Shown: positions 1 to 64,000 of the stretch, in pieces
Layout of the letters: each line of letters begins with the position of its first letter
Numbering within the stretch: position 1 is the stretch's first letter
Assembly: GCA_963847705.1 (NCBI GenBank)
Contig: CAWKBC010000008.1
Location: 71,593-135,592, forward strand
Origin: an uncultured Pseudomonadota bacterium
GTDB taxonomy: Bacteria; Myxococcota_A; Polyangia; Fen-1088
Length of the DNA: 64,000 nucleotides
Direction of reading: 5' to 3'
Notes under the pieces: generated by a model
Databases searched by the model: none
What the model was told of the DNA's origin: nothing
The model's input: only the letters and a program-made list of their open reading frames with translations
Made by a program: the position numbers and the translations under genes

Positions 1-1
1 C

Positions 2-514
2 GACGCCGAAGCGGCGGAGGATCTGTTGCAGGAGGTGTTCTTGCGCGTGGTGCGCGACGCGCAGGCGTCGGGGCCGGCCTGGAAGGGCCAGGCGAAGTTC
101 TCGACCTGGCTCTACACCATCGCGCGCAACCTCTGCATCGACCGCGCGCGCCGCACCGCGGTTCGGGGTTCCGCGTCGCCGTCGATCGACGGTCTGACCG
201 AGGGCGACGCGGAGGCGATGACCCTGCACGAGCGGATCGCCGCGCCCGGTCCTTCGACCGACGCGGTGGTGGCGGGACGAGAGGCGGCGCGCCGGATCGA
301 TCGCGCGGTCGCCGAGCTGCCCGACGACCAGCGGGAGGTCTTCCTGATGCGCGAGGTGATGGAGATGCCGTTCGCCGAGATCGCGGCCGTGGTGGGCGTC
401 TCCGAGCCGACGGTCAAGAGCCGGATGCGCTACGCGCTCGAGAAGCTGCGGGCAGCGCTGGGCGACCTCGGCGACACCAGCTCGGGCGCAACCGAATCAA
501 CGGGGTCAGGATAA
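2..514 (+). CDS. ECF RNA polymerase sigma-70 factor (5' end outside window)
   Basis: Frame is open from base 2 (DAEAAEDLLQEVFLRV). Region 2 motif FSTWLYTIARNLCID; region 4 LPDDQREVFLMRE...EIAAVVGVSEPTVKSRMRYA. Confidence 0.93.
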   Translation, partial: DAEAAEDLLQEVFLRVVRDAQASGPAWKGQAKFSTWLYTIARNLCIDRARRTAVRGSASPSIDGLTEGDAEAMTLHERIAAPGPSTDAVVAGREAARRIDRAVAELPDDQREVFLMREVMEMPFAEIAAVVGVSEPTVKSRMRYALEKLRAALGDLGDTSSGATESTGSG

Positions 515-539
515 GGCAGGATGAGGATGGACGGCTCAG

Positions 540-1844
540 ATGGCGAGTAGCTGCCAAGACGTCTCCGCCCGGGTGATGGAGCTCCTCTACGGGGAGCTGT
601 CGGGCGACGACCGCGCCGCGCTCGAGGCGCACCTGGCGGGGTGCGCGAGCTGCGCCGCAGAGCTGGCGGCCTTCCAGAGCACGCGCGCCGTCGCCCGACG
701 CGCTCTCGAGGGCGACGAGCCGCCGGCCCGCGCACATCAGGCGATCCTGCGGGCGGCGGCGGCCGCCGTCGCGGCGAAGGAGGCGAAGCCGACCGGGGCA
801 CGCCTCGTCGCGCCGCAGCCCTCATTCTGGGAGCGCTGGCGCGCGCGCTGGACCCTGCCGACGTTCGCCACGATCGGCGCGGTTGCCGTCGTCGTGCTCG
901 CCAGCAAGGTCTTCCTCGAGCCCGACAAGACCGTCGAGCTCGGCCGTCGGGCGCTCCAATCGGCGCCCGCGGAGGCGCCGGCCACCCCGCCCGTGCCGGG
1001 ACCGCCGGCTGAACCGCAAGCGACGCCGAGAGAAGCGACGCAAAATGAGGACGAACAGGCGAAAGAGGGGCGACCGGCCCCGGCGGAAAAGAAGCGCCAG
1101 GACGAGGCGCCAGAACGGCTGCAACCTCCGGTCGCGAACAACGCGCCGGCCCGATCGATCGCGGCGGCCCCGGCGGCGCAGCGCCGGCGCGCCGCCCCCG
1201 ACGGTTTCGGTGCGCTCGGTCTCACGAAGGGGGGCGGTGCCACGAGCGCGGGACGAGCCAAGGCTCCAGCTGCAGGCGGGGTCTCCTTCGAAGATGACCT
1301 GGCGGCTCCGCCACCCGCCGGGTTGAAACCGACCAAGCGCGAGTTCGCACCGCCGCCCCCGCCGCTCGTCGAGCCCGCGCGCCCGTCCACGTCGGCCGCG
1401 AACCAGATGAGAGAGCGCGACACGGAGGCCCAAGCGCTCGAAGAGACCGATGCCCCTCCCCCCAATCCTCCTCGGGGGGCCCTGGGCCACGTCGCCGCCA
1501 GCGCCGGCGCGGCGCCCCCGGCGGTGCACGCCAAGGCGGAGGCCAGCGCCAAGACCGAGTCCAAGAAGGCGGAGATACCCTCGGACATGGACAGCCTCGA
1601 GGCCGACGCCAAGTCCGAGACCGGAGCGGAATCCAGGCCGGTCGCCGAGTCGCCGGTGGCGCGCGCCAATCGTCTGTTCGCGCAGGGACAGTGGGGGGCG
1701 GCCGCCCGCGCCTACCGCGAGCTTCTGCGCCGCGATCCCCACAACCGCGACGCCGCCCGCTGGCGCCAGCGTCTCGCCGCCTCCGAGGAGGCGGCCTCCG
1801 CCCAGGCACCCGCCGTGGCCTCTCCGCCCCCGCCGCGGCGCTGA
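540..1844 (+). CDS. Anti-sigma factor: ZAS zinc finger, TM helix, Pro/Ala-rich linker, C-terminal TPR-like helices
   Basis: HLAGCASC (HxxxCxxC) near the N-terminus, TM segment FATIGAVAVVVLA, TPR-like ANRLFAQGQWGAAARAYRELL; directly downstream of the ECF sigma. Confidence 0.85.
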   Translation: MASSCQDVSARVMELLYGELSGDDRAALEAHLAGCASCAAELAAFQSTRAVARRALEGDEPPARAHQAILRAAAAAVAAKEAKPTGARLVAPQPSFWERWRARWTLPTFATIGAVAVVVLASKVFLEPDKTVELGRRALQSAPAEAPATPPVPGPPAEPQATPREATQNEDEQAKEGRPAPAEKKRQDEAPERLQPPVANNAPARSIAAAPAAQRRRAAPDGFGALGLTKGGGATSAGRAKAPAAGGVSFEDDLAAPPPAGLKPTKREFAPPPPPLVEPARPSTSAANQMRERDTEAQALEETDAPPPNPPRGALGHVAASAGAAPPAVHAKAEASAKTESKKAEIPSDMDSLEADAKSETGAESRPVAESPVARANRLFAQGQWGAAARAYRELLRRDPHNRDAARWRQRLAASEEAASAQAPAVASPPPPRR

Positions 1845-1850
1845 TCCGGA

Positions 1851-3924
1851 TCAGTCGTCCCGCAGATCGGTCTGAAACGGCGAGACCGTCTCCGGGTCCG
1901 CCAGCCACAGAAAGACCGCGCGCGCGCGCAAGTATTCCTCGGCGGCGGCGCGCGCGAGGTGCAGCGGCAGCGCGTCGAGATCGATCCCCTGCCACGCGAA
2001 CCCGGGGACGCCGTTGGCCCGGGCCAGCAAGCCGCCGGTCTTGAGCCGATCCTGCGCACGCCAGCAGCGGGTGACGATCGTCTTCATCGCGACTGCGAAG
2101 AGAGGCGGCTCGGCCAGCACCCCGGGGAGCGCCACCCGATCGAGCCCCACCGACCAGCAGAGCCAGGAGAGCGCCCCCCAATCGGCCTGCGCCTCGTTCA
2201 GGAGCGCCGGCACGCCGAGCCCGTCGGTCGTGAGCTCCTCGATGATTTCGACCTCGGTCATCTCGGCCGTCTCGCCCTGGCCGAGATCGCCTGCGCCGCG
2301 CTCGACGGAGACCTTCTCGCGCCGCAACGCAACCGGCCCGCCGGGGAGCAGCGCGGAGAAGATCCGGCGGCAACCAGACCGGCGTCGCGCCGGCGCCAAT
2401 CAACGCCTGGATGGCCCCGCGCGCGCGTCCGATCCGGGTGGCGTAGACGCCGATCGCCGCGCACACCTCGCCGAGCTCGCGCACGAGGCCGGCGCCCAGC
2501 TCGGCGAGCGAGGGATCGACCAGGAGCTGCTCCCGCGCGGGCCAGCTGTCGAACGGGCGCAAGACCGCCTGGAGCTGTCCGACCAGCAGGGCCGCAGCGT
2601 TGGGCGATTCGGCGGCGACGAGCCCGAGATCGGCGCGCGCCCCCTCTTCATCGCCCCGCTGGAGCCGGACGAGCGCCCGGGTGAGATGGGTGGCGCGCCG
2701 CTCGGGTGCCAGGAGGAGCGACGCCGCCACGAAGTCCGCCGCGGCGGCGCTCACCCCCGGCAGGAGGGCCGCCAGCGCGCGGAACGCCGACGCCGCGTCG
2801 GCGCCACCCACGAGCGCGTCGAGGATCGTCCAGACCTTCATCTCGACCGACTGTTCGAGCGCTTCCCCGCGATGCGCGGCGACGGCCGGCGCCAGCGCCA
2901 CCACCGCGGCGGCGATCGTACGCTCGAGCGCGGCGCGATCCCCATCGCGCGCCGCCGCGCGGGCCGCCGCGCAGAGCCCTTCGCGCACGCGCCCCTCCGC
3001 ACGAAGGGTGCGGGCCAGCGCCCACCAGTCCTCTGCCGTTCCTTGCCCCGTCCTGTACGTCCCCCGGCCGCCGTCCGCCGCGAACGCCGGAGAGCCCGCC
3101 TCGGCTCCCTCGGCGAAGGGCGAGCCACGCTCCACCGTCCTCAGCTCGACGCCCGCCGCGTCCAGGAACGACCAGAGCCCCACCGCCTGTCCGTGGTCGA
3201 AGGTGCCGCGCTCCTCGCGGATGTGGGGGTCGGCGTACGGGCTCTCGGTCTCGGCGGCAAAGCGCCGCACGAACGCGCCGTGACGGGCCCCGGCGGGGGA
3301 AAACGCGCATGCTTCCGCGAGCCGCCCGGCGGCGTCGAAGGTCCGCGCGGCGCGCTGCCGCCCGTTCGCATACTCGATCTCCGAGGTGAGCACGCCGGCA
3401 TCGGTCCAGAACCGGTGCAGCTCGGGGCGCCGGCGGGCCCACTGGCTGCCCGCCTCGTCGTACTCGGCGTCGTCGGGGACGCCGGACGGGCGCGGCGGCC
3501 AGGGACGCCCGTCCGAGAGAATCGGCCGACCGTCCGTGCCATAGAAGATCTCCTGGACGATGTCTCCCTTCTCGTAGAGAAGGTCGAGGCGGACGGCGCC
3601 CGGCGGCACGCAACACGACCGCAACGGCTCGGCCCCGATGCCGACCCCGGGAAACGCCGAGACGATCCCCTCCGCGCATCCGGCGTTGAAGATCCCCTGC
3701 CGCGAGACGCTCCCGTCGGGATGGAACATCGCGAACGGCCCCTCGCGCACGCCCGCCACGAACCCGCAACGCGACTGCAAGGTTCCGTCGCGCCGGTAGA
3801 GCAGACATTCCCCCTCGCGCACGCCTTGCGCGCTCAGCCGGGAGACTTCCCAGCCGCCGATCTCGGGGTTCCAGAAGCCTCCCTCCGGAACCCCCGCCGG
3901 CCTTTCGGGTGCGGTCGCTGCCAC
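1851..3924 (-). pseudogene. MORN-variant/YwqK-like repeat protein with TPR-like region, split by a frameshift near 2358-2362 (real lesion or sequencing error)
   Basis: N-terminal frame (GVREGECLLYRRDGTL, GVREGPFAMFHPDG, GQAVGLWSFLD) reads normally to PVWLPPDL, then becomes Arg-rich noise. The 1851..2399 frame continues SALLPGGPVALRR to a normal end. Removing one base in gat-ctt-c-tcc joins them. The GTG start at 3924 is a guess (TTG at 3999 is the alternative). Confidence 0.7.
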
Positions 3925-4047
3925 GGGCGAACCGACAGGATACCGCGCCTGGCGGGCCGTGGCGGTCGTTCTTGCGAGGCGGGCCGTGCCGTAAGGCAAC
4001 GGTGAGCGAACCGGACTATTCCCGACGACGTGCCGCCCGAAGGCGGC

Positions 4048-5676
4048 CTAGTGGCCGCTGCTCATCCGGGTGAACGCCCAGAAGAGCGTCCCCGAGAGCA
4101 GGATCGAAACCGGCAGCGTGAGCACCCACGCCATCAGCAGGTTGCGAACCGTCCCCCACTGCAGACCGGTCTTGTTCGCGGCCATCGTGCCGGCGACACC
4201 GGACGAGAGCACGTGGGTGGTGCTCACGGGGAGGCCGAAGGCGTCCGCGGCCCCGATGGTCACCATGGCGGTGAGCTCGGCGGCGGCGCCCTGCGCGTAG
4301 GTGAGGTGATCCTTGCCGATCTTCTCACCGACGGTGACGACGATCCGCTTCCAGCCGATCATCGTCCCCAGACCGAGCGCGATGGCGACCGCCACCTTGA
4401 CCCAGGTCGGGATGAACTTGGTCGCCTTGTCGATGTGCTTCTTGTAGTTCTTCAGCACGTCCGCATCGGCCGGTGCGATGGCCGGCAGGTGCGACTTGTC
4501 CATCATCCGCAGCGCCTCGCCGATGAGGTACATGTCGTTGCGGAAGTTGCGCGTCTTGGTCGCGGGGACGTTGCGCAGCTCCTTGTAGATCGACATGTCG
4601 CTGCCGACCGCGGTGACCAGCTGCTTCAGCCCGGGGAGCGTCGTCGGCGCGAGCGCGCGGGTGCGGATGTAAGTGGTGACCTCTTCGCGCCCGTCGCCGG
4701 CGACGGTGACGCTCGAATCCGCGTAGTGTCCGATCGTACCGGCCGCCATGGCGGAGACGGCGATGAAGTCCTGCGACTCCTTGGCCGAGACGGCGTGGTT
4801 GAGCGCGTAGGCCGTGGGGACGGTGCCGATCAGGATGAGCATGATGAGCCCCATCCCCTTCTGCCCGTCGTTCGATCCGTGCGCGAAGCTGACACCCGTG
4901 CAGGTGAGGAGCAGCAGGCCCCGGATCCAGAACGGCGGCGGCGCTTCACCCACCGGCGCTGCGTAGAGCTCCTTGTTCTTGATGACCTTGCGCATGGTGA
5001 GCAACAGGCCCCCGGCGCAGACGAAGCCGACCAGCGGCGAGATCAGCAGGGACTTGCCGATGTTCGAGGCCTGGTGCCAGTCGACGCCGCTCGTCGCGGT
5101 GTGGACCGCCATGAACTGGTTGGCGAGGCCGACGCCGATGACCGAGCCGATCAACGTGTGCGAGCTCGACGACGGCAGGCCGAAGTACCAGGTCCCGAGG
5201 TTCCAGATGATCGCCGCAGTCAGGAGGGCGAACACCATCGCGAACCCCGTGCCGCCGCCCACTTGCAGGATGAGCTCGACCGGGAGCAGCGAGATGATCC
5301 CGAACGCCACGGTGCCGGTCGAGACGAGGACGCCGATGAAGTTCCACATCCCCGACCAGACCACCGCGATCTGCGGGGCCAGCGTGTGCGTGTAGATGAC
5401 GGTGGCGACGGCGTTGGCCGTGTCGTGAAACCCGTTCACGAACTCGAAGCCCAGCGCCACCAGGAGCGCGATCCCCAGCAGGATGAAGGGCATCGCCGAG
5501 GTGGGGTGCACGTCCGCGAGGTCGGAGAGGAGCTGCGAGCCCGCGTAGCCGATCCCGACGGTGAGCGCGATCCCGAAGATCGCCATCCCGAGCTTGCCAG
5601 GGCCACCCGCCAGCTTGGCGTGGATGGCGGAAGCGTGAGGTTTCGGCTGTTCCAGTGCGGCGGCGTCTGTGGTCAT
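4048..5676 (-). CDS. pitA: Inorganic phosphate transporter (PiT/PHO4 family)
   Basis: Both PiT signatures (GFHDTANAVAT and FAHGSNDGQKGMG), LPSSSSHTLIG and LPVSTTH; multiple TM helices. Confidence 0.95.
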   Translation of the reverse strand: MTTDAAALEQPKPHASAIHAKLAGGPGKLGMAIFGIALTVGIGYAGSQLLSDLADVHPTSAMPFILLGIALLVALGFEFVNGFHDTANAVATVIYTHTLAPQIAVVWSGMWNFIGVLVSTGTVAFGIISLLPVELILQVGGGTGFAMVFALLTAAIIWNLGTWYFGLPSSSSHTLIGSVIGVGLANQFMAVHTATSGVDWHQASNIGKSLLISPLVGFVCAGGLLLTMRKVIKNKELYAAPVGEAPPPFWIRGLLLLTCTGVSFAHGSNDGQKGMGLIMLILIGTVPTAYALNHAVSAKESQDFIAVSAMAAGTIGHYADSSVTVAGDGREEVTTYIRTRALAPTTLPGLKQLVTAVGSDMSIYKELRNVPATKTRNFRNDMYLIGEALRMMDKSHLPAIAPADADVLKNYKKHIDKATKFIPTWVKVAVAIALGLGTMIGWKRIVVTVGEKIGKDHLTYAQGAAAELTAMVTIGAADAFGLPVSTTHVLSSGVAGTMAANKTGLQWGTVRNLLMAWVLTLPVSILLSGTLFWAFTRMSSGH

Positions 5677-5685
5677 AGGGCGCGC

Positions 5686-5740
5686 ACAATACCCATCCGA
5701 CCGTGCCGTGCCTGCGACTCTCCGGTGACGATTTCGCAAC
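5686..5740 (-). promoter_or_regulatory. Candidate Pho-box-like direct repeats plus -10 element upstream of pitA
   Basis: Minus-strand pentamers GTTGC, GTCAC, GTCGC, GGCAC at exact 11-nt periodicity (5740, 5729, 5718, 5707), followed 11 nt later by TATTGT (5691-5686). The repeats are degenerate. Confidence 0.3.
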
Positions 5741-5902
5741 GGCGCGGTTCGCCCTGGGGCGGCTCAGATTTCTGAGTCGAGGACGCGCCGGAACAGCAGC
5801 CTGGACGGCAGAAAGCGGCGAAATTACTATGGTTCGGAATGACCTCCGGTTGCGCAGACTGGCTTCGAGGTTGGCGCAGCAATTGCTCCAAGCTGACGGA
5901 CG

Positions 5903-7156
5903 ATGCCTCCGGTGATTGACGGGCGTCACAGCTCGCTGCCAGTCCTGCCCCGCGCGCCCCGCGCCCTGCCGGCGCAGCGCCACCTCCCGCTGGCAGCCGA
6001 GGCGCGCGACATCGACCGCGCCTGGCGACCGATCTACGCGGTCTGGGAGCTCACGCTCAAGTGCGACCTCGCCTGCGGACACTGCGGCTCGCGCGCCGGA
6101 CGCACGCGCCCGGACGAGCTGGACACCGCCGCCTGTCTCGATCTGGTCGCGCAGATGGCCGCGCTCGGCGTCCTCGAGGTGACCGTGATCGGCGGCGAGG
6201 CCTATCTGCACGCCGACTGGTTGACGATCGTGCGCGCCATCCGCGACGCTGGCATGCACTGTTCAATGACGACCGGCGGACGCGGCGTCACCCCGGAGCT
6301 GGCGCGCGCCGGCGCCGAAGCGGGACTGCGGAACGCCAGCGTCTCGATCGACGGCAACGAGGCGACGCACGATCGGCTGCGCGGCGTGACCGGGGCGTAC
6401 CGCGCGGCGCTGGCCGCCGCCGGTCACCTGAAGGCGGCCGGGGTCATCCTCTCGGTCAACACCCAGATCAACCGGCTGTCGATGCGCGAGCTCCCCGACG
6501 TGCTGGAGACGATCATCGCCCTGGGGGCCCGCGCCTGGCAGATCCAGCTCACCGTCGCGATGGGGCGCGCGGGGGACGCGCCCGACCTGCTGCTGCAGCC
6601 CGAGGATCTGCTGGAGCTCTTCCCGCTGCTGGCGACGCTGAAGGCGCGCTGCGACCAGGCGGGGGTGGCGCTCTGGCCGGGGAACAACATCGGCTACTTC
6701 GGCCCCTACGAATCGGTCCTGCGGGGCGGCCTGCAGCGCGGGCACATGGCCTCGTGCGGGGCTGGATGCACCACGCTCGGCATCGAGGCCAACGGCGCCA
6801 TCAAGGGCTGCCCCTCCCTGCACAGCGTCCCCTGGACGGGCGGCAACGTCCGCGACGCCAGCCTGCAGGACATCTGGGAGCGATCGGCGCCGCTCCGCTA
6901 CATGCGCGACCGCACCGCCGACGATCTGTGGGGCTACTGCCGCACCTGCTACTACGCGGACGTCTGCCGCGCGGGCTGCACCTGGACGGGTTTCAGTCTG
7001 TTCGGCAAGCCGGGCAACAATCCTCTCTGTCACCACCGCGCGCTGGAGATGCGGCGGCAGGGAAAGCGCGAGCGCCTGGTCCAGGTCGAAGCGCCGCCCG
7101 GCGCCCCGTTCGATCACGGCAAGTTCGAGATCATCGTCGAGGAGATCACCCCATGA
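5903..7156 (+). CDS. Radical SAM/SPASM peptide maturase, resembling the Y_X(10)_GDL-associated/splicease-type group
   Basis: VWELTLKCDLACGHCGSRAG (CxxxCxxC), IGGEAYL, WQIQLTVAMG, GNNIGYFGPYE; SPASM cysteines CGAG...GCPSL...CRTCYYADVCRAGC...NNPLCHHR. Confidence 0.9.
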   Translation: MPPVIDGRHSSLPVLPRAPRALPAQRHLPLAAEARDIDRAWRPIYAVWELTLKCDLACGHCGSRAGRTRPDELDTAACLDLVAQMAALGVLEVTVIGGEAYLHADWLTIVRAIRDAGMHCSMTTGGRGVTPELARAGAEAGLRNASVSIDGNEATHDRLRGVTGAYRAALAAAGHLKAAGVILSVNTQINRLSMRELPDVLETIIALGARAWQIQLTVAMGRAGDAPDLLLQPEDLLELFPLLATLKARCDQAGVALWPGNNIGYFGPYESVLRGGLQRGHMASCGAGCTTLGIEANGAIKGCPSLHSVPWTGGNVRDASLQDIWERSAPLRYMRDRTADDLWGYCRTCYYADVCRAGCTWTGFSLFGKPGNNPLCHHRALEMRRQGKRERLVQVEAPPGAPFDHGKFEIIVEEITP

Positions 7157-7653
7157 GCCACCTGGCACCCTGCCCTGCCTGCAACCGCCACGTCGACGTG
7201 GACGAGAGCGCCTGTCCATTCTGCGCGGCCATGCTCGCGCCTTCGTTCCGCGCGACGCGCCCCCTCGGGCCGCCATCTCGCCGGCTGGGGCGGGCGGCCT
7301 TGATGACGGCGGGCGCTGCGCTGATGGGCGCCGCGGCGTGCAGCGCCAGCGACGCCATCGCTATCGAAACGAAGGACGCCACCCCGTCGTACGACGGCTC
7401 GCGCGTGGTGGCGGCGTATGGCGGGCCGGTCCTGCTCGGAACGGGCGGAACCAGCGGCGAAGGCGGCACTGGCGGCACCGGCAACATCGGCAGCATTGGA
7501 TTGGGCGGCGCCGGTGGCGTCACCGACGCCGGCAGCCAGGGAGCGACCGACGCTGCGACCGACGCCGCCCACGCGCGCGACGCCAGCCAGGATCGGACGT
7601 TCATCGCCATCTACGGCGCACCGTTCGCCGCTGACGAGGAGCCGAGCTCGTAG
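7153..7653 (+). CDS. Putative rSAM substrate: Zn-ribbon leader, lipoprotein signal, Gly-rich body with two xYGxP motifs (166 aa)
   Basis: ATGA overlap with the rSAM stop. MSHLAPCPACNRHV...CPFC (C7/C10/C21/C24); SRRLGRAALMTAGAALMGAAAC63; VVAAYGGP (Y89) and FIAIYGAP (Y154). The ORF track shows it only as the tail of ORF 6061..7653. Confidence 0.8.
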   Translation: MSHLAPCPACNRHVDVDESACPFCAAMLAPSFRATRPLGPPSRRLGRAALMTAGAALMGAAACSASDAIAIETKDATPSYDGSRVVAAYGGPVLLGTGGTSGEGGTGGTGNIGSIGLGGAGGVTDAGSQGATDAATDAAHARDASQDRTFIAIYGAPFAADEEPSS

Positions 7654-7657
7654 CGGC

Positions 7658-8305
7658 TCAGCGCTCGCGCAGCAGCCGCGCAACGGCGGCGGCCAGATCA
7701 GGGAGCACAGCGTCGGCGGCGGCGAAGTTGCCCGAGGTGGTGAGGCCCGAGGGCACCACCCAGCAGCGGAGGCCGGCCGCCGTGGCCGCGCGCAGGCCCC
7801 GCTCGGAGTCCTCGATCACCAGGCAGCGCGCGGGCGCGACCCCCAGGCGCGCGACGGCGGTGAGATAGGGCTCGGGGTGCGGCTTGGACTCGACGTAGTC
7901 GTGTCGCGTGAGGGTCAGCTCGAAGTGTCGCAAAAGGCCGGTGCGGGCGTGCGTGCGTGCGAACGGCCCCGGCTCCGAGCTGGTGACGATGGCCAGCCTG
8001 AAGCGCGCCGCCAGCTTGGGCAGCAGCTCGGCGACGCCGGGGATGACGATCTCGGCCTCCTCGAGCAGCTCGAAGTAGTGGCGATCGCGCAGGGCTCGCA
8101 GCGCCTCGATCTCCGCCGGCGAAGCCCCGCGCGCCTCGGCCAGATGCCAGACCCCCACCCCGTCCCGCAGCAAACAGTCGACGTAGGTCGGCAGGTCGAG
8201 CACCGCCCCCACGGTGGCCAGCGCCTCCCGGTTGGCCCGGAAGTAGAGCTCCTCGGTGTCGACGAGCACGCCGTCGTTGTCGAACAGGATCGCGTCGAAC
8301 GTCAT
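7658..8305 (-). CDS. HAD-superfamily phosphatase (subfamily IA, beta-PGM-like)
   Basis: MTFDAILFDNDGVLVDTE (DxD), IVTSS, KPHPEPY, VIEDSERG; start overlaps the KirBac stop. Confidence 0.9.
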   Translation of the reverse strand: MTFDAILFDNDGVLVDTEELYFRANREALATVGAVLDLPTYVDCLLRDGVGVWHLAEARGASPAEIEALRALRDRHYFELLEEAEIVIPGVAELLPKLAARFRLAIVTSSEPGPFARTHARTGLLRHFELTLTRHDYVESKPHPEPYLTAVARLGVAPARCLVIEDSERGLRAATAAGLRCWVVPSGLTTSGNFAAADAVLPDLAAAVARLLRER

Positions 8306-9201
8306 GGGTAGGGGAACTCCGGCGTCGGTTGGGTCGGCTCGAGGTCGTTGAACTTGCGGAGGTCGAGCAGCAGATGACCGTCGGGCGTCTCGCTGAGCAC
8401 GTCCGCCATCCGCTGTCCCCAGAGGATGTCGCGCGCGAAGTAGCGGTGCTCGCCGTGCACCATCTGCATCGTCGCGTCGTCGAGCCCGATCACCTGAACC
8501 TGCAGCTCGATCTCCTTGGCGGCCAGCGAACCGGGCGTCTCGCCGTAAAGCGGGCTGTCGCGATCGATGACGTGGAGCACGTTCCAGGAGCGCGAGAGTG
8601 ACAGCGCCCGCTGGCGGGTGAGCGCCAGATCGAGCATCCGGTAGAAGGTCTTTCCCTCGGCGGTCCGCTCGGTCCGCACCAGCAACACCTTGATCTGCGT
8701 GTCGACGATCGAGTTGCGGCGCTGATTTCCCAGGCGGAACGACAGCGTGGGAACGCCGTTGTGGACGAAGATCGTCGCCTTCTGGGTGAAGATGAGCCGC
8801 GCCGTCGAACGGGAAAACTTGGCAAACACCAGACCGGTCGCCAGCGCCGTCAACGTCAGCCCCGTGATCGACTCGGCGGTGACCAGCAGGTTGGCGCCCG
8901 TCGACTGGGGGAACATCGCGCCGTAGCCGACCGTTCCCATCGTCTGCACGCTGAAGAAAAACGCGTCGCGAAACGACCCCTCCCCCGCGTGCGCGACCCC
9001 GCCGACGATCAGATAGAGCAGGCCGAAGAGCGCATTGGCCAGAAGGAACGCGCCGCTGATGGCGGCGATCGACACCCACCAGGGGAGTCCCAGCAGCCCG
9101 TGGTAAAAATCGGTCAGCGGCGCGCGTCGATCGCCGACGATCCGGATCTCGTAGTCGGCGCCCGGCTCGCGGATCCGTTTGACCTCGTTGGCGCGGTGCA
9201 C
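8302..9201 (-). CDS. Inward-rectifier potassium channel (KirBac)
   Basis: FFFSVQTMGTVGYG selectivity filter, two TM helices, cytoplasmic domain with PTLSFRLGNQR and HVIDRDSPLYG. Confidence 0.93.
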   Translation of the reverse strand: MHRANEVKRIREPGADYEIRIVGDRRAPLTDFYHGLLGLPWWVSIAAISGAFLLANALFGLLYLIVGGVAHAGEGSFRDAFFFSVQTMGTVGYGAMFPQSTGANLLVTAESITGLTLTALATGLVFAKFSRSTARLIFTQKATIFVHNGVPTLSFRLGNQRRNSIVDTQIKVLLVRTERTAEGKTFYRMLDLALTRQRALSLSRSWNVLHVIDRDSPLYGETPGSLAAKEIELQVQVIGLDDATMQMVHGEHRYFARDILWGQRMADVLSETPDGHLLLDLRKFNDLEPTQPTPEFPYP

Positions 9202-9236
9202 GGCGCGACGTTACTTCAGTTCACGCCCGCGCTTCA

Positions 9237-10577
9237 TCAGAACGTGATGGCGTTGACCAGCGAGGGGACGCCGACCGCGCCAGCCGGCGCGATGTCCAGC
9301 ACGACTGCGCGCGAACCGGGCGGCAGGTCGCGGCGCGCCGCCTCCAGCGTCGCCTGCAGCGAGTCCTTCCCGGCCGGAACTACCAGCGCGATCGCCCGCA
9401 CGCCCCAGGCCAGGTGCAGGCGCCGGGTCGTCTCGGGAACGCGGCTGTAGGCCAGGATCGGACGGCGCGGGCGAAAGGCAGCCAGGCTCTGGGCGCTGAC
9501 GCCGGTGCTGGTGGGGACGATGATGGCGGCGGCGTCGAGATCGTCCGCCAGATCGGCGGCGGCGTGCGCCAGCGCGTTGGTCATCGCGGTGCGCGCGGGC
9601 CCCTCGTGCGGCGGCAGCAGCGGCTCGGTCTCGACCAGCAGACGGATCATCATGTTCACCGCGCCGGCCGGATCGTGACCGACGGCGGTCTCCTCCGACA
9701 GCATCACCGCGTCGGTGCCGTCGAGCACCGCGTTGGCCACGTCGGTCACCTCGGCGCGCGTCGGCAGCGGGCTCGAGACCATCGACATCAGCATCTGGGT
9801 GGCGGTGATGACCGGCCGCCCGGCCCGGTTGGCGGCCCGGATGATCCGCTTCTGTGTGGCCGGCACCCGCTCGATCGGGATCTCCACCCCCAGATCGCCC
9901 CGCGCCACCATGATCGCGTCGGTGGCCGCGACGATCGCGTCCAGCCGCTCCAGCGCCTGCTGCTTTTCGATCTTCGCCACCAGCGGCAGCTTGGTCAGGG
10001 TCCGCGCCTCCGCGATGTCGCGCTCGTGGCGAACGTACGAGATGGCGACGAAGTCGGGCGCCAGGACGTCGAGGTTCGCCAGATCGGCTCGGTCCTTGTC
10101 GGTCAGCGCGGGGAGCGACGAGCTGTCGCGCGGCAGATTGATTCCCTTGCGCGAGCGCAGCGTCCCACCGACGCGAACCTGGCAGACGACGCGATCGGCG
10201 CCCACGTTGGTGGCGACGAGATCGATCGTTCCGTCCGCGATGTAGATCGGATCTCCGACGTGCACCCGTTCGTAGAGCGACGGGTCGCCGACCGGCACCC
10301 CGCCCGCTCCCAGCGTCAGCGAGTCCCCTTCCTTGACGACCAGCTCGGCCGGAAGATCCGCGAGGCGAAGCTTGGGCCCCGCCAGGTCGACCAGCACCGC
10401 GATGTCGGGGCGATGCGCGCGCGCGCGGCGAACGCGGCCGGCCTGATCGCGCGGCCCCGCGTGCGAGAGGTTCACCCGCAGGACGTCGACCCCCGCGTCG
10501 AGCAGACGCTCGAGCGCGCCTGGAGGATCCTGGGCCGGTCCGATGGTGGCGATGATCTTGGTGCGACGCTCGTGCAT
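9237..10577 (-). CDS. pyk: Pyruvate kinase
   Basis: RRTKIIATIGPA, RVNLSH, AKIEK, IMVARGDLGVE, VITATQMLMSM, PTRAEVTDVANAVLDGTDAVMLSEETA. Confidence 0.96.
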   Translation of the reverse strand: MHERRTKIIATIGPAQDPPGALERLLDAGVDVLRVNLSHAGPRDQAGRVRRARAHRPDIAVLVDLAGPKLRLADLPAELVVKEGDSLTLGAGGVPVGDPSLYERVHVGDPIYIADGTIDLVATNVGADRVVCQVRVGGTLRSRKGINLPRDSSSLPALTDKDRADLANLDVLAPDFVAISYVRHERDIAEARTLTKLPLVAKIEKQQALERLDAIVAATDAIMVARGDLGVEIPIERVPATQKRIIRAANRAGRPVITATQMLMSMVSSPLPTRAEVTDVANAVLDGTDAVMLSEETAVGHDPAGAVNMMIRLLVETEPLLPPHEGPARTAMTNALAHAAADLADDLDAAAIIVPTSTGVSAQSLAAFRPRRPILAYSRVPETTRRLHLAWGVRAIALVVPAGKDSLQATLEAARRDLPPGSRAVVLDIAPAGAVGVPSLVNAITF

Positions 10578-10597
10578 CGTTGGCCACTCTACCCCGA

Positions 10598-11164
10598 CTA
10601 GCGCGCCTGAATCACCCCGCCGTCGGTCAAGATCAGGTTTCGGTGGCGATGCGCGCCGGTAAATCCCTCGATCTCCTGCACCCAGGACGAATCGGGGTAG
10701 TGGTTCACGGCGTACTCGGCCTCGCCGCGCGCCTCCTTGGCCATCCCCTGCGCGGCCAGCGCGTGAACCAGGATCGAGGCGCGCTCCGGGGCGTCAGGGC
10801 TGTCCGGGAAGCGCCGGTTGCCGGCGCGGGCCAGCTCGACGGCGAGCGCGAAGTTGCTGCCGGCGACGCTCCGCAGGCGCGCCATCAGGACCGACTCCTT
10901 GAGCGGCGCGGCCGCCTCCGAACCGGCCGGCGGCGGCGGCGCGGTCGTCGAGGGCGACCGGTCGGGACCCGGCGGATGGGACGCGGGGGGCGCAGGGGCC
11001 GGCGGGGGCGCGACCGCGACGGGCGCGGCCGGGGCGACCGGCGAGGGCTCTGCGGGCGGCGGAGTGACCGGCGCGGGCCTGGCGCGCAAAAACGCCGCCG
11101 CGCCGAGACCGACCCCGGCCACCACGACAAGCGCGGCCCAGACCCGTTTGGTCGTCGGTTGCAC
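10598..11164 (-). CDS. Hypothetical membrane-anchored protein: N-terminal TM, Pro-rich linker, TPR-like C-domain
   Basis: TM WAALVVVAGVGLGAAAFL; C-terminal ALAVELARAGNRRFPDSP...AVNHYPDS resembles the anti-sigma tail at 12814; TAGACT 6 nt before the GTG. Confidence 0.65.
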   Translation of the reverse strand: MQPTTKRVWAALVVVAGVGLGAAAFLRARPAPVTPPPAEPSPVAPAAPVAVAPPPAPAPPASHPPGPDRSPSTTAPPPPAGSEAAAPLKESVLMARLRSVAGSNFALAVELARAGNRRFPDSPDAPERASILVHALAAQGMAKEARGEAEYAVNHYPDSSWVQEIEGFTGAHRHRNLILTDGGVIQAR

Positions 11165-11181
11165 CTGGTCAGTCTACCCGG

Positions 11182-12666
11182 TCAGGGGCAGGCGTTCAGC
11201 GTCGCCATCTGCGCGGTGTAGAGGTTCTGCATCGGGGTCTTCATCGTCGGCCAGGCGGTCATCGGGTTGCCGCCGTTGTCGTCGTTGGTCTCGTAGTTCC
11301 AGGCCCAGGCGCCGTTGTAACCGTTGCTATAGAGGTTGGTGTACAGGTCGGAGCCGTTCACGCCGTCGGTGGTGACGGCCCAGAACTCGCCCATCACCAG
11401 GTTCTTGTCGAGCTTCCAGTTGGACGCCGGGTGGGTGAAGCAGGAGACGCCCGAGCCGTTCGAGGTGTAGTAGTGGACCTCGTAGAAGTCGAGCGTGCCG
11501 TTGGCTTTGCCGCCCGCGGCCGTGAGGGCGGCGTCCGAGTAGAGGTTGGAAAAGCCGCTGGCGGTCGAGCAGGTGTTGAAGGTCTGCGCCCCGCTCGTCA
11601 CGCGGGCGTTGGGATCGGTCGAATGGATCGCGGACGCGAACACGTTGACCGTCTTCTGGATGTACATCTGGTCGACCTCGGTCCCGCCGTTGGCCGCGGT
11701 CCACCCATGCTGGGTGGTCATCCCCTCGGGCTCGTTGAAGATCTCGTACGAGTAGACGCCCGGATTCCCCTTCAACGCCGTGACCAGAGGCACGAGCACG
11801 TTGGTCACGTAGGCGTTGCGGTTGGCGTCGACGGTGAGGAGATTCTGGTTCTGCGTGCGCAGGGTGGTCGTGATGTTCTCGCCCCCCTGCAGCATGTCGA
11901 ACGACCAGAGGCTGATGTTGAGCGCCACGCCCGCGGTGTGGGCGGCGTTGGCCAGGCTCACGACGTCGTTGAGCGCGCCCGAGGTGAGCGGCATGGCCAT
12001 CCCGCTCGAGTCGTAGCCGGGCGTCACCGTGCCGTTGGTGTGAAACCACCAGCGGATCACCCGCCCGCCCACCGAGGCGCTGTTGGTGAAGATCGTATTG
12101 AACGTCGCCAGATTGGGATTGGGGATGTCGTTGGCGAAGTTCACCCAGGCGACGTTCAGGCCGCTGGCGAACTTGCAGATCGCCGGGCTGCCAGCGCCGC
12201 CCGCTCCCGTGGTCCCCCCGGTCGCAGGCGTGCCGCCGGTGCCGGTCGCCCCGGCCTTGCCACCCGTGCCGGTCGCCCCGCCCTTGCCGCCGGCCCCGGC
12301 GGTCGCGGAGGCTCCGCCGGTCCCGATCGTCCCGCCAGTGGCGCTGGTGCCGCCGGTGCCGGTCGTGCCGCCGGTCGCCGTCGCGCCGCCGGTGCCGGTC
12401 GTGCCGCCGGTGCCGGTCGTGCCGCCGGTCGCCGTCGTGCCCCCGGTGCCCGGGGTGCCGCCGGTGGCAACGTTGCCGCCCGTGGCAATCGAACCGCCCG
12501 TGGCGGTGGTCCCACCGGTGCCGGTGGCCCCCCCCCTGGCCCCACTGTTCCCACCCTCGCTGGAAGCACCGCCAGACCCGCCCCCGGCGTCATCGGTGCT
12601 CTCGGGCGAGGCGCAGGCAGCGAGGGAGAGGGTCAACAACAGGGGGAGAACACGGGCAGGCTTCAT
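11182..12666 (-). CDS. GH5-like glycoside hydrolase lipoprotein (mannanase/cellulase-like) with Gly/Thr linker
   Basis: Lipobox LSLAAC; long GGTTGTGG linker; acid/base motif IFNEPEG, EVHYY, nucleophile VMGEF, GAWAW. Confidence 0.8.
   Translation of the reverse strand: MKPARVLPLLLTLSLAACASPESTDDAGGGSGGASSEGGNSGARGGATGTGGTTATGGSIATGGNVATGGTPGTGGTTATGGTTGTGGTTGTGGATATGGTTGTGGTSATGGTIGTGGASATAGAGGKGGATGTGGKAGATGTGGTPATGGTTGAGGAGSPAICKFASGLNVAWVNFANDIPNPNLATFNTIFTNSASVGGRVIRWWFHTNGTVTPGYDSSGMAMPLTSGALNDVVSLANAAHTAGVALNISLWSFDMLQGGENITTTLRTQNQNLLTVDANRNAYVTNVLVPLVTALKGNPGVYSYEIFNEPEGMTTQHGWTAANGGTEVDQMYIQKTVNVFASAIHSTDPNARVTSGAQTFNTCSTASGFSNLYSDAALTAAGGKANGTLDFYEVHYYTSNGSGVSCFTHPASNWKLDKNLVMGEFWAVTTDGVNGSDLYTNLYSNGYNGAWAWNYETNDDNGGNPMTAWPTMKTPMQNLYTAQMATLNACP
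12190..12590 (-). repeat. Low-complexity coding repeat (about 18-bp units encoding GGTTGT/GGTTAT)
   Basis: Repeated gccgccggtgccggtcgt-like units encoding the linker of the GH5 lipoprotein. Confidence 0.8.
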
Positions 12667-12813
12667 GATTCCTCCGATAAGGAAGGGCGACGGGGCAAGG
12701 GGCAACGGGGGTCACCGGCGCCAAGGGCGCCCCCGCTCGCGGACCTTCACGGAATCGCACAGACGCGAAAACAACTCGAACGACTGGAAGTGCCGCGGCT
12801 GGCCTGATTCGGC

Positions 12814-13650
12814 TCAGCGTTGTGCCCGAAGGGCCAGTTCCTCGAACGGTCCGCCGGGGTACCGGCGCAGGTAGCGGGCCCCGAGCGTGGCAGCGTCGCC
12901 GTCCCGGTGGGCCACCGCCGCTTCGATGGTCAGCGCCAGTGCCTCCTCGGCCAGGGCGCCGTTGGGGTGCCGATCGAGGTATCGGGCGAGCAGCCCGCGG
13001 GCACGCACCGGATCGTGCTCCACGCGGAGGGCGCGCATCCCGGCCAGCACCGACCGGGTCTCTTCATCCTCGCGGTCCCGCGCCGCTTCGTGCCTGGTTT
13101 CCTGGTGCCCGGACTCGTCGCGCGCCGCAGAGGGCGGCGCCGCAGACCGGAGGTGCGGAGGTACGATCTGCTCGCGGCTCGTGACTGGCGCGTCCGGCGG
13201 TGGCGCGACCTCAGGCAGCGGACCCGACGCCGGCGGTCTGGCGACCGCCAGCGGCTGGGCCGCGACCGACACGGCGTGACGGTCGACCAGCCTGTGCGTC
13301 CGTGCACGTTCCGGCGACACGGCGACCGACGAGGCGGCGGGAACGAGCCGCTCGTAGGCGCGCCCGATCCAGCCACGCCACGGCCCGATCGCCGCGCTGG
13401 CGAATGCGCAGCCGCCTATCAACACACCGGCCACGATCGCCGGGCGCAGGAGGCGCGGCGCGCGGCGAGGAGCGTTCGATCGGCCCAGGCTCAGCAGCAC
13501 GCGCTGCTTCCGCCCGGGCGGCGACTTGTAAGGCCCCGTCGACCGCACCAGATCGACGAGCCAGGGGTCGACCCCGGACTCCTCGGTCAGGCGCGGTGGA
13601 TTGCCTCTCTCGAGGGCCTGTCCGTCGCGGGAATCGTCGTCGCCCCTCAT
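12814..13650 (-). CDS. Putative anti-sigma factor (TM, Pro-rich linker, TPR-like C-terminus)
   Basis: Start MRGDDDS overlaps the ECF stop (ATGA); TM IVAGVLIGGCAFASAAIG; RARGLLARYLDRHPNGALAEEALAL...YLRRYPGG. Confidence 0.75.
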   Translation of the reverse strand: MRGDDDSRDGQALERGNPPRLTEESGVDPWLVDLVRSTGPYKSPPGRKQRVLLSLGRSNAPRRAPRLLRPAIVAGVLIGGCAFASAAIGPWRGWIGRAYERLVPAASSVAVSPERARTHRLVDRHAVSVAAQPLAVARPPASGPLPEVAPPPDAPVTSREQIVPPHLRSAAPPSAARDESGHQETRHEAARDREDEETRSVLAGMRALRVEHDPVRARGLLARYLDRHPNGALAEEALALTIEAAVAHRDGDAATLGARYLRRYPGGPFEELALRAQR

Positions 13651-14243
13651 GCGTCGCCCCTCATGCGTCGCTGCGCCTCGCGGAACCGCGCGGCCAGCGC
13701 CGCGAAATCCCTGCGCGCGTGATAGAGGCGGGTCCAGACGGTGTTGAGGGGAACGCTCTGAATGCGGGCGATCTCCTCGCCCGAGAGCCCCTCGATCTCG
13801 AACAGCACGAAGGTCGTCCGTCGCTCTTCGCGAATCTTGCCCAGGATGGCGAGGAGGATCCGCTGGTCTTCTCGCCGCTCCAGCGCCGCGGAGGGACCCC
13901 CGGCGCCGCTCTGGAGGGCGTCGGGATCCTCGACCCGGCGCTTGGTGAAGATGTGCTTGACCCAGCTGCGGCGGCGAAAGTCGCGCACCTGGCGGCGGGT
14001 GATCCGGTAGAGCCACCCGGCGGGGTTCGCACCGTCGAAGGCGTCGAGTCGCCGGCGCACGACCAGGAAGACCTCTTGCACGATGTCGTCGCGGTCGGCC
14101 TCGGCGCCACCGAGCGCGCGGATCCAGCGCGCGACCTCCTCGAACCAGGCGTCGTAGAACGACCGAAAGTCCTGGAGGACGCCCGCTGCCCGGGCTGCTT
14201 CATGCGCACCGCTCAGAGGGCGCGTCCGTGCCAGGACCTTCAT
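13647..14243 (-). CDS. ECF RNA polymerase sigma-70 factor
   Basis: DDIVQEVFLVV...GWLYRIT; FVLFEIEGLSGEEIARIQSVPLNTVWTRLYHAR; TACAAT 9 nt before the ATG. Confidence 0.92.
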   Translation of the reverse strand: MKVLARTRPLSGAHEAARAAGVLQDFRSFYDAWFEEVARWIRALGGAEADRDDIVQEVFLVVRRRLDAFDGANPAGWLYRITRRQVRDFRRRSWVKHIFTKRRVEDPDALQSGAGGPSAALERREDQRILLAILGKIREERRTTFVLFEIEGLSGEEIARIQSVPLNTVWTRLYHARRDFAALAARFREAQRRMRGDA

Positions 14244-14316
14244 GGCCGGGCGATTGTATCCGAGGGACGTCGCCAACGTCTCGCCCAACCAGAGGCGATT
14301 CGGATATCGTGGCCTG

Positions 14317-15357
14317 GTGCGTGAAGCGCTCCTTCGCGGCGCGGGCCCGGCCGCCGCGGCGCTGCTCGGTTTCGCCGCCGCAATGGGCGCGCCGGCCCAG
14401 GCAGCGCCGCCCGATGAGTCGAAGCTGCCGTCAGCGCCCGCGCCCGCGAAGCCGCTCGGGCCGACTGCGCCGACGGGTCCCGCGCCGCTCGACGCGTCGT
14501 CCGTGATCGGGGGACCCAGCACCTGCCCGCGTCCCGACGCCGTCTGGAGCGAGCTCGTGACGTTGGTGCCGCCCGAGCGCCTCGCGGCCCGCCTGCGCAC
14601 GGCGACGCGCGGCAAGACTCCGCTCGTCGAGCTCGTCGATCTCGGCGTGCCGTACCGGATCCTCATGGCGGGGCAGATCCGCGAGTACCGGGACGACAGC
14701 CGGGACTGCGCCTACCGCGCGCGCATCGCGGCGGTGTTCGTGGCGCTGGCGATCGATCCGGCCCAGTTGCCCGCACAGCTGCCGATGCCGATGCCACCCG
14801 TTGCCCCGCCGTCGCCGGCAGCGCCGCCCCCGGTCGAGGCACTGCCGTCGCCAGGCGCCCGCCTGGATCTGGGCGCGACGGCGGTGGGCGGTCTCGGACC
14901 AGAGGCTCGCGTCGGTCAGGTCGGAGCCGAGCTGCGCTGGTCGGCCGGGCGCCGGCGGCTCGTTCCCGAGGTGGGCGTGACGGCGCTGCTGCCGGTCGAC
15001 AACACCGTGGGGGGCGTGCGGCTGCGGCAGTGGCGGCTGCCGATCGACGCTGGCCTGCGCGCCCGGATCGCCGGCCCCCGTTTCGAACGGTACGGCGAGC
15101 TCGGCGTCTCCGCGGCGCTGCTCTCGGAACGCGCGCTCGATCTCGCCACCTCGAGATCGCAGACGGGGCTCGAGCTCGGCCTGCGGCTCGCCGTCGGGGT
15201 GTACGCCTCTCACGCGCGCTTCGCACCCTTCGCCGCCCTCTCCGGCGAGCTGGTCCCCGCTCCCCCGGCGATCTTCGCGCTGCCCGCGGGAACCGTGGGG
15301 CACACACCCATCTTCTGGATCGGCGCGACGGCCGGCGCGTCGCTGGGATTCCTCTGA
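14317..15357 (+). CDS. Hypothetical secreted protein, probable C-terminal outer-membrane beta-barrel
   Basis: Signal peptide (AAAALLGFAAAMGAPAQA), Cys pair (STCP...RDC), Pro linker, alternating beta-strand pattern ending ASLGFL. TATCGT 6 nt before GTG 14317 supports this start. Confidence 0.6.
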   Translation: MREALLRGAGPAAAALLGFAAAMGAPAQAAPPDESKLPSAPAPAKPLGPTAPTGPAPLDASSVIGGPSTCPRPDAVWSELVTLVPPERLAARLRTATRGKTPLVELVDLGVPYRILMAGQIREYRDDSRDCAYRARIAAVFVALAIDPAQLPAQLPMPMPPVAPPSPAAPPPVEALPSPGARLDLGATAVGGLGPEARVGQVGAELRWSAGRRRLVPEVGVTALLPVDNTVGGVRLRQWRLPIDAGLRARIAGPRFERYGELGVSAALLSERALDLATSRSQTGLELGLRLAVGVYASHARFAPFAALSGELVPAPPAIFALPAGTVGHTPIFWIGATAGASLGFL

Positions 15358-16133
15358 TGCGCGGGCGCCCGATCTTGCCGATGATCTTGCTGCTGGGGGC
15401 GCTCGCCGCCGCATGCAGCCCGCTCGACGTCGGGTCGGATCTCCTCTGGACCGCGCGGTTCGAGACCGGCGACTTCAGCGAGTGGACCGGCGTCGCGGGC
15501 GGCGACGCGCAGGCGTTCCCCGCGCCGCCCAACACGATCGCCGTCTCCAACGGGCAGGCGCACACCGGCAGCGAATCTGCCGCGCTCACCATCACCGCCG
15601 GCAGCGATGGCGCGCAGGAGAACGCCAGCCTCTCGCGCGCCGGCGGCCTGCCCCCCGAGGCCTATTACAGCGCCTGGTACTACCTGCCCTACAGCGTGTC
15701 GGTCGGACCGTTCTGGGTGATCTTCAAGTTCCGGATGCGCACCAACGCCGACGACGCCAGCACGGCCGGCGAGCTCTTCGACATGGATCTGGCCACCCTG
15801 CCGAGCGGCGAGATGACCCTCCGGCTCTACGATCACCGGACCTCGGCGGACATCCCGCTCGACGTCTCGAATCCGATCGTCCCGGTGGAGCAGTGGTTTC
15901 AGGTCGAGGCGTTCTACCGCGCGGCCGACGACAATACCGGACGCCTGACCTATTGGTTGAATGGCCAGCAGATCGTGGACGTCGCCGGCGCGGCCACCAG
16001 CCCGACCTCGTGGGTCGAGTGGGACGCCTGCAGCGTCGGCGAAAACCTGACGCCGGCGACGGCGACCCTCTACATCGACGACTGCGCCATCAGCCGCTCG
16101 CGCGTCGGACCCGCCGGGCGGCTCACCGACTGA
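15357..16133 (+). CDS. Lipoprotein with polysaccharide-lyase/concanavalin-like fold
   Basis: TGATG coupling to the upstream gene; lipobox LAAAC; FETGDFSEW, EAYYSAWYYLP, WFQVEAFY, LTYWLNG, LYIDD. Confidence 0.65.
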   Translation: MRGRPILPMILLLGALAAACSPLDVGSDLLWTARFETGDFSEWTGVAGGDAQAFPAPPNTIAVSNGQAHTGSESAALTITAGSDGAQENASLSRAGGLPPEAYYSAWYYLPYSVSVGPFWVIFKFRMRTNADDASTAGELFDMDLATLPSGEMTLRLYDHRTSADIPLDVSNPIVPVEQWFQVEAFYRAADDNTGRLTYWLNGQQIVDVAGAATSPTSWVEWDACSVGENLTPATATLYIDDCAISRSRVGPAGRLTD

Positions 16134-16214
16134 CAGGCGATAGCCGGAACATCTTCACGCCAGCGTGACCGCGGGGACCGAGCGATCGTAGAAGGGGCGA
16201 GAGGGACCAAGACC

Positions 16215-16616
16215 ATGAATGACACCGCCGATGAAACCGCGATTCGAAGGCTGATCGAGGACTGGGCGGCGGCCGTCCGCCGGCAAGACCTGGAAGGGAT
16301 TCTCCGCGATCACGCGCCGGACATCGTCATGTTCGACGTGCCGCCCCCGCTCGAGTCGCGCGGCATCGAGGCCTACGAGGCAACCTGGGAGCTGTTCTTT
16401 CGATGGGCGCGGAAACCGGTCCTGTTCGACATCACTCGGATGGAGATCCGCGCGGGAAACGAGGTCGCCTTCGCCGTGGCCCTCATGCGCTGTGGGAGCA
16501 AGCAGCCCGACGGCACGGATCTCGACCTCGACTTTCGCCTGACCGTCGGCCTCAGCAAGGTGGGCGGCCGATGGACGGTCGTGCACGAACATCACTCGAT
16601 CCCCGCGGGGTCTTAG
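16215..16616 (+). CDS. SnoaL/NTF2-like (YybH-type) protein
   Basis: AIRRLIEDWAAAVRRQDLEG...DIVMFDVPPP...RLTVGLSKVGGRWTVVHEHHSIP; GAGGG ribosome site upstream. Confidence 0.88.
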   Translation: MNDTADETAIRRLIEDWAAAVRRQDLEGILRDHAPDIVMFDVPPPLESRGIEAYEATWELFFRWARKPVLFDITRMEIRAGNEVAFAVALMRCGSKQPDGTDLDLDFRLTVGLSKVGGRWTVVHEHHSIPAGS

Positions 16617-16645
16617 CCTCCTGGCCTTCCACCAGAGGGTATCTG

Positions 16646-17329
16646 CTATTTCTGTCGCGCCGCCGCCAGCAGGCCGGGGAGATCGCAGTCGCAGAAGTCG
16701 CCGATCCGCGCCAGCGTGATGTCGGGAGGTGGGAAGCTGGCCACCTCGGGCGCCAGCGCATAGTGCCCCTGGCGCGGAAACACGGTGGTGAGCCGCTCGC
16801 CCCAGATCTTCTTCACCGCGGTGAGGATCCTGATCTTGTCGTCGACCAGCACGTAGTGATCGGCGGGGTAGCGGCGCTCGACGTCGTCCAGCTCGTGCTC
16901 CTTGTGGATGTAGATGAGCACGCGCCTTTCGACGGCGTCGAACAGACCGGACCGCTCGACCTTGCGCGGCTGGAACACCACGTCGCCGTCGGAGAGGATG
17001 ACGGTCTGGCCAAACCTCGCCGCGTGCTCGACGGCGTCGAGCGATCCCGGGAACAGCCGGTTGGCGAAGGGGTAGTTCACCAGGAACGAGGAGACCGCCA
17101 GCAGATGCGGGTCGCGCGGGTGGACCAGCCGGTAGCGCTGCAGGGCGCCCAGGTAGTCGGAGTAGCCGAGCTCCGTCCGGAGCGTCTCGAAGATCTCGAA
17201 GTACTGCTCGGCCCGGCCAGCGCCCACCTCGTTCAGCAGGTAACGGCGGAGGTCGGCGCTCACCCGATCGTTGTCGAGCAGCGTGTTGTCGACGTCGAAC
17301 AGAAAGACGACTTTGCCCGGGCCGCTCAC
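16646..17329 (-). CDS. HAD-family hydrolase
   Basis: VVFLFDVDNTLLDND, ILSDGDVVFQPRK, YVLVDDK; GTG overlaps the rpiA stop. Confidence 0.85.
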   Translation of the reverse strand: MSGPGKVVFLFDVDNTLLDNDRVSADLRRYLLNEVGAGRAEQYFEIFETLRTELGYSDYLGALQRYRLVHPRDPHLLAVSSFLVNYPFANRLFPGSLDAVEHAARFGQTVILSDGDVVFQPRKVERSGLFDAVERRVLIYIHKEHELDDVERRYPADHYVLVDDKIRILTAVKKIWGERLTTVFPRQGHYALAPEVASFPPPDITLARIGDFCDCDLPGLLAAARQK

Positions 17330-18078
17330 GGCAAATCCGAGCGCTTGAGGACGTCGACCCGGCCGTCGGGGTAGCCGACCAGCACGCGCTCGGCGGTGCC
17401 GAGGAAGAGCCCGGTGTCGACCACCCCGGGGATCCGGCAGATGGCGGTCTCCAGCGTGCGCGCCAGCGCCGGCTCGGCGAGCGGCCGCGCGCAGGCGCAG
17501 TCGAAGATCAGGTTTCCGTTGACCGAGATGAGCGGACGCCCACCTGCCGTCGCGGGGTCGACGCGCGCGACCGGGCTGAGGCCGAGCGCCTTCAGCCGGC
17601 GGGTGGCCAGGCCGGCGGCCATGGGGATGACCTCCACCGGGAACCCGGCGTTCGCGCACAGCACCGGGACCAGCTTCTCGGGGCTCACCAGGATGACCTG
17701 CCGGCGCGAGGCGGCGGCCACGATCCGCTCGCGCACGAAGGCGGCGCCCCGCCCCTTGACGAGATCCAGGTTGGGCGTCACCTCGTCGGCGCCGTCGACG
17801 GTGAGGTCGAGCAGCGTCTCCTCGGTGATGTCGATGAGCGGAATCTCCAGCGAGCGGGCCAGCCGCTCGGAGGCCTCCGAGGTCGGCACGCCCGAGACCT
17901 TCAGTCCGCGCCGGGCGCGCGCGCCGATCGCCGCGATGAAGGCGGATGCGGCGCGCCCCGAGCCGAGCCCGACCAGGGCGCCGTCGGTGACCAGCTCGGC
18001 GGCGCGGGTGGCGGCGGCCAGGACGCCCGGATCTGTCGCGGCGCCCGGTGTCCCCTTGGCGGTCCCTTTTGGATTCAT
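17326..18078 (-). CDS. rpiA: Ribose-5-phosphate isomerase A
   Basis: VGLGSGRAA, VPTS, DGADEV...LVKGRGAAFVRERIVA, IPGVVDTGLF. Confidence 0.92.
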   Translation of the reverse strand: MNPKGTAKGTPGAATDPGVLAAATRAAELVTDGALVGLGSGRAASAFIAAIGARARRGLKVSGVPTSEASERLARSLEIPLIDITEETLLDLTVDGADEVTPNLDLVKGRGAAFVRERIVAAASRRQVILVSPEKLVPVLCANAGFPVEVIPMAAGLATRRLKALGLSPVARVDPATAGGRPLISVNGNLIFDCACARPLAEPALARTLETAICRIPGVVDTGLFLGTAERVLVGYPDGRVDVLKRSDLP

Positions 18079-18093
18079 CGCTCGGTATCTTAA

Positions 18094-19464
18094 CTAGGGC
18101 GCGGGAGCATGCCAGCCACCCACGTCGGCGGTGAGGCGCGCAGCGTCGGGGGGGCCCCAGGTGCCCGGCTCGTACTGGTGGACGGGGGTGGCGCCTCCCA
18201 GGATCGGATCGACGATGGCCCAGGCCGCCTCCACGCCGTCCTGCCGCGAGAACAGCGTGGCGTCCCCGGCCATCGCGTCGCCCAGAAGGCGCTCGTAGGC
18301 GTCCATCTCGTCGGCGTCGGACTGGTGCATCACCTTCAGCTCCGTCGGCTCCGACACCATCTGCTCACCCGCCTTCTTGATCCGGGCGCCGACCGCGATG
18401 ATCACCTCGGGGGAGAGGCGGAAACGGAAGTGGTTGGTCTCCTCGGGGCCGACCCGGCGGAGCGGCGGGCGCTTGAGCGTGACCAGCACCTCCGTCGTGG
18501 AGACCGGCATGCATTTGCCGGCGCGGATGAAGAACGGAACGCCGTCCCAGCGCCAGGAGTCGACGTGTAGCCGGACCGCCGCGTAGGTCTCCACAGTGGA
18601 GTCGGTGGCCACCCCCTCCTCCTCCCGGTAGCCGATGAACTGGCCGCGCACCAGATCCTCCGGGCTGAGCGGCCGGATGGCGCGGAAGACCTTGACCTGC
18701 TCGTCGCGAATCGACTCGGCGTAGGTCCCGAGCGGCGGCTCCATCGCCAGGAAGCCGATCACCTGGAGGAGGTGGTTCTGGATGACGTCGCGGATGGCGC
18801 CCGCCTCCTCGTAGAAGCGCCCGCGCCCCTGGACGCCGAAGCTCTCGGCCATGGTGATCTGCACGCTCTCGACGTAGTGCTGGTTCCAGATCGGCTCCAG
18901 GAAGGTGTTGGCGAAGCGGAACAGCAGCAGGTTCTGCACCGACTCTTTTCCCAGGTAGTGGTCGATGCGGAAGATGGCCGACTCGTCGAAGCCGGCGTGC
19001 AGCGTCTGGTTGAGGGCGCGCGCGGAGGCCAGATCGCGGCCGAACGGCTTTTCCACCACCAGGCGCGCCCCCTTGGCGGCGCCCGACTTGGCCAATCCGG
19101 TGACCACCGTCGCGAAGACGCTGGGGGGGATCGCCAGGTAGTGCGTGGGGCGGGCGGCGGCGCCCAGATCTCGCTTCAAGGTTTCGAAGGTCCCCGCATC
19201 GGCGTAGTCACCGCGCACGTAGCGAAGTCTGCCCAGCAGCTTGCCGACCACCGCCTCGTCGAGCGGCTTGACGTGCTCCTTCAAGCTGTCGCGGGCGCGG
19301 GCCTGAAACTGCTCCAGCGTCCAGGGGGAGTTGGCCACGCCGATGACCGGCATCTCCAGGTGCCCGCGCCGGGTCATGTGGTAGAGCGCCGGGAAGATCT
19401 TCTTGAAGGCGAGATCTCCGCTGGCACCGAAGAAAACGAAGGCGTCCGAGTGAGCTGCGCTCAT
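18094..19464 (-). CDS. zwf: Glucose-6-phosphate 1-dehydrogenase
   Basis: [55 protein letters not shown]. Confidence 0.97.
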
Positions 19465-19520
19465 GGTGGCAGTATATGGATCGCTTAGGAGGGTGTCGAC
19501 GTGATGCGAGTGGACGTGAG

Positions 19521-19602
19521 GCGAGCGCAGCGTGGCTTTGCCACGCGGAGCGAGCGGGCGCGCGGGGGGCACCGAGCGAGCAAAGCGAGCGAATGCCCCC
19601 CG
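19521..19602. repeat. REP-like intergenic palindromic element (two hairpins, four GCGAGC copies)
   Basis: GCGTGGC-ttt-GCCACGC (19530-19546); CGGGGGGCA...TGCCCCCCG (19563-19602); GCGAGC at 19521, 19550, 19576, 19585. Confidence 0.5.
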
Positions 19603-19604
19603 AT

Positions 19605-20849
19605 CTATAGAAACAGGGGACGAATGTGACGATCGAAGAGATTTTCGGTCACGCAGCGCCCGGCCACCTCGCGGGCGGCCTCCAGGGCCCCCGTCCAGGC
19701 GGGGCCCATCTCGGCGGCCACCCGGAAGGCGACGTGCACGAACTGGCGCAGGTGGAGGTCGTAGGCGGGGTTCGCCTGCTCGTGGCGCAGGCGCCCCACC
19801 AAGTCGTCGGCGGTCCAGCGGTCGAGGGCCGCGGGGGTCGGCAGCCGGGCCCGGTCGATCTCCACGACGGTGGCGTACGGCTTGACCAGCTCGTCGAAGC
19901 GCGGCAGCGCGGTGAGACAGATCTGCTTGGCGACCGCCAGCCCGCCGGGGCCGGAGAGCGCCACACCGATCACCTCCTCCAGCCAGTTGGTCCCCGCCGT
20001 CTTGAGGTGAAGGCCCGCGCCATGCTTGGCCAGCGCGCGGTTGATGATCGGGTAGAGCGAGAACTTGTCGCTGCCGGTGTGGACGCTGATCTTGAGCGAC
20101 GCCGGCAGACCGAAGACGGAGATGGCGTGCTTGACCACCGCCAGATCGGCGTCGAGCTCGCGGGCGAAGGCTTCCCTGTCGCCGACGTAGTCGATCCCCT
20201 TCAGGAACTTGCCGGAGAACTTGGGGGCGATGGTCTGGACGGGGATCTTCTCGCGCGCCAGCGCCCCCAGGATGAAGAAGAGCTCGAACGGCAGCTGCGG
20301 CTCCGTGGCCTCGTCGGTGGAGACCTCGGCGATGAAGTTCCCTTCGCCCTTGGCCGCCAGCACGCGGCGGTAGATCTTCCCCGCCTCCAGCACCGCCGCC
20401 AGATAGCTGCGGCCGATCTTCTCCAGGACGGCGTCGGTCACCTCGAACGCGGCGTCGACGCCGGGGATGCGCAACGTCCCCTTGAACGACGCCATGTCGC
20501 GCAGGAACGCCGCCAGCGCCGTGGGATCCGGCGGCTGCCCGATGAAGTCGGCGACGTCCAGCGTGTAGAAGTCGCTGGCGGCCAGGAATCCGTCGACCGT
20601 CTTGACGCCAATGTGGTCGGCGTCGACGTGGTACGGGTGCTTCCAGCCGCCGCGCCGAACCGCCTCGTCGGCCTCGGCGCGGACGTCGTCGGGCGTGGTG
20701 CCGATGAGAGAGTGCTCGCGAAAGGACTTGTTCCAGACCGGCACCACCACGACGCCCGCCTTCTCCGCCTGCTGGACCGCGCGGAGCTGCGCCAGCCCCT
20801 CGCGGCCGAACCGGTCGCCGATCCCCAGCGAGAACTTCTCGATCTGCAT
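19605..20849 (-). CDS. uxaE: Tagaturonate/fructuronate epimerase (UxaE family)
   Basis: [77 protein letters not shown]. Confidence 0.88.
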
Positions 20850-20896
20850 CAAGCCCCTTTCAGACCCCCGAGGTCAGACAGCTCAGACCCCGAAGG

Positions 20897-22348
20897 TCAC
20901 ACGATGTAGGCGGACGAGGCCGTGTCGCCCCCCCGCCCGGTCCAGTTGGTGTGGAAGAACTGCCCGCGCGGCTGATCGACGCGCTCGTACTGGTGCGCGC
21001 CGAAGTAGTCGCGCTGCGCCTGCAGCAGGTTGGCCGGCAGCCGCCCGTTGCGGAAGCCGTCGAAGTAGGTGAGCGCCGTCCCCGTCGCCGGGATCCAGAT
21101 CCCGTTCTGGGCGGCCGTGGCCACCACCCGCCGCCAGCTGTCCTGAACCGCCTCGATCTTCTGCTGGAAGAACGGCGCCAGGAGGAGGTTCGACAGCTTG
21201 GGGTCCGCGTCGTACGCCTCCTTGATCTTGCCGAGGAACTTCGAACGGATGATGCAGCCGCCCCGCCAGAGCAGCGCGATACCGCCATAGCTGAGGTCCC
21301 ATTTGTACTCGGCCGCCGCCGCCTGCATCATCTGATAGCCCTGCGCGTAGGAGACGATCTTCGACGCGTAGAGCGCGTGGCCGATGTCGGTGATGAACGC
21401 CTTCTTGTCGCCGGTGAACTTCGGCGTCGGGCCGCGCAGGATCTTCGAGGCGGCGACGCGCTCGTCCTTCGTCGCCGAGAGGATGCGGGCGAACACCGCC
21501 TCGCTGATCAACGTCAGCGGAATCCCCAGATCGAGCGCCGTCACGCTGGTCCACTTCCCGGTCCCCTTCTGGCCGGCAGTGTCGAGGATCTTGTCGACCA
21601 GCGGCGAGCCGTCCTTGTCCTTGAAGCCCAGGATGTCGCGCGTGATCTCGATGAGGTAGCTGTCGAGGTCCCCTTTGTTCCACTCGGCGAACACCTCGTG
21701 CATCTCGTCGGCCGACATGCCGAGGAGGTCCTTCATGATCTGGTACGACTCGCAGATGAGCTGCATGTCGCCGTACTCGATCCCGTTGTGGACCATCTTC
21801 ACGAAGTGGCCGGCGCCGTCGCTGCCGACCCAGTCGCAGCAGGGCGTCCCGTCCTCGACCTTGGCGGCGATGGCCTGGAAGATCGGCTTCACCGCTGGCC
21901 AGGCCGCGGGAGAGCCGCCCGGCATGATGGACGGGCCCTTGAGCGCCCCCTCTTCACCGCCCGAGACGCCGGTGCCGATGTAGAGCATTCCCTTGGCCTC
22001 GACCGCCTTGGTGCGCCGGATGGTGTCGGGGAAGTGCGAGTTGCCGCCGTCGATGATGATGTCGCCCTTGTCGAGCAGCGGCGTCAGGTGCTCGATGAAC
22101 TCGTCGACGGCCGCGCCGGCCTTGACCATCAGCATCACCTTGCGCGGCGACTTCAGCGCGCCGACCAGCTCCTGCAGCGTGTGGGCGCCGATGATCTTCT
22201 TCCCCTTGGCCCGCCCGGCCATGAACTTGTCGACCTTGTCGACCGTCCGGTTGAAGACCGCCACGGTGTAGCCGCGGCTCTCCATGTTGAGGATGAGGTT
22301 CTCGCCCATCACCGCCAACCCGACGAGCCCGATGTCCGCCTTTTCCAT
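20897..22348 (-). CDS. gnd: 6-phosphogluconate dehydrogenase, decarboxylating (long, NADP-type)
   Basis: [55 protein letters not shown]. Confidence 0.97.
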
Positions 22349-22393
22349 TTTCGTGTTTGTCCTTTTTCGATCCGTAGAAGTTCGTGGAGCTGT

Positions 22394-23515
22394 TCAGCGC
22401 TGAATCCGCGCCGAGCCCCCCCTGGCGAAGGCCCGGACCTGGTCCAGCGTGGCCATGGTCGTATCGCCTGGGAAGGTCGTGAGCAAGGCGCCATGTGCCC
22501 AACCCAAAGAAACTGCCTCCTGGGGGGCGGCCCCCGAGAGCAGCCCATAGATGAAGCCGGCCGCGAAACCGTCGCCCCCCCCGACCCGATCGACCACGTC
22601 CAGCTCCGCGGTCGGCGCCTGATGGGTCTTGCCGTCCAGCCAGGCGACGGCGCTCCAGCTGTGGCGGTTGGTCGAATGGACCTCGCGCAGCGTGGTGGCG
22701 ACCGCTTTGACGTGGGGGTGCTTGGCCACCACTTTGTCGATCATGTCGATGAAAGCGGAAGGATCGAGCTTGGACTTGGCCGCCACCTCGGGCCCGGCGA
22801 TCCCCAGCCCCTTCTGCAGATCCTCCTCGTTGCCGACCAGCACGTCGACGTTCTGGACGATCTGTTCGACCACCTCGACGGCGACCTTCTGTCCAGATCG
22901 GCCGTCGCCGTTCCCACCCCAGAGGTTCCAGAGCTTCTCGCGAAAGTTGAGATCGAAGCTGGTCACCGCCCCCGCCGCCTTGGCGGCCTTCATCCCCTCG
23001 GCGATGAGGGCGCCCGTCGTCTTCGACAGCGCCGCGAAGATCCCGCCGCTGTGGAACCAGCGGACGCCCACATTGGCCCCGAAGATCGTCGCCCAGTCGA
23101 AGTCGCCGGGCTTCAGCTCCGCGGCCGCCTCGTTGGCGCGGTTGTAGAAGACGACCGGCGCGCGCATGCCAGCCCCGCGATCGCTGTAGACCGTGGCCAT
23201 GTTGGGACCGTTGACGCCGTTGTGCGAGAAGCGCCTGTAGAACGGCCTCACGCCCATGGCGCGGACGCGCTCCCCGATGAGATCGCCGATCGGATAGTCG
23301 ACCATCGCGCTGGCGAGGCCGGCCTTCATCCCGAAGCAGTCGGCCAGGTTGGCCGCCACGTTGAACTCGCCGCCGCTGACGTGGATGTCGCAGTGGCTGG
23401 CCTTGCGGAAGGGAATGATGCCGGGGTCGAGCCGGTGCACCAGCGCCCCCAGGCTGAGAAAGTCGAGCGCCCCGTCGGGCCGGATGGCCAGCTTCCCGTG
23501 ATCTCTTTCGCTCAT
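22394..23515 (-). CDS. PfkB-family sugar-acid kinase (KdgK-like)
   Basis: SGGEFNVAANL, SFDLNFREKLW, GNEED, DRVGGGDGFAAG; start MSERDHG overlaps the upstream stop. Confidence 0.88.
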   Translation of the reverse strand: MSERDHGKLAIRPDGALDFLSLGALVHRLDPGIIPFRKASHCDIHVSGGEFNVAANLADCFGMKAGLASAMVDYPIGDLIGERVRAMGVRPFYRRFSHNGVNGPNMATVYSDRGAGMRAPVVFYNRANEAAAELKPGDFDWATIFGANVGVRWFHSGGIFAALSKTTGALIAEGMKAAKAAGAVTSFDLNFREKLWNLWGGNGDGRSGQKVAVEVVEQIVQNVDVLVGNEEDLQKGLGIAGPEVAAKSKLDPSAFIDMIDKVVAKHPHVKAVATTLREVHSTNRHSWSAVAWLDGKTHQAPTAELDVVDRVGGGDGFAAGFIYGLLSGAAPQEAVSLGWAHGALLTTFPGDTTMATLDQVRAFARGGSARIQR

Positions 23516-24789
23516 GTCTGAACCCTCGTGGTGAACGGATCGTTCTTCAAGCGGTATAGCGTCTCGCCGGCCTTGGGGACGTACAGCAAACCTTCGTTCT
23601 CGCGGTCGCGCCAGGCGGCCGCGTCGATGGTCCGGTGATCGCGGTAGCCGAGGTTCACCGCGCCACACTCCTCGGGACCGATTCCGGTGGCCAGGGTGAC
23701 GGTGATGCGCGGCGTTTCGACGCCGTCTTCGTAGCGGCCGATCCCCTTGACGTGCGTCGCGTGCGCCAGCACGCCCCGCGGCACGCCGGGAAAACGCCCC
23801 GGCTGCTTCAGGAAGTAGTCGCGCACGTGGTAGCCGATCTGGCGAATGAGCGCGCCGTGCACCACAGAGATCTCCTGGATGTGCGGCGCGTAGATGACGA
23901 TCTCGCCGCCGTCGGCGACCACCGGCTCCAGCTTGTAGGCGCACTTTCCGCCCACCCAGAGCTCGTCGTACATCGCGGGCGCGCAGGAGAGGACGCTCCT
24001 GAACGGGCGGTCTTTGTAGATGACGTGGAGCTGGTTCGACAGCGTCGCCGCCGCCTTCCAGGTCTCCTCCGGCGCCCCCAGATAGAGCCCCGCCAGCGCG
24101 GTCCCCTCGACCACCAGGCTGGCGCACTTGCGCTCGACCGGGACCAGCGCCGCCGCGCGATCGACGACCGCGCGCACCGGCGTGGACTTGGTCCCGATGA
24201 TCGAGGGGTTGGTGATGAGCGCACCCAGCCAGTGGAACATGTTCAGGATCTCGGGGCCACCGATCCCCGGGAACAGGTACTTGTTGCCGCCCGAGAATCC
24301 CACCACCTCGTGCGGAAAGGTCGGGCCGATGATCAGCAGGAGGTCGTAGGCGAGCGCCAGCTTGTTGATGGTGACGTCGACCCGCTCCCGCATGAGGCCG
24401 CCCGAGATCTCGGCGACCTCGGCCTCGCTGATCGACCCGATCGACGCCAGCGCGTTCGGGTCGTCCCAGGCGTGGTTGAAGATCCTGGTGCGCGCGTACT
24501 TCCCGGCTCGCTCCCCCGGCGTCAGGCCGAGCCGCTGGTTGATCGCCGCCTCGCTCATCGGCGGGTGCGTCCCGAGCGCGATCAGGACGTCGAACGCCGT
24601 GGCGCCCGCCTCGGTCGTCAGCTCCTGCAGCACGCGAAACATCAGGTCGATGGGCGCCGTTCGCGTGTGGTCCGGGACGATCGCCAGCACCCGCTTGCCC
24701 CGAAGGCCCCACCTGGCGATCTCCTCGCCGCAGAGCGCGCGCACGGCCGCCTCGTCGAGCCTGGTCCCTTTCGCGCCGCTGCCGGTCAT
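23512..24789 (-). CDS. LarA-superfamily (nickel-pincer) racemase/epimerase, candidate mannonate/gluconate 2-epimerase
   Basis: IVPDHTRT, IALGTHPPM, IFNHAW, PHEVVGFSGGNKYLFPGI, GGKCAYK are LarA-like motifs; substrate inferred from context. Confidence 0.85.
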   Translation of the reverse strand: MTGSGAKGTRLDEAAVRALCGEEIARWGLRGKRVLAIVPDHTRTAPIDLMFRVLQELTTEAGATAFDVLIALGTHPPMSEAAINQRLGLTPGERAGKYARTRIFNHAWDDPNALASIGSISEAEVAEISGGLMRERVDVTINKLALAYDLLLIIGPTFPHEVVGFSGGNKYLFPGIGGPEILNMFHWLGALITNPSIIGTKSTPVRAVVDRAAALVPVERKCASLVVEGTALAGLYLGAPEETWKAAATLSNQLHVIYKDRPFRSVLSCAPAMYDELWVGGKCAYKLEPVVADGGEIVIYAPHIQEISVVHGALIRQIGYHVRDYFLKQPGRFPGVPRGVLAHATHVKGIGRYEDGVETPRITVTLATGIGPEECGAVNLGYRDHRTIDAAAWRDRENEGLLYVPKAGETLYRLKNDPFTTRVQT

Positions 24790-24803
24790 CGTCAGGCCCT
24801 CCC

Positions 24804-25628
24804 TCAGACCCCGGAGTAGGCGGTGAAGCCGCCGTCGATCGGGAGCACCACGCCGGTCACGAAGCTGGCCGCCGGCGACAGCAGCCAGAGCAGCGCGCCC
24901 GTCAGATCCTCCGGCCTCCCGAAGCGCGCCATCGGCGTGTGCTCCAGGATCTTCTTTCCGCGCGCGGTGAGCCCGCCCGTCTCCTGGTCGGTCAGCAGGA
25001 ATCGATTTTGTTCGGTCAGGAAGAACCCCGGCATGAGCGCGTTGACCCGGATGGTCGGCGAATACTCCTGCGCCAGGTGGACCGCCAGCCACTGCGTGAA
25101 GTTGCTGATCCCCGCCTTGCTGGCCGAGTAGGCGGCGATGCGCGTGAGCGGCCGCGAGGCGTTCACCGACGAGATGTTGAGAATGACCCCCTCCTTGCGC
25201 TCCGCCATCGGGCGCGCGAACACCTGCGACGGCAGGATCGTCCCCAGGAGGTTCAGATTGGTGACCGCCTGCCAGGCGGCGACCGGGACGTCGAAGAAGC
25301 GCGCCTCGGGGGTGGTGGTGGCCCGCGGGTCGTTCCCGCCCGCGCCGTTGACCAGGAAGTCGATCTTGCCGCGCTCGCCGAGCACGCGCCGGCAGGCCTC
25401 CTCGAGCGCCGCCCGATCGAGCACGTCCGCGGCCAGCGCCAGGTGCCGGCCCGGCGATTTCGCAGGCGATGTGGAGAAACTGGCGAGCACCTGCTCGGCG
25501 CGCGCCACGTTCCGTCCCAAGAGGACGACATCGGCGCCGCAGCCGGCCAGCGCCCGGGCCATCTCCGCCCCCAGGACGCCGGTCCCTCCGGTGAGAACGG
25601 CCGTCCGACCGGTGAAGTCGTACCGCAT
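24804..25628 (-). CDS. uxuB: D-mannonate oxidoreductase (fructuronate reductase), SDR family
   Basis: TGGTGVLG, NGAGGNDPRATT, NLNLLGTILPSQVF, PLTRIAAYSASKAGISNFTQWLAVHLA (YxxxK). Confidence 0.85.
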   Translation of the reverse strand: MRYDFTGRTAVLTGGTGVLGAEMARALAGCGADVVLLGRNVARAEQVLASFSTSPAKSPGRHLALAADVLDRAALEEACRRVLGERGKIDFLVNGAGGNDPRATTTPEARFFDVPVAAWQAVTNLNLLGTILPSQVFARPMAERKEGVILNISSVNASRPLTRIAAYSASKAGISNFTQWLAVHLAQEYSPTIRVNALMPGFFLTEQNRFLLTDQETGGLTARGKKILEHTPMARFGRPEDLTGALLWLLSPAASFVTGVVLPIDGGFTAYSGV

Positions 25629-25827
25629 GGTCAGCGCGCCCCCGCGCGGGTCATCGAGAACTGTTGGATCATAGAGCGAGCGGCGCCGCTGCGCCAAGGG
25701 CAAGGTCGCCAGGTCGATCGAGAGGTGCTCCCTCGACCGACTCGCGGCTTGCTACCTTGGAAGTAGCCGGACGCCCTCGCGAAGGCTCACGCGGGGCGCG
25801 CCAAAGACCGACGGTTGTCCGACGGTG

Positions 25828-26133
25828 TCAGGCGCCGGCCTGACCGCCCGCGCCGGCCGCGGCACCCCCGCCACCGGAAGCTCCCGCATTGCCAGCGCTG
25901 CCAGCCGCGCCGGCCGATCCACCTTTGCCCCCTGCCGCCCCGCCACCGCCCGGTGCTCCACCGTTGCCAGCGGCGCCACTCTTGCCACCGGCGGCCCCGC
26001 CCGCTCCACCGGTCGAGCCGGTCTTGCCGGCGCCGCCGTCCACCCCCGGAAGGCTCTCCGAGCTGCCGCATCCCACCAGGCCGGTCGCTGCCAAGGTCAA
26101 AGCCAAGATTGCCGCTGCTGCTGTCCGTTTCAT
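25828..26133 (-). CDS. Small Gly/Ala-rich lipoprotein with no folded domain
   Basis: MKRT...LVGC lipobox then only GGAGG-type low-complexity sequence; GAGGAG ribosome site upstream. Confidence 0.6.
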   Translation of the reverse strand: MKRTAAAAILALTLAATGLVGCGSSESLPGVDGGAGKTGSTGGAGGAAGGKSGAAGNGGAPGGGGAAGGKGGSAGAAGSAGNAGASGGGGAAAGAGGQAGA

Positions 26134-26158
26134 GGGTCTCCTCGTTGGGTTCATGGCA

Positions 26159-26968
26159 TCAGGCGCGCACACGGATGCGCGATTCGATCAGCTTCTTCCC
26201 GGCCAGCGTACCGAGCGCCAGGATGGTCAGAATCGACGCGACGGCGAACGCGCCTGAAAGGTTGTACTCGTTGTAGAGAATCTCGACCTGCAGCGGGACC
26301 GTGTTGGTCTGGCCGCGGATGTGTCCCGAGACGACCGACACCGCGCCGAACTCCCCCATCGCCCGGGCGTTGCAGAGGATGACACCGTAAAGGATCCCCC
26401 AGCGGACCTTGGGCAAGGTGACCCGCAGCAGGATCTGCCAGCCGCTGGCCCCCAGCGTGAGCGCCTGCTCCTCCTCGTCGTTGCCGAGGTCCTGCATGAT
26501 GGGGAGGATCTCCCGCGCCACGAAGGGGAAGGTGATGAAGGTCGTCGCCAGGACGATCCCCGGCACCGCGAAGATGACGTGCAGGTCGTGCCGCTCCAAG
26601 AACGGCCCCAGCACACCGCGCGCCCCCATCAGCAGCACGAAGATCAGACCCGCGATGACCGGCGACACGCTGAACGGCAGATCGATCAGCGTCAGCAAGG
26701 TGCCCTTGAACGGAAAGCGATACTTGGCGATGAGCCAGGAGGCCGCGATGCCGAACACCAGGTTGACGGGGACCGAGATGGCGGCGGTGAGCAGCGTCAG
26801 CTTGACCGCCGACAGCGTCTCCGGATCGCGGATCGCCTCCAGATACGCCGCCGAGCCCTTCCGGAAGGCTTCGACGAAGACGGTTGCGATGGGAAGGCCG
26901 ACGAACAGAACCAGGAAGCCGAGCGCGAGCGCCAGCAGCGACCAGCGGAGCCAACGTGGGTCTTTCAT
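26159..26968 (-). CDS. cysW: Sulfate ABC transporter permease CysW
   Basis: IDLPFSVSPVIAGL, PGIVLATTFITFPFVAREI, EEEQALTLGASGWQ, ARAMGEFGAVSVVSGHIRG. Confidence 0.95.
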   Translation of the reverse strand: MKDPRWLRWSLLALALGFLVLFVGLPIATVFVEAFRKGSAAYLEAIRDPETLSAVKLTLLTAAISVPVNLVFGIAASWLIAKYRFPFKGTLLTLIDLPFSVSPVIAGLIFVLLMGARGVLGPFLERHDLHVIFAVPGIVLATTFITFPFVAREILPIMQDLGNDEEEQALTLGASGWQILLRVTLPKVRWGILYGVILCNARAMGEFGAVSVVSGHIRGQTNTVPLQVEILYNEYNLSGAFAVASILTILALGTLAGKKLIESRIRVRA

Positions 26969-27900
26969 CGGGAGCCCCGCCCGATCCGCCCCACCCGTCC
27001 GAGGCGGGATTGCAGGATGTTGATGGCGAACAGGGCCACGAACGAAGCCAGCAGCATCACCAGCGCGATCGCCGTCGCGCCGGCGTAGTCGAACTGCTCC
27101 AGCTTGGTGACGATCAAGAGCGGTGCGATCTCGGTCCTCCCCGGCATGTTCCCCGAGATGAAGACGACCGAGCCGTACTCGCCGACGGCGCGCGCGAACG
27201 CCAGCGCGAACCCGGTCAGCGCCGCCGGCAGCACCGCCGGCACGATCACCTTGCGCAATGTGTAGAGGCGCGAGGCGCCCAACGTTGCGGCGACCTCCTC
27301 CATGTGCAGATCGAGATCCATCAGCACCGGTTGCACGGTCCGCACCACGAACGGCAGCCCGACGAACACCATCGCCACCGCCACGCCCGCCGGCGCGAAG
27401 GCGACCTTGATCCCGTGCGGCTCGAGAAAACGACCCAGCCAGCCCTGCTCGACGTAGAGCGTGGTGAGCGCGATCCCCGCCACCGCCGTCGGCAACGCGA
27501 ACGGCAGATCAATCGCCGCGTCGATCAGCGACCGTCCCGGGAATTCGTAGCGGGTCAGCACCCAGGCGAGGAGCACACCGAACACCAAGTTCACCAGGCC
27601 CGCCACCAGCGCCGCGCCGAAGCTGAGGCGATACGCCGCCAGCGCCCGCGGTGACAGCACCGCCCGCGCCAGCGACGCCCCGTCGAGCGAGGCCGTCTTC
27701 CAGACCAGCCCCGACAGCGGGATCAGCACCACCAGGGAGAGGAACGTGAGCGTCACGCCCAGCGAGAGCCCGAAGCCCGGCAGGCTCCCCCGCGAAGACG
27801 CCCTGGGAGCCGTGCTCGCGCCGGAAGACTTCACCGGACCGAGGCCGTTGCGAGGGGGCGTGGAGACGGGCCCGGGGTCCCCCAGTAAGACACCGGTCAT
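26965..27900 (-). CDS. cysT: Sulfate ABC transporter permease CysT (CysU)
   Basis: LPGFGLSLG, DLPFALPTAVAGIAL, LPFVVRTVQPVL, FARAVGEYGSVVFISGNMP. Confidence 0.95.
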   Translation of the reverse strand: MTGVLLGDPGPVSTPPRNGLGPVKSSGASTAPRASSRGSLPGFGLSLGVTLTFLSLVVLIPLSGLVWKTASLDGASLARAVLSPRALAAYRLSFGAALVAGLVNLVFGVLLAWVLTRYEFPGRSLIDAAIDLPFALPTAVAGIALTTLYVEQGWLGRFLEPHGIKVAFAPAGVAVAMVFVGLPFVVRTVQPVLMDLDLHMEEVAATLGASRLYTLRKVIVPAVLPAALTGFALAFARAVGEYGSVVFISGNMPGRTEIAPLLIVTKLEQFDYAGATAIALVMLLASFVALFAINILQSRLGRVGRIGRGSR

Positions 27901-28943
27901 CAAGAGCCCGGCTGGTAGATCTGGTCGAACGTGCCGCCGTCGGCGAAGTGCGTGGTCTGCGCCTTCTGCCACCCGCCAAAGACCTTGTCGATGGTGAAGA
28001 GCTTGATCTTCGGGAACGCCGAGGCGTGCTTGGCCGCGACGGCAGCGCTGCGCGGCCGGTAGTGGTTCTTGACCGCGATCTCCTGCCCTTCGTCGGTGTA
28101 GAGGAACTTGAGGTATGCCTCGGCGACCGCGCGCGTTCCGTGCTTGTCGACGTTCTTGTCGATGACCGCCACTGGCGGCTCGGCCAGGATGCTCACGCTC
28201 GGGTTCACGATCTCGAACTTGTCCTTGCCGAGCTCGTTGACCAGCAGATAGGCCTCGTTCTCCCACGACACCAGCACGTCACCGATGCCGCGCTGACCGA
28301 AGGTCGTCGTCGAACCGCGGGCGCCCGAGTCGAGCACCGGGATGTTCTTGTAGAGCTTGCGCACGAACTCTCGCGCCGACGCCTCACTGCCACCCGGCTT
28401 CTGCAACGCGTAGCCCCAGGCCGCCAGGTAGGCCCAGCGCGCGCCGCCCGAGGTCTTGGGGTTGGGCGCGACCACCACGGTCCCCGGCCTGGTCAGATCG
28501 TCCCAGTCGCGGATGACCTTGGGGTTCCCCTTGCGCACCACGAACACGATGGTCGACGTGTACGGCGAGCTGTTGTCCGGGAGCCGCGTCTGCCAGTCCT
28601 TGGCCAGGCGCCCCGACTGCGCCGCGATGGCGTCGATGTCGTAGGCCAGACCCAACGTCACCACGTCGGCGTCGAGGCCGTCGATCACCGAACGGGCCTG
28701 CTTGCCGGAGCCGCCGTGCGACTGGCTGATGGTCACCGTCTGTCCGGTCTTCTGCTGCCACTGCTTCCCGAACGCCGTGTTGACGTCCTGGTAGAGCTCC
28801 CGCGTCGGATCGTACGAAACGTTGAGCAGCTTCACGCTCCCTTCGGCGCGCGCCGGCGCCGTCCGTGTCGCCAGCACCGCCGCCGTCACACCAAGACCCA
28901 ACAGACCGAGCGTGATGACCCGTTTCAAGACTGTCCGTTTCAT
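27900..28943 (-). CDS. sbp: Sulfate-binding periplasmic protein
   Basis: [53 protein letters not shown]. Confidence 0.96.
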
Positions 28944-28969
28944 TGCATCGCCTCCCATTTTCCCGAATG

Positions 28970-30430
28970 TCAGAACGCCACCTGGAACCGTGCGATCCCC
29001 ATCTTCTCGGTGGTGCGGTTGGCCCCCTTGGCGCCGCCGTCGAACCAGGTCTGCTCGTAGTCGGCGGCCGCCCTCAAGTTGCGGGTCAACTGCCAGCCCA
29101 GCCCCACGCCCAGGGCGCGCGCCCGGTTGACCGAGGCCGTCGGACTGGCCGCGGTGGGGAAGGCCGACTGATCGATGTCCAGCCAGTTGTAGCGGGCGGC
29201 GATCTCCAGCGCGCCGTAGCCGCCGTTCGCGAGATCGAGGTTGTGGTGCGGCTTGACGCCTTCATAGGTCTCGTCGCCGCCGATGACGAACGACGCCACC
29301 ACGTTCCCGGCGGAGTTGTTCACCGCCCCCGAGCCGACCGAGTTGGCGAGCTGCTGGTATTCGTGCACCCACTCCGCGAGCACCCCGAACGGCCCGAAGT
29401 AGTAGAAGGCCTGGGGGTTGACGCGGGTGTGTCGCCCCTTGGCGAACACGGTGTTCGCGGTCGTCGTCGCCAGATAGCTGAAGATGGTGCTCTGGCTGAA
29501 CGACTTGAAGGCGCCCACCCAGGTGTTGCTGGCCGTTCCCAGCTCGTTGCCGGTGCTGGCCGCGACGCCAACCGCAAGCCGGCCCAGCCCCTTCAGCGAC
29601 GGGGCGCTGAAAGGCTGAACGAGGACGCGGCCCTCGAAGGTCTTGGCGTGATCGCTGTCGATGTCGTTGTTCCCGTTGTCCGGGTTGCCATTGAAGACGC
29701 CACCCTCGTAGTGGATGATCCCGCCAGCGATGTCGCCCCACAGCTCGACACCCACCTCGCGCTGAGGCGACAGGTTCTGCGGGAGCGCCCGCTCGACGAA
29801 GACGAGGTCCGTGTCGGACTGCAACCGCTCGAGCCCCACGGGCCCCTTGAACTTCCCCACCCTCAAACGCAGCCAGGGGAACGGGTGGGTATCGGCGTAG
29901 GCGTCGAAGAGCGCGACGGTGTTGTTACCGAAGTCGGGCACGAACATGAAGTCGGTCAGCCCGAACAGGGTCCCGGCGAGAATCGGCCGCGCCCGGCGGA
30001 CGATGAACGTGTCCACGCTGTTCTGCAGCGGCGTGTTGTCGAAGATCCGGCGGCCGTCGACCTGGAGGACCCCCTTGAAGCGGATCTGGTACTGGCGGTC
30101 GGCGCTGGTGATGGCGAACCCGCCTTCGTCGGTCTGGAAGGTCGTCGTCGACTTCAGCGGCGCGGCAGCCGCCGAGGCGGCCGCCAGCTTGGACTCGAGG
30201 ACCTGCGTGCGCTGCTCGAGCGCGTCGATCCGACCCTGCACCACCGGATCGGGTGTCGGCGCCACCGCGGGGGCGACCGGCGCCGGCGTGGCTTCCGGGG
30301 TGGTGACCGTGGGCGGCGGTGGGGGCACCGGCGCGTCCTGCGCTCGTGCCCGACCCGACACCAATCCCGCCGCGATTATCACAGTAACTCTACCGATTTT
30401 GTAGACTGATTGTCGTACGAAGGGGCTCAT
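28970..30430 (-). CDS. OprO/OprP-family anion-selective porin
   Basis: [44 protein letters not shown]-terminal ARFQVAF. Confidence 0.88.
30387..30407 (-). promoter_or_regulatory. Candidate Rrf2 operator (AGTCTAC-N7-GTAGAGT)
   Basis: Perfect TCTAC-N7-GTAGA core in an AT-rich patch at the 5' end of the porin; a similar copy lies at 30925-30945. Confidence 0.45.
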
Positions 30431-30458
30431 TCTGTCCTCTCGGTTTGTGGGGGTCAGC

Positions 30459-30926
30459 TCAGATGCTGTAGGTCAGCGGGGTGCCGGGCGAAAGTCTTGC
30501 GCGGGCAATCTGCGTCTGGACGTCGGCGAGCGTGGTGCTGTCGAGAATCGCCGCGATCGCGTCGCGGACCTTCTTCATGACCTGGCGGGTCCCGCAGGTC
30601 GCCTCGTCGACGCACTCTTCGCAGCGCACGAACGCGCGCTCGCTGACGCAGGGGATCGGGGCCAGCGGGCCGTCGATGACCCGAATGACCTGGCCCATCG
30701 TGATCTGCTCGGGCGGGCGCGCCAGAGAGTAGCCGCCCCCCTTCCCCTTCTTGCTCTTGAGGACGCCGGCGTTCTTCAGCTCGAGGAGGATCGTTTCCAG
30801 GAACTTGTGCGGAATCTTCTCGCGCTCGGCGAGCTCCGCGATCAGCACAGGCCCGCGCGCCTCCTCGGCCGAGAGCGCATAGAGCGCCCTCAATGCGTAC
30901 CGAGCTTTGCGGGACAGATTAGTCAT
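30459..30926 (-). CDS. Rrf2-family transcriptional regulator (CymR/IscR-like)
   Basis: LSRKARYALRAL, IPHKFLETILLEL, SKKGKGGGYSLARPP, DGPLAPIPC with C-terminal Cys cluster (CEEC...C). Confidence 0.93.
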   Translation of the reverse strand: MTNLSRKARYALRALYALSAEEARGPVLIAELAEREKIPHKFLETILLELKNAGVLKSKKGKGGGYSLARPPEQITMGQVIRVIDGPLAPIPCVSERAFVRCEECVDEATCGTRQVMKKVRDAIAAILDSTTLADVQTQIARARLSPGTPLTYSI

Positions 30927-30945
30927 CCTATGTGGTGCATGGACT
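30925..30945 (-). promoter_or_regulatory. Second candidate Rrf2 operator overlapping the rrf2 start codon (AGTCCAT-N7-ATAGGAT)
   Basis: Aligns without gaps to the 30387-30407 site; its position fits autoregulation. Confidence 0.4.
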
Positions 30946-31097
30946 ATCAACCGGCTGAGGTGCCGTCAAGGGAGAAATTCCTGCCCCTTTCGGGAGAATC
31001 TCCGCGTCTGACCCCGTCGCCGGATGCAACCGGCTGATATTGTTGACTTTCAACGCTGGCACGGCGGCTGCTCTTGTTGGCCACGGAGGCACCGCTC

Positions 31098-31583
31098 ATG
31101 AAAATCGATCACACCCGAGTCTTCTTCTTCACCTCTGTCGCTCTCGCCGCGCTCGCGCCCGCCTGTGCGCTCCGTCCGCCCGTTCAGAACAGCGGCGCAG
31201 CGGTGGATCCGAGCGGCGTCGAGATCTCCGTCGTCGGCCAGAGCTGCACCGAGACCGTGGAGACCGACCTTCCCGGCGTCAACCTCGTCGAAGCCGCGGT
31301 CGAGGTGCAGGTGCGCAACGCCGCCCCGCCTCCGGTGGTCATCCACCGCGATGCTTTTCGCCTGCGCGGCGCCGATGGGCGAGCGATTCCCACCTCGACC
31401 TGGAGAGCCAGCGATACCCTGTCGATCGAGGCAGGCCAGGCGAGCACGTTCGAGCTTCGGTTCATGAGCCGCGGCGGTCTCTCCTGCACGAAGCCGATGC
31501 AGCTCGAGGCTGCCGCTGGTATCACCAAAGGCGCGGAGCCGGTGCGGATCGGCGCCGTCAGCTTCGTCCCGTCGCACGCCTGA
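31098..31583 (+). CDS. Hypothetical lipoprotein (Ig-like beta-sandwich likely)
   Basis: GGAGG ribosome site, lipobox LAPAC, pattern VEVQVRN...FRL...IEAGQASTFELRF. Confidence 0.65.
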   Translation: MKIDHTRVFFFTSVALAALAPACALRPPVQNSGAAVDPSGVEISVVGQSCTETVETDLPGVNLVEAAVEVQVRNAAPPPVVIHRDAFRLRGADGRAIPTSTWRASDTLSIEAGQASTFELRFMSRGGLSCTKPMQLEAAAGITKGAEPVRIGAVSFVPSHA

Positions 31584-34500
31584 GAAGCGGCGGGCGGAAA
31601 CGCCACTCGGCGCCGGGGGCTGCCGAGCCGATCGAGGTGCGGCGCCGACGCCGCGCCCGGAGCAGAAACAGCCCGGCCAGCACCAGCCCCGAGCTCCCCG
31701 AGCCCGAAGCGCCGATGTCGCAGCCACCGTCCCTGAGCCCGCTGGTCCCTCGCTGGCCGTTCAGACCAACCGGCGTGGAGCCCTCGGCTTCGGGGATCCC
31801 TGTTGTGCCTCCGGCGCCCGTCGCGCCGAGCTCCCCCGCATCGGCGGCCGGGGTGCCCGCGCCAACCGCGCCACCCGCGCCCGTGGTGACGCTCCCGTCC
31901 GGGAGGTGAGCAGCGATCTGGGCGGCGATCGCGCCAAAGGCGCCGGCGTAGTTGGCGTCGCAGACGGAGGTCACGACGCCGTTGTCGCCGAAGCCCTTCA
32001 CCCATTGCGCGATGCGGACGGCCGGGTCTCCCCAGCTGCCATCGGTCGACACCTGGCCGAGCGGGTTCACGGAGCTCCCCGCGCCGCACGAGTGCTCCAT
32101 CTGCGGCCACAGCTCGCCGGGCCTGAGATTCTGCCCGCTCTCCGGGGCAACCCAGGCCACCGTGTACGGCGTCGGCGGAGCGATGATCGCACCGACGACG
32201 ATCTGCCGGTCGGGGTCCTTCTTGAGCGCCTTGATGCCGCTGATCAGCGCGCTGACGGGGGTGAGGAGCCCATCGGTGTCCAGCGATTCGCAGCTGGTCA
32301 GGTTCAGGGTCGGCGCGGCGGACGTCCCCTGCGCATCACTGGGGGGCGTCTCCGGCGGTTGAATCGGTCGCTGCGGGTCGCCCGCCGGATCGAGGCAGAG
32401 GTGGCCGAATTCGTTGCAGCGGTAGTTGGCGAGCGGCCCGAGCGAGTTGGTCAGGTTCTCCGGCTCGCCGTTGAGCGAATAGAGCGGGGTCATCGAGGGG
32501 GCCGAGCAGTCGTCTTCATTGCTGAGAACGATGATGGCCAGCTCGGCGTCCGGGCGAAGGAAGCCGGCGTTCTCCACCGGCATCGGCGCGCCGTCGGCGC
32601 CGAGCGCGCGGGCGATCGAGCCGAGCTGGTGCTCGAAGCCGCAACCCTGGTCACCGAGCACCGTCACGCACGCGAGCGCGTCCCCCAGATTGCCGGTGTA
32701 GTTGGCGGCGCCGTCCACGTTGGAGATGAACGTCGCGCCCGGCGCGAGCGGGGAGGTGGTACAACCCGCTCCCACCTGGAAGCGCCCCTGGTCGCCGGCC
32801 GCCGTGCACAGGAGCGCCGTCGTGGAATCGCCCGGTGCGCCCAGGTCGGAAGAGATCACGGCGATGTGAAGGTTGGGAAGTCCGTCGGAGAGGCTCTCCA
32901 GCGCCTGGACGAAGGTCGGCATCTGCAGCGCCAGCTTCTTCTGCATGCTGGTCATCTCCGACGAGTTGTCGATCATGAACAGGATGTCGACGTTTCGGTC
33001 GCTGGCGCCGGCGTCCGTGCTGGTGATGGCCGCGCGCTTGGTGTCTGCCGCGGCTCCTCGCTCTGGCGGCGCACAGGAGACGAGGGGCACCAGCGCGACG
33101 CAACCTGCCAGGCAGGCGGACGGGCGCGAGCTGGCCGCGACGGAGCCGCGCCAGGTCGGCCGGGATGCTCGCCGCGCCCCCCGACGACGCCTCCGCCCGG
33201 CGATCAAAAGCGCGAAGAGCAAGGTCAGGCTCCATCCGCTCGGGGCCGAACCGCCGATGTCGCAGCCGCCGCTCGTCAATCCGCTGTGCGGCTTGTCAGA
33301 GGAGGACGAGCCGCCGCCGCCCACATCACCTTTGAGGCCATCTCCGCCCGGGAGGCCGGGGCCTCCGTCGATCGCCACCGCGTCACCACCGCCGTCCGCG
33401 GCGCCCCCCTCCGGAGTGCCTCCGTCCGCGGCGCCCCCCTGGAGATGCGCGCCGATCTTCGCGGCCAGGCCGGCGAGCAAGCTCACGTAGCTGGGGTTGC
33501 AGATCGAGGTCGACAGGCCGTGGTCGCCAAATCCCTGCACGAGCTGGTTGATGCGGACGGCCGGCTCACCAGCGCTGCCGTCGCCCGACGCGCACGCGTC
33601 CTCGATCTGCGGCCAGAGCTCGCCCTGCCTCAGGTTCTGCCCGCCGACCGGGGGCACCCAGTCCACGGTGTAGGGCGCCGCTGGCGCGACGATGGCACCG
33701 ACGAAGATCTGCTGGTCGAGCTCAGGCTTGAGCGCCTTGAGCCCGCTCACGAGCGTGCTCACCGGCGTCAGCAGCCCGTCGTCGTCGAGCGATTCACAGT
33801 CGGTCAAGGTCAAGGTCGGCGCAGAGGGCGTCCCTTGTGCGTCGGCCGGCGCCGTCGCGGGCGGCTGGATCAGCCTCTGCGGATCCCCGGACGGGTCGAT
33901 ACACAGGTGGCCGAACTCGTTGCACCGATATCTGGTCAGCGGGCCGAACTCATTGGCGATGTTGTTCTTCCCGCTGTTGAGCGAATAGAGGTCGGTGGTT
34001 GGCGGCGCCGAGCAATCGTCCGCGTCGGAGAGGATGATGATGGCCAGGTCGGCCTCTGGACGCAGAAAGCCGGCGTTCCGCGCCGGCGCCGGGGCGCCGT
34101 CGGCGCCGAGCGCACGCGCGATGGAGCCGAGCTGGTGTCCGAAGCCACACCCCGTCTCGCCGAGCGGCGTGATGCAGGCCAGGACATCCGCCAGATTGTC
34201 CGTGTAGTTGGCGTTCCCGCCGATATTCGAGAGGTAGGTGTCGCCGTCGGCGAGCGTCGAGCTGGCGCAGCTGGGCGCAAGCCGAAACAGCCCCTGGTCG
34301 CCGGCCGTCGTGCAGGTGACGGACGTCGCGTCGCCGGGCGCCCCCAGGTCCGACGAGACCACCGCGATGTGAATGTTGGGGAGCCCATTGGGGAGGCTCT
34401 CCAGCGCATCGATGAAAGCCCGCATCTCCGTCGCCAGCTTGGTCTGCATCGACGCCATCCCCGACGAGTCGTCGATCATGAACAGGACATCGAGATCGCC

Positions 34501-34689
34501 CGGCTCCCCGCCGGGAGTGACAGCCGCGATCTGGACGGCCTTCGTCTCCACGGCCCCGTCGCGCTCGGGTGAGGCACACGAGGCACCCGCCACCAGGCCG
34601 AGGCCGAGAGCAAGGACGGCGGCCTTCGCGCCAACGGGGACGGCTCCGCGTCGTGGGCTCATGTCCGGTAGTTCGCGGACCCGCGTCAT
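31558..34689 (-). CDS. Tandem vWA-like surface protein: two full units, each lipobox, vWA-like domain and MYXO-CTERM, in one ORF
   Basis: Unit 1 DVLFMIDDSSGM...IAVVSSDLGA...GCGFGHQL...GFLRPEADLAIIILSDADDCS; unit 2 DILFMIDNSSEM...GCGFEHQL...GFLRPDAELAIIVLSNEDDCS; GGCDIG-TM-RRRRR after each. The start could also be ATG 34662. Confidence 0.8.
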   Translation of the reverse strand: MTRVRELPDMSPRRGAVPVGAKAAVLALGLGLVAGASCASPERDGAVETKAVQIAAVTPGGEPGDLDVLFMIDDSSGMASMQTKLATEMRAFIDALESLPNGLPNIHIAVVSSDLGAPGDATSVTCTTAGDQGLFRLAPSCASSTLADGDTYLSNIGGNANYTDNLADVLACITPLGETGCGFGHQLGSIARALGADGAPAPARNAGFLRPEADLAIIILSDADDCSAPPTTDLYSLNSGKNNIANEFGPLTRYRCNEFGHLCIDPSGDPQRLIQPPATAPADAQGTPSAPTLTLTDCESLDDDGLLTPVSTLVSGLKALKPELDQQIFVGAIVAPAAPYTVDWVPPVGGQNLRQGELWPQIEDACASGDGSAGEPAVRINQLVQGFGDHGLSTSICNPSYVSLLAGLAAKIGAHLQGGAADGGTPEGGAADGGGDAVAIDGGPGLPGGDGLKGDVGGGGSSSSDKPHSGLTSGGCDIGGSAPSGWSLTLLFALLIAGRRRRRGARRASRPTWRGSVAASSRPSACLAGCVALVPLVSCAPPERGAAADTKRAAITSTDAGASDRNVDILFMIDNSSEMTSMQKKLALQMPTFVQALESLSDGLPNLHIAVISSDLGAPGDSTTALLCTAAGDQGRFQVGAGCTTSPLAPGATFISNVDGAANYTGNLGDALACVTVLGDQGCGFEHQLGSIARALGADGAPMPVENAGFLRPDAELAIIVLSNEDDCSAPSMTPLYSLNGEPENLTNSLGPLANYRCNEFGHLCLDPAGDPQRPIQPPETPPSDAQGTSAAPTLNLTSCESLDTDGLLTPVSALISGIKALKKDPDRQIVVGAIIAPPTPYTVAWVAPESGQNLRPGELWPQMEHSCGAGSSVNPLGQVSTDGSWGDPAVRIAQWVKGFGDNGVVTSVCDANYAGAFGAIAAQIAAHLPDGSVTTGAGGAVGAGTPAADAGELGATGAGGTTGIPEAEGSTPVGLNGQRGTSGLRDGGCDIGASGSGSSGLVLAGLFLLRARRRRRTSIGSAAPGAEWRFRPPLLRRATGRS

Positions 34690-34777
34690 CTCAGGTCATA
34701 TTTCGACACCTCGGTCCGGGGAAATCCATCACATCCATCTCACCCTTCCCCCCCCGGAAGGTCGACCGCAGCGTGGG

Positions 34778-37700
34778 CTAGCGTTGGGGCGATCTGCGCC
34801 GGCGGCCCCGCATCGCGGCGAGACCCAGCACCAGGCCGAACAGCGTGCCCCACGAGCCGCCCTTGGCCTCGGCCGCGGTGGCGCAAGAGCAGCCGCTCGA
34901 ACCGGACTCGCCGGTGCCCGCGGTCCCGCCCTCGCCCGTCGCGCTCCCCCCGGTCCCGGTGGTGCTACCGGTGCCGTTGGCGCCACCGGCGCCGGTCCCC
35001 ATGGTGCCCCCGCTGGCGCTCGTTCCGCCAGCGCCCTTGCTGCCACCGGTCCCCGTGCTGCTGCCGCCGGTGCCGGTGGTGGTCGTGGTGCCGCCGGTGC
35101 CGGTGACGCTGCCGCCGGAGCCGGTGACGCCGCCGGTCCCCGTCGCTCCGCCCAGGCCCGTGCTCGTACCGCCGGTGCCGGTCGTACCGCCGGCGCCCGT
35201 CGTACCGCCGGTGCCGGTCGTGCCGCTTGCGCCCCCGACCGAGCTGCCGCACCCCGTCCCGATCAGAACCGCGCTGGTGGCGGCCGTCCCGACGGCGAGG
35301 GAGATGACGGTCGGTTTGCCCGCGGCCGCGGTCACCGAGGCCGCGCTGGCGCCCCCGACCGACACCGCGTACGTGCCGGCCGCCAGGCCGACCACGGTCA
35401 GCGTCGTCGCGTGCGCGTCGCCGGTCTGATTCTGCAGGGTGAACCCGAGGTAGTTGTTCGCCGAGCTGACGCTGGCCGACGTGTAGCGATCCCGGTTCAG
35501 GTTGAATGACATCTTCTGCGAGATCATGTTGAGCCGCTTGAACACGCCGTCGGTCGGGGTGATCGACGCGCAGCTGTTGGCGCTGGAGACGTTGCAGCCG
35601 TAGCCGGTCAGCCCGAAGATCGGATCGTTGGCCACGTCGGCGCTCAGGATCCGCAGCGCGCCGAAGAGGCCCAGATCGGCTTCGCCGCTCATCTGCCGCC
35701 AGTCGTTGTGGAGGTTGCTGGTCGCGGGGTCGAAGCTGTTGACGTAGACGTTCCCCTTCATTCCTTGGTACGTCCAGCTCACCGTCCCCAGGTTGGCGGC
35801 GTCGCCGTCGATCTGACCGGAGTTGATGGCGCTGATGTTGGCGATCTTGGCGGCGTACGACAGCCGCTCGTCGAGCTCGGGCGTGGTCGACTGTGTGCGG
35901 ACGAAGTCGTCCATGCACGAGCCGGCCAGCGCGGCGGTGTACTGGAACTGCCACCAGTTCTCGCCGTTGTTGGTGACGGGGTCCGAGTAGTAGTACCAGA
36001 CCGGCTCCTGCCCGCGGCAGGCGCGCGTCTTGGCGTTGACCTTGGACAGCACCGCGCTGTCGTTGCTCTGCTTGGCCGCCATGTAGACGGCCTCCTCGCC
36101 GGTGTTGTCGTAGGTGTACTCCGAGCCGTACGGATACTTGCTGGCGGAAAACGCGTTGTAGAGCTTGGCGATGACGCCGGTGACGAACGTCGCCTCGGTG
36201 GTGTGACCGCCCGCGGTCAACGCGGCGGCGATGTCGGGGAGCGTCTGCTCGCCCATGTAGCCGGTTCCGGTGTCGCCGTGCCCCGAGTAGAGCGTGTGGA
36301 TGATGTCGTAGGCGCGCAGCAGGTAGGTGTCGGCCGTCTGCTGGTAAGTGATGAGCTTGGGATACTGGCTGGCGATCTTGTACATCGAGAAGTAGGTGTT
36401 GAAGGCGTGCGGGTAGGCGTAGGCGCGGTCGTAGTAGCAGCCCATGATGTTCGAGGCGCTGGTCCCGACCGGGCACCACCAGTCCTGCACGATGTACGAG
36501 GTGGGATCGATGGCCCGCCCCCAGACCGCGGCCAGGTAGGCGTCGAGCGCGGTCACCTCGGAGGCGACCGGCGTCTGCGCGTTCTTCTCGGCCAGGAACT
36601 GGCCGTGCGTCCAGCCCCAGTCGTCCCCCCAGCCGCTGCCGCCTTCGGCGCCCCGCTTGGTCTTGCTGTCCATCATCCAGTCGTCGAAGAGGCCCTTCAT
36701 GTCGCCGCTCGGCCACTGCTGGTTGGCCACCATGAACGTGGCGTGGCGCTGCAGGGCCGTCTCGACCGGCTCGATGACGTAGAACTGCAAGGTCGTCGTC
36801 AGGCCGGTGCCGTAGCTGACCGTGACGTCGTTCTGACCGAGCTGGCTGAAGCTCAGTTGATAGATCTTGTGGTCGGTGGCCACGGTGCCGAGCGCGGTGA
36901 TGGTCGTCTTCGAGGCGAACTGCGGGGTGAGCGAATTGATCGTCTGTGTGGTGTGCAGATCGATCTTCGCCGTCATGTTGGTGGGGACGATCATGCCGGG
37001 GACGACGCTGACGTCGATCATCCCTTCGCTGTAGAGCCGGTTCTGCACGTCGGTGTGGCTGGCCACGTTGAAGAACTTGAAGCCGTAGGTCTGGCTGGCG
37101 CCCGGCGCCAGGGTGAGGCTGGTGTTGGGCAGATAGCCGCGGTTGGTGCTCTTGATGACGTTGGAGTGGATGTAGAAGACGTCGAGCCCGTTGGTCCACT
37201 TGGGCGTCCCGCCGCCCGCCGCCCAGGCGCTGCCGGAGTGCTCCTTGGAGACCCAGTTGTCCATGTACTCGAAGCCGGCGCCGGTCGTCTGATCGGGCGT
37301 CATCAGGATGAAGGGGCCCACGCCGCTCGGACGCCCGACCGTGAGGTAGGAGTCGTTGTTGCCGGTGAACGAGTGGTAGATGGTGCGCGTCTCGTAGATG
37401 ACGTCGTTGGCCTGGTTCCAGTACTCGTTGAAGGGGAGCGGCAGCCCGAAGTCGCCCATCTCCATCGTCTGCGTGCTGGTGTTGGTGACGGTGATCTGCC
37501 AGGAGAGGTAGTCGTTCACCAGGGCGTAGGTCTCGGTGAGCTTGAAGTTCTTCACCCCTTTTGCGTTGGCCGAGCTCTGATAGGTGACCGTGACCGAGTT
37601 GGTGCCGCTGGTGATGGCGCGGACATCGGCCGACTGGTTGGTCAGCGCCTGCGTCCAGGCGCCGGTCCCGAGGCGGTAGTTGAACATCAGCTCGCCCACC

Positions 37701-37915
37701 CATTCGTGATCGGAGGTGTTCTGGCCGGGGGCGTTGGTCGCGTTCAAGACGTAGTTGGTCGGGAAGGTGTCGCCGGTGAGCTGCAGCGACGAGATCTCGC
37801 CGTTGGTCCCGATCTGCGCCTTGAAGTAACTGTTCGAGAGCGTCTGCGCCCCGGCCCCGGTCGCGAACGCCGACAGCGACACCGCCACCAAGGTGACGGC
37901 GGACAGTCTCTTCAT
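34778..37915 (-). CDS. Secreted DUF5695-like putative glycoside hydrolase with Gly/Thr linker and MYXO-CTERM
   Basis: Signal peptide; GDFGLPLPFN, RAYAYPH, GYMGE, PYGSEYTYDNTGEEA, SGEADLGLFG (DUF5695-like, from memory); tail SSGCSC...LFGLVLGLAAMRGRRRR. Confidence 0.75.
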   Translation of the reverse strand: MKRLSAVTLVAVSLSAFATGAGAQTLSNSYFKAQIGTNGEISSLQLTGDTFPTNYVLNATNAPGQNTSDHEWVGELMFNYRLGTGAWTQALTNQSADVRAITSGTNSVTVTYQSSANAKGVKNFKLTETYALVNDYLSWQITVTNTSTQTMEMGDFGLPLPFNEYWNQANDVIYETRTIYHSFTGNNDSYLTVGRPSGVGPFILMTPDQTTGAGFEYMDNWVSKEHSGSAWAAGGGTPKWTNGLDVFYIHSNVIKSTNRGYLPNTSLTLAPGASQTYGFKFFNVASHTDVQNRLYSEGMIDVSVVPGMIVPTNMTAKIDLHTTQTINSLTPQFASKTTITALGTVATDHKIYQLSFSQLGQNDVTVSYGTGLTTTLQFYVIEPVETALQRHATFMVANQQWPSGDMKGLFDDWMMDSKTKRGAEGGSGWGDDWGWTHGQFLAEKNAQTPVASEVTALDAYLAAVWGRAIDPTSYIVQDWWCPVGTSASNIMGCYYDRAYAYPHAFNTYFSMYKIASQYPKLITYQQTADTYLLRAYDIIHTLYSGHGDTGTGYMGEQTLPDIAAALTAGGHTTEATFVTGVIAKLYNAFSASKYPYGSEYTYDNTGEEAVYMAAKQSNDSAVLSKVNAKTRACRGQEPVWYYYSDPVTNNGENWWQFQYTAALAGSCMDDFVRTQSTTPELDERLSYAAKIANISAINSGQIDGDAANLGTVSWTYQGMKGNVYVNSFDPATSNLHNDWRQMSGEADLGLFGALRILSADVANDPIFGLTGYGCNVSSANSCASITPTDGVFKRLNMISQKMSFNLNRDRYTSASVSSANNYLGFTLQNQTGDAHATTLTVVGLAAGTYAVSVGGASAASVTAAAGKPTVISLAVGTAATSAVLIGTGCGSSVGGASGTTGTGGTTGAGGTTGTGGTSTGLGGATGTGGVTGSGGSVTGTGGTTTTTGTGGSSTGTGGSKGAGGTSASGGTMGTGAGGANGTGSTTGTGGSATGEGGTAGTGESGSSGCSCATAAEAKGGSWGTLFGLVLGLAAMRGRRRRSPQR

Positions 37916-38080
37916 CGCGCTCCTTGTCGAATGATTGGCCATGCCGGGAAGAAGTGACGCCATCTCACCCGCACGGCTCGTCAGAATCGGCCGCCGCGGA
38001 GCAGGTGAGAGGTGGCCCGGGCGCGCCGTTTTTTTGAGCCGTCCGGCCCCTGCCCCGTCACCTCTGACGGACGCGGCGGG

Positions 38081-38683
38081 TCACGCCGGTGGTCGCTCGA
38101 AGACCCGGATGGCGGCGCGGTCGCCGATGCGCGTGCGGTCGAACGCCGAGCGCGCCAGGGACATCGTCAGGTCGGTCTCGTCGTCGATCAGCTCCCGCGC
38201 CTCCGGGCTGTCGTCGAGCTGGTAGCCGAGCTTCTCGAACAGCCGGCGCGAGGCGGCGTTGGCGGGGATCACCGAGACGTAGATCCGTTCGAGCGCGAGC
38301 ACGTCGAAGCCGAACCGGTGCAGCATGAGCGCGAAGCGCGTGCCGAGGCCGCGCCCCTGGCTGGCCCGCCCGCCGATCATGATGGCGAACTCGCCGGTGG
38401 ACGCCCCGATGTTGCGGAAGTCGGCGTCCCCCATCAGCACGCCGTCCAGATGAAGGAGAAACGGTCGCCCCCCTTCGACGCGCAGCTCGTCGTAATAGGC
38501 GATCACGTCGGCGGCGCTGTGCGGCTGGCCGTCGTGCCCCATCATCACGCGGTTGTGGCCGTCGTTGTAGGAGGCGGCCAGCTCGGGCGCCGCGCGCCGG
38601 AGCTCATCGTCGGTCGGTTCGAGGGCGGTCAGCGTCTCACCCTCCGCTGCCCATTCCACGGCCCAGAGGCGCGCCTTGTCCAT
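38081..38683 (-). CDS. GNAT N-acetyltransferase (RimJ/RimL-like)
   Basis: EFAIMIGGRASQGRGLG (acetyl-CoA motif A), NAASRRLFEKLGY. Confidence 0.85.
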   Translation of the reverse strand: MDKARLWAVEWAAEGETLTALEPTDDELRRAAPELAASYNDGHNRVMMGHDGQPHSAADVIAYYDELRVEGGRPFLLHLDGVLMGDADFRNIGASTGEFAIMIGGRASQGRGLGTRFALMLHRFGFDVLALERIYVSVIPANAASRRLFEKLGYQLDDSPEARELIDDETDLTMSLARSAFDRTRIGDRAAIRVFERPPA

Positions 38684-38728
38684 GCGGCCCTAGAGTATGC
38701 GATCGGAGGCGCCCGGCCAGCGGAGCCG

Positions 38729-40357
38729 CTACCGGCACCAGACCGCCACGTCAGCGCCCTGGGAGGTGAACAGGCGATCGCCCGAGGGGTTGGAGATCGC
38801 GCTCGGCTGGGTCCCCGGCGTGGCCCCGAACTGGCGCAGCAAGGCGCCGGTGGCGGTCGCCGTCACGGTGAGCGCGTCGTAATTCGTGGCGTGATCGTGG
38901 ATGATGTGCATCGAGGAGACGCTCACCGTGCCGTCGCTGGAGGTCACGCTCTGGCCCTCGCCGGCAGGTCCGGGCGTCCCCAGCGACGCCAGCGCCGGGG
39001 CGCTGGTGAGGTCGGCCGGCGGCCCACAGAGCTGCGCGTCGTCGGACTCCCGCCAGAAGTGAAACAGCGCAGTCGAATCGCCGCTGCCAGCGGCGAAGCG
39101 TCCGTCCCCGGACCAGGTCGCAGCGGTCAGCGGATAGCTGGAGGTCTTGACGATCGCGCCCGTGGCCGGGTTCCACCAGGAGGTCGTCCCCGACGCCGAG
39201 CCGACCAGCTCATTGCCGGGCGAGACGCCCAGGAAGGTCACGCCCGCGGGGACGGTGAACTGGCCGACGGAATGCAGGTCGGCGGCGCCGACGACGGCGA
39301 CGGTGGTGCCGGTCTCGGTGAAGAGTTGCGTTCCGTCGCGCGAAAAGCCGATCACCGTGCCGGCGAAGCTGGGGTCGGAGGCCAGCTGTGCCCCGCTGGT
39401 CGCGTCGAAGAGGACCAGGCCGGCGGCAAATCCCTGCGCACCCGCCTCGGCCGTCGTCGCCCGCGCCACGGTACGCCCGTCCGGGGAGATGGCGTAGCCG
39501 AGCAGGCCGCGGCTGTAGAAATTGAAGAGGACGACCGCGGTCCCGGTGGCGGGATCGCGCAGGTCGAGCCGGGTGCTGGTGGGCGAATTACCGATCTGAT
39601 AGTCGGTCTCGACCAAGAGCTTCGCGTCGCCGGCGGTGAAGCGGATCAGCGGGATTCCGCCCCCCGCGGCGGCGACCGGCAGCCAGCTGGCGGTCGTCCC
39701 GCTGCGGAGATCGATCATCATCGTCCCCAGCGAGGTCGCCAGCCGGCGGCCGTCCGAAGAGAACGCCAGCGCCGAGGCCGTCCCGTTGACGCCCGAAACG
39801 GCCGGTGCAGCGAAGCTGCGCTGGAACGTCCCGTCGTGTGCGCTCCAGAGCGTGACCTCGCCCGTCTCCGCCGACTCTGTCGCCAGCGTCGCGCCGTCGG
39901 GCGAAAAGGCGACCGCGTCGATCGCTCCCAGCGGCGCTCCGAGCTGCGCGATCTCGGTCCAGGTGTCGGTGGCGAGGAGTCGCAAGGTCCCCGCCCCGGT
40001 CCGCGCCGCCAGCCGGTCGCCGGTCGGCGAGAGCAGCGTCTGCCAGCCTGTTTCGGGGCCGAGCGTCTGGCAGCGGACGTAGCTCTGCCCGGCGGCGACC
40101 GGCCCGAGGACGATCGTGGAGCTCAAGCTCAGCGGCCCGCAGGCGGCGCCGGGCGCTCCCCCCTGGCCACCGCCGCCGGTTGCACCATCGGGTGCGCCTC
40201 CCGTGCCACCGATGCTGCCTGCGTCCGGGGGTGGGGCCGCGATTGGCCCGCCCTGGTCTCTGCCTGCGCGACCACGCAAGAGCTGCTCCACAAAACCGTC
40301 GTCACATCCCAGCCCCGCCATCACCAAGATCCCGAGAAGCAGGCAGGCCACGCGCAT
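38729..40357 (-). CDS. WD40/beta-propeller lipoprotein
   Basis: Lipobox GLGC; repeats AVAFSPDGATLAT, LAFSSDGRRLAT, AISPDGRTVA, FSRDGTQLF, WSGDGRFAA. Confidence 0.8.
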   Translation of the reverse strand: MRVACLLLGILVMAGLGCDDGFVEQLLRGRAGRDQGGPIAAPPPDAGSIGGTGGAPDGATGGGGQGGAPGAACGPLSLSSTIVLGPVAAGQSYVRCQTLGPETGWQTLLSPTGDRLAARTGAGTLRLLATDTWTEIAQLGAPLGAIDAVAFSPDGATLATESAETGEVTLWSAHDGTFQRSFAAPAVSGVNGTASALAFSSDGRRLATSLGTMMIDLRSGTTASWLPVAAAGGGIPLIRFTAGDAKLLVETDYQIGNSPTSTRLDLRDPATGTAVVLFNFYSRGLLGYAISPDGRTVARATTAEAGAQGFAAGLVLFDATSGAQLASDPSFAGTVIGFSRDGTQLFTETGTTVAVVGAADLHSVGQFTVPAGVTFLGVSPGNELVGSASGTTSWWNPATGAIVKTSSYPLTAATWSGDGRFAAGSGDSTALFHFWRESDDAQLCGPPADLTSAPALASLGTPGPAGEGQSVTSSDGTVSVSSMHIIHDHATNYDALTVTATATGALLRQFGATPGTQPSAISNPSGDRLFTSQGADVAVWCR

Positions 40358-40437
40358 TTCCGACCTCCAAACCAACGAAGAAAGTTCGTGGTTCAAGGTA
40401 AGGCGCTGGCGCAGGGCCACCAGAGCGCGCGGGCGGG

Positions 40438-41124
40438 TCAGCCGTCGGCGATGAAGACCATGATCAGGCTCCAGGCCGCCAGCGCCGGAACGAACAGCAG
40501 AAACTGAAGCGCGACCGGCAGCGCGTAGATGATCGAGACCATCGGGATCCAGAACAGCCAGTTGGGGACGATCAGCGGCACGACGCGCGACTGATAGAAG
40601 CCCGGTCCGATCGCCGGAAGCGTCGCGGCCAACGAGTAGCCACGCTGGCGCCAGAGGAACAGCAGCACGATCAGGATCGACCAGAGCGGCGAGAAGACAA
40701 ACTGATCGAAGGCGACCTTCTCGACCACCGTGCTGAGCTGGGCGGTGCCCCCGAACAGCCGCGCCTCGCCGCGGTAGAGCAGGTCAATCACCACGCCATC
40801 GAAGGCGAAGAAGGCGGTGTTGAAGAGAACCTCACCGCCGCGCCCCCGCAGCGTGCTGCGGCCGCGGTCAGCCGCCAGCTTGGCGATCTCGGGGAGAAGG
40901 CCACCCGCAAGCGCGCTGATGGCCGCCGAGAGCAGCAGCCCTCCCGCCGTCTTCCAGGCGGCGGCCAGCGCGCAGGCCTCCCGGAACGGGACGCTGACCC
41001 GATAGGCGATCGCCAGCAGGGCCGCGCCCGCCTGGATGAGCAAGAAGGGCCGCCAGAACCGCCGCAGCGCCGCGGCCCCGGCGGCCAGGGGGGATGCGGC
41101 CGCCTCGTTTTCGATCGCCGTCAT
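40438..41124 (-). CDS. Mpv17/PMP22-family membrane protein
   Basis: KVAFDQFVFSPLW and NWLFWIPMVSIIYALPVALQF motifs; several TM helices. Confidence 0.75.
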   Translation of the reverse strand: MTAIENEAAASPLAAGAAALRRFWRPFLLIQAGAALLAIAYRVSVPFREACALAAAWKTAGGLLLSAAISALAGGLLPEIAKLAADRGRSTLRGRGGEVLFNTAFFAFDGVVIDLLYRGEARLFGGTAQLSTVVEKVAFDQFVFSPLWSILIVLLFLWRQRGYSLAATLPAIGPGFYQSRVVPLIVPNWLFWIPMVSIIYALPVALQFLLFVPALAAWSLIMVFIADG

Positions 41125-41243
41125 TTCGTGGTGCCCAATCTATCAGCGCGGGCGAGATCGGCCGCAGTGAACGTCACTCTTCGTCGGGCAACCTCGAGCG
41201 AACGGGAAGAATCTGACCTCGACGGGCGTTATGAGGGGGGAAA

Positions 41244-41450
41244 ATGCGAATCTCGTTCTCCAACCGGGTGGCCGCCCGCGCCGCCGCCAGCCTCTTCGAG
41301 CAGTACGGCTTCTCGGCCAAGCAGATCGACACCGAGGTGCTGACCGACTGTCCGACGCTGCTGGCCGCTCCGGCCATCGAGCGAAGCATCGGGCTCGAGC
41401 TGGTCGAGCGGATCGACCTCTCGGGGCGCCCCTTCAACCGCCGCGGCTGA
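41244..41450 (+). CDS. Small hypothetical protein (68 aa)
   Basis: GAGGGGGG before the ATG, GC3-biased codons, fills the gap between flanking genes. Confidence 0.6.
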   Translation: MRISFSNRVAARAAASLFEQYGFSAKQIDTEVLTDCPTLLAAPAIERSIGLELVERIDLSGRPFNRRG

Positions 41451-41456
41451 GCATCG

Positions 41457-41933
41457 TCACTGCGGCGGGCGCTGCAGAATCTGCCATTCGCCCGGCGGGC
41501 CGGTCGGATCCCCGGGCGGGACCGACGGCGAGATCTCCACCTCGACCTTGGTCGTGTCGATGGTGCTCAGCTCTTCCGTCGCGCAGATCCGTGCCGCGCG
41601 GGCCAGCTCTCCCGAGCGCTCGACCAGAAGCCGCAGCCGGCGCGCGGCGTAGTCGTCCTCGCTCGCGTCGCCTCGCGCCTGACCCTCATCCAGGCGTGCC
41701 AGCTCGGCCGCTGCGATTTGCAGTCCGGCGCGCGCTTCGGCTAGCTTCTCGTCGACACAGCCTCCGTCGAGGCCGATCGCAGGCGTCTTCGCCCGAATCC
41801 GCTCGATCTGTTGAATGCCTGCCACCAAGGTTCTCACCTGCACACGCGCGTCGATTCGCGGATCGGGCCGCGGCGCCGTGGGTCGCGCGGCGACCGCGCA
41901 AAGCGACGACATCAAGGCGATGATCAGCCACAT
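41457..41933 (-). CDS. Hypothetical secreted helical protein
   Basis: Signal-like N-terminus (MWLIIALMSSLCAVAA), helical body with a Cys pair (GCVDEKL...ARIC). Confidence 0.55.
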   Translation of the reverse strand: MWLIIALMSSLCAVAARPTAPRPDPRIDARVQVRTLVAGIQQIERIRAKTPAIGLDGGCVDEKLAEARAGLQIAAAELARLDEGQARGDASEDDYAARRLRLLVERSGELARAARICATEELSTIDTTKVEVEISPSVPPGDPTGPPGEWQILQRPPQ

Positions 41934-41952
41934 CCCACACCCGCCATCCCGG

Positions 41953-43083
41953 ATGGAAATTTGCTCACGCCGCGCCCCAGCCGCAACGGGTCGCCTGCGG
42001 GAATGGCGTACGATCTTCTGGTTTGCGCTGGCGCTCGCCGTGGCTGGGTGCGGTGCGGCAACCTACCGTGAGGTGCGGCCGAGCGAGCCCCTCGGGGCCG
42101 CCGCCGGAGGCCTCCGCGTCGAGGTCCAGCGCGTCTTGCTGACCGACGACACGATCGAAAACGGCGTGGCCGAGGGAATGGGCCTGGTCGTCGAGCTGGC
42201 CCTCACCAACGGCGCCGCTCGTCCCTACACCCTCAAGCCGACGGCCCTCTGGTGCCTGATGGAGATCGACCCGCGCAAGCCGACCGAGACGCGCCTCCTG
42301 CCGCCATCGGTGAACGGTGACGGCGCCTTTCCCGGCGCGCCGCCCGAAGGGGCCGATCTCGGCCCGATCGAGGTCGCGCCGGGACAGAGGCGATCATTCT
42401 GGGTCCTCTTCCGCGGCTACCAGTTCGCCGGGAGCGAGCTCCCGCGGCGGATCACGCTGACCATGCCCGACACCGAGGGGCGCGCGCTGGAGCTGGCGCT
42501 GGCCGAACCGGCGCGCGGTGCTCTGCGCTGGGAGGTGCCACCGACCCGCGGCGCCTGGTTTCTGGGGGTGCGGAGCGGCTCGCTCTACGGCGGCTATGCC
42601 CAGGCCACCTCCATCTCGACCCAGATCGCGCGCCTCTCGCGCGCGGGGCGCTTTCTCTGGGACGTCGGGTATGTCTCGTCGGTCCTGGTGCAGGTCAAGG
42701 GGGAGCTCCGCTCGTCGAGCTCGTCGTTCACCGGCACCGGGCTCGACGCCCACCTGACGCTGCCGCTCTCCTCCTGGGGCGATCCGAAACAGCCCATCCG
42801 GCTCGGCCCCTACCTGGGGGGCCAGATGCAGCTGCTGATCGCCATGCAGCCGACGCCCAGCAGCGCCAACCCACAGACGCCACCCGTCTATGGCGACGGG
42901 GTCCTCGAGGCCGGGTTCGAGCTCGACGTCGGTGCGTTGCGGAACGCCGCCACGCCGTTCCCGCTGTCGGCGACCGGGCGCAACCCGCTGCCGCGGTGGC
43001 TCTTGCGGGTCGGCTACGCCCACGACTGGATCGGCCACGGAACGGCCGACGGGTACGTCACCAACGTCCGCCTGAGCTGGTGA
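41953..43083 (+). CDS. Hypothetical lipoprotein with possible C-terminal beta-barrel
   Basis: Lipobox LAVAGC; C-terminal beta-strand pattern ending NVRLSW; start uncertain. Confidence 0.6.
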   Translation: MEICSRRAPAATGRLREWRTIFWFALALAVAGCGAATYREVRPSEPLGAAAGGLRVEVQRVLLTDDTIENGVAEGMGLVVELALTNGAARPYTLKPTALWCLMEIDPRKPTETRLLPPSVNGDGAFPGAPPEGADLGPIEVAPGQRRSFWVLFRGYQFAGSELPRRITLTMPDTEGRALELALAEPARGALRWEVPPTRGAWFLGVRSGSLYGGYAQATSISTQIARLSRAGRFLWDVGYVSSVLVQVKGELRSSSSSFTGTGLDAHLTLPLSSWGDPKQPIRLGPYLGGQMQLLIAMQPTPSSANPQTPPVYGDGVLEAGFELDVGALRNAATPFPLSATGRNPLPRWLLRVGYAHDWIGHGTADGYVTNVRLSW

Positions 43084-43141
43084 CGACGCGACGGCAGAGC
43101 GCGGCTCTGTTCTCGGTCATTGCCCCGGCTACTTTGCCTGG

Positions 43142-44161
43142 CTACTTGCCGGCACCCTTTTCCAGGTGGCCGCCGAACCCGTAGCGCATCGCCGAGAGGA
43201 TCCGGTTCTGAAACTCGGCCTCGCCGCGCGAGCTGAACCGCTCGAACAGTGACGCCGCCAGCACGTGCGCCGGGACCCCTTCGTCGATGGCCGCGTCGAG
43301 CGTCCAGCGCCCCTCGCCGGAGTCCGAGACGCGGCCGGCGAAGTTCGCCAGCTGGGGATCGCCCGCGAACGCCGCGGCGGTCAGATCCAGCAGCCAGGAG
43401 GAGATCACGCTCCCCCGCCGCCAGACCTCCGTCACGTCGTCCAGCGGGAAGTCGTACTGGTAGTACTCGGCCCCGCGCAGCGGCGTCGTCTCGGCGTCGG
43501 CCTTCTCCGTGCGACGGCCGACATCGGCGTGCTTGAGGATGTTGAGCCCCTCGGCGTAGGCCGCCATCAGGCCGTACTCGATCCCGTTGTGCACCATCTT
43601 CACGAAGTGGCCGGCGCCGGAGGGACCGCAGTGCAGGTAACCCTGCTCGGCGGTTCCCGCGCGCCCCTCCCGCCCCGGCGTCGGCGACACATTCCCGCGG
43701 CCGGGGGCCAGCGTGGCGAAGATCGGATCGAGCCGGCGCACCACCTCGGGCTCGCCGCCGATCATCAGGCAGTAGCCGCGCTCGAGACCGAAGACGCCGC
43801 CGCTGGTGCCGCAGTCGACGTAGTGAATCCCGGCGCCGGCGAGCCGCTTGCCGCGATCGACGTCGTCCCGATAGAACGAGTTCCCGCCGTCGATCACCAC
43901 GTCGTCCTTCCCGAGCAGCGGCGTCAGGTCGGCCAGCGTCGCGTCGACCACGCCAGCCGGCACCATCATCCAGATGGCGCGCGGGGGGGCCAGCTTGGCG
44001 ACGAGCTCCGCGAGCGACAGCCCCGGCTCGGCGCCCTCCTTGGCGAGCGCGCGCGTCGCCTCGGCGGAGACGTCGTGGACCACGCAGCCGTGGCCTCCGC
44101 GCATGAGCCGCCTCACCATGTTCGCGCCCATTCGCCCAAGTCCGATCATTCCCAGCTGCAT
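43142..44161 (-). CDS. gnd: 6-phosphogluconate dehydrogenase, decarboxylating (short YqeC/GntZ-like type)
   Basis: [60 protein letters not shown]; AGGAGG ribosome site. Confidence 0.93.
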
Positions 44162-44228
44162 CGCTTCGTCCTCCTGGGTCGAAATGTATAGCCCAAGAAC
44201 GATCGCCGCTGCGCTACGGTATTGCGCG

Positions 44229-46175
44229 ATGACCGCAGAGGCCCCCCTCCGCAATCTGGACGACGGCAATCAGGACGACGACAGACCCGGCGCCCGGACG
44301 CGCGCGCTCCTCGGGCTCATCGTCATCGGCGCCTCGGTGGCGCTGGCGCTGGGCCAGCTCGCCGTCCCCGACCTCGCCGGATTCGTCACCCAGAATCTCC
44401 TCCCTGCCCCGCGGCGGAAGCTGCTGCTGGGCCTCCTGCCGGCAAGCGTCCTGCTGATGGCCGCCGTCACCGCCTGGCTCTGGCGGCGCGCGCCGCCCGG
44501 CCTGGCGACCGCGCGGCTCGATCGCCTGGCGCGCCTCGCTGCGCCGCTGGCGCTGGCGGCGGTCGTACCCGGCCTGTTCGCGCTCAATCCCTGGTCCGAA
44601 ACCCTGGTGCTGGCGAGCAGCCTGGGGGTCTTCGTCCTGGCGATCGAGCCGCTCTGGCGGCTGCACTTCGGCGTCTACCGCCCCGCGGCGCTCCTCGACA
44701 GCGCCGGTGCCGCCCGCGCGGAGGCCAGACGCCGGCGCTGGTGCGCGGTCGTCGTCGGCGTCGCGGTGGCGGGCTACATCGCCTACATGATCTTCTTCAC
44801 CCTGCGCGAGCACGCCAGGTTCAACACCTACAACTGGGACCTCGGCCAGCTCGACAACGAGTTCTACAACGCGCTCCACGGCCGGCCGTTCCGCTGCACG
44901 CCGCTCTTCCGCGAGCCGAACAACTGGGCCGAGCTCCGCGATCACGCGACGTTCTCGGTCTACGCCCTGCTGCCGCTCTACGCGCTCCACCCGGCCGCCA
45001 GCACCCTGCTGGTGCTGCAGTGCCTGCTGCTCGGCCTGGGCGCGATCCCCCTCTACCGCTTCGCGGCGCGGCGGCTCTCGCCGGAGCTGGCGGTGCTGGT
45101 GACGCTCTCGTACCTGGTCTATCCGCCGATGCACGGCGCGCAGTTCTTCGATTTTCATTTTCAGCCGGTCGCCGCCGCCTTCATCCTGGCGGCGATCGAT
45201 GCCTTCGACGCCAGGCGGATGCGGCTCTTCTGGGTCTTCTTCGTCATCGCGCTGGGGTGCCGCGAGGACGTGTCGATCGGGTTCGCCATCCTGGGCATCT
45301 TTCTCGTCCTGGCCGGCCGCCGCGCGCGGGAGGGCGCGCTCGTCGCCGCGATCTCGGCCGCCTACTTCGTGGCGATGCGCTTCTTCATCATGCCGGCGGT
45401 CGGCGCCTGGGGCTTCTCCGACATCTACAAGGACCTGATCCCGGCCGGCGAAGGGGGGTTCGGCGCGGTCGTCAAGACGCTGGTGACCAACCCCCTCTAC
45501 ACGCTCCGCACCCTGCTGACGCCCGAGAAGCTGAGATACGCGCTGCAAATCGTGGCCCCGGTGGCCTTCCTGCCGCTGCGGCGACGTTGGCTGGCCGTCT
45601 GGTTGCTTCCGGCCGCGATCCTCACCCTGCTCACCACCGGCTATGGACCAACGCTCGACATCGGGTATCAGTATGGGGCTGACTTCGTCCCCTATGTCTT
45701 CCCGGCGGTGGCGCTGGCGCTGGCCATGCTCGGAGCCAACCAGGAGAGGGATACGGGGACCGCGCGGCGTCGCGCGGCGGCCGCGACGATGGTGCTCGCC
45801 TCGCTCATCGCCACCGCGGCCTGGGGCGCCTTCCCGCCCCGCCGCGTGTTCCATTCGAGCTACGGCGTGATCAGCTTCGCCCCCCCCACCGCGCAGGAGC
45901 GCCGCCGGTTGAAGGCGCTGGAAGAAGCGATGCGCCTCGTTCCCAAGAAGGCGATCCTGGCCGCCAGCGATCGCGAGCTCTCTCACGTCTCCAACCGGAT
46001 CGAGTGCTGGAACCTGGCGGTCGGGACCGAGGGCGCCGACTACGCTCTCTACACCAAGATCGATCCCATCCCGCCCGATCGCCTGGAGGTCTCGAAGGCG
46101 CAGGCCGCGGGCTGGGTCACCGTCTACGACAGCCCGGAGATCGGCCTGCTCAGGCGCCCCGGGCTGCGGCCCTGA
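44229..46175 (+). CDS. DUF2079-like multi-pass membrane protein (GT-C-like)
   Basis: [23 protein letters not shown] motifs; many TM helices. Confidence 0.75.
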
Positions 46176-46178
46176 CGC

Positions 46179-46886
46179 TCAGAAGTTCACGAGCTGCAAC
46201 GCCTCCGACCAGACGTAGTCATTCGCCGCCGCCTTGATGTGGCAGGTGTTGCAAACGGCAGGATTGCCGCCGTAAATGTTCGCCGATCCCGTCGGCGGAC
46301 CGTAACCCTGCCAGTTGATCACGACGCTGCCGTCGGCGTTGTTCGTCAGATCGTACCACTCCCAGTTGACGGCCCCGGTCGGGTTGAAGTCACCGCCGCG
46401 CTTGACCAGCGCCAAGACCTGCCGCGCGGTGGGATCGACCTCTTCGGTCTCTTTCACGATGATGGTGCCCAGCGGAAACGCCGTGCTCCCGTGGGGCGGC
46501 GATCTGTTCCAATACTCGGCCAGCGGCGCGGGGTGAACGCCGCCGTCGGTGACCGCCCCGTCGGGCGCCACCCCGCCGGCGTCGACCGACGGCAGGTTGG
46601 GCGACGGCACCGCCGGCGACGCCATGTGGGGCCAATTGTGGAAGCCGTTGAAGTCCGACTCGAAGGCCAGGAAGATCCCGCCGTCGGTCGCAGCCGCGGA
46701 AGGTGCGGCGGTGCAGCCGGCGGCAGCCCCACCGAGCGCGAGCGCGAGCGACGCGCGCCCGATCGCGGACAACTTGAACGAAGCCAACGTCCTGGAGTTT
46801 ACCGCAGAGTTCGACCTCCGCGGCCCCCTCGTAACCGATGCGTCAGAAACTGAAGCCGACAATCGTCCGGGCCCAGACTGCCCCAT
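46179..46886 (-). CDS. Cytochrome P460-family lipoprotein (paralog 2); start uncertain
   Basis: Lipobox AAAGC; FPLGTIIVKE, LVKRGG, WEWYDL, C-terminal CNTCH heme site, DYVW. Confidence 0.72.
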   Translation of the reverse strand: MGQSGPGRLSASVSDASVTRGPRRSNSAVNSRTLASFKLSAIGRASLALALGGAAAGCTAAPSAAATDGGIFLAFESDFNGFHNWPHMASPAVPSPNLPSVDAGGVAPDGAVTDGGVHPAPLAEYWNRSPPHGSTAFPLGTIIVKETEEVDPTARQVLALVKRGGDFNPTGAVNWEWYDLTNNADGSVVINWQGYGPPTGSANIYGGNPAVCNTCHIKAAANDYVWSEALQLVNF

Positions 46887-47658
46887 AGGCGTCGCTGGTC
46901 CCGTAGGCCGGGGTCGTGAGGCCATTGAGCCGGAAGTAGAAACCGTTCGACCACCAGATCCTGCCGAGCTGCAGGAGGACGGTGGGGCCGAGGTAGTGCT
47001 GGGGGACCAGGTTCCAGCTGCCCTGGTCGTTGAGCTCGCCGTGCATCCAGTACTCGATGCCCGGCTGCGCGGTGATCCACTTTTCGAGCACGACGCCGGC
47101 GGTCGGATTCAAGACCCACTCGCGCTGGCCGCTGAAGTAGTACTCCCGCTCCGCCCAGGCGTTGGCCGCGATCCGAAACGGTCCCACGCGCCGCTGGAGG
47201 ATGATCTTTCCTTCCAGCTCGATCTCGTGGACGTTCTCGACCACCTCGCCGTAGACGGCCAGGTCGATCGGCCAGCGTCCCGCATCTGCGAACCGGTAGC
47301 GCAACCGCTGCTTGACCCCCGTCCCCTCCATCGTGCTCGGCGTTGGAGCGAATCCCCCTGAGTCGGTGGGGACGAGCACGAGGTAGAGGCCGAGCTCCAG
47401 CCGATCGGTGAGCCCGTATTCGATCTCCGCCTGGAATTGCGGCACCAGATAAGGCGTTTTCGCGCCATTGACGGTCTCGAGGTGCAGCGGCGTCAGGTCG
47501 GTGTAGAGCTCCAGCTCGGCGTCACCCGCCGGCAGCGTCTCGTAGATGTACGTGAAGGGGAGCGGGGCTGGCGTGGCGCGCGCGGGACGGCCGAGCGCGC
47601 CGGACAGAGCGAGGGCGACGAGCGCCGGGAGCGCGGCGCGAAAGGGCGTGCGGATCAT
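46843..47658 (-). CDS. Probable outer-membrane beta-barrel protein (DUF6662-like, from memory)
   Basis: Signal peptide; YETLPAGDAELE, EIEYGLTDRLELGLY, ELEGKIILQ; C-terminal IVGFSF beta-signal. Confidence 0.7.
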   Translation of the reverse strand: MIRTPFRAALPALVALALSGALGRPARATPAPLPFTYIYETLPAGDAELELYTDLTPLHLETVNGAKTPYLVPQFQAEIEYGLTDRLELGLYLVLVPTDSGGFAPTPSTMEGTGVKQRLRYRFADAGRWPIDLAVYGEVVENVHEIELEGKIILQRRVGPFRIAANAWAEREYYFSGQREWVLNPTAGVVLEKWITAQPGIEYWMHGELNDQGSWNLVPQHYLGPTVLLQLGRIWWSNGFYFRLNGLTTPAYGTSDAYGAVWARTIVGFSF

Positions 47659-47677
47659 CGGGGTCCTTTTGCGCCTG

Positions 47678-48334
47678 TCACGGCGCGGATTCGAGGGCGG
47701 AGAGCTGCAAAGCCGCCGACCAGACAAAGTCATTGGGTGCGGCCTTGCCGTGGCAGTCGTTGCAGACGTTCGGGTTGCCGCCGTAGATGTCCATCGTCGG
47801 GTTCGTGGGGCCGTAGCCCCGCCAGTTTATCGACTCGACGTCATTGGCTTTGTTGACGAGCTCGAAGAACTCCCAGTTGAGGGCGCCGCTGGCGTTGAAG
47901 CCGCCGCCCCGCTTGACCATGGCAAAGACCTGTCGCGCAGTCGGATCGGCCTCGTTGGTCTCCTTGACGATGATCGAGCCGATCGGAAAGGTCGTGCTGC
48001 CCGGGGTGATCGGAGGCAACTGCCAGTATTCGGTCTCCGGCAGCGGATGAACGCCGCCGTCGCCCGCGCCTCCGTCGGGGCCGACCCCGCCCGCATCGAC
48101 GGGCGGCAAGCTTGGGGAAGGCATCGCCGCCGCCGACGGCCAGGAATGAAATCCGTTGAAGGTCGAGTCGAAGGCCACGAAGATCCCGCCGTCGTTTCCC
48201 GCCGTCGATGGCGCAACGCTACAGCCGGCAGCCGCGCCGAGCGCGAATGCCAGCGACGCGCCGAGCGCGAGCGATCTGCCAGGCGCCAGCGAGGCGCGAC
48301 GACCTACGGACAGCCAGGGATGACGGGATCTCAT
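47678..48334 (-). CDS. Cytochrome P460-family lipoprotein (paralog 1)
   Basis: Lipobox AAAGC; FPIGSIIVKE, AMVKRGG, WEFFEL, C-terminal CNDCH heme site, DFVW. Confidence 0.75.
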   Translation of the reverse strand: MRSRHPWLSVGRRASLAPGRSLALGASLAFALGAAAGCSVAPSTAGNDGGIFVAFDSTFNGFHSWPSAAAMPSPSLPPVDAGGVGPDGGAGDGGVHPLPETEYWQLPPITPGSTTFPIGSIIVKETNEADPTARQVFAMVKRGGGFNASGALNWEFFELVNKANDVESINWRGYGPTNPTMDIYGGNPNVCNDCHGKAAPNDFVWSAALQLSALESAP

Positions 48335-48341
48335 GTGTCGG

Positions 48342-49484
48342 TCACTCGGAGACGAACTGCGGGAACCCCAGCAGAATGGCCGCCTGGTTCATCTCGGCGA
48401 CGACCGAGCCGGGGACGTTCGGATCGACCGCCTGGTGCACCCCTTCGTAGAGCATCCCGAACGGCGTCGCCTGATCGGTGGTGGTCGGGTTGACGCTGCT
48501 CCAGGTGTCGGGGGGCTGGGGGATGGCGTCCCCGCTCACCGAATCGTAGAGCGCCTGAAGCTTGGCGAAGCCAGCCTCGATGGCAGCGTCGATCGCCTTT
48601 CCGTCCTGCGTTGCTCCGCCGTCGCCAACGCCGCCGTCACCAGCGGCGCCGTCGCCAGCGGCGCCGCCGTCGGGCGTGGGGGCCGGCTTGGACTGGATCC
48701 AGGGCTGGAACAGCGCGTAGACCCGCTCGGTGCCGACCAGGTTGTTGCGGATGTCGAGCATCGTCGTCTGGGAGTAGCGCGACTCCTCCTGATTGGTGGA
48801 GGCCTTGTCGACCTTCTCCTGCTGCTCGTTCATGAGGGAGACCAGCCCCTGGAAGGCGGCGCCGAGGTCATAGGTCTGGGCGCTCTCCCAGCCGGTCTGC
48901 AGCGTCTTCGCATCGGTGATCTGTTTTTGAACCAGCTTGGTCTTGAAGTCGCTGGCCTCCTGCGCGGTGCCAGGGAAGGCGGAGGCGACGTAGCCCGTGA
49001 GCGTCGACTCGTACGCGATCACCCGCGCCGGCGTGACGTCGGAGTAGAGGATGCGCTCGACGGCGTGCATCCCGGTGACGCCCACGTCGTCGAACAGATA
49101 TGAATCACCGTTCGGCAGCGCGGCCAGGAAGTCGTCGTAGCGTGAGTCGATGGTGGCGTCGATGTCCGGGAAGATCGGCGCGGTGGCCCCCTCGATGTGC
49201 TCGTAGGCGGCGCGGCAGCCGGTCCAGGCGGCCTTCATCGCGGTGAAGGCCGCGGCGTCCATGGTGGGATCCCAGCCGCGGTCGGCCGGCGTCGGTGCCG
49301 CCGCTTGCAACATCTGCGAGTAGGAGACCAGGTTCCCGAGGTCGGTGATGAACGAGGTGCGCATTCCCGAGACGACGGCCGCCTGGTATTGCACGTCGGT
49401 CATGGGCGACGAGGGCGACGATGAGCAGGCCGCGCCCAACAGACCGGCGCCGACCGGGACGAGAAGCAATCGAAGTGAACGCAT
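48342..49484 (-). CDS. Imelysin/EfeO-like (peptidase M75) iron-binding lipoprotein
   Basis: Lipobox LGAAC; RAAYEHIEG, IDSRYDD, TGMHAVERIL (GxHxxE), EESRYSQTT. Confidence 0.88.
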   Translation of the reverse strand: MRSLRLLLVPVGAGLLGAACSSSPSSPMTDVQYQAAVVSGMRTSFITDLGNLVSYSQMLQAAAPTPADRGWDPTMDAAAFTAMKAAWTGCRAAYEHIEGATAPIFPDIDATIDSRYDDFLAALPNGDSYLFDDVGVTGMHAVERILYSDVTPARVIAYESTLTGYVASAFPGTAQEASDFKTKLVQKQITDAKTLQTGWESAQTYDLGAAFQGLVSLMNEQQEKVDKASTNQEESRYSQTTMLDIRNNLVGTERVYALFQPWIQSKPAPTPDGGAAGDGAAGDGGVGDGGATQDGKAIDAAIEAGFAKLQALYDSVSGDAIPQPPDTWSSVNPTTTDQATPFGMLYEGVHQAVDPNVPGSVVAEMNQAAILLGFPQFVSE

Positions 49485-49519
49485 GAGAGTTTCCTTTTCG
49501 ACAAGCGAGGACAGCGGAC

Positions 49520-50800
49520 TTAGAGAGATGTGACGAAGGCGATCAGCGCGTTTTGCTGATCCGTCGAGAGGTTGGAGAAGAGCTGCACCGAGGTGTGCGC
49601 CTCCGAGCCGTTGCCGTCGTGGGCCATGATGGCGCCGGCGACGTCGGTCGCCCGTCCGTCGTGGATGAACTCGCGCGAGAACCGCAATCCGATGAGCGGC
49701 GCCGTCCTCCACGTGCGCGCTGTCGCCACCCCCTCGCCGTCGTCGAGGCTGTCCGACAGGCCGTCGCCCATGTCGTGCAGCAACAGGTCGGTGTAGATCG
49801 GCGCGTCCATGTCGGCCAGCGCGGCGATCGGGTAGGTGGGGCTGGTGTGCAGGGTCGGGACGTGGCAGGCGCTGCACTGCACCTGGTCGAACAGCGCCAC
49901 CGCAGTCGGATCGGGCGTGGCGCGCCAGGGGATGGCGATCGTCCGGAGGTAGTCGGCGCGCAGGTTGACGTCGTCGGCCGTGGCGTCGATGCCCGGCTTG
50001 TCGTCGTCGGTGAGGCCGTCGGGGTTGGGGAACTCGGTCGGGCGCAGCGGGCTGGTGATCCCCATGTCGTTCTGGAGCGCGTCGGCCACGAACTCGTCGA
50101 GCGTGCCGATGCGCGCCTTCAGCCCGAAGCGACCGATGACCGTGTCACCCGGCTGGTGGGCGTCGAAGGTCGGATCGGGGTTGGGCTGCGAGGCGAAGAC
50201 GTAGGTGTTGACGATCCCGTGGATGGCGTCGGTGCGCGCCGCCTGCAGGGCGGCCACCCGCTGGATCTCGCTGTCCTCGACCGCCTCCAGGTATCCGCGG
50301 CCCATGACCGAGGGGCCGACGCGGGTGGTGACCCGCACGTTCGACACCCCCGTGGGTGGCACGATCGGCGTCACCGCGGGGGCCACCACGAAGGGGTGGA
50401 CGGTCGGCCCCCAGGGCAGCGCCGACTGATCCGGCGAGGGCGTCAGACCGTCCGCCTCGACCACCGACATCTTCTGGGCGGCGCCAGGGCCGCGCAGGCC
50501 GTCCTCGGCGTCGTGGCAGGAACCGCAGGACTGGCGGGTATAGAGCGGACCGAGGCCGTCGGGATCGCGCAGGATGACCTCGAACAGCTGGTCTCCGTCG
50601 TTGAACTTGGCGACCCCGTCGGAGCCGATCCCCGCGATGGGGACGTCGAACAGGTTCTCCAGCCCCGACCCGTCGGGCGGAGGGGTCGTCCCCATGCCGC
50701 CCCCGCCCCCCCCACAGCCGAACGCCGCCGCGGCCAACAGGAGCCAGCTCAGCGGCATCCGGAAACGCAAGGGGGGCGTCAGGGGGCGCGTCGAAGTCAT
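49520..50800 (-). CDS. Di-heme oxidoreductase (DHOR/thiol-oxidoreductase-like) lipoprotein
   Basis: Lipobox AFGC; DGLGPLY...CGSCH, GRFGLKA, DMGITS, CSACHVP, YTDLLLHDMG, WRTAPLIG, HDGRA. Confidence 0.9.
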   Translation of the reverse strand: MTSTRPLTPPLRFRMPLSWLLLAAAAFGCGGGGGGMGTTPPPDGSGLENLFDVPIAGIGSDGVAKFNDGDQLFEVILRDPDGLGPLYTRQSCGSCHDAEDGLRGPGAAQKMSVVEADGLTPSPDQSALPWGPTVHPFVVAPAVTPIVPPTGVSNVRVTTRVGPSVMGRGYLEAVEDSEIQRVAALQAARTDAIHGIVNTYVFASQPNPDPTFDAHQPGDTVIGRFGLKARIGTLDEFVADALQNDMGITSPLRPTEFPNPDGLTDDDKPGIDATADDVNLRADYLRTIAIPWRATPDPTAVALFDQVQCSACHVPTLHTSPTYPIAALADMDAPIYTDLLLHDMGDGLSDSLDDGEGVATARTWRTAPLIGLRFSREFIHDGRATDVAGAIMAHDGNGSEAHTSVQLFSNLSTDQQNALIAFVTSL

Positions 50801-50812
50801 GACCGGAGGCCC

Positions 50813-51031
50813 TCAGCTGGCCAGGCGGAACGACATCGATTGCAGGACGGTCAGCGCGCAGCGCGCGGGCTCGTCTTGGTCGCGCAGGAGGCCGGCGATC
50901 GCCGGACGGCAGCCGCCGCAGCCGGTCCCGGCGCGGCAGGCGTCGCCCACCTCGTCGATCGAACGGGCACCCTCACGGATGGACTCGCGAATGGTTCGGT
51001 CACAAATTCGATGGCAGTGACAGACGAGCAC
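50813..51031 (-). CDS. bfd: Bacterioferritin-associated [2Fe-2S] ferredoxin
   Basis: MLVCHCHRI...AGTGCGGC; GGAGG ribosome site. Confidence 0.9.
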   Translation of the reverse strand: MLVCHCHRICDRTIRESIREGARSIDEVGDACRAGTGCGGCRPAIAGLLRDQDEPARCALTVLQSMSFRLAS

Positions 51032-51057
51032 AGATACCTCCCTGAAGAGTCCCTAAG

Positions 51058-51082
51058 GATATTGATAGTCATTATCAAAATC
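51058..51082. promoter_or_regulatory. Fur box (two overlapping sites)
   Basis: GATATTGATAGTCATTATC (51058-51076) matches 17/19 of GATAATGATAATCATTATC; a second site offset by 6 nt matches 14/19; AT-rich island between bfd and bfr. Confidence 0.9.
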
Positions 51083-51179
51083 AACTAGATTCGACGCCGG
51101 TTCGACAACCCCGCTTCGCGCCAGCAGAATCGGGCGCGCCAGGGACCGGACAGACCCGCCGCCCGCTCAAGGAGAAGAC

Positions 51180-51650
51180 ATGCAGGGAGACCAGGAAATC
51201 ATCACCGCGCTGAACGACATCCTCACCAGCGAGCTGACCGCCATCAATCAGTACTTCATCCACCACAAGATGCTGGAGAACTGGCACTACGCGCGGCTGT
51301 CCAAGAAGAAGCGCGAAGAATCGATCGAGGAGATGAAGCACGCCGACCGGATCATCGCGCGCATCCTCTTTCTGGACGGCGTCCCCAACCTGCAGCGTCT
51401 CGGGCCGGTGAAGGTGGGCGAGGAGCCGATCGAGATGCACAAGCTCGACCTCGAGCTCGAGCGTGAGGCGGTGGCCCGGCTCAACAAGGCGATCGCCCTC
51501 TGCCTGAGCAAGCAGGAGGCGGGGACCCGCGAGCTGCTGGAGGACTTGCTGAAGGAAGAAGAGGACTCGATCGACTGGCTGGAGGCCCAGCTCAAGCTGG
51601 TGAGCGACATCGGCCGCGAGCGGTATCTTTCCGAACAGCTGCGCGACTGA
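51180..51650 (+). CDS. bfr: Bacterioferritin
   Basis: ELTAINQYFIH, ESIEEMKHAD (ferroxidase ligands and heme Met), RILFLDGVPNLQ; AAGGAG ribosome site. Confidence 0.96.
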   Translation: MQGDQEIITALNDILTSELTAINQYFIHHKMLENWHYARLSKKKREESIEEMKHADRIIARILFLDGVPNLQRLGPVKVGEEPIEMHKLDLELEREAVARLNKAIALCLSKQEAGTRELLEDLLKEEEDSIDWLEAQLKLVSDIGRERYLSEQLRD

Positions 51651-51659
51651 CCGACGGCG

Positions 51660-51905
51660 CTACGGCGCGCCGGAGAAGGGCAGCATGGTCATGAGCATCA
51701 TCCCCAGCACGGTGCCGACCCCGAAGATCGCCAGGATGGTCACCGTGTGCCCGAGGCGCCAGAGCGCGCCGATGGCGGCCGCAACGCGGAGCCCGCGCTG
51801 GCGACAGACGATGGTGGTCACCGCCACCACGTGGTCGGCGTCGGTGGCGTGTCGCATCCCCAGGAAGAAACCCAACGCGAGGAGCGCCGGCGAGCCCAAG
51901 GTCAC
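51660..51905 (-). pseudogene. Internally deleted NiCoT/HoxN-type nickel/cobalt permease remnant (81 aa)
   Basis: Signature GMRHATDADHVVAV and LGHTVT fused directly to a late-TM-like segment IFGVGTVLGMMLMT; far too short for this family. Confidence 0.7.
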
Positions 51906-52576
51906 TCTTCCTCTGCGAGGGAGAACCGGACTGGCACGACCACCAGGCTCGAGACGGGGACGCCCCCGGCGCGCGCCGGCTCGAATGTCCAGCGGTGGAC
52001 AGCCTCGAGCGCCGCGCGATCGAGCAGCGGGTGGCCGCAGCTGCGATTGAGCGAGATCGTGGCCGGCGTTCCGTCCGCTTGGACGAGGACGTTCAAGAGA
52101 ACGATCCCTTCTTCCCGGCGCCGGAGGCTGGGGATCGGGTAATCGGGTCTGGGGTTGGTGTGGTAGCGGGGCCTGGCGGAGCTCACGGCGCCTCCGCTCT
52201 GCGCAGCAGGCGCCGACGCGCGAACGGTGGTGGCCGGCCCCGGTGACGGCGAGCTCGACGGCGCGGCCGCGGCGACCGTCGGCGCATCGGCGCCGGCTGA
52301 CGGATCTGCCAAGGCCGACGTGGGTGTGGGATTGTCGACCGAGGCGACCTCGCGGATGTGCCGGGGGACGTGCGGCTTCGGCCCTGCCGAGGTTGGCTTC
52401 GCCGGCGGCGCGCTGTCGGCAACCGGCTCCGGCTTCGGCGCCACCACCTCGAGGTCGACCTCGATCGCCGCAGCCGGCTCGGCTTTTGCGGGGGCATGCG
52501 ACAGGAGCGCGGCCGCGACGCCGAACAGCGCTCCGTGCAAGCCGAAGGCGACGAGGAGGCTGAGCGTCAGTCGCAT
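51902..52576 (-). CDS. tonB: TonB energy transducer
   Basis: N-terminal TM with His (AFGLHGALF), Pro-rich linker, PDYPIPSLRRREEGIVLL...SCGHPLLDRAALEAVHRWTFEPA...VPVRFSL. Confidence 0.9.
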   Translation of the reverse strand: MRLTLSLLVAFGLHGALFGVAAALLSHAPAKAEPAAAIEVDLEVVAPKPEPVADSAPPAKPTSAGPKPHVPRHIREVASVDNPTPTSALADPSAGADAPTVAAAAPSSSPSPGPATTVRASAPAAQSGGAVSSARPRYHTNPRPDYPIPSLRRREEGIVLLNVLVQADGTPATISLNRSCGHPLLDRAALEAVHRWTFEPARAGGVPVSSLVVVPVRFSLAEEE

Positions 52577-52592
52577 CCGCCGCGCCGCCCCA

Positions 52593-54758
52593 TCAGAAGT
52601 GGGCCGTGAAGCTGCCGCGCACCTGGAACGGCTCGACGGGATGAATGTGAACACCGTTCATGCCCGCCGCGGGCTCGTAGTATTTCGATCCCGGGCCCCC
52701 CGTGAGAGCATCCGGCAAGCGCGACGTGTAGAGGTAGGCGATGTCATCGGCCTGCGAGTCGAAGAGGTTCAGAATCCCGAGGCTGACTTCGTACTTGCTG
52801 AACCGATACCCAACCAGCGCGTTCACGATGGTCGATTCGGGCTGGCGTTGGCTGTCGTCCTCGATGATCGGCTGGGAGCTGAAGTAACGCAGCCGCACGC
52901 CGCCGAACAGCCCGTTCGGCGCCTCGACGATCGCCGCCGCCGAGATGACGACCGGGATCGAGTTGGCGATGTAGAAACCGGTGGTGCCGGTGACGGTCTC
53001 CTGCGGGTCGGTGTAACGGGCGTGGGCAAAGGAGAAGTCGGCGGTCAGCGTCAGCCACCGCGTCGGCTTGTAGAAGTTGGCCCACTCGATGCCGTACCGG
53101 CGAGAGGGGCCGTTGGCCTCGGTGTCGCCAGAGTCACCGTCGAAGGTCAGCTCGGAGTTCGACTGCAGGAACCAGAACGAGAGCGTGGTCACCAGTCCCG
53201 GAACGATCGACGTCCGCGCCCCGACCTCAGCCCCCTTGGTCCGGACCAGGAGCGGGACTTGCCCCTGCGGCTGCAGCGTCACGGGATCGACCGTGATCGT
53301 CACGCCGCGGGCGTCGTTGCTGTGAAAGCCCGAGCCGGCGTCGAGGTAGATCTCGGTCTTCTTCCAGGGCCCGAAGACGAGCGTCGCCTTGGGGCTGAGG
53401 ATACCGGCGGTCGAATTTCCCGAGTTGGCGGCGGTGTTGCTGTTGACGTCGATCGCGAAGACGTCGCCGCGCAGACCAAGCTGACTCCTGAACCAACGCG
53501 TCCACTGGACCTGATTGCTGGCGTAGAGGCCGGTGTTGAACTCCTCGATGTGGTCGTAGATCTCCACCTTCACGACCTCGCGCTCGACGGTGTTGTCGAG
53601 GCCCGAGTCTGGAATGTAGTCGTTTCGGATCTGAATGCCGACGGTGTTCTCGACCTTCTTCCCCCCCCAAAGACGCTCCCAGACCCGCTTCAGCTCGCCG
53701 CCGGTGACGAAGCGACGATCGATCTGCTCGAACTGATCGGTGTTGGTGGGCGGTGCCGAGATCCCGTCGGCGAGCGCGTAGGTGAAGTCGGACCAGAGAT
53801 TCAGGCGGTAATAGAAGCCGTAGAGCAGCAGCTTGGTGACCGCATCGCCGTCGTTCCGGAGCCAATCGAAGGTGAGCGCCGCCCGGCCGGTCTTCCCACC
53901 GTCGCTCTGATCAATCGCGCCAAAGCGGTCGATGAGCCCCTCGTCGATGGCCCGCTGGGCGACCTGATCGGTGGAGTGCCACTGCGGAGCCCAGTAGCCG
54001 CTCGCCGTCAGGGTGTAGTCGTCGCGCCCGTGATCCCAGTGGTAGCGCAGGAGCGCGTTGTAGCGGTTGGAGTTCTCCGGCAGATCCCAGGGGCCGTCGT
54101 AGTGGTTGTACTCCAACGCGTAGAGGAGCGTGCCCGGGCCGAGCGTCGGGCTCTCCGCCAGCAGCGCCCGCGCATAGCCGAACTGACCGATCTGCAGGTT
54201 GGCGATCCCCTCGGGGAGTGTGTTCACCTGACGAATGTTGGCCGCGCCCGAGCCCGAAAAGTCGCCGACCTCCGGGTAAAACGGCCCCTTCTTGAAGACG
54301 ATCTCGTCGACCAGCTCGGGGATCAGGAAGTTGAGATCGGAGTACCCTTGGCCATGCGCGTGGCTGGGCAAGTTCACCGGCACGCCGTCGACGGAGAACG
54401 CGAAGTCCGTGCCGTGATCGAGGTTGAACCCGCGCAAGAAGTACTGGTTCGCCTTTCCGTCCCCGGAGTGCTGGGTCACAACCATGCCAGGGACGGTTTC
54501 GAGCAGCTCGCCGCGGCGAAGGATCGGCAGGTCCGCCAGATCGACCTCGCCCACCGCCCCCTGCGAGGCGCTGAGGGCGTTCCCCAGGAGATCTTCGGCG
54601 CGGCCATGGACGACCACCTCCGGCATCTGCGTCGGCGTGCCTGACGCGGCCGAGACGGGCGCCACCGGTTCCGCTGCAGCGACCCCCTCCGCCCGCACCG
54701 ACGCTTGCGTCGCCGCCAACAGCAACGTCACGAGGACAAAACGGTAGCACGAATCCAT
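52593..54758 (-). CDS. TonB-dependent receptor, probably for nickel/cobalt
   Basis: TonB box EVVVHG; plug LETVPGMVVTQHSGDGKANQYFLRGFNLDHGTDF, HAHGQGYSDLN; C-terminal HIHPVEPFQVRGSFTAHF; downstream of nikR. Confidence 0.9.
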   Translation of the reverse strand: MDSCYRFVLVTLLLAATQASVRAEGVAAAEPVAPVSAASGTPTQMPEVVVHGRAEDLLGNALSASQGAVGEVDLADLPILRRGELLETVPGMVVTQHSGDGKANQYFLRGFNLDHGTDFAFSVDGVPVNLPSHAHGQGYSDLNFLIPELVDEIVFKKGPFYPEVGDFSGSGAANIRQVNTLPEGIANLQIGQFGYARALLAESPTLGPGTLLYALEYNHYDGPWDLPENSNRYNALLRYHWDHGRDDYTLTASGYWAPQWHSTDQVAQRAIDEGLIDRFGAIDQSDGGKTGRAALTFDWLRNDGDAVTKLLLYGFYYRLNLWSDFTYALADGISAPPTNTDQFEQIDRRFVTGGELKRVWERLWGGKKVENTVGIQIRNDYIPDSGLDNTVEREVVKVEIYDHIEEFNTGLYASNQVQWTRWFRSQLGLRGDVFAIDVNSNTAANSGNSTAGILSPKATLVFGPWKKTEIYLDAGSGFHSNDARGVTITVDPVTLQPQGQVPLLVRTKGAEVGARTSIVPGLVTTLSFWFLQSNSELTFDGDSGDTEANGPSRRYGIEWANFYKPTRWLTLTADFSFAHARYTDPQETVTGTTGFYIANSIPVVISAAAIVEAPNGLFGGVRLRYFSSQPIIEDDSQRQPESTIVNALVGYRFSKYEVSLGILNLFDSQADDIAYLYTSRLPDALTGGPGSKYYEPAAGMNGVHIHPVEPFQVRGSFTAHF

Positions 54759-54776
54759 GGAATGGTAGCGGGCGTC

Positions 54777-54804
54777 ATAACACGACCTTTAAAATTCGTG
54801 CCAC
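54777..54804. promoter_or_regulatory. Candidate NikR operator (CACGA-N10-TCGTG with AT-rich spacer)
   Basis: ATAACACGA-CCTTTAAAAT-TCGTGCCAC about 20-45 nt upstream of the receptor start; widely spaced half-sites suit a NikR tetramer. Confidence 0.45.
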
Positions 54805-54840
54805 CCCCTTTCGTCGCAACAACCGTGCGACAACCGCGTG

Positions 54841-55386
54841 CTATTTGCGACGGGTGCGGCGGGATCGACGCGGCGCTGGCGTGGTGGCCGGATGCGGATG
54901 CGCGTGATCGTGGTCGTGGTCGTGATCGTGGTCGTGGTCGTGCAGATGCGCCTGCCCGTCGTCGTGCGTGTGCCCGGCAACCTCGATCGATGAAACGATC
55001 TCGATCCCGCCGTGCTTGACCCCGCGGATGGCCAGGATCTGGTCGGCCAGCGCCGCCAGCCGATCGGAGCGGCCGCGCAGCACGATCACCTCCAGACAGA
55101 GATCGTGCGACAAATGGACGTGCATCGCCGCCCGCACGTCGTCGCCGAGGTCGTGCTGCAGCGCGGTCAGCTTCTCGCTCAGATCGCGGGTGTGGTGGTC
55201 GTAGACCAGCGTCAGCGCCCCGACCGCGTCCACGCCGTCGGGGACCTTGGCCCGCCCCACCTCGGCGCGGCCGAGGTCGCGCAGCAGCTCTGACCGGGTG
55301 CAGCCGCGCTTGCGGGCCAGGGCATCGAGCTCGCGCAAGAGCGACCCCTCCACCGCGACGCCGAACCGGACCAGGGGGTCTTTCAT
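54841..55386 (-). CDS. nikR: Nickel-responsive regulator NikR with a C-terminal His/Asp tail
   Basis: Ribbon-helix-helix LVRFGVAV...RSELLRDL; YDHH, QHD, HVHLSHDLCLEV nickel ligands; GVKHG. Confidence 0.93.
   Translation of the reverse strand: MKDPLVRFGVAVEGSLLRELDALARKRGCTRSELLRDLGRAEVGRAKVPDGVDAVGALTLVYDHHTRDLSEKLTALQHDLGDDVRAAMHVHLSHDLCLEVIVLRGRSDRLAALADQILAIRGVKHGGIEIVSSIEVAGHTHDDGQAHLHDHDHDHDHDHDHAHPHPATTPAPRRSRRTRRK
54904..54942 (-). repeat. Hexamer tandem repeat (CACGAC/CACGAT) encoding (HD)n
   Basis: gtgatcgtggtcgtggtcgtgatcgtggtcgtggtcgtg on the plus strand. Confidence 0.8.
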
Positions 55387-55475
55387 CGCCGGCAACGGTA
55401 CCGCAAGAACTGTTTCAACGCGCGCGGCGGAAGCGCTATACATTCCCGCCAACAGGAACCCGCAGGAGTCACCGC

Positions 55476-56501
55476 ATGTCGACCGAGAAGTCCCCTCAGC
55501 TCCCCGTCCTCGAGCTGATCCTCGAGAACTACAAGAACTTCAACGCGCGCGCCACCCGCGACGCCACCCTCGCCTACTGGCGCCACATCGAGCGCGGCGG
55601 GAAGATGTTCTGGGCGGTGGCGGGCGCGATGTCGTCGGCGCAGCTCGGCATCACCATGGCCCCGGCCATCCGCGCCGGGCTCATTCACGGCCTGTCGGTG
55701 ACCGGCGCCAACATCGAGGAGTCGCTGTTCCGTCTGGTCGCCCACGATCACTACAAGGACTTCCCCGACTACCGCTACCTGACCAAGGCCGACGACACCA
55801 AGATCCTGAACGACCGGATGCGCCGGGTGACCGACACCAGCATCCCCGAGGACGAGGCCTTCCGCGCCGTCGAGAAGTACGTCGTCCCGATGTGGAAGCG
55901 CGCCAGCGAGAAGGGCGAGCGGCGGTTCTGGCACGAGTACTTCTTCGAGCTGGTGCAGGCGGTGGACCCCACGCTGCACCAGGGGCGTGCCGACCAGTGC
56001 TGGCTGCTGGCGGCGGCACAGGCCAAGCTGCCGATGGTCGTCCCCGGGTACGAGGATTCGACCTTCGGCAACATCTTCGCCTCGCACGTGAAGCTGGGCG
56101 AGTGCGGCGCCGGCATCGCCAAGTCGGGGATCGAGTACATGGGCGCCCTTTACGACTGGTACCAGGAGCTGTCCTCCGGCGCCGGGGTCGGCTTCTTCCA
56201 GATCGGCGGCGGCATCGCCGGCGACTTCCCGATCTGCGTCGTCCCGTCGATCAAGTACGACCTCGAAAAGCCGGTGAAGCCCTGGGCCTACTTCTGCCAG
56301 ATCTCCGACTCGACGACCTCCTACGGCTCCTACTCGGGCGCCACCCCCAACGAGAAGATCACCTGGGACAAGCTGACCGCCGAGACGCCGATGTTCGTCG
56401 TCGAATCGGACGCCACCATCGTCGTGCCGCTCATGATGCGCGCGCTGCTCGAGTGCAAGGCCCACCCCGAGGCCGCGCGCGCGCTCATCGCCAGGCATTA
56501 G
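55476..56501 (+). CDS. Deoxyhypusine synthase-family protein (probably homospermidine/polyamine synthesis)
   Basis: AGAMSSAQLG, TGANIEE, PGYEDSTFGN, QIGGGIAGDF, GSYSGATPNEKITWDK (catalytic Lys retained), ESDATIV. Confidence 0.9.
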   Translation: MSTEKSPQLPVLELILENYKNFNARATRDATLAYWRHIERGGKMFWAVAGAMSSAQLGITMAPAIRAGLIHGLSVTGANIEESLFRLVAHDHYKDFPDYRYLTKADDTKILNDRMRRVTDTSIPEDEAFRAVEKYVVPMWKRASEKGERRFWHEYFFELVQAVDPTLHQGRADQCWLLAAAQAKLPMVVPGYEDSTFGNIFASHVKLGECGAGIAKSGIEYMGALYDWYQELSSGAGVGFFQIGGGIAGDFPICVVPSIKYDLEKPVKPWAYFCQISDSTTSYGSYSGATPNEKITWDKLTAETPMFVVESDATIVVPLMMRALLECKAHPEAARALIARH

Positions 56502-56633
56502 TCCTCGAAGATCATCTAGATACAGGGGGCGTCGAAGATCACTCCCCCTGCATATGGGCGGCGCGCAAACGGCTCATTTAAATGCACGGCCGTTGCACGA
56601 AGGGGTCGTCTTTGAGAGACTGACGCGCCCCCG

Positions 56634-57872
56634 ATGCTGACTTATTCAAGAATTTCGAAGGCGTTAGGTGTACTTTTCGCAATCGCCGTTCTGACCGCCG
56701 GCGCCTGCGGAAGCAAGTCGGAGTCGTCGGACGCCGGTTGCCAGACCGGTGCAGAGAGCTGCTCCTGCCTCTCGAATGGCGGCTGCGATGATGGGCTGAT
56801 CTGCGCGACCAACCTGAATCAGTGCGTCCGCCTGGCAGGGACCAGCACGGGGGGCGCCACCGGCACAGGCGGCACGACCGCCAGCGGCGGCACCGGAGGC
56901 ACGCCCGGCGCCGGCGGTACCACCGGCACCGGCGGCGGCAACGAGACCGGCAGCGCCGGGCGCGGCGGCACCACCGGCACCGGGGGCAATGGGACGTCGG
57001 GCGGCGCCGGGCGCGGCGGCACCACGGGCACCGGAGGCAACGGGACGTCCGGCAGCGCCGGCCGCGGCGGCACCACCGGCACGGGTGGCAACGGAGCCGG
57101 CGGAACGGCCACCGGTGGAGCGACCGGCACCGGTGGGTCGGCCACCGGCGGGGCGCTCGGTACCGGCGGGGTCACCTCGACGGCGTGCAGCCTCACCAAT
57201 CACAGCGGGAGCGGCTCGTTCACCTATTACTGGTTTGGCCAGGGGACGGCCAAGGACGGCAGCGGCTACCGGACCGCCTGCGGCTATTACGGGACCGAGA
57301 GCGGGATGGTCGACACCGTCCAGAACATCGCGATGTCGAGCCCCGCCAGCAACACCTACTTCGCCGCGATCCCCGGCCAGAACGGGTTCGATTCCAAGAG
57401 CAACTGCGGCGCCTGCGTGCAGATCACCGGTCAGAACGGCAAGCAGGTGATCGCCACCATCATCGATGAGTGTCCCTACGGCAGCGACGGAAGCAACTCC
57501 GCCTGCGCCGCGAACCCCAGCGGCCACCTCGATCTCAGCTACAACGTGTTCAACCAGCTGGGGTACTCGACGGGCAACCCCTCGGGGACCAACTGGAAGT
57601 TCGTCCCCTGCCCGGTGACCGGCAACATCGTGGTGCGAGTGAAGCCAAACAACCCCAACGAGATCTTCATCGAGAACACGATCTTGGCGATCACCGGGGT
57701 GCAGGGAGCCTCCCGCACGTCGTACGGCACCTGGCACTTCGGGAGCAACCTCTCCTCGGGTCAGTCGCTTCAGCTCACCGACGCCGCGAACCGCACGCTG
57801 TCCGTGCAGCTGTCGAGCACCAGCCAGGGTCAGAACCAGGACACCGGCAAGCAGTTCCCCGCCTGCCAGTGA
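56634..57872 (+). CDS. Expansin-like (DPBB plus CBM63-like) lipoprotein with Cys-rich N-module and Gly/Thr linker
   Basis: Lipobox AGAC; TACG, YFAAI, CGACVQI, IIDECP, HLDLS, WKFVPCP. Confidence 0.8.
   Translation: MLTYSRISKALGVLFAIAVLTAGACGSKSESSDAGCQTGAESCSCLSNGGCDDGLICATNLNQCVRLAGTSTGGATGTGGTTASGGTGGTPGAGGTTGTGGGNETGSAGRGGTTGTGGNGTSGGAGRGGTTGTGGNGTSGSAGRGGTTGTGGNGAGGTATGGATGTGGSATGGALGTGGVTSTACSLTNHSGSGSFTYYWFGQGTAKDGSGYRTACGYYGTESGMVDTVQNIAMSSPASNTYFAAIPGQNGFDSKSNCGACVQITGQNGKQVIATIIDECPYGSDGSNSACAANPSGHLDLSYNVFNQLGYSTGNPSGTNWKFVPCPVTGNIVVRVKPNNPNEIFIENTILAITGVQGASRTSYGTWHFGSNLSSGQSLQLTDAANRTLSVQLSSTSQGQNQDTGKQFPACQ
56949..57095 (+). repeat. About three copies of a 51-bp coding tandem repeat (GSAGRGGTTGTGGNGTS)
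   Basis: Units begin at 56949, 57000 and 57051. Confidence 0.85.
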
Positions 57873-58130
57873 CCTCGCTCGGCGCCGCGAGCGACATCGC
57901 TGTCGGCGCGGCCCGGCTCAGCGCGCGACTCTGACGTTCAGCGGACCTGTCTGCCCGATCGGCGCGCCTCGGTTTGCGATTTCCATTCCCGCAACGTGCG
58001 GCGGGACCTCTCCTTGCCGGCAACCCCGTCTGGATCGCGGTCCCCAGAACCCCCCTCCAAACATCGTTACAGCACTGGCACGCAGAACAGTGCCCCCCAT
58101 TACGCGAACGTGCGATAAAATACCATCGTC

Positions 58131-60458
58131 GTGGACGTTCGGTTTCTTCGAAGCTTGTGTCGGAGGGTCACCCCGGCCTCGTTGCGGGTCGGGAGCAAGG
58201 AGGCCCGTCGTCACACCTTCCTCGTCGGCTTGACCCGCAAAAGTGGAGGTCTGGTGCTCGCCCTCGGTCCGGTGCCGAGCTGCCCTCCGGGCCCTACACG
58301 GGCCGTGGTCGATTTCTCCGATGGTGCTGGACGCGAATTCTGGTTGGCCGGCCTGTTGACCCAGGCCGCCGACGGGGCCGCCGAGCTGTTGGTCGAGTCG
58401 GAGCCGGCCCAGCGCCCCTCTCGCTCCGCCCGGCTGACGCCCGCCGCCGATGTCGCCTTCGCCATCTGCGTGGTCGAGGTCGAGGGGGGCGGGCGACACT
58501 GTTATCCGATCCTGGACATCGGCGTGCGCGGGTTCCGGGTGGAGACCAGCGCGCCGATCGCCCTGGGGACGGTGCTGGGGGACCTCATCGTGCTCTACCG
58601 GCGTGAGGTCCTCCGCAGCGGCGAGGGGGTGGTCACCAGCTGCACGCCGGCGCTCTATCCAGACGGACGGCTGGTCTACGAATGCGGCGTCCGTCATCGG
58701 AGCGCCGGGAGGACCCGGATCGATCCGGTGATGAGCGACCGCACCGAGCGCAACGACCGGGTCGAGATCGACGACATCTCGCGCGTGCGCGCCATCCTCT
58801 GGGCGCTCTGCGATCTGGGGTACGAGGTGGCGGTGTCAGGACCGACCGGGGTGGTCAAGGGACGGATGTTGCAGCAAGGGGCCATCGATCGCACCCGGGT
58901 GCCCGAGCTGCGCTGCCGGGTCCGGGACGCCGACCGCCTCCCCCTGCGGTCGGGCGCGGTGACGGTGGAGTGCTCGCTGTTCGGCAGCGGCTACCGTTTT
59001 TACGCGCGCATCACCGAGCGCAAGGGGGACGTCCTCACGCTCTCGCCCTCTCCCAAGCTGCGCGAATGGCACCGCCGGAGCGAGGAGCGAACCCCGCTGG
59101 GCCCGCAGAGCGGCGCCATCGTCAGCTACCGTCACGCCCTGACCGGCGCGCGCCGCGTGCACCCGCTGGTCGATCTCTCTTCGCACGGATTCTCTTTTCC
59201 GCCCGGCGCCAGCGACGAGGAGCTGTGGCCCGGGCTGCCGCTCAAAGAGGTAAGGATTCAGCTCGGCACCTTCGCCTTCAAGGCCCCGGAGGCGGCGGTC
59301 CGCTCGGTGTCGCCGAGCCGGGTGAGCGCCGAGATGCGCGCCCTGCCCGACCGCGAGGCCGATCTGATGCGGGAGCAGCTGATCGAGCACGGCCCGGAGT
59401 CGGTGCGATTTCACGACGGCCGGGAGTTCGACCAGCTGGTCGCCTTCCATCGCTCGATGAACCTCCTCGAGCACGACATGGAGGCCAACCTGGCGGCGAC
59501 GTTCGACGAGACCCGCCGCACCTGGCGGCTGGCCCACGATCGTTCGGCTCGATTGATGCGGACGGCGATCGTCCCCTGGCGTGGCGGCGTCGGCGCCGCG
59601 CTCACTTCAGTGCGCGCCTACGAACGAACCTGGGTCTTTCAGCACAGCGCCGTGGCCTCCGGCGCGGTGCCCGCCGGTGCCGGGCAGCTGCATGGCATCT
59701 TGATGCGCCTCGCCGCCCATCGCCGCGACGGCGAGTACATCGCCGGCGCCATCGACGCCAGCGCCAGGACGATGCACGGCCTGGTCAGCTCGTTCTTCGC
59801 GCAGTCTGCGCCGGCGCACCGGGGCGCCATGCGGCTGACCCTCTACGCGGCGCCGGCGCGGCCGGAAGCAGGGCGCGACGGCGAGGCCCCCCTAGACCGC
59901 TGCATCCGACCTTTGCGCGGACGCGACGAGAGCCTGGTCGAGCACGTGGGCGCGCGCCAGCTCGATCCGGTCTGCGCGCGCGCGCTCAGCCTGCGCGCAG
60001 GCGAGATCGAGCTTCCCGAGACGCAGGCCGCCTACGCCAAGATCGGGCTCGAGCGCCGGCGAGAGGCGTTCGGCGCCTTCTCGGGCGACCAGTGCGTGGC
60101 CGTCCTGCTGCAAGAGACCGCCTCGCCCGGGCTCTGTTTGAGCGGGCTCATGTCCGCGTCCTTTCTGCTGCCGGTCCTGCAGGGCGCCGATCCCGACGGC
60201 GCCAAACAGCTGGCGCTCTGCGACCTGGCGCGGGCGGCGCGCGTGCCCGGCGATCCGCCCAACCGCTTCCTGTTCGTCCCCGAAAACACCGACCACGGAC
60301 CGGTGCTGGCATCCGGGTGGAGGCCGATCGGTCAATGCACCTATTTCGCCCTGCATCGCCTGGGGATCGTCGAGTACCAGCGCTACATCGCCGACAAGTA
60401 CGGCCTCCTGCAAGCGCGCCTTCGCCGGCGGGCGACGCACCTGCCGGAGGCCGCCTGA
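58131..60458 (+). CDS. Multi-PilZ-domain protein with an uncharacterised (possibly GNAT-like) C-terminal half
   Basis: Intact PilZ motifs RSEER (RxxxR) and DLSSHG (DxSxxG); an upstream degenerate copy (DIGVRG); C-domain AALTSVRAYERTWVFQHSA. Confidence 0.7.
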   Translation: MDVRFLRSLCRRVTPASLRVGSKEARRHTFLVGLTRKSGGLVLALGPVPSCPPGPTRAVVDFSDGAGREFWLAGLLTQAADGAAELLVESEPAQRPSRSARLTPAADVAFAICVVEVEGGGRHCYPILDIGVRGFRVETSAPIALGTVLGDLIVLYRREVLRSGEGVVTSCTPALYPDGRLVYECGVRHRSAGRTRIDPVMSDRTERNDRVEIDDISRVRAILWALCDLGYEVAVSGPTGVVKGRMLQQGAIDRTRVPELRCRVRDADRLPLRSGAVTVECSLFGSGYRFYARITERKGDVLTLSPSPKLREWHRRSEERTPLGPQSGAIVSYRHALTGARRVHPLVDLSSHGFSFPPGASDEELWPGLPLKEVRIQLGTFAFKAPEAAVRSVSPSRVSAEMRALPDREADLMREQLIEHGPESVRFHDGREFDQLVAFHRSMNLLEHDMEANLAATFDETRRTWRLAHDRSARLMRTAIVPWRGGVGAALTSVRAYERTWVFQHSAVASGAVPAGAGQLHGILMRLAAHRRDGEYIAGAIDASARTMHGLVSSFFAQSAPAHRGAMRLTLYAAPARPEAGRDGEAPLDRCIRPLRGRDESLVEHVGARQLDPVCARALSLRAGEIELPETQAAYAKIGLERRREAFGAFSGDQCVAVLLQETASPGLCLSGLMSASFLLPVLQGADPDGAKQLALCDLARAARVPGDPPNRFLFVPENTDHGPVLASGWRPIGQCTYFALHRLGIVEYQRYIADKYGLLQARLRRRATHLPEAA

Positions 60459-61267
60459 TGGCGGACGGCGGCAGCTACCGTGCGGCCAGCGCCGCCGTGG
60501 TCGAGAGCGAGACGGATCGCTTGCGCCGGCAGGCGGCCGCGGTCTGGACCCGCGAGCGGGCGGCGCTCGGCCGCATCGGCCTTGCGTCCGGACAGCGCCT
60601 GCTCGACCTCGGGTGTGGCCCCGGGGGAATGCTGGAGCGTCTGGCCCCCGATCTCGGCTGCGCGCCCTTCGGCGCCGACCTCAATCAAGGCTTGCTCCGA
60701 AACGCCCCGGCCGGACAGGTCGTGCGCGCCGACGGCGCCCGGCTCCCCTTTCAGGCCGGCGTCTTCGACTTCGTCCTCATCCGACTGGTGCTTCGCCACA
60801 CCCCGGCCCGGGAGCGGCTGATTCAGGAGGCGGCGCGCGTGCTTCGGGCCGGCGGGATCGTGTGCGCGGTCGACGTCGACGAGGCGGCGACCGCCTTCGA
60901 TCCCGAGCCGCCGTCGTGGCCGGCGCTCAAGGCGGCGCTGGCGGCGTCCGCCGTTCGCCGCGGCGGCGATCCGCTGGTGGGGCGCAAGCTCCACCGGCTG
61001 CTGGTGGCGGCCGGTCTCGTCGACGTCACCACCATCGGGCTCCCGGTCAGCTCGGACGATCTGCCGCCGCCAGCCTTCGTGGAGACGATGCTGGCGCCCG
61101 CGGCGCGGCAGATCGACGCCGATTTGCTGGACGGCCCGGCGGTGCAACGGGGGTGGGACGAGCTTCGCGCCTGGGCTACCGGCGGCGGCGGATTCGGCTA
61201 CGCTCTCGGGTGGATGGCTGGCGCGAGGAAACCGGATGGCTGGGACGACGCCCGCGCTCGCCCATGA
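60458..61267 (+). CDS. Class I SAM-dependent methyltransferase
   Basis: TGATG coupling; ETDRLRRQA, LLDLGCGPG, ADGARLPF...FDFV, RVLRAGG. Confidence 0.88.
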   Translation: MADGGSYRAASAAVVESETDRLRRQAAAVWTRERAALGRIGLASGQRLLDLGCGPGGMLERLAPDLGCAPFGADLNQGLLRNAPAGQVVRADGARLPFQAGVFDFVLIRLVLRHTPARERLIQEAARVLRAGGIVCAVDVDEAATAFDPEPPSWPALKAALAASAVRRGGDPLVGRKLHRLLVAAGLVDVTTIGLPVSSDDLPPPAFVETMLAPAARQIDADLLDGPAVQRGWDELRAWATGGGGFGYALGWMAGARKPDGWDDARARP

Positions 61268-62819
61268 GCTGAGCTGCCGCTACGTCATCCCGCTGCTCGA
61301 CCTGGCGGATGCGGAAGGGCGGTCCTCTGGCGTCGACGACCTGCTGGCGCGCTGGAGCGTGACGCGGGCCGAGCTGCGGGACGAGTCGAACTGGGTCTCG
61401 CTGCGCTTCTGCGAGGATCTGGTCGACTGGATGGGGGGAGAGCTAGGCCCCGATCGGCTGGCGGAGAGCATCACCCGCGCGGTCTACGCGCCCCGAGCGC
61501 TGGGGGTCATGTACCCGGTGTTGCGGGCGTTCGGCTCGCCGCGCGTCGGATACGGCGCCCTCGCCCAGCTCGTTCCGCGGATGAACAAGGTCAGCGCGGT
61601 GGCCGTGGCCCGCGTGCGGCGGGGCGCCGCCGAGATCACCTACCGTCCGGCCTCCGCCGATCACAAGGAGCACTCGCCCCTCATCTGCCTGCTGCGCAAG
61701 GCGCAGATCGCTGCCGGGCCGACGCTCTGGAGGCTCCCCGCCGCGCGCGTCGAGGAGAGCGAGTGCCAGGTGCGGGGCGGCGAGGCCTGCCGTTACAGCG
61801 TCCGCTGGGTCGAGCGGGCGTCGATCCGGGGGTTGCTGCTGGGCCTCCTGGCCGGGGGCGCCATCGCCGTCGCCCAGGTGCACGGCGTCTGGGCGGCGCT
61901 GGTCGCGCTCTGCGCCGGAGGCGGGCTGGGACGCATCGTCGATCTGCGCGCGCACGGGCGCGAGCTGCAGGCCTTCGTCGGGGAGCACACGCTGGCGCTG
62001 ACCGCCGCGCTCGACACCACCGAACGCCGCTTCGTCGAGCTGCAGAAGGCGAAGGCCGAGGTCGACGCGCGCGTCGAGCAGCGGACCGCCGAGCTGCGCA
62101 CCGCCACCGAGAAGCGGGTTCACACCGAGAAGCTGGCGGTGCTGGGAACGCTGGCGGCCGGCCTGGCGCACGAGGTGCGCAATCCTGCCAACGCCATCGT
62201 CAACGGCCTGCGCCCGGTGCATCGCTATCTGAAGGAGCTGCAAGGCGATCCCGACTACCTGACCTCGGTGCAGATTGCGATCGACGCGGGCGATCAGATT
62301 GCTCGACTGGTCGGCGATCTGCTGGACGTCGGACGGGGCGATCGGGGGATCGAGCCGTGGGATCCGCACCAGGGGATCGAGGCCGCCATCCGGCTGCTCT
62401 CCCACCGGACGCAGCACGTCTCGTTCGATCGGGACTTCCAATTTCACGGCGAGATCCTGGGGCGGCCGCCGGCGCTCAACCAGATCTTCCTGAACCTGTT
62501 CGACAACGCCCTGCGCGCGGCCGGCGAAGGCGGGCGGGTCCGCGTCGCCTCGCGGCCCGACCGGGAGGGGGTCGAGATCACGATCGCCGACAACGGCCCG
62601 GGAATCCCGCCCGATCTCGCCCAGCGCATCTTCGATCCGTTCTTCACCACCCGCGAAATCGGCGAGGGGACTGGCCTGGGGCTCCATTTCAGCCGGCAAG
62701 TCGCGTACGATCACGGCGGTTCCTTGGATCTGATCAATGCACCTGGATGGGGCGCCTGCTTCAAGCTGTGGCTCCCGGGCCCCGGCCCGAACAATCGCCC
62801 GGAGATGACGCGATCGTGA
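61236..62819 (+). CDS. Sensor histidine kinase with N-terminal V4R/H-NOX-like domain and two TM helices
   Basis: NWVSLRF...IC...ECQVRGGEACRYSVRW; H-box EKLAVLGTLAAGLAHEVRNP; NLFDNA, DNGPGI, FDPFFTT, GTGLGL. Confidence 0.9.
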   Translation: MAGTTPALAHELSCRYVIPLLDLADAEGRSSGVDDLLARWSVTRAELRDESNWVSLRFCEDLVDWMGGELGPDRLAESITRAVYAPRALGVMYPVLRAFGSPRVGYGALAQLVPRMNKVSAVAVARVRRGAAEITYRPASADHKEHSPLICLLRKAQIAAGPTLWRLPAARVEESECQVRGGEACRYSVRWVERASIRGLLLGLLAGGAIAVAQVHGVWAALVALCAGGGLGRIVDLRAHGRELQAFVGEHTLALTAALDTTERRFVELQKAKAEVDARVEQRTAELRTATEKRVHTEKLAVLGTLAAGLAHEVRNPANAIVNGLRPVHRYLKELQGDPDYLTSVQIAIDAGDQIARLVGDLLDVGRGDRGIEPWDPHQGIEAAIRLLSHRTQHVSFDRDFQFHGEILGRPPALNQIFLNLFDNALRAAGEGGRVRVASRPDREGVEITIADNGPGIPPDLAQRIFDPFFTTREIGEGTGLGLHFSRQVAYDHGGSLDLINAPGWGACFKLWLPGPGPNNRPEMTRS

Positions 62820-63976
62820 GCGCGACCTCGGCCCCTCCCGGCGTGAACCTTCCGCACTCGGCCGTCCTCTATGTCGACGACGACGCGCGCAACCTGCACG
62901 CCTTCCGTCTGGGGTTCAAGAATCGGTTCCGCGTGGTCACCGCCAGCTCGGGACGCGAGGCGCTGGAGGTCCTGGCGCGCGAGCCGGTGGCGGTGCTGCT
63001 CTCCGATCAGCGGATGCCGGAGATGACGGGCTCCGAGCTGTGCGCGACGGTCAAGCAGCGGTTCCCCGACGTCATTCGCATGATCCTCACGGCCTACTCG
63101 GACATCGGCTCGGTCGTCGAGGCGATCAACGGCGGCCAGGTCAGCCGCTACTTCATCAAGCCCTGGCGCGAAGAGGAGCTGGCCGACGCCATCCGGGCCG
63201 GCATCGACGCCTTCCAGCTGGTGACGGTGACGCGCGATCTGCAGATCCGGCTCCTCCAGCAGGAGCAGCAGTCGACCACCACCTACCTGCTCGGGCGGAT
63301 CCTGCACGAGGTGGTGTCACCGGCGATCGGAATCCGCGACAACTTGGGCTTCGTCGTCGACGGCGTCACCCAGCTGGCCCGGATGGCGGCCGCCTCCGAT
63401 CCGGACGTCCCGCGCGTGGCCAGCGACCTCGTGCCGGCGCTCACCGACGCGCACGACTCGGCCATCGATCTGGTCGGGCGGATCGAGCAGTTCCGCCAGG
63501 GTGAGGCGCCGCTCGCCTCGCACGACGGCGGGACCAGCCTCGATCGCGCCATCCAGACGGCGGCGGGGATCGTCCGCCCGCGGATCAGCGAGCGCGCGCG
63601 CCTGATTCTCGACACCTCCCACAAGGCCTTCGTCCGGGGCGAGCCGACCCAGCTGACCCAGGTCATCGTCAACCTGCTCCTCAACGCCTACGAGGCGATC
63701 GAGCCGGGCGCGCCGGAGAAGAATCAGATCACGGTGACGACGCTGGTCAAGGCCGATCGTTGCGGCTTCGTCGTGGAGGACACCGGCCGCGGCATCTCCG
63801 AGGAGGTGGCGGCCCGCATCTTCGAGCCGTTCTTCTCGACCAAGAAGGGCGGCGCCAACACCGGCCTCGGGCTGCCGATCGTCCACGAGATCATCGAGCG
63901 GCTGGGCGGCACGATCGAGCTCGATCGCGCCAGCCGCGGCACCCGCTTCTACGTCGAGCTGCCCCGCGCAGGGTGA
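62816..63976 (+). CDS. Hybrid response regulator/histidine kinase (REC-HisKA-HATPase)
   Basis: GTGA overlap; LYVDDD, LLSDQRMP, FIKPW; ILHEVVSP, NLLLNA, DTGRGI, FEPFFSTK, TGLGL. Confidence 0.9.
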   Translation: MSATSAPPGVNLPHSAVLYVDDDARNLHAFRLGFKNRFRVVTASSGREALEVLAREPVAVLLSDQRMPEMTGSELCATVKQRFPDVIRMILTAYSDIGSVVEAINGGQVSRYFIKPWREEELADAIRAGIDAFQLVTVTRDLQIRLLQQEQQSTTTYLLGRILHEVVSPAIGIRDNLGFVVDGVTQLARMAAASDPDVPRVASDLVPALTDAHDSAIDLVGRIEQFRQGEAPLASHDGGTSLDRAIQTAAGIVRPRISERARLILDTSHKAFVRGEPTQLTQVIVNLLLNAYEAIEPGAPEKNQITVTTLVKADRCGFVVEDTGRGISEEVAARIFEPFFSTKKGGANTGLGLPIVHEIIERLGGTIELDRASRGTRFYVELPRAG

Positions 63977-64000
63977 TTCCCCGCTAAAACAGCGCAGCCA

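Follow-up and report, generated by a model that had tools for sequence, protein, structure and literature searches.

The question raised by this locus in the window (the whole analysed stretch of 64,000 nucleotides) is whether a radical SAM/SPASM gene and the short reading frame lying across its stop codon form a peptide-splicing pair with a lipoprotein-like substrate.

Results

Organisation of the locus

The first-pass annotation had described the enzyme gene as overlapping, through ATGA, a 166-aa ORF missing from the ORF track. Both points were borne out: the enzyme TGA and the substrate ATG share the ATGA, and the ORF lister had absorbed the substrate into a 530-aa frame starting at 6061 (Table 1). 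The ribbon C7-x2-C10-x10-C21-x2-C24, Cys63 and the motifs AAYGGP (Y89) and AIYGAP (Y154) were also present as described. The ATGA overlap occurred at 32 of 80 related loci, and we infer that translation of the two genes is coupled. The substrate ORF had a GC3 of 0.86 and a third, non-YG tyrosine (Y80, in SYD), and it matched no Pfam or NCBIfam family above cut-off. The promoter and terminator scan returned nothing exceeding chance, and a search for DNA-level duplication between the two cores found none. The sole RNA run (word share 0.05) was uninformative, its contigs stemming from relatives 85-99% alike and covering the enzyme, not the substrate. The genes near the pair in the window encoded a PHO4 transporter, a HAD hydrolase and a Kir channel.

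Table 1. Coordinates of the pair and its sequence features in the window
Feature	Position	Strand	Basis or score
Radical SAM/SPASM enzyme, splicease-like, 417 aa	5903..7156	+	domain and family matches, homologue alignment
Enzyme residues 266-271 (FGPYES), half of predicted docking patch	6698..6715	+	modelled interface
Enzyme residues 350-354 (YYADV), second half of predicted docking patch	6950..6964	+	modelled interface
GAGGAG, RBS-like, within enzyme 3' end, 8 nt 5' of ATGA overlap	7139..7144	+	
166-aa substrate ORF (ribbon, signal and Cys63, then a low-complexity body holding two YGxP cores)	7153..7653	+	
C4 zinc ribbon C7-x2-C10-x-R12-H13-x7-C21-P-F-C24, predicted docking module	7171..7224	+	
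R44-x-x-R47 n-region, h-region, lipobox AAAC63 (predicted SPase II signal)	7282..7341	+	
Core 1, A-A-Y89-G-G-P, X = Ala88	7411..7428	+	family-matrix score 18.8, about lower quartile
Core 2, A-I-Y154-G-A-P, X = Ile153, 12 residues from C-terminus	7606..7623	+	family-matrix score 23.1, above family median

Conservation of the substrate and its YG cores

The expectation that neighbours of homologous enzymes would keep the ribbon, a lipobox-like cysteine and YGxP held: a ribbon protein was encoded at 72 of 80 related loci, and at the remaining eight a contig end lay no more than 700 bases away on one side. The substrate gene was also found at other positions and on the opposite strand. In a separate draw from the phylum the substrate was present at 27 of 29 loci, with YG accounting for 75 of 82 tyrosines. 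Splicease-like enzymes were found in 72 of 201 phylum genomes, none of the 201 having one over the TIGR03913 cut-off. ESM Atlas clusters of the substrate held 54-111 members at 0.96, most commonly from Myxococcota. The system extends beyond the window: two further substrate paralogues, both orphans, sit on contig C7 of the same genome, and related loci carry one to four substrates each.

The absence of an adjacent peptidase, transporter or RRE, noted earlier for this locus alone, extended to the family: none of these, nor a Y protein, recurred beside the pair across 110 loci, and every other neighbour family appeared at about 11 or fewer of them, the recurrent ones reflecting clade-level synteny at 10 or fewer. 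A search for longer or fused forms, weak owing to the word filter, gave 20 matches of 196-263 aa and no fusion to an enzyme. At one locus (L144) the YG cores were joined to a C-terminal domain that, judged by eye, appears folded.

YG made up 307 of 320 body tyrosines in the family at 25% Gly, against 78 of 916 tyrosines in controls at 14% Gly, which excludes a chance origin. Proline stood at +3 in 248 of the 307 sites. Two to six near-identical cores per body were counted in 101 of 113 proteins, separated by spacers of low complexity in which D-[AGST]-[GSA] triplets are frequent (669 of 1115 Asp). The X residues included Ala, Ile, Val, Pro (34), Arg, Glu and Asp; the one DYG site reported in PMC11626197 was unmodified. 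In some close homologues (L043, L045, L102) YS or YA replaces YG, and one sub-lineage carries a C-Y-G site at the lipid-anchor cysteine itself. Core 2 aligns, in a nearly identical context, with the LYG core of a type I-like Nif11 precursor. When the genome was searched with the core matrix for ribbon-less substrates, three other ORFs were returned, none substrate-like in its setting.

The enzyme is related to tyramine spliceases

By its motifs and family matches the enzyme is related to tyramine spliceases, and the tree would place it among annotated ones. Its CxxxCxxC cysteines (C54/C58/C61) and SPASM cysteines (285, 303, 346, 349, 355, 359 and 376) were invariant across 100 aligned homologues. 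The comparison with rSAM/SPASM families that the first-pass annotation had proposed placed TIGR04103 (495 bits) and TIGR03913 (481 bits) on top, the next family reaching 150, yet both matches fell below the curated cut-offs of 725 and 591.75 bits, and that to TIGR03913 spanned only model positions 12-391 of 477. A Nostoc TIGR04103 member (853 bits against that model), used as a type I stand-in, was 52% identical over 381 aa, shared the SPASM and C-terminal motifs, and was accompanied by the Nif11 precursor ending in the LYG core. In a tree built with annotated stand-ins for PlpX, PcpX and RhaX, which had long outgroup branches and an unresolved backbone, the enzyme grouped with type I-like and GDL enzymes, apart from two further SPASM enzymes encoded in this genome that served as outgroups (90/95), and formed a separate clade (86/98). 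A sequence search for solved splicease structures returned four distant matches and no splicease.

Predicted docking of the zinc ribbon

The claim that the ribbon is the enzyme-recognition leader was supported by modelling. The substrate model had a pLDDT of about 90 over residues 1-30 and a helix at 47-62. The ribbon-enzyme complex scored 0.86, the best of three controls 0.25; of 157 solved complexes 116 reached the mark set for this score, as did 2 of 215 mismatched pairs. The score is a model confidence, and our own alignments and ligands lie outside its calibration. Docking runs shared at least 28% of contacts, with partner pLDDT of at least 61. Confident contacts involved only ribbon residues 1-2, 4, 6, 10-13 and 22, to the exclusion of the signal helix. 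The ribbon is thus predicted to dock on the enzyme.

Residues C7, C10, R12, H13, C21, F23 and C24 were invariant in 90 leaders, although the seed pattern had demanded them. Enzyme residue E270 was invariant across 100 homologues. Tyr351 was found in all 118 enzymes next to a His-bearing ribbon, and Phe takes its place in the Nostoc enzyme, which has no ribbon, and in four enzymes with Phe-for-His ribbons; the docking patch would accordingly appear to track ribbon type, a pattern confounded by kinship and drawn from few independent lineages. A similar ribbon is fused C-terminally on two GDL-type enzymes and N-terminally on one Tropicibacter enzyme. Among NCBIfam matches of the leaders, TIGR03913 was the commonest (21 of 90, weak, best E 0.0017); GntX matched 12 of 90 weakly, as did other ribbon families. 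C4 ribbons are generic, which weighs against the scheme preferred below. Structural comparison gave weak zinc-finger matches only (RanBP2/NZF at Z 2.2-2.5 and rmsd 1.4-1.7 A over 29 residues; Foldseek rows at E 0.28 or worse), and the leader profile matched a Y-like protein at a probability of 0.1%. One member (L121) combines the ribbon with LYG and entirely lacks a signal, which makes ribbon and YG the constant pair. Weak leader-profile matches in enzyme-less genomes proved, in the six examined (L106-L109, L115, L116; those of G011 and G012 not among them), to be unrelated ribbon proteins.

Predicted signal peptide and likely route of export

The substrate had been described as carrying an RR-containing signal ending at lipobox Cys63. 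The hydrophobic signal, Cys63 and R43-R44 stood; RR proved not to be family-wide. A basic n-region, an uncharged h-region and, at narrow spacing, a small residue and cysteine ([GASN]C) were present in 116 of 122 ribbon-only matches, and a small residue-Cys closed the h-region in 35 of 37 ORFs across the phylum. The lipobox AAAC is non-canonical at -3. The pattern [LVI][ASTVI][GAS]C was fitted by 36 of 116 family lipoboxes, the other 80 being non-canonical, and Ala was the commonest residue at -3 in control lipoprotein-like ORFs of the same genome as well (64 of 178). A folded n-region of 45 residues before a lipoprotein signal is unusual. In the preferred reading Cys63 would be lipidated and the substrate anchored in the envelope.

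The Tat consensus is the twin-arginine motif S/T-R-R-x-F-L-K. Tat export of the substrate was rejected on motif counts: RRxF[LAF] occurred in 0 of 116 family members and RR in 34. Since the twin arginine is not conserved and RxxR is (110 of 116), Sec export is the likelier.

Comparison with known systems

Among the closest described relatives are type I systems (PlpX/PlpY/PlpA3 and PcpX/Y/A; TIGR04103, 'nif11-class peptide radical SAM maturase 3'), with which the pair shares the rSAM/SPASM enzyme, XYG cores in like context and a small gene over the enzyme stop; in Nostoc this gene encodes 71 aa, here it is the substrate. Type I systems have a Nif11 leader, a double-Gly site and a Y protein, whereas the pair lacks all three (the substrate ORF did not match Nif11) and has instead a predicted recognition by a C4 ribbon, a lipoprotein-like signal and several cores on a tether. 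The binary type II systems (RhaX/RcsX/RasX) also consist of two components without a Y protein, the N-terminus of the substrate binding the enzyme; their binding element is a Y-like helix, whereas here it would be, according to the model, a zinc ribbon that precedes the signal peptide. Scott et al. 2022 reportedly described spliceotide types III-V, also grouped as binary, and a classification of the pair may already exist there. In the ESI of PMC11414181, Y proteins are aligned with type II, III and V leaders and not with those of type IV, so we would guess that the pair could be type IV.

The TIGR03913 GDL-motif maturases, 47-53% identical to the enzyme, act beside DUF1843 peptides with PYG sites, share the Y350-Y351 patch and carry a C4 ribbon resembling the one described here. 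In these systems the ribbon is carried in cis at the enzyme C-terminus, whereas here it lies in trans on the substrate; their DUF1843 substrates measure 56-70 aa and lack a signal, whereas the present substrate bears a signal and did not match DUF1843, the positive controls matching. TIGR04133/TIGR04134, an rSAM/SPASM gene with a putative lipoprotein, provides a precedent for lipoprotein substrates. The enzyme reached only 139.5 bits against TIGR04133 (cut-off 425), nothing in the genome exceeded that cut-off, and the substrate had no TIGR04134 match; a named Bacteroides control was positive, and a weak TIGR04134 match on contig C1 lacked YG. This pair of families is not known to carry a ribbon. 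An eLife paper on rSAM systems concerns different ones (PMC7159879).

Discussion

The reading that we prefer, and consider somewhat better than even as a complete scheme, is that of a binary splicease pair; the reaction, the order of events, lipidation, location and purpose are what we infer. The enzyme would dock in the cytoplasm onto the N-terminal zinc ribbon of the substrate, as predicted by the model, the ribbon filling the role held in described systems by a Y protein or leader helix. A tyramine unit (C8H9NO) would be excised at A88-Y89-G and I153-Y154-G, leaving alpha-keto-beta-Ala and alpha-keto-beta-Ile residues. Excision at XYG, binary systems without a Y protein and the activator role of the leader or Y protein are described in PMC11414181. 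The unfolded spliced protein would then be exported via Sec, Cys63 lipidated and the ribbon-bearing signal removed by signal peptidase II; because the ribbon would be discarded together with the signal peptide, a dedicated peptidase or transporter would be unneeded. The outcome would be a flexible, lipid-tethered chain displaying two keto-amides. The orphan paralogues on contig C7 would likely be processed by the same enzyme. The weakest step is the purpose. The likeliest one, held tentatively and at rather less than even, is that Ser/Cys proteases in the envelope would be inhibited covalently and reversibly, and the targets could be lytic enzymes, either the cell's own or ones made by competitors and prey. 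Protease inhibition by spliceotides depends on the keto-amide (PMC11626197).

Several other readings were weighed. The anchored spliced chain could be a stage on the way to the true products, short keto-amide peptides that housekeeping proteases of the envelope would release; the near-identical cores between triplet-rich spacers, which are possible cut sites, fit such a cassette precursor, as does the activity of known spliceotides as short peptides (PMC11626197). We regard this as unlikely, since neither a peptidase nor a transporter recurs beside the pair, the Gly/Thr/Ala tether resembles that of an ordinary GH5 lipoprotein in the same window (11182-12705), and L144 joins the cores to an apparent folded domain. 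A little less probable still is other chemistry at YG, such as a Tyr cross-link or an un-rejoined side-chain cleavage product in place of the alpha-keto-beta-amide. It would suit an enzyme in its own clade and under both family cut-offs, the YS/YA variants and the Pro or charged X residues, and it is opposed by the 52% identity and motifs shared with the TIGR04103 member, by a core whose surroundings almost match those in this member's precursor, and by the 27 splicease-substrate pairs, chosen by YG-rich neighbours, that a review gives as confirmed (PMC10849128).

The helix might also act as a signal-anchor that stays uncleaved, or serve to activate the enzyme; the spliced protein would then remain, ribbon included, in the cytoplasm or attached to the inner membrane, and Cys63 would stay unlipidated. 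The non-canonical lipoboxes, the long n-region, the unusually conserved R44/R47/A49 and the signal-less L121 all agree with this, and described leaders activate via a helix (PMC11414181); the regularly spaced small residue and Cys at the end of the h-region in both samples, the position of the helix outside the confident modelled interface and the lack of likeness to a Y-like protein make it improbable, slightly more so than the other chemistry. The substrate ORF might instead have been a shadow frame, or a neighbour with no link to the enzyme, as suggested by its low complexity in 70% GC DNA, the lack of a family match and the lack of RNA evidence for this strain. This reading was refuted, and retains next to no probability, in view of the conservation across loci irrespective of position and strand, the YG counts against controls, the GC3 bias and RBS-like site, and the ESM Atlas clusters.

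Extended to the phylum, the preferred splicease reading would have Myxobacteria coat their envelope with multivalent keto-amide warheads, a picture that, taken whole, we find possible and fall short of calling probable. In it, a ribbon within the signal peptide would recruit and switch on the splicease, coupling backbone splicing to export; the ribbon would have moved between enzyme (in cis, GDL type) and substrate (in trans); and in the C-Y-G sub-lineage the anchor cysteine itself would turn into the alpha-keto-beta residue.

The splicing chemistry itself is probably not new; this analysis adds the modelled docking of a ribbon on the enzyme, its likeness to the GDL-fused ribbon and the apparent covariation of patch and ribbon. 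If the scheme is true, the splice-tag toolbox would be widened by a 30-residue recruiting ribbon, varied X residues and up to six sites per chain. The native products and roles of spliceotides have been called elusive (PMC9811515). By the count of splicease-like enzymes, roughly one in three sampled Myxococcota genomes may hold this lipid-anchored, protease-free version, which would retain its product on the cell, making it directly searchable by membrane proteomics, and beta-amino-acid backbones would then be present in ordinary envelope lipoproteins.

The gene pair and its putative substrate family

The splicease-like radical SAM/SPASM enzyme and its overlapping substrate ORF form a real and widespread two-gene system. 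The first-pass annotation had placed an ATGA overlap (seen at 7153), the ribbon cysteines C7/C10/C21/C24, Cys63, Y89 and Y154, and all these positions matched; the third tyrosine, Y80, is not part of a YG. As it had also remarked, the ORF track lacks a separate call, the mechanical list burying 7153-7653 in a 530-aa frame. A GAGGAG site lies 8 nt 5′ of the substrate start, and the GC3 of the ORF is 0.86. Polyangia (Myxococcota) genomes were the closest named relatives among the matches listed. Window positions 7100-7112 (conserved C-terminal G-A-P-F of the enzyme) and 7615-7627 (G-A-P-F of substrate core 2) are identical at 12/13 bases, reflecting either chance or a pseudo-substrate segment. 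A lipoprotein at 11182-12705 (minus strand) combines a GH5 domain with a long Gly/Thr tether resembling the substrate body.

Coordinates of the gene pair and related features (L, locus; G000, the window's genome; C7, a contig of G000 away from the pair)
Feature	Coordinates	Length	Remarks
Enzyme gene	5903-7156 (+)	417 aa	Radical_SAM + SPASM domains
Substrate ORF	7153-7653 (+)	166 aa	Start overlaps enzyme stop as ATGA
Two orphan substrate paralogues	L081:5062-5394, 5549-5860 (-) = G000:C7 ~39060-39860		Far from any splicease
Ribbon-fused enzymes (GDL-type, Tropicibacter)	L083:2893-4443, L085:2938-4362, L084:2701-4323		

Conservation was evaluated in the best 80 of 228 confirmed relatives. The leader profile identified a ribbon protein at 72/80 loci, so that the zinc ribbon passes the conservation check suggested earlier; the remaining eight loci are truncated, the contig ending no more than 700 bases away on one flank. 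At the 72 loci the substrate start overlapped the enzyme as ATGA (32), lay up to 250 bases downstream (31), or was found elsewhere on the same strand (7) or on the opposite strand (2), with 1-4 copies per locus among the best 80. The 123 ribbon proteins included 115 that were complete and single, 113 of them with a lipobox-like Cys, and the body counts refer to these 113. Gly, which makes up 25% of residues, followed 307/320 body tyrosines, with Pro at +3 in 248/307 YG sites, whereas 178 other lipoprotein-like ORFs of the window's genome had YG at 78/916 tyrosines and YGxP at 2; the suggested YGxP motif is thus conserved beside homologues. The residue before YG (X) was Leu (97), Ala (49), Pro (34), Val (32), Ile (23), Met (22), Arg (16), Glu (12), Asp (9) or another (13). 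At least one YG was present in 110/113 bodies, the last a median of 9 residues before the end; of the three lacking it, two were YS/YA variants and one was apparently frameshifted. Three close homologues (L043, L045, L102) carry I-Y-S-A or I-Y-A-A as sole core and are natural tests of the Gly requirement. At L121 (G060), the ORF adjoining the enzyme retains the ribbon and LYGVP without hydrophobic signal or lipobox and is likely a cytoplasmic substrate. Next to the L144 (G066) enzyme, YG cores flank an apparently folded domain (judged by eye), presumably TonB-C/AgmX-like.

Distribution in the phylum and genus

Of 201 genomes drawn evenly across the phylum, 72 encoded a splicease-like enzyme and none an enzyme over the TIGR03913 cut-off. 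A ribbon ORF lay within 1.5 kb of the enzyme in 27/29 best loci (window's locus excluded), and the 37 ribbon ORFs had YG at 75/82 tyrosines; these loci overlap the first set, with at least one repeated. The genus sample comprised 19 genomes, related to one another and several incomplete. All seven with an enzyme at least 75% identical had leaders at E ≤ 3e-14; in two of the seven the enzyme gene carries a stop or frameshift. Among nine genomes without the enzyme, eight had no strong leader match and one a leader broken by a contig end; one further genome had half an enzyme and no leader, and in two the sole enzyme was 51% identical and came with a divergent ribbon. At L104 the enzyme ends after about residue 256 and the substrate was not found in that 95%-complete genome (G016), possibly joint decay.

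The window's genome contains one such enzyme and three substrates. The two orphans on C7 have AYG and PYG cores just past Cys and flank a third copy, which is truncated. Among the relatives, G001, G003, G014 and G017 have 1-4 orphans each; in several orphans the ribbon is followed by an extra C-x-G-P-C-x-G-H that may be a second metal site. In more distant clades (L086, L087, L088, L094, L141, L146, L089) the lipobox Cys directly precedes YG, so that X would be the lipid-anchor Cys itself. At L086-L088 and L094 the ribbon reads GF where others have RH, and the substrate lies on the strand opposite the enzyme.

Relationship of the enzyme to spliceases

Comparison with SPASM subfamilies, an earlier suggestion, ranked two NCBIfam families far ahead, although the enzyme stayed under both cut-offs: TIGR04103 (type I; presumably corresponding to IPR026482) at 495 bits (cut-off 725) and TIGR03913 (GDL-type) at 481 bits (cut-off 591.75), every other family giving at most 150. 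A review (PMC11002830) assigns PlpX to IPR026482. A Nostoc plasmid locus served as the type I stand-in: its enzyme belongs to TIGR04103 (853 bits), its Nif11 precursor has a terminal LYG core, and the enzyme stop is overlapped by a 71-aa gene. Over 381 residues, the window's enzyme shares 52% identity with this Nostoc enzyme. The tree held 48 rows (42 picked myxococcal, the window's included, 4 annotated references and 2 outgroups from the window's genome). Twenty-four close homologues formed one group (86/98), and the type I-like and GDL references joined it in an open fork, set off from the outgroups (90/95, long branches); the tree thus places the window's enzyme with these annotated stand-ins. 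The four PDB sequence matches were all distant.

Several loci depart from the simple pair. The L140 (G103) enzyme has a C-terminal tail ending in a YG core, and a downstream ORF has the identical 9-residue ending, possibly through duplication or as a self-substrate. Substrate arrays lie between two splicease paralogues within one locus at L030-L037, L040, L047 and L058. Enzymes at L095, L096, L098 and L099 (35-41% identical; three in tandem at L099) neighbour lipoproteins without ribbon; one of these is a Cys/Asp-repeat protein in which YG/YA sites are numerous, and another has YD replacing YG.

Predicted docking of the ribbon

The leader model was confident over residues 1-30 (pLDDT ~90) and weakly resembled RanBP2/NZF fingers (Z 2.2-2.5, rmsd 1.4-1.7 Å over 29 residues). 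Two GDL-type enzymes bear a C-terminal ribbon like that of the substrate and a Tropicibacter enzyme an N-terminal one, matched by the leader profile at probabilities of 86, 61 and 95%; the profile showed no likeness to the Y-like protein. The Tropicibacter enzyme adjoins trypsin-like and M23 peptidase genes. Among NCBIfam matches to 90 leaders, TIGR03913 was the most frequent (21/90, weak), against 12 for GntX.

Modelled with Zn and three 4Fe-4S clusters, the enzyme-leader complex scored 0.86 versus 0.25 for the best control; the mark is reached by 116/157 solved complexes and 2/215 mismatched pairs, counts that apply only roughly to the alignments and ligands used for this model. Contact agreement between runs was at least 28% and partner pLDDT at least 61. 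In the confident modelled interface, enzyme residues 266-271, 279, 281 and 350-354 contact residues 1-2, 4, 6, 10-13 and 22 of the ribbon, and the signal helix takes no part. Among 144 enzymes compared, Tyr351 occurred in all 118 that have a His-bearing ribbon, whether alongside or fused; positions 350-351 read KF in the ribbon-less Nostoc enzyme and AF or TF in four whose ribbons have GF for RH. Of 19 enzymes without a ribbon found, nine had YY and ten did not, the nine probably being eight contig-end loci and L140. This covariation is confounded by kinship, but the GDL, Nostoc and GF lineages each stand at ~50% identity. From the modelled complex, docking of the ribbon on the enzyme is predicted with good confidence.

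Signal, export and proposed function

Signals were recounted with a ribbon-only pattern, because the leader seed had demanded a lipobox. An uncharged hydrophobic stretch ended in [GASN]C in 116/122 matches, which upholds the lipobox Cys. The RR noted in the signal proved not to be the conserved element (34/116), and a Tat consensus was found in 0/116 family signals; the n-region instead conserves RxxR (110/116). Given a body that is 25% Gly and nearly devoid of large hydrophobic residues, the simplest order would be modification first and then post-translational export by Sec. Lgt and signal peptidase II constitute the established lipoprotein pathway, which removes the signal, and here would strip the ribbon with it; this may be why no peptidase or transporter recurs near the pair in 110 loci, extending the absence reported for the window.

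The pair is predicted to work like binary splicease pairs, although by their own tests it is not a member of the type I, TIGR03913 or TIGR04133/TIGR04134 (radical SAM and putative lipoprotein) systems. That it is an artefact is scarcely credible for genes that recur together across loci. Tyramine excision at XYG is predicted with good confidence; another chemistry is improbable. Lipid-anchored retention of the product is likely. Release of peptides is an unlikely outcome, with no peptidase or transporter recurring, and a protein that escapes lipidation is slightly less probable still than another chemistry, the lipobox-like Cys being conserved. Docking, excision and retention are not independent steps, and jointly we put them at a little better than even.

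No description of ribbon-led lipoprotein substrates was found in the literature searched, most subscription journals lying outside its coverage. The accessible text of the PMC11414181 supplement has figure titles covering types II, III and V, without 'zinc', 'Sorangium' or 'type IV'. According to a review, Scott et al. 2022 (Chem 8:2659) found YG-rich PlpX-like systems in 189 genera, a span by which these myxobacterial loci may well be covered there, and the supplement of that survey is directly relevant to novelty. We regard the pair as a variant on the splicease theme, new as judged here, which may already be within that survey; as to its purpose, we tentatively propose, at less than even odds, a protease-inhibiting display.

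Follow-up and report, generated by a model that had tools for sequence, protein, structure and literature searches.

A Fur-box-associated myxobacterial gene set joining imelysin and DHOR to a predicted P460-fold cytochrome and outer-membrane barrel, with a proposed role in iron uptake

How iron reaches the periplasmic imelysin-DHOR proteins, and how it is used there, has been an open question since their operons were described (PMC3143127). According to that paper, the PA4370-PA4373 operon of Pseudomonas aeruginosa is regulated by Fur, EfeB is equated with DHOR, and two other imelysins are reported by Xu et al. to show no specific heme or ferric binding; EfeM binds both Fe(II) and Fe(III) (PMC9174327). 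Cyc2, which combines a monoheme c cytochrome with an outer-membrane barrel bearing acidic iron sites, oxidises Fe(II) (PMC13741234). In Synechococcus elongatus, a porin-cytochrome-permease model, SomB1-IrpAB-Ftr1, has been proposed (PMC9080828), and thus the general idea of a redox-coupled iron conduit, thought possibly undescribed in the original prediction for our locus, has a proposed precedent, whereas for this particular gene set we found no paper. A literature search that covered few subscription journals returned nothing on the set or on imelysin with cytochrome P460, and within the same scope nothing on DUF6662 or PF06537.

In the window, by which we mean the whole 64,000-nt stretch of DNA analysed here, gene calls, domain matches and a box scan confirmed the predicted run of six minus-strand genes behind a 17/19 Fur-like box, as well as the lack of a permease gene inside the operon (Table 1); that the box is shared by bfd and a bacterioferritin gene had gone unmentioned before. 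A nickel-type cluster also adjoins the operon in the window. The gaps from bfd through DHOR, imelysin and cytochrome A to the barrel are 12, 35, 7 and 19 nt, and that between the barrel and cytochrome B is probably 55 nt, given that B most likely starts with a TTG at 46787. The stretch 45800-51800 contained no terminator-like site (0 vs. 2.3 in shuffles), and an internal promoter-like site (47681-47654) was discounted because it overlaps the start codon of the barrel. Scored against the E. coli consensus, the box at 51058-51076 matches at 17/19 positions on the plus strand and 16/19 on the minus strand and is the top match in the entire 6.1-Mb genome, which the labels of homologues assign to Polyangia (Myxococcota); by a matrix derived from relatives it again ranks first (31.6 bits). 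It overlies the spacer and -10 of a sigma-70 promoter that is a weak candidate only, read by eye with 8 of 12 matches and below the cut-off of the promoter scan. With a 19-bp palindromic box over its candidate promoter and one FUR-family gene in the genome, the operon has the features of a putative Fur regulon.

Table 1. The operon, its divergent neighbour and the intervening control region (positions in the window)
Feature	Position	Strand	Basis
bfd, bacterioferritin-associated ferredoxin, 72 aa	50813..51031	-	PF04324 59.5 bits
DHOR di-heme c lipoprotein (IrpB/PA4371-like), 426 aa	49520..50800	-	PF06537 137 bits; CxxCH at 92 and 309
Imelysin-only lipoprotein, EfeM/EfeO type, 380 aa	48342..49484	-	PF09375 71 bits; GxHxxE at 138
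Monoheme lipoprotein A (cytochrome A), predicted P460/c'-beta fold, 218 aa	47678..48334	-	Model, VIA, alignments
Outer-membrane beta-barrel (predicted), DUF6662-like, 271 aa	46843..47658	-	Structure model, family comparison
Monoheme lipoprotein B (cytochrome B), 202 aa	46179..46787	-	65% identity to A; probable TTG start
Bacterioferritin, divergent from shared Fur-like box	51180..51650	+	TIGR00754 188.6 bits, cut-off 125.55
Two overlapping Fur-like boxes between divergent bfd and bfr	51058..51076 (17/19), 51064..51082 (15/19)	.	Consensus match
Candidate sigma-70 promoter	51056..51084	-	-35 at 51084, 17-nt spacer, -10 at 51061

What is conserved is the unit DHOR-imelysin-P460-like cytochrome-barrel, a four-gene set found again in diverse myxobacteria downstream of a predicted site for an iron repressor. 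Of 60 relatives, 13 have a cytochrome match, and in 8 of these the four genes are contiguous and in order. Cytochrome-seeded GTDB loci contained all four genes in 31/80 and the barrel directly behind the cytochrome in 46/80, with bfd, an accessory, near the conserved module in 10/80; in metagenomes, where the scan was seeded with the close barrel family only as the phylum-wide alignment was too diverse, the cytochrome lay directly upstream of the barrel in 52/78 loci, and of the 28 loci with 3.3 kb upstream, 17 had cytochrome, imelysin and DHOR together. This linkage persists despite shuffled gene order (L182, L184, L212, L223, L229 and L230). Co-occurrence of the P460-like, barrel, imelysin and DHOR genes, a check proposed with the original prediction, is hence found across relatives, GTDB and metagenome loci, and the worry that cytochrome and barrel might be tied to imelysin/DHOR at this locus alone was not borne out. 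Given that imelysin occurs in 101/251 genomes of the phylum while the cytochrome profile matches only 20 (strongly in 14), imelysin systems can evidently function without the cytochrome.

A box like that of the window lies upstream of 8/8 bfd-led and 30/36 DHOR-led related loci. Where the cytochrome comes first, a Fur-like box (at least 12 bits) precedes 13 of 27 loci vs. 15 of 565 other genes; the other 14 lack one, and of the 13 boxes at least 5 are in a divergent promoter that also serves another module. Across the phylum, 36/46 barrel homologues vs. 13/264 follow a Fur-like box (at least 15 bits), and in L107, L110 and L138 the barrel has a fur gene beside it. Outside P460 operons, an unrelated small monoheme c lipoprotein is encoded after 32 of 47 barrels, so that a one-heme partner recurs with the pore; in G155 and G218, box, barrel and small cytochrome stand ahead of a different, canonical imelysin-DHOR operon. 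Since the small cytochrome is also present in 9/28 long P460-type loci, the two cytochromes do not strictly exclude each other, which weakens the idea that the P460-like one simply replaces it. In a FastTree phylogeny (midpoint root, no clade test), the P460-linked barrels form one branch (56 rows, SH 98) beside the small-cytochrome barrels. By context, an iron-acquisition role for the cytochrome and barrel module is well supported, as judged by the conserved linkage to imelysin/DHOR and by the boxes that these genes have of their own when leading operons; the module likely captures iron without siderophore receptors.

Cytochrome A carries one CxxCH, at 191, together with His96 at the distal cap position, Lys124 where the cross-link forms in P460 and Phe137 in place of the catalytic carboxylate. 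Both A (22 bits) and B (21.2 bits) score below the curated PF16694 cut-off of 27, PF16694 is matched at E <= 0.01 by 57/75 members of the cytochrome family (best 1.3e-09), and the family profile matches McP460 at E 2.7e-06. The model of A (pLDDT 83.8) predicts a P460/c'-beta fold, with the top 17 VIA rows all being P460 or c'-beta (best 7ead: Z 9.0, rmsd 3.4, 118 aligned) and the next unrelated structure at Z 3.6; Foldseek with this model returned nothing at E <= 0.001, and a single-sequence PDB search with A had no match. The cross-link Lys aligns with McP460 Lys78 and TtCP-beta Phe61, which are cross-link positions in Table 2 of PMC11928373, and His and Lys are both present in 120/141 rows. 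McP460 Asp102, as counted in the alignment, lies four residues before the Lys of a shared MVK motif; the catalytic-carboxylate position is Phe in 70/71 rows and Asp or Glu in 0 of 128 scored rows. The cap position is His in 71/71 rows and falls, by alignment and not by coordinates, on McP460 Arg50 (HMMER) and TtCP-beta Phe29 (counted from a conserved Tyr), in a superfamily whose structurally characterised members are capped with Phe or Arg according to section 9 of PMC11928373.

With the catalytic carboxylate missing and the cap His conserved, hydroxylamine oxidation by A or B is unlikely. What stands of the P460-like cytochromes first predicted is the fold and the Lys at the cross-link position, but they do not look like catalytic P460s. 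The fold and this Lys would also fit ordinary hydroxylamine-oxidising cytochromes P460 adjoining an iron operon by chance, a view to which we attach next to no probability in light of the 128/128 scored rows without Asp/Glu, the conserved linkage and boxes, and a separate canonical P460, without a Fur-like box, elsewhere in the genome. One clade of 12 cytochromes has lost His and Lys together but retains barrel or imelysin linkage, and a Fur-like box in 11/12; His ligation therefore cannot be universal, and co-variation of the two residues was rejected as independent evidence, the loss being that of a single clade (SH 98, quick tree). A and B are 65% identical over 172 aa, and a second downstream copy was seen in just 2/80 cytochrome-seeded and 1/78 barrel-seeded other loci. 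B is thus a rare duplicate of A outside the conserved core, and the claim that two cytochromes flank the barrel by design has been dropped.

The cytochrome might alternatively be a co-regulated guard against NO or peroxide that neither handles iron nor docks, with barrel, imelysin and DHOR importing the iron. For members of the superfamily that are not catalytic, NO buffering and peroxidase-like activity have been proposed, the distal His could serve as an acid-base residue, the cytochrome has no module partner beside it in 14/80 loci, and most imelysin genomes do without it. We nevertheless judge this improbable, as the close adjacency to the barrel (46/80, 52/78) persists through reordering, another monoheme lipoprotein recurs beside the same barrel family (32/47), and the genome has its separate, box-less canonical P460.

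The barrel model (pLDDT 95.5) has 12 predicted strands, a lumen rich in Glu and an N-terminal segment that is conserved, its best fold matches being FapF (Z 19.7), COG4313 (Pput2725; 18.9), KdgM (18.9) and NanC (16.8); a PDB search with the barrel profile gave no match, nor did plasmids, and the protein has no CxxCH. Eight Glu residues at predicted lumen positions are kept in nearly all rows of all groups. As conserved Arg/Lys residues are also predicted to face the lumen, cation selectivity is something we infer. The window protein itself has no Pfam match, but PF20367 (DUF6662) is weakly matched by 8/75 close relatives, its cut-off is exceeded by two distant ones (L106 and L109), and it is found in 71-90% of members among Atlas neighbours at 0.98, suggesting that the barrel is related to DUF6662.

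Both CxxCH motifs are present in 70/70 close DHOR homologues; a single-sequence PDB search with DHOR gave one weak, uninformative match and no solved relative. The imelysin scores well above the PF09375 cut-off (23.5) and below that of NCBIfam EfeO (50.7 bits vs. 270), with EfeO 7wgu and the M75 protein 7q1g as best PDB matches. Its GxHxxE, EExRY and acidic site IV motifs align to EfeO; GxHxxE is kept in 84/84 homologues and the remaining site motifs in 79, 82 and 83 of 84, so that both predicted metal sites, with the motifs of EfeM sites III and IV, are retained. A further reading is that of an iron-regulated non-importer, in which either DHOR acts as a MauG/MbnH-like enzyme for the oxidative maturation of a partner, e.g. 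forming its heme-Lys cross-link, or the cargo of the pore is a small chelate or a different cation. In its favour, no solved relative was found that would fix the chemistry of DHOR, formation of the cross-link in P460 depends on peroxide, and a propeller-di-heme protein weakly similar to MbnH/MauG is another neighbour of this cytochrome and barrel; Cu and Zn are likewise among the metals bound by EfeM, and the nickel-type cluster lies next door. The bfd/bfr and fur neighbours, the fully kept metal sites of the imelysin and the retention of DHOR in several members of a clade with Lys replaced by Glu make this reading distinctly improbable.

The remark in the original prediction that the operon has no inner-membrane permease needs qualifying, since an unlinked FTR1 gene is present elsewhere in the genome: the single match, on another contig (C30), has both RExxE motifs and, immediately before it, a weak box (13.8 bits). 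As FTR1 is a near-core gene of the genus (22/25), its presence here says little; no FeoB_C was found in the genome, and the operon has no linked EfeU/FTR1 as in EfeUOB. We postulate, tentatively and with slightly less than even confidence, that this conserved myxobacterial Fur-box gene set mediates TonB-independent iron uptake via a pore, oxidation, imelysin capture and hand-over to FTR1. In iron-replete cells Fur would repress the module. Fe(II), the presumed cargo, would enter through the predicted acid-lined 12-stranded pore, at which the cytochrome may dock, and the P460-fold monoheme lipoprotein, together with the di-heme DHOR, would oxidise it. With His96 as a sixth heme ligand, this monoheme protein would carry single electrons instead of binding ligands as a P460 does; peroxide or oxygen may be the final electron sink via DHOR, and the imelysin lipoprotein would hold the oxidised iron before passing it to the unlinked FTR1.

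We prefer oxidation over reduction because the set has no inner-membrane electron donor and EfeM-type imelysins are used with FTR1-family permeases. Bis-His hemes are usually of low potential, which speaks for the opposite direction, namely that a low-potential cytochrome reduces Fe(III) chelates at the pore for assimilation, as proposed for SomB1-IrpAB-Ftr1. The fold relative McCP-beta, at -205 mV (PMC11928373 section 4), has a potential better suited to reduction than to oxidation, and IrpAB has a reductive model. This alternative is unlikely in our view: the imelysin resembles EfeM, and the annotated neighbour families recurring in at least 3 of the 80 loci plus window (crude gene caller, subset annotated) included no inner-membrane quinol oxidase, cytochrome b or flavoprotein.

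More specifically, the uptake module may amount to a "split Cyc2", in which a P460-fold, His-capped (bis-His) and Lys-cross-linked carrier, the first outside nitrogen chemistry, docks under a 12-stranded Glu-lined iron porin. This is doubtful, but if true it would represent a widespread Fur-controlled assimilatory unit that has recruited two unrelated cytochrome folds, and would account for the passage of iron across the outer membrane in imelysin-DHOR systems. The locus offers two candidate missing parts, a small outer-membrane channel family and a monoheme partner; a channel family of no known function is now tied to Fur-like boxes in 36/46 homologues across a phylum. For heme chemistry, it provides a naturally occurring P460 subfamily that is capped by His and lacks the catalytic base, with the sister clade without His and Lys as a ready comparison for the role of the cross-link. 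A gene labelled "cytochrome P460" in a soil metagenome, moreover, does not necessarily imply hydroxylamine oxidation or N2O production.

Among known systems, IrpAB and PA4370-PA4373 resemble this locus in having an imelysin gene adjoining that of DHOR and a permease outside the operon; they are iron-regulated, while regulation here is predicted from the box. In contrast to both, the operon here includes a small, predicted 12-stranded DUF6662-like barrel and an added P460-fold monoheme lipoprotein, and its imelysin is EfeM-like, with no second (IPPA-type) imelysin. EfeUOB/M shares an M75-only lipoprotein carrying the motifs of sites III and IV, a heme redox partner and an FTR1-family permease in the genome, but here the permease is unlinked and the heme partner is a c-type DHOR, EfeB being a DyP-type heme protein; EfeUOB is not known to have an outer-membrane channel or extra cytochrome. 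With the P460/c'-beta superfamily (NsP460, McP460, TtCP-beta and NeCP-beta), cytochrome A shares the predicted fold (VIA Z 6.9-9.0), a C-terminal CxxCH and Lys at the cross-link position, and with inactive NsP460 the missing catalytic carboxylate; it differs in being a lipoprotein with a His cap, a Fur-like box and iron-uptake neighbours. FapF, COG4313 (Pput2725) and KdgM-NanC, the best structural matches of the barrel model, are 8-9% identical and have different cargo, a likeness of fold only. Finally, Cyc2 is alike in pairing one c-heme with an outer-membrane barrel, but it is a single 16-stranded fusion serving energy, in contrast to the separate genes, predicted 12 strands, different cytochrome fold and predicted iron repression of the module described here.

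The set formed by a di-heme c lipoprotein (DHOR), an imelysin, a monoheme P460-fold lipoprotein and a predicted outer-membrane barrel is real and conserved. As originally noted, six minus-strand genes from bfd through monoheme lipoprotein B are present (table), in a 6.1-Mb genome of 69% G+C that is 85% complete, falls in Polyangia (Myxococcota) going by the labels of its homologues, and harbors cytochrome c assembly genes. The minus strand at 51660-55452 also carries NikR, a TonB-dependent receptor, TonB and a NicO-like gene, the last comprising only 81 aa vs. 226 aa for its counterpart at the compared locus L021 and possibly truncated.

Genes of the operon and the adjoining bacterioferritin (window positions)
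Gene	Position	Strand	Remark
bfd	51031-50813	-	first gene of the six-gene run
DHOR di-heme lipoprotein	50800-49520	-	lipoprotein call by eye from sequence
Imelysin lipoprotein	49484-48342	-	lipoprotein call by eye from sequence
Monoheme lipoprotein A (cytochrome A)	48334-47678	-	lipoprotein call by eye from sequence
Barrel, exported protein, 271 aa	47658-46843	-	signal-peptide call by eye from sequence
Monoheme lipoprotein B (cytochrome B)	probably 46787-46179	-	lipoprotein call by eye
Bacterioferritin	51180-51650		divergent from operon

A neighbourhood check showed that the linkage of cytochrome and barrel to imelysin and DHOR is kept elsewhere. Thirteen of 60 relatives matched cytochrome A, with DHOR-imelysin-cytochrome-barrel contiguous in 8 of the 13 (genomes G003, G006, G007, G012, G015, G018, G020 and G035); a GTDB scan seeded with the aligned cytochromes yielded 231 confirmed relatives; among the best 80 loci, viewed over up to 8 kb, 31 had barrel, DHOR and imelysin and 14 had none of them (barrel 50, DHOR 48, imelysin 48), these linkage counts including related, non-independent genomes and thus overstating the number of events. 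The barrel lay directly behind the cytochrome in 46 of the same best 80, and the cytochrome-seeded loci, all 80 from records titled as MAGs, cover Polyangiaceae, Kofleriaceae, Myxococcaceae and Archangiaceae as judged from those titles. A barrel-seeded metagenome scan (best 78 loci of 331 relatives) placed the cytochrome directly upstream of the barrel in 52/78, 6 of the 78 being too short; the 28 loci with at least 3.3 kb upstream contained the cytochrome in 24, imelysin in 20 and all three partners in 17. Reordered sets, e.g. cytochrome-barrel-imelysin-DHOR, were found too. Two cytochromes flanking the barrel, the layout originally proposed, did not prove general: a second cytochrome stood behind the barrel in just 2/80 and 1/78 loci of the two scans, and copy B is therefore a local duplicate. 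Among 251 evenly drawn genomes of the phylum, the cytochrome matched in 20 (14 at E <1e-26, own genome included), imelysin in 101 and a barrel homologue in 44; the cytochrome family is patchy across the phylum. Metagenome loci L175 and L176 show a barrel split in two behind a strong box, and no cytochrome was detected there.

The Fur box predicted ahead of the operon was likewise recovered: the site at 51058-51076 scores 17/19 vs. the E. coli Fur consensus and is the sole site above 15/19 in the whole 6.1-Mb genome, which has one FUR-family gene, on contig C3; judged by eye, the site spans the -10 element and the spacer of a weak candidate bfd promoter. We derived a matrix from 26 sites that precede DHOR-led loci, picked at 13/19 or better vs. 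that consensus, and with it scanned the cytochrome-seeded loci (four being too short) at a threshold of 12 bits or more. Boxes preceded 8/8 bfd-led loci, 30/36 DHOR-led loci (leave-one-out, still partly circular), 3/4 imelysin-led loci, the single barrel-led locus (1/1) and 13/27 cytochrome-first loci, at least 5 of these 13 boxes lying in divergent promoters shared with another module, vs. 15/565 control genes. For the barrel, the set comprised 40 of 46 barrel places plus 7 further loci, with neither the window's gene nor two places next to a P460-like gene included; a box of at least 15 bits lay upstream of 36/46 barrels with enough upstream DNA vs. 13/264 neighbouring genes. Given these 36/46 barrels and 13/27 cytochrome-first loci, the barrel family, and often also the cytochrome, therefore has a box of its own that does not depend on imelysin or DHOR. 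We infer both Fur binding at these boxes and the metal sensed. FUR-family genes lie directly upstream of barrel homologues at L107:2972-3448, L110:5445-5915 and L138:3011-3574.

The barrel model (pLDDT 95.5; 12 strands, as counted by us from DSSP elements) matches FapF (Z 19.7), KdgM (Z 18.9) and a COG4313 channel (Z 18.9); the window protein has no Pfam match and is related to DUF6662. Fourteen Asp/Glu and 4 Lys/Arg are invariant in 75 close homologues and, mostly alternating in strands, may be read as lumen-facing in the model; all three main groups (93 rows) share Glu 21, 23, 51, 53, 111 and 122 without exception and Glu 143 and 175 almost without exception (numbered on the mature protein). 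Outside P460 operons, 32/47 barrels are followed directly by a small cytochrome, a ~105-aa monoheme lipoprotein unrelated to P460, 9 of these 32 having seeded its profile. Barrels linked to P460-like cytochromes form one branch beside the small-cytochrome barrels, with both cytochromes together in 9/28 long loci. In genomes G155 and G218, a canonical operon of imelysin, DHOR and imelysin is directly preceded by box, barrel and small cytochrome (L133:3999-10701, L134), a second link of the barrel family to imelysins. Across Myxococcota, a two-gene unit of Fur-like box, DUF6662-like barrel and small cytochrome (CxxCH, usually a later Met) recurs (L133-L170 and L105-L110, e.g. L140:4002-5147, L147:4027-5234), possibly a finding of its own. 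The second-best Fur-like box of the own genome, G000 (28.5 bits), belongs to a 115-aa monoheme lipoprotein on contig C30 at ~440.8 kb (L102:6825-7172), a small-cytochrome relative with no adjoining barrel and with His where others have Met. A second box-led module, comprising an ~800-aa protein lacking any Pfam or NCBIfam match, a di-heme protein with a beta-propeller and, in many cases, a DUF4397 protein, often adjoins the same P460-like cytochrome and barrel (L103:6565-11099, i.e. G000 C14, ~305.6-310.1 kb; L026, L027, L030, L032, L033, L042, L057, L059, L066, L089); G000 itself carries this module twice, with a box (25.5 bits) at one copy and none at the other.

The cytochrome A model (pLDDT 83.8) matches solely P460 and c'-beta structures (Z 6.9-9.0; next fold 3.6). 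The available text of PMC11928373 names three heme-pocket features: cross-link position, catalytic carboxylate and cap. Lys124 aligns with McP460 Lys78 and TtCP-beta Phe61 at the cross-link position, and Phe137 occupies the carboxylate position, where Asp/Glu is absent in all 128 rows scored (of 141). His96, at the cap in either alignment register, is invariant in 71/71 close homologues, whereas, according to that text, all structurally characterised members have Phe or Arg there. Because of these pocket residues, a carboxylate position without Asp/Glu and a His cap, hydroxylamine oxidation by cytochrome A is unlikely, and as an account of the gene set it would be very improbable. His and Lys occur together in 120/141 rows; one 12-row clade has lost both, with Glu replacing Lys, and keeps barrel or imelysin linkage, so the heme-Lys cross-link appears dispensable for the shared role. 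In 10/12 rows of this clade, which is largely Kofleriaceae (L052, L053, L061, L070, L080, L086, L087, L091, L092, L093, L097, L117), the heme motif is followed by a further pair of Cys. A canonical McP460-like cytochrome P460 (103 bits), with Lys and Asp positions kept, lies at G000 C21:182252-182662, and no box was found within 1 kb upstream.

Among solved structures, the imelysin is closest to EfeO/EfeM, and it retains motifs that the available text of PMC9174327 assigns to EfeM metal sites III and IV. In DHOR, both CxxCH motifs are conserved throughout (70/70), and no informative solved-structure relative was found. An FTR1 iron permease gene lies on contig C30; it has the two RExxE motifs and a weak box. 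FeoB_C was not found in the 85% complete genome. We tentatively favor, at somewhat below even confidence, oxidative uptake: iron starvation would lift Fur repression, Fe(II) would pass the acidic barrel pore, the monoheme lipoprotein and DHOR would oxidise it and pass the electrons to peroxide or oxygen, imelysin would hold Fe(III) for FTR1, and bfd, whose function is the release of stored iron from bacterioferritin, would mobilise that store. Against oxidative uptake stand the low potential of one fold relative, McCP-beta, the dispensability of the cytochrome, the loss of its His in one clade, and the lack of metal binding by two other imelysins in the available text of PMC3143127. That iron is reduced instead of oxidised we consider rather unlikely, and a protective cytochrome, acting against NO or peroxide, carries the same low probability. 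An iron-uptake role, common to the oxidative, reductive and protective readings, is highly probable when they are taken together. A non-uptake role of the gene set is less probable still than the reductive or the protective reading.

Within incomplete literature coverage, no paper was found on imelysin together with cytochrome P460, on DUF6662 or on PF06537 (the DHOR family), and the available text of the 2025 review PMC11928373 contains neither a word that starts with 'Myxococc' nor the phrase 'iron uptake'. Two unstudied protein families gain a testable role from this locus. Among known systems, the window set would work like IrpAB-SomB1-Ftr1, as far as the available text of PMC9080828 describes it, and like PA4370-73. 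It would also work like EfeUOB, yet is not a member by the tests made; nor is its cytochrome a catalytic P460 by such tests. To Cyc2, as portrayed in the available text of PMC13741234, the likeness is one of concept, the window set not being a member by the tests made.
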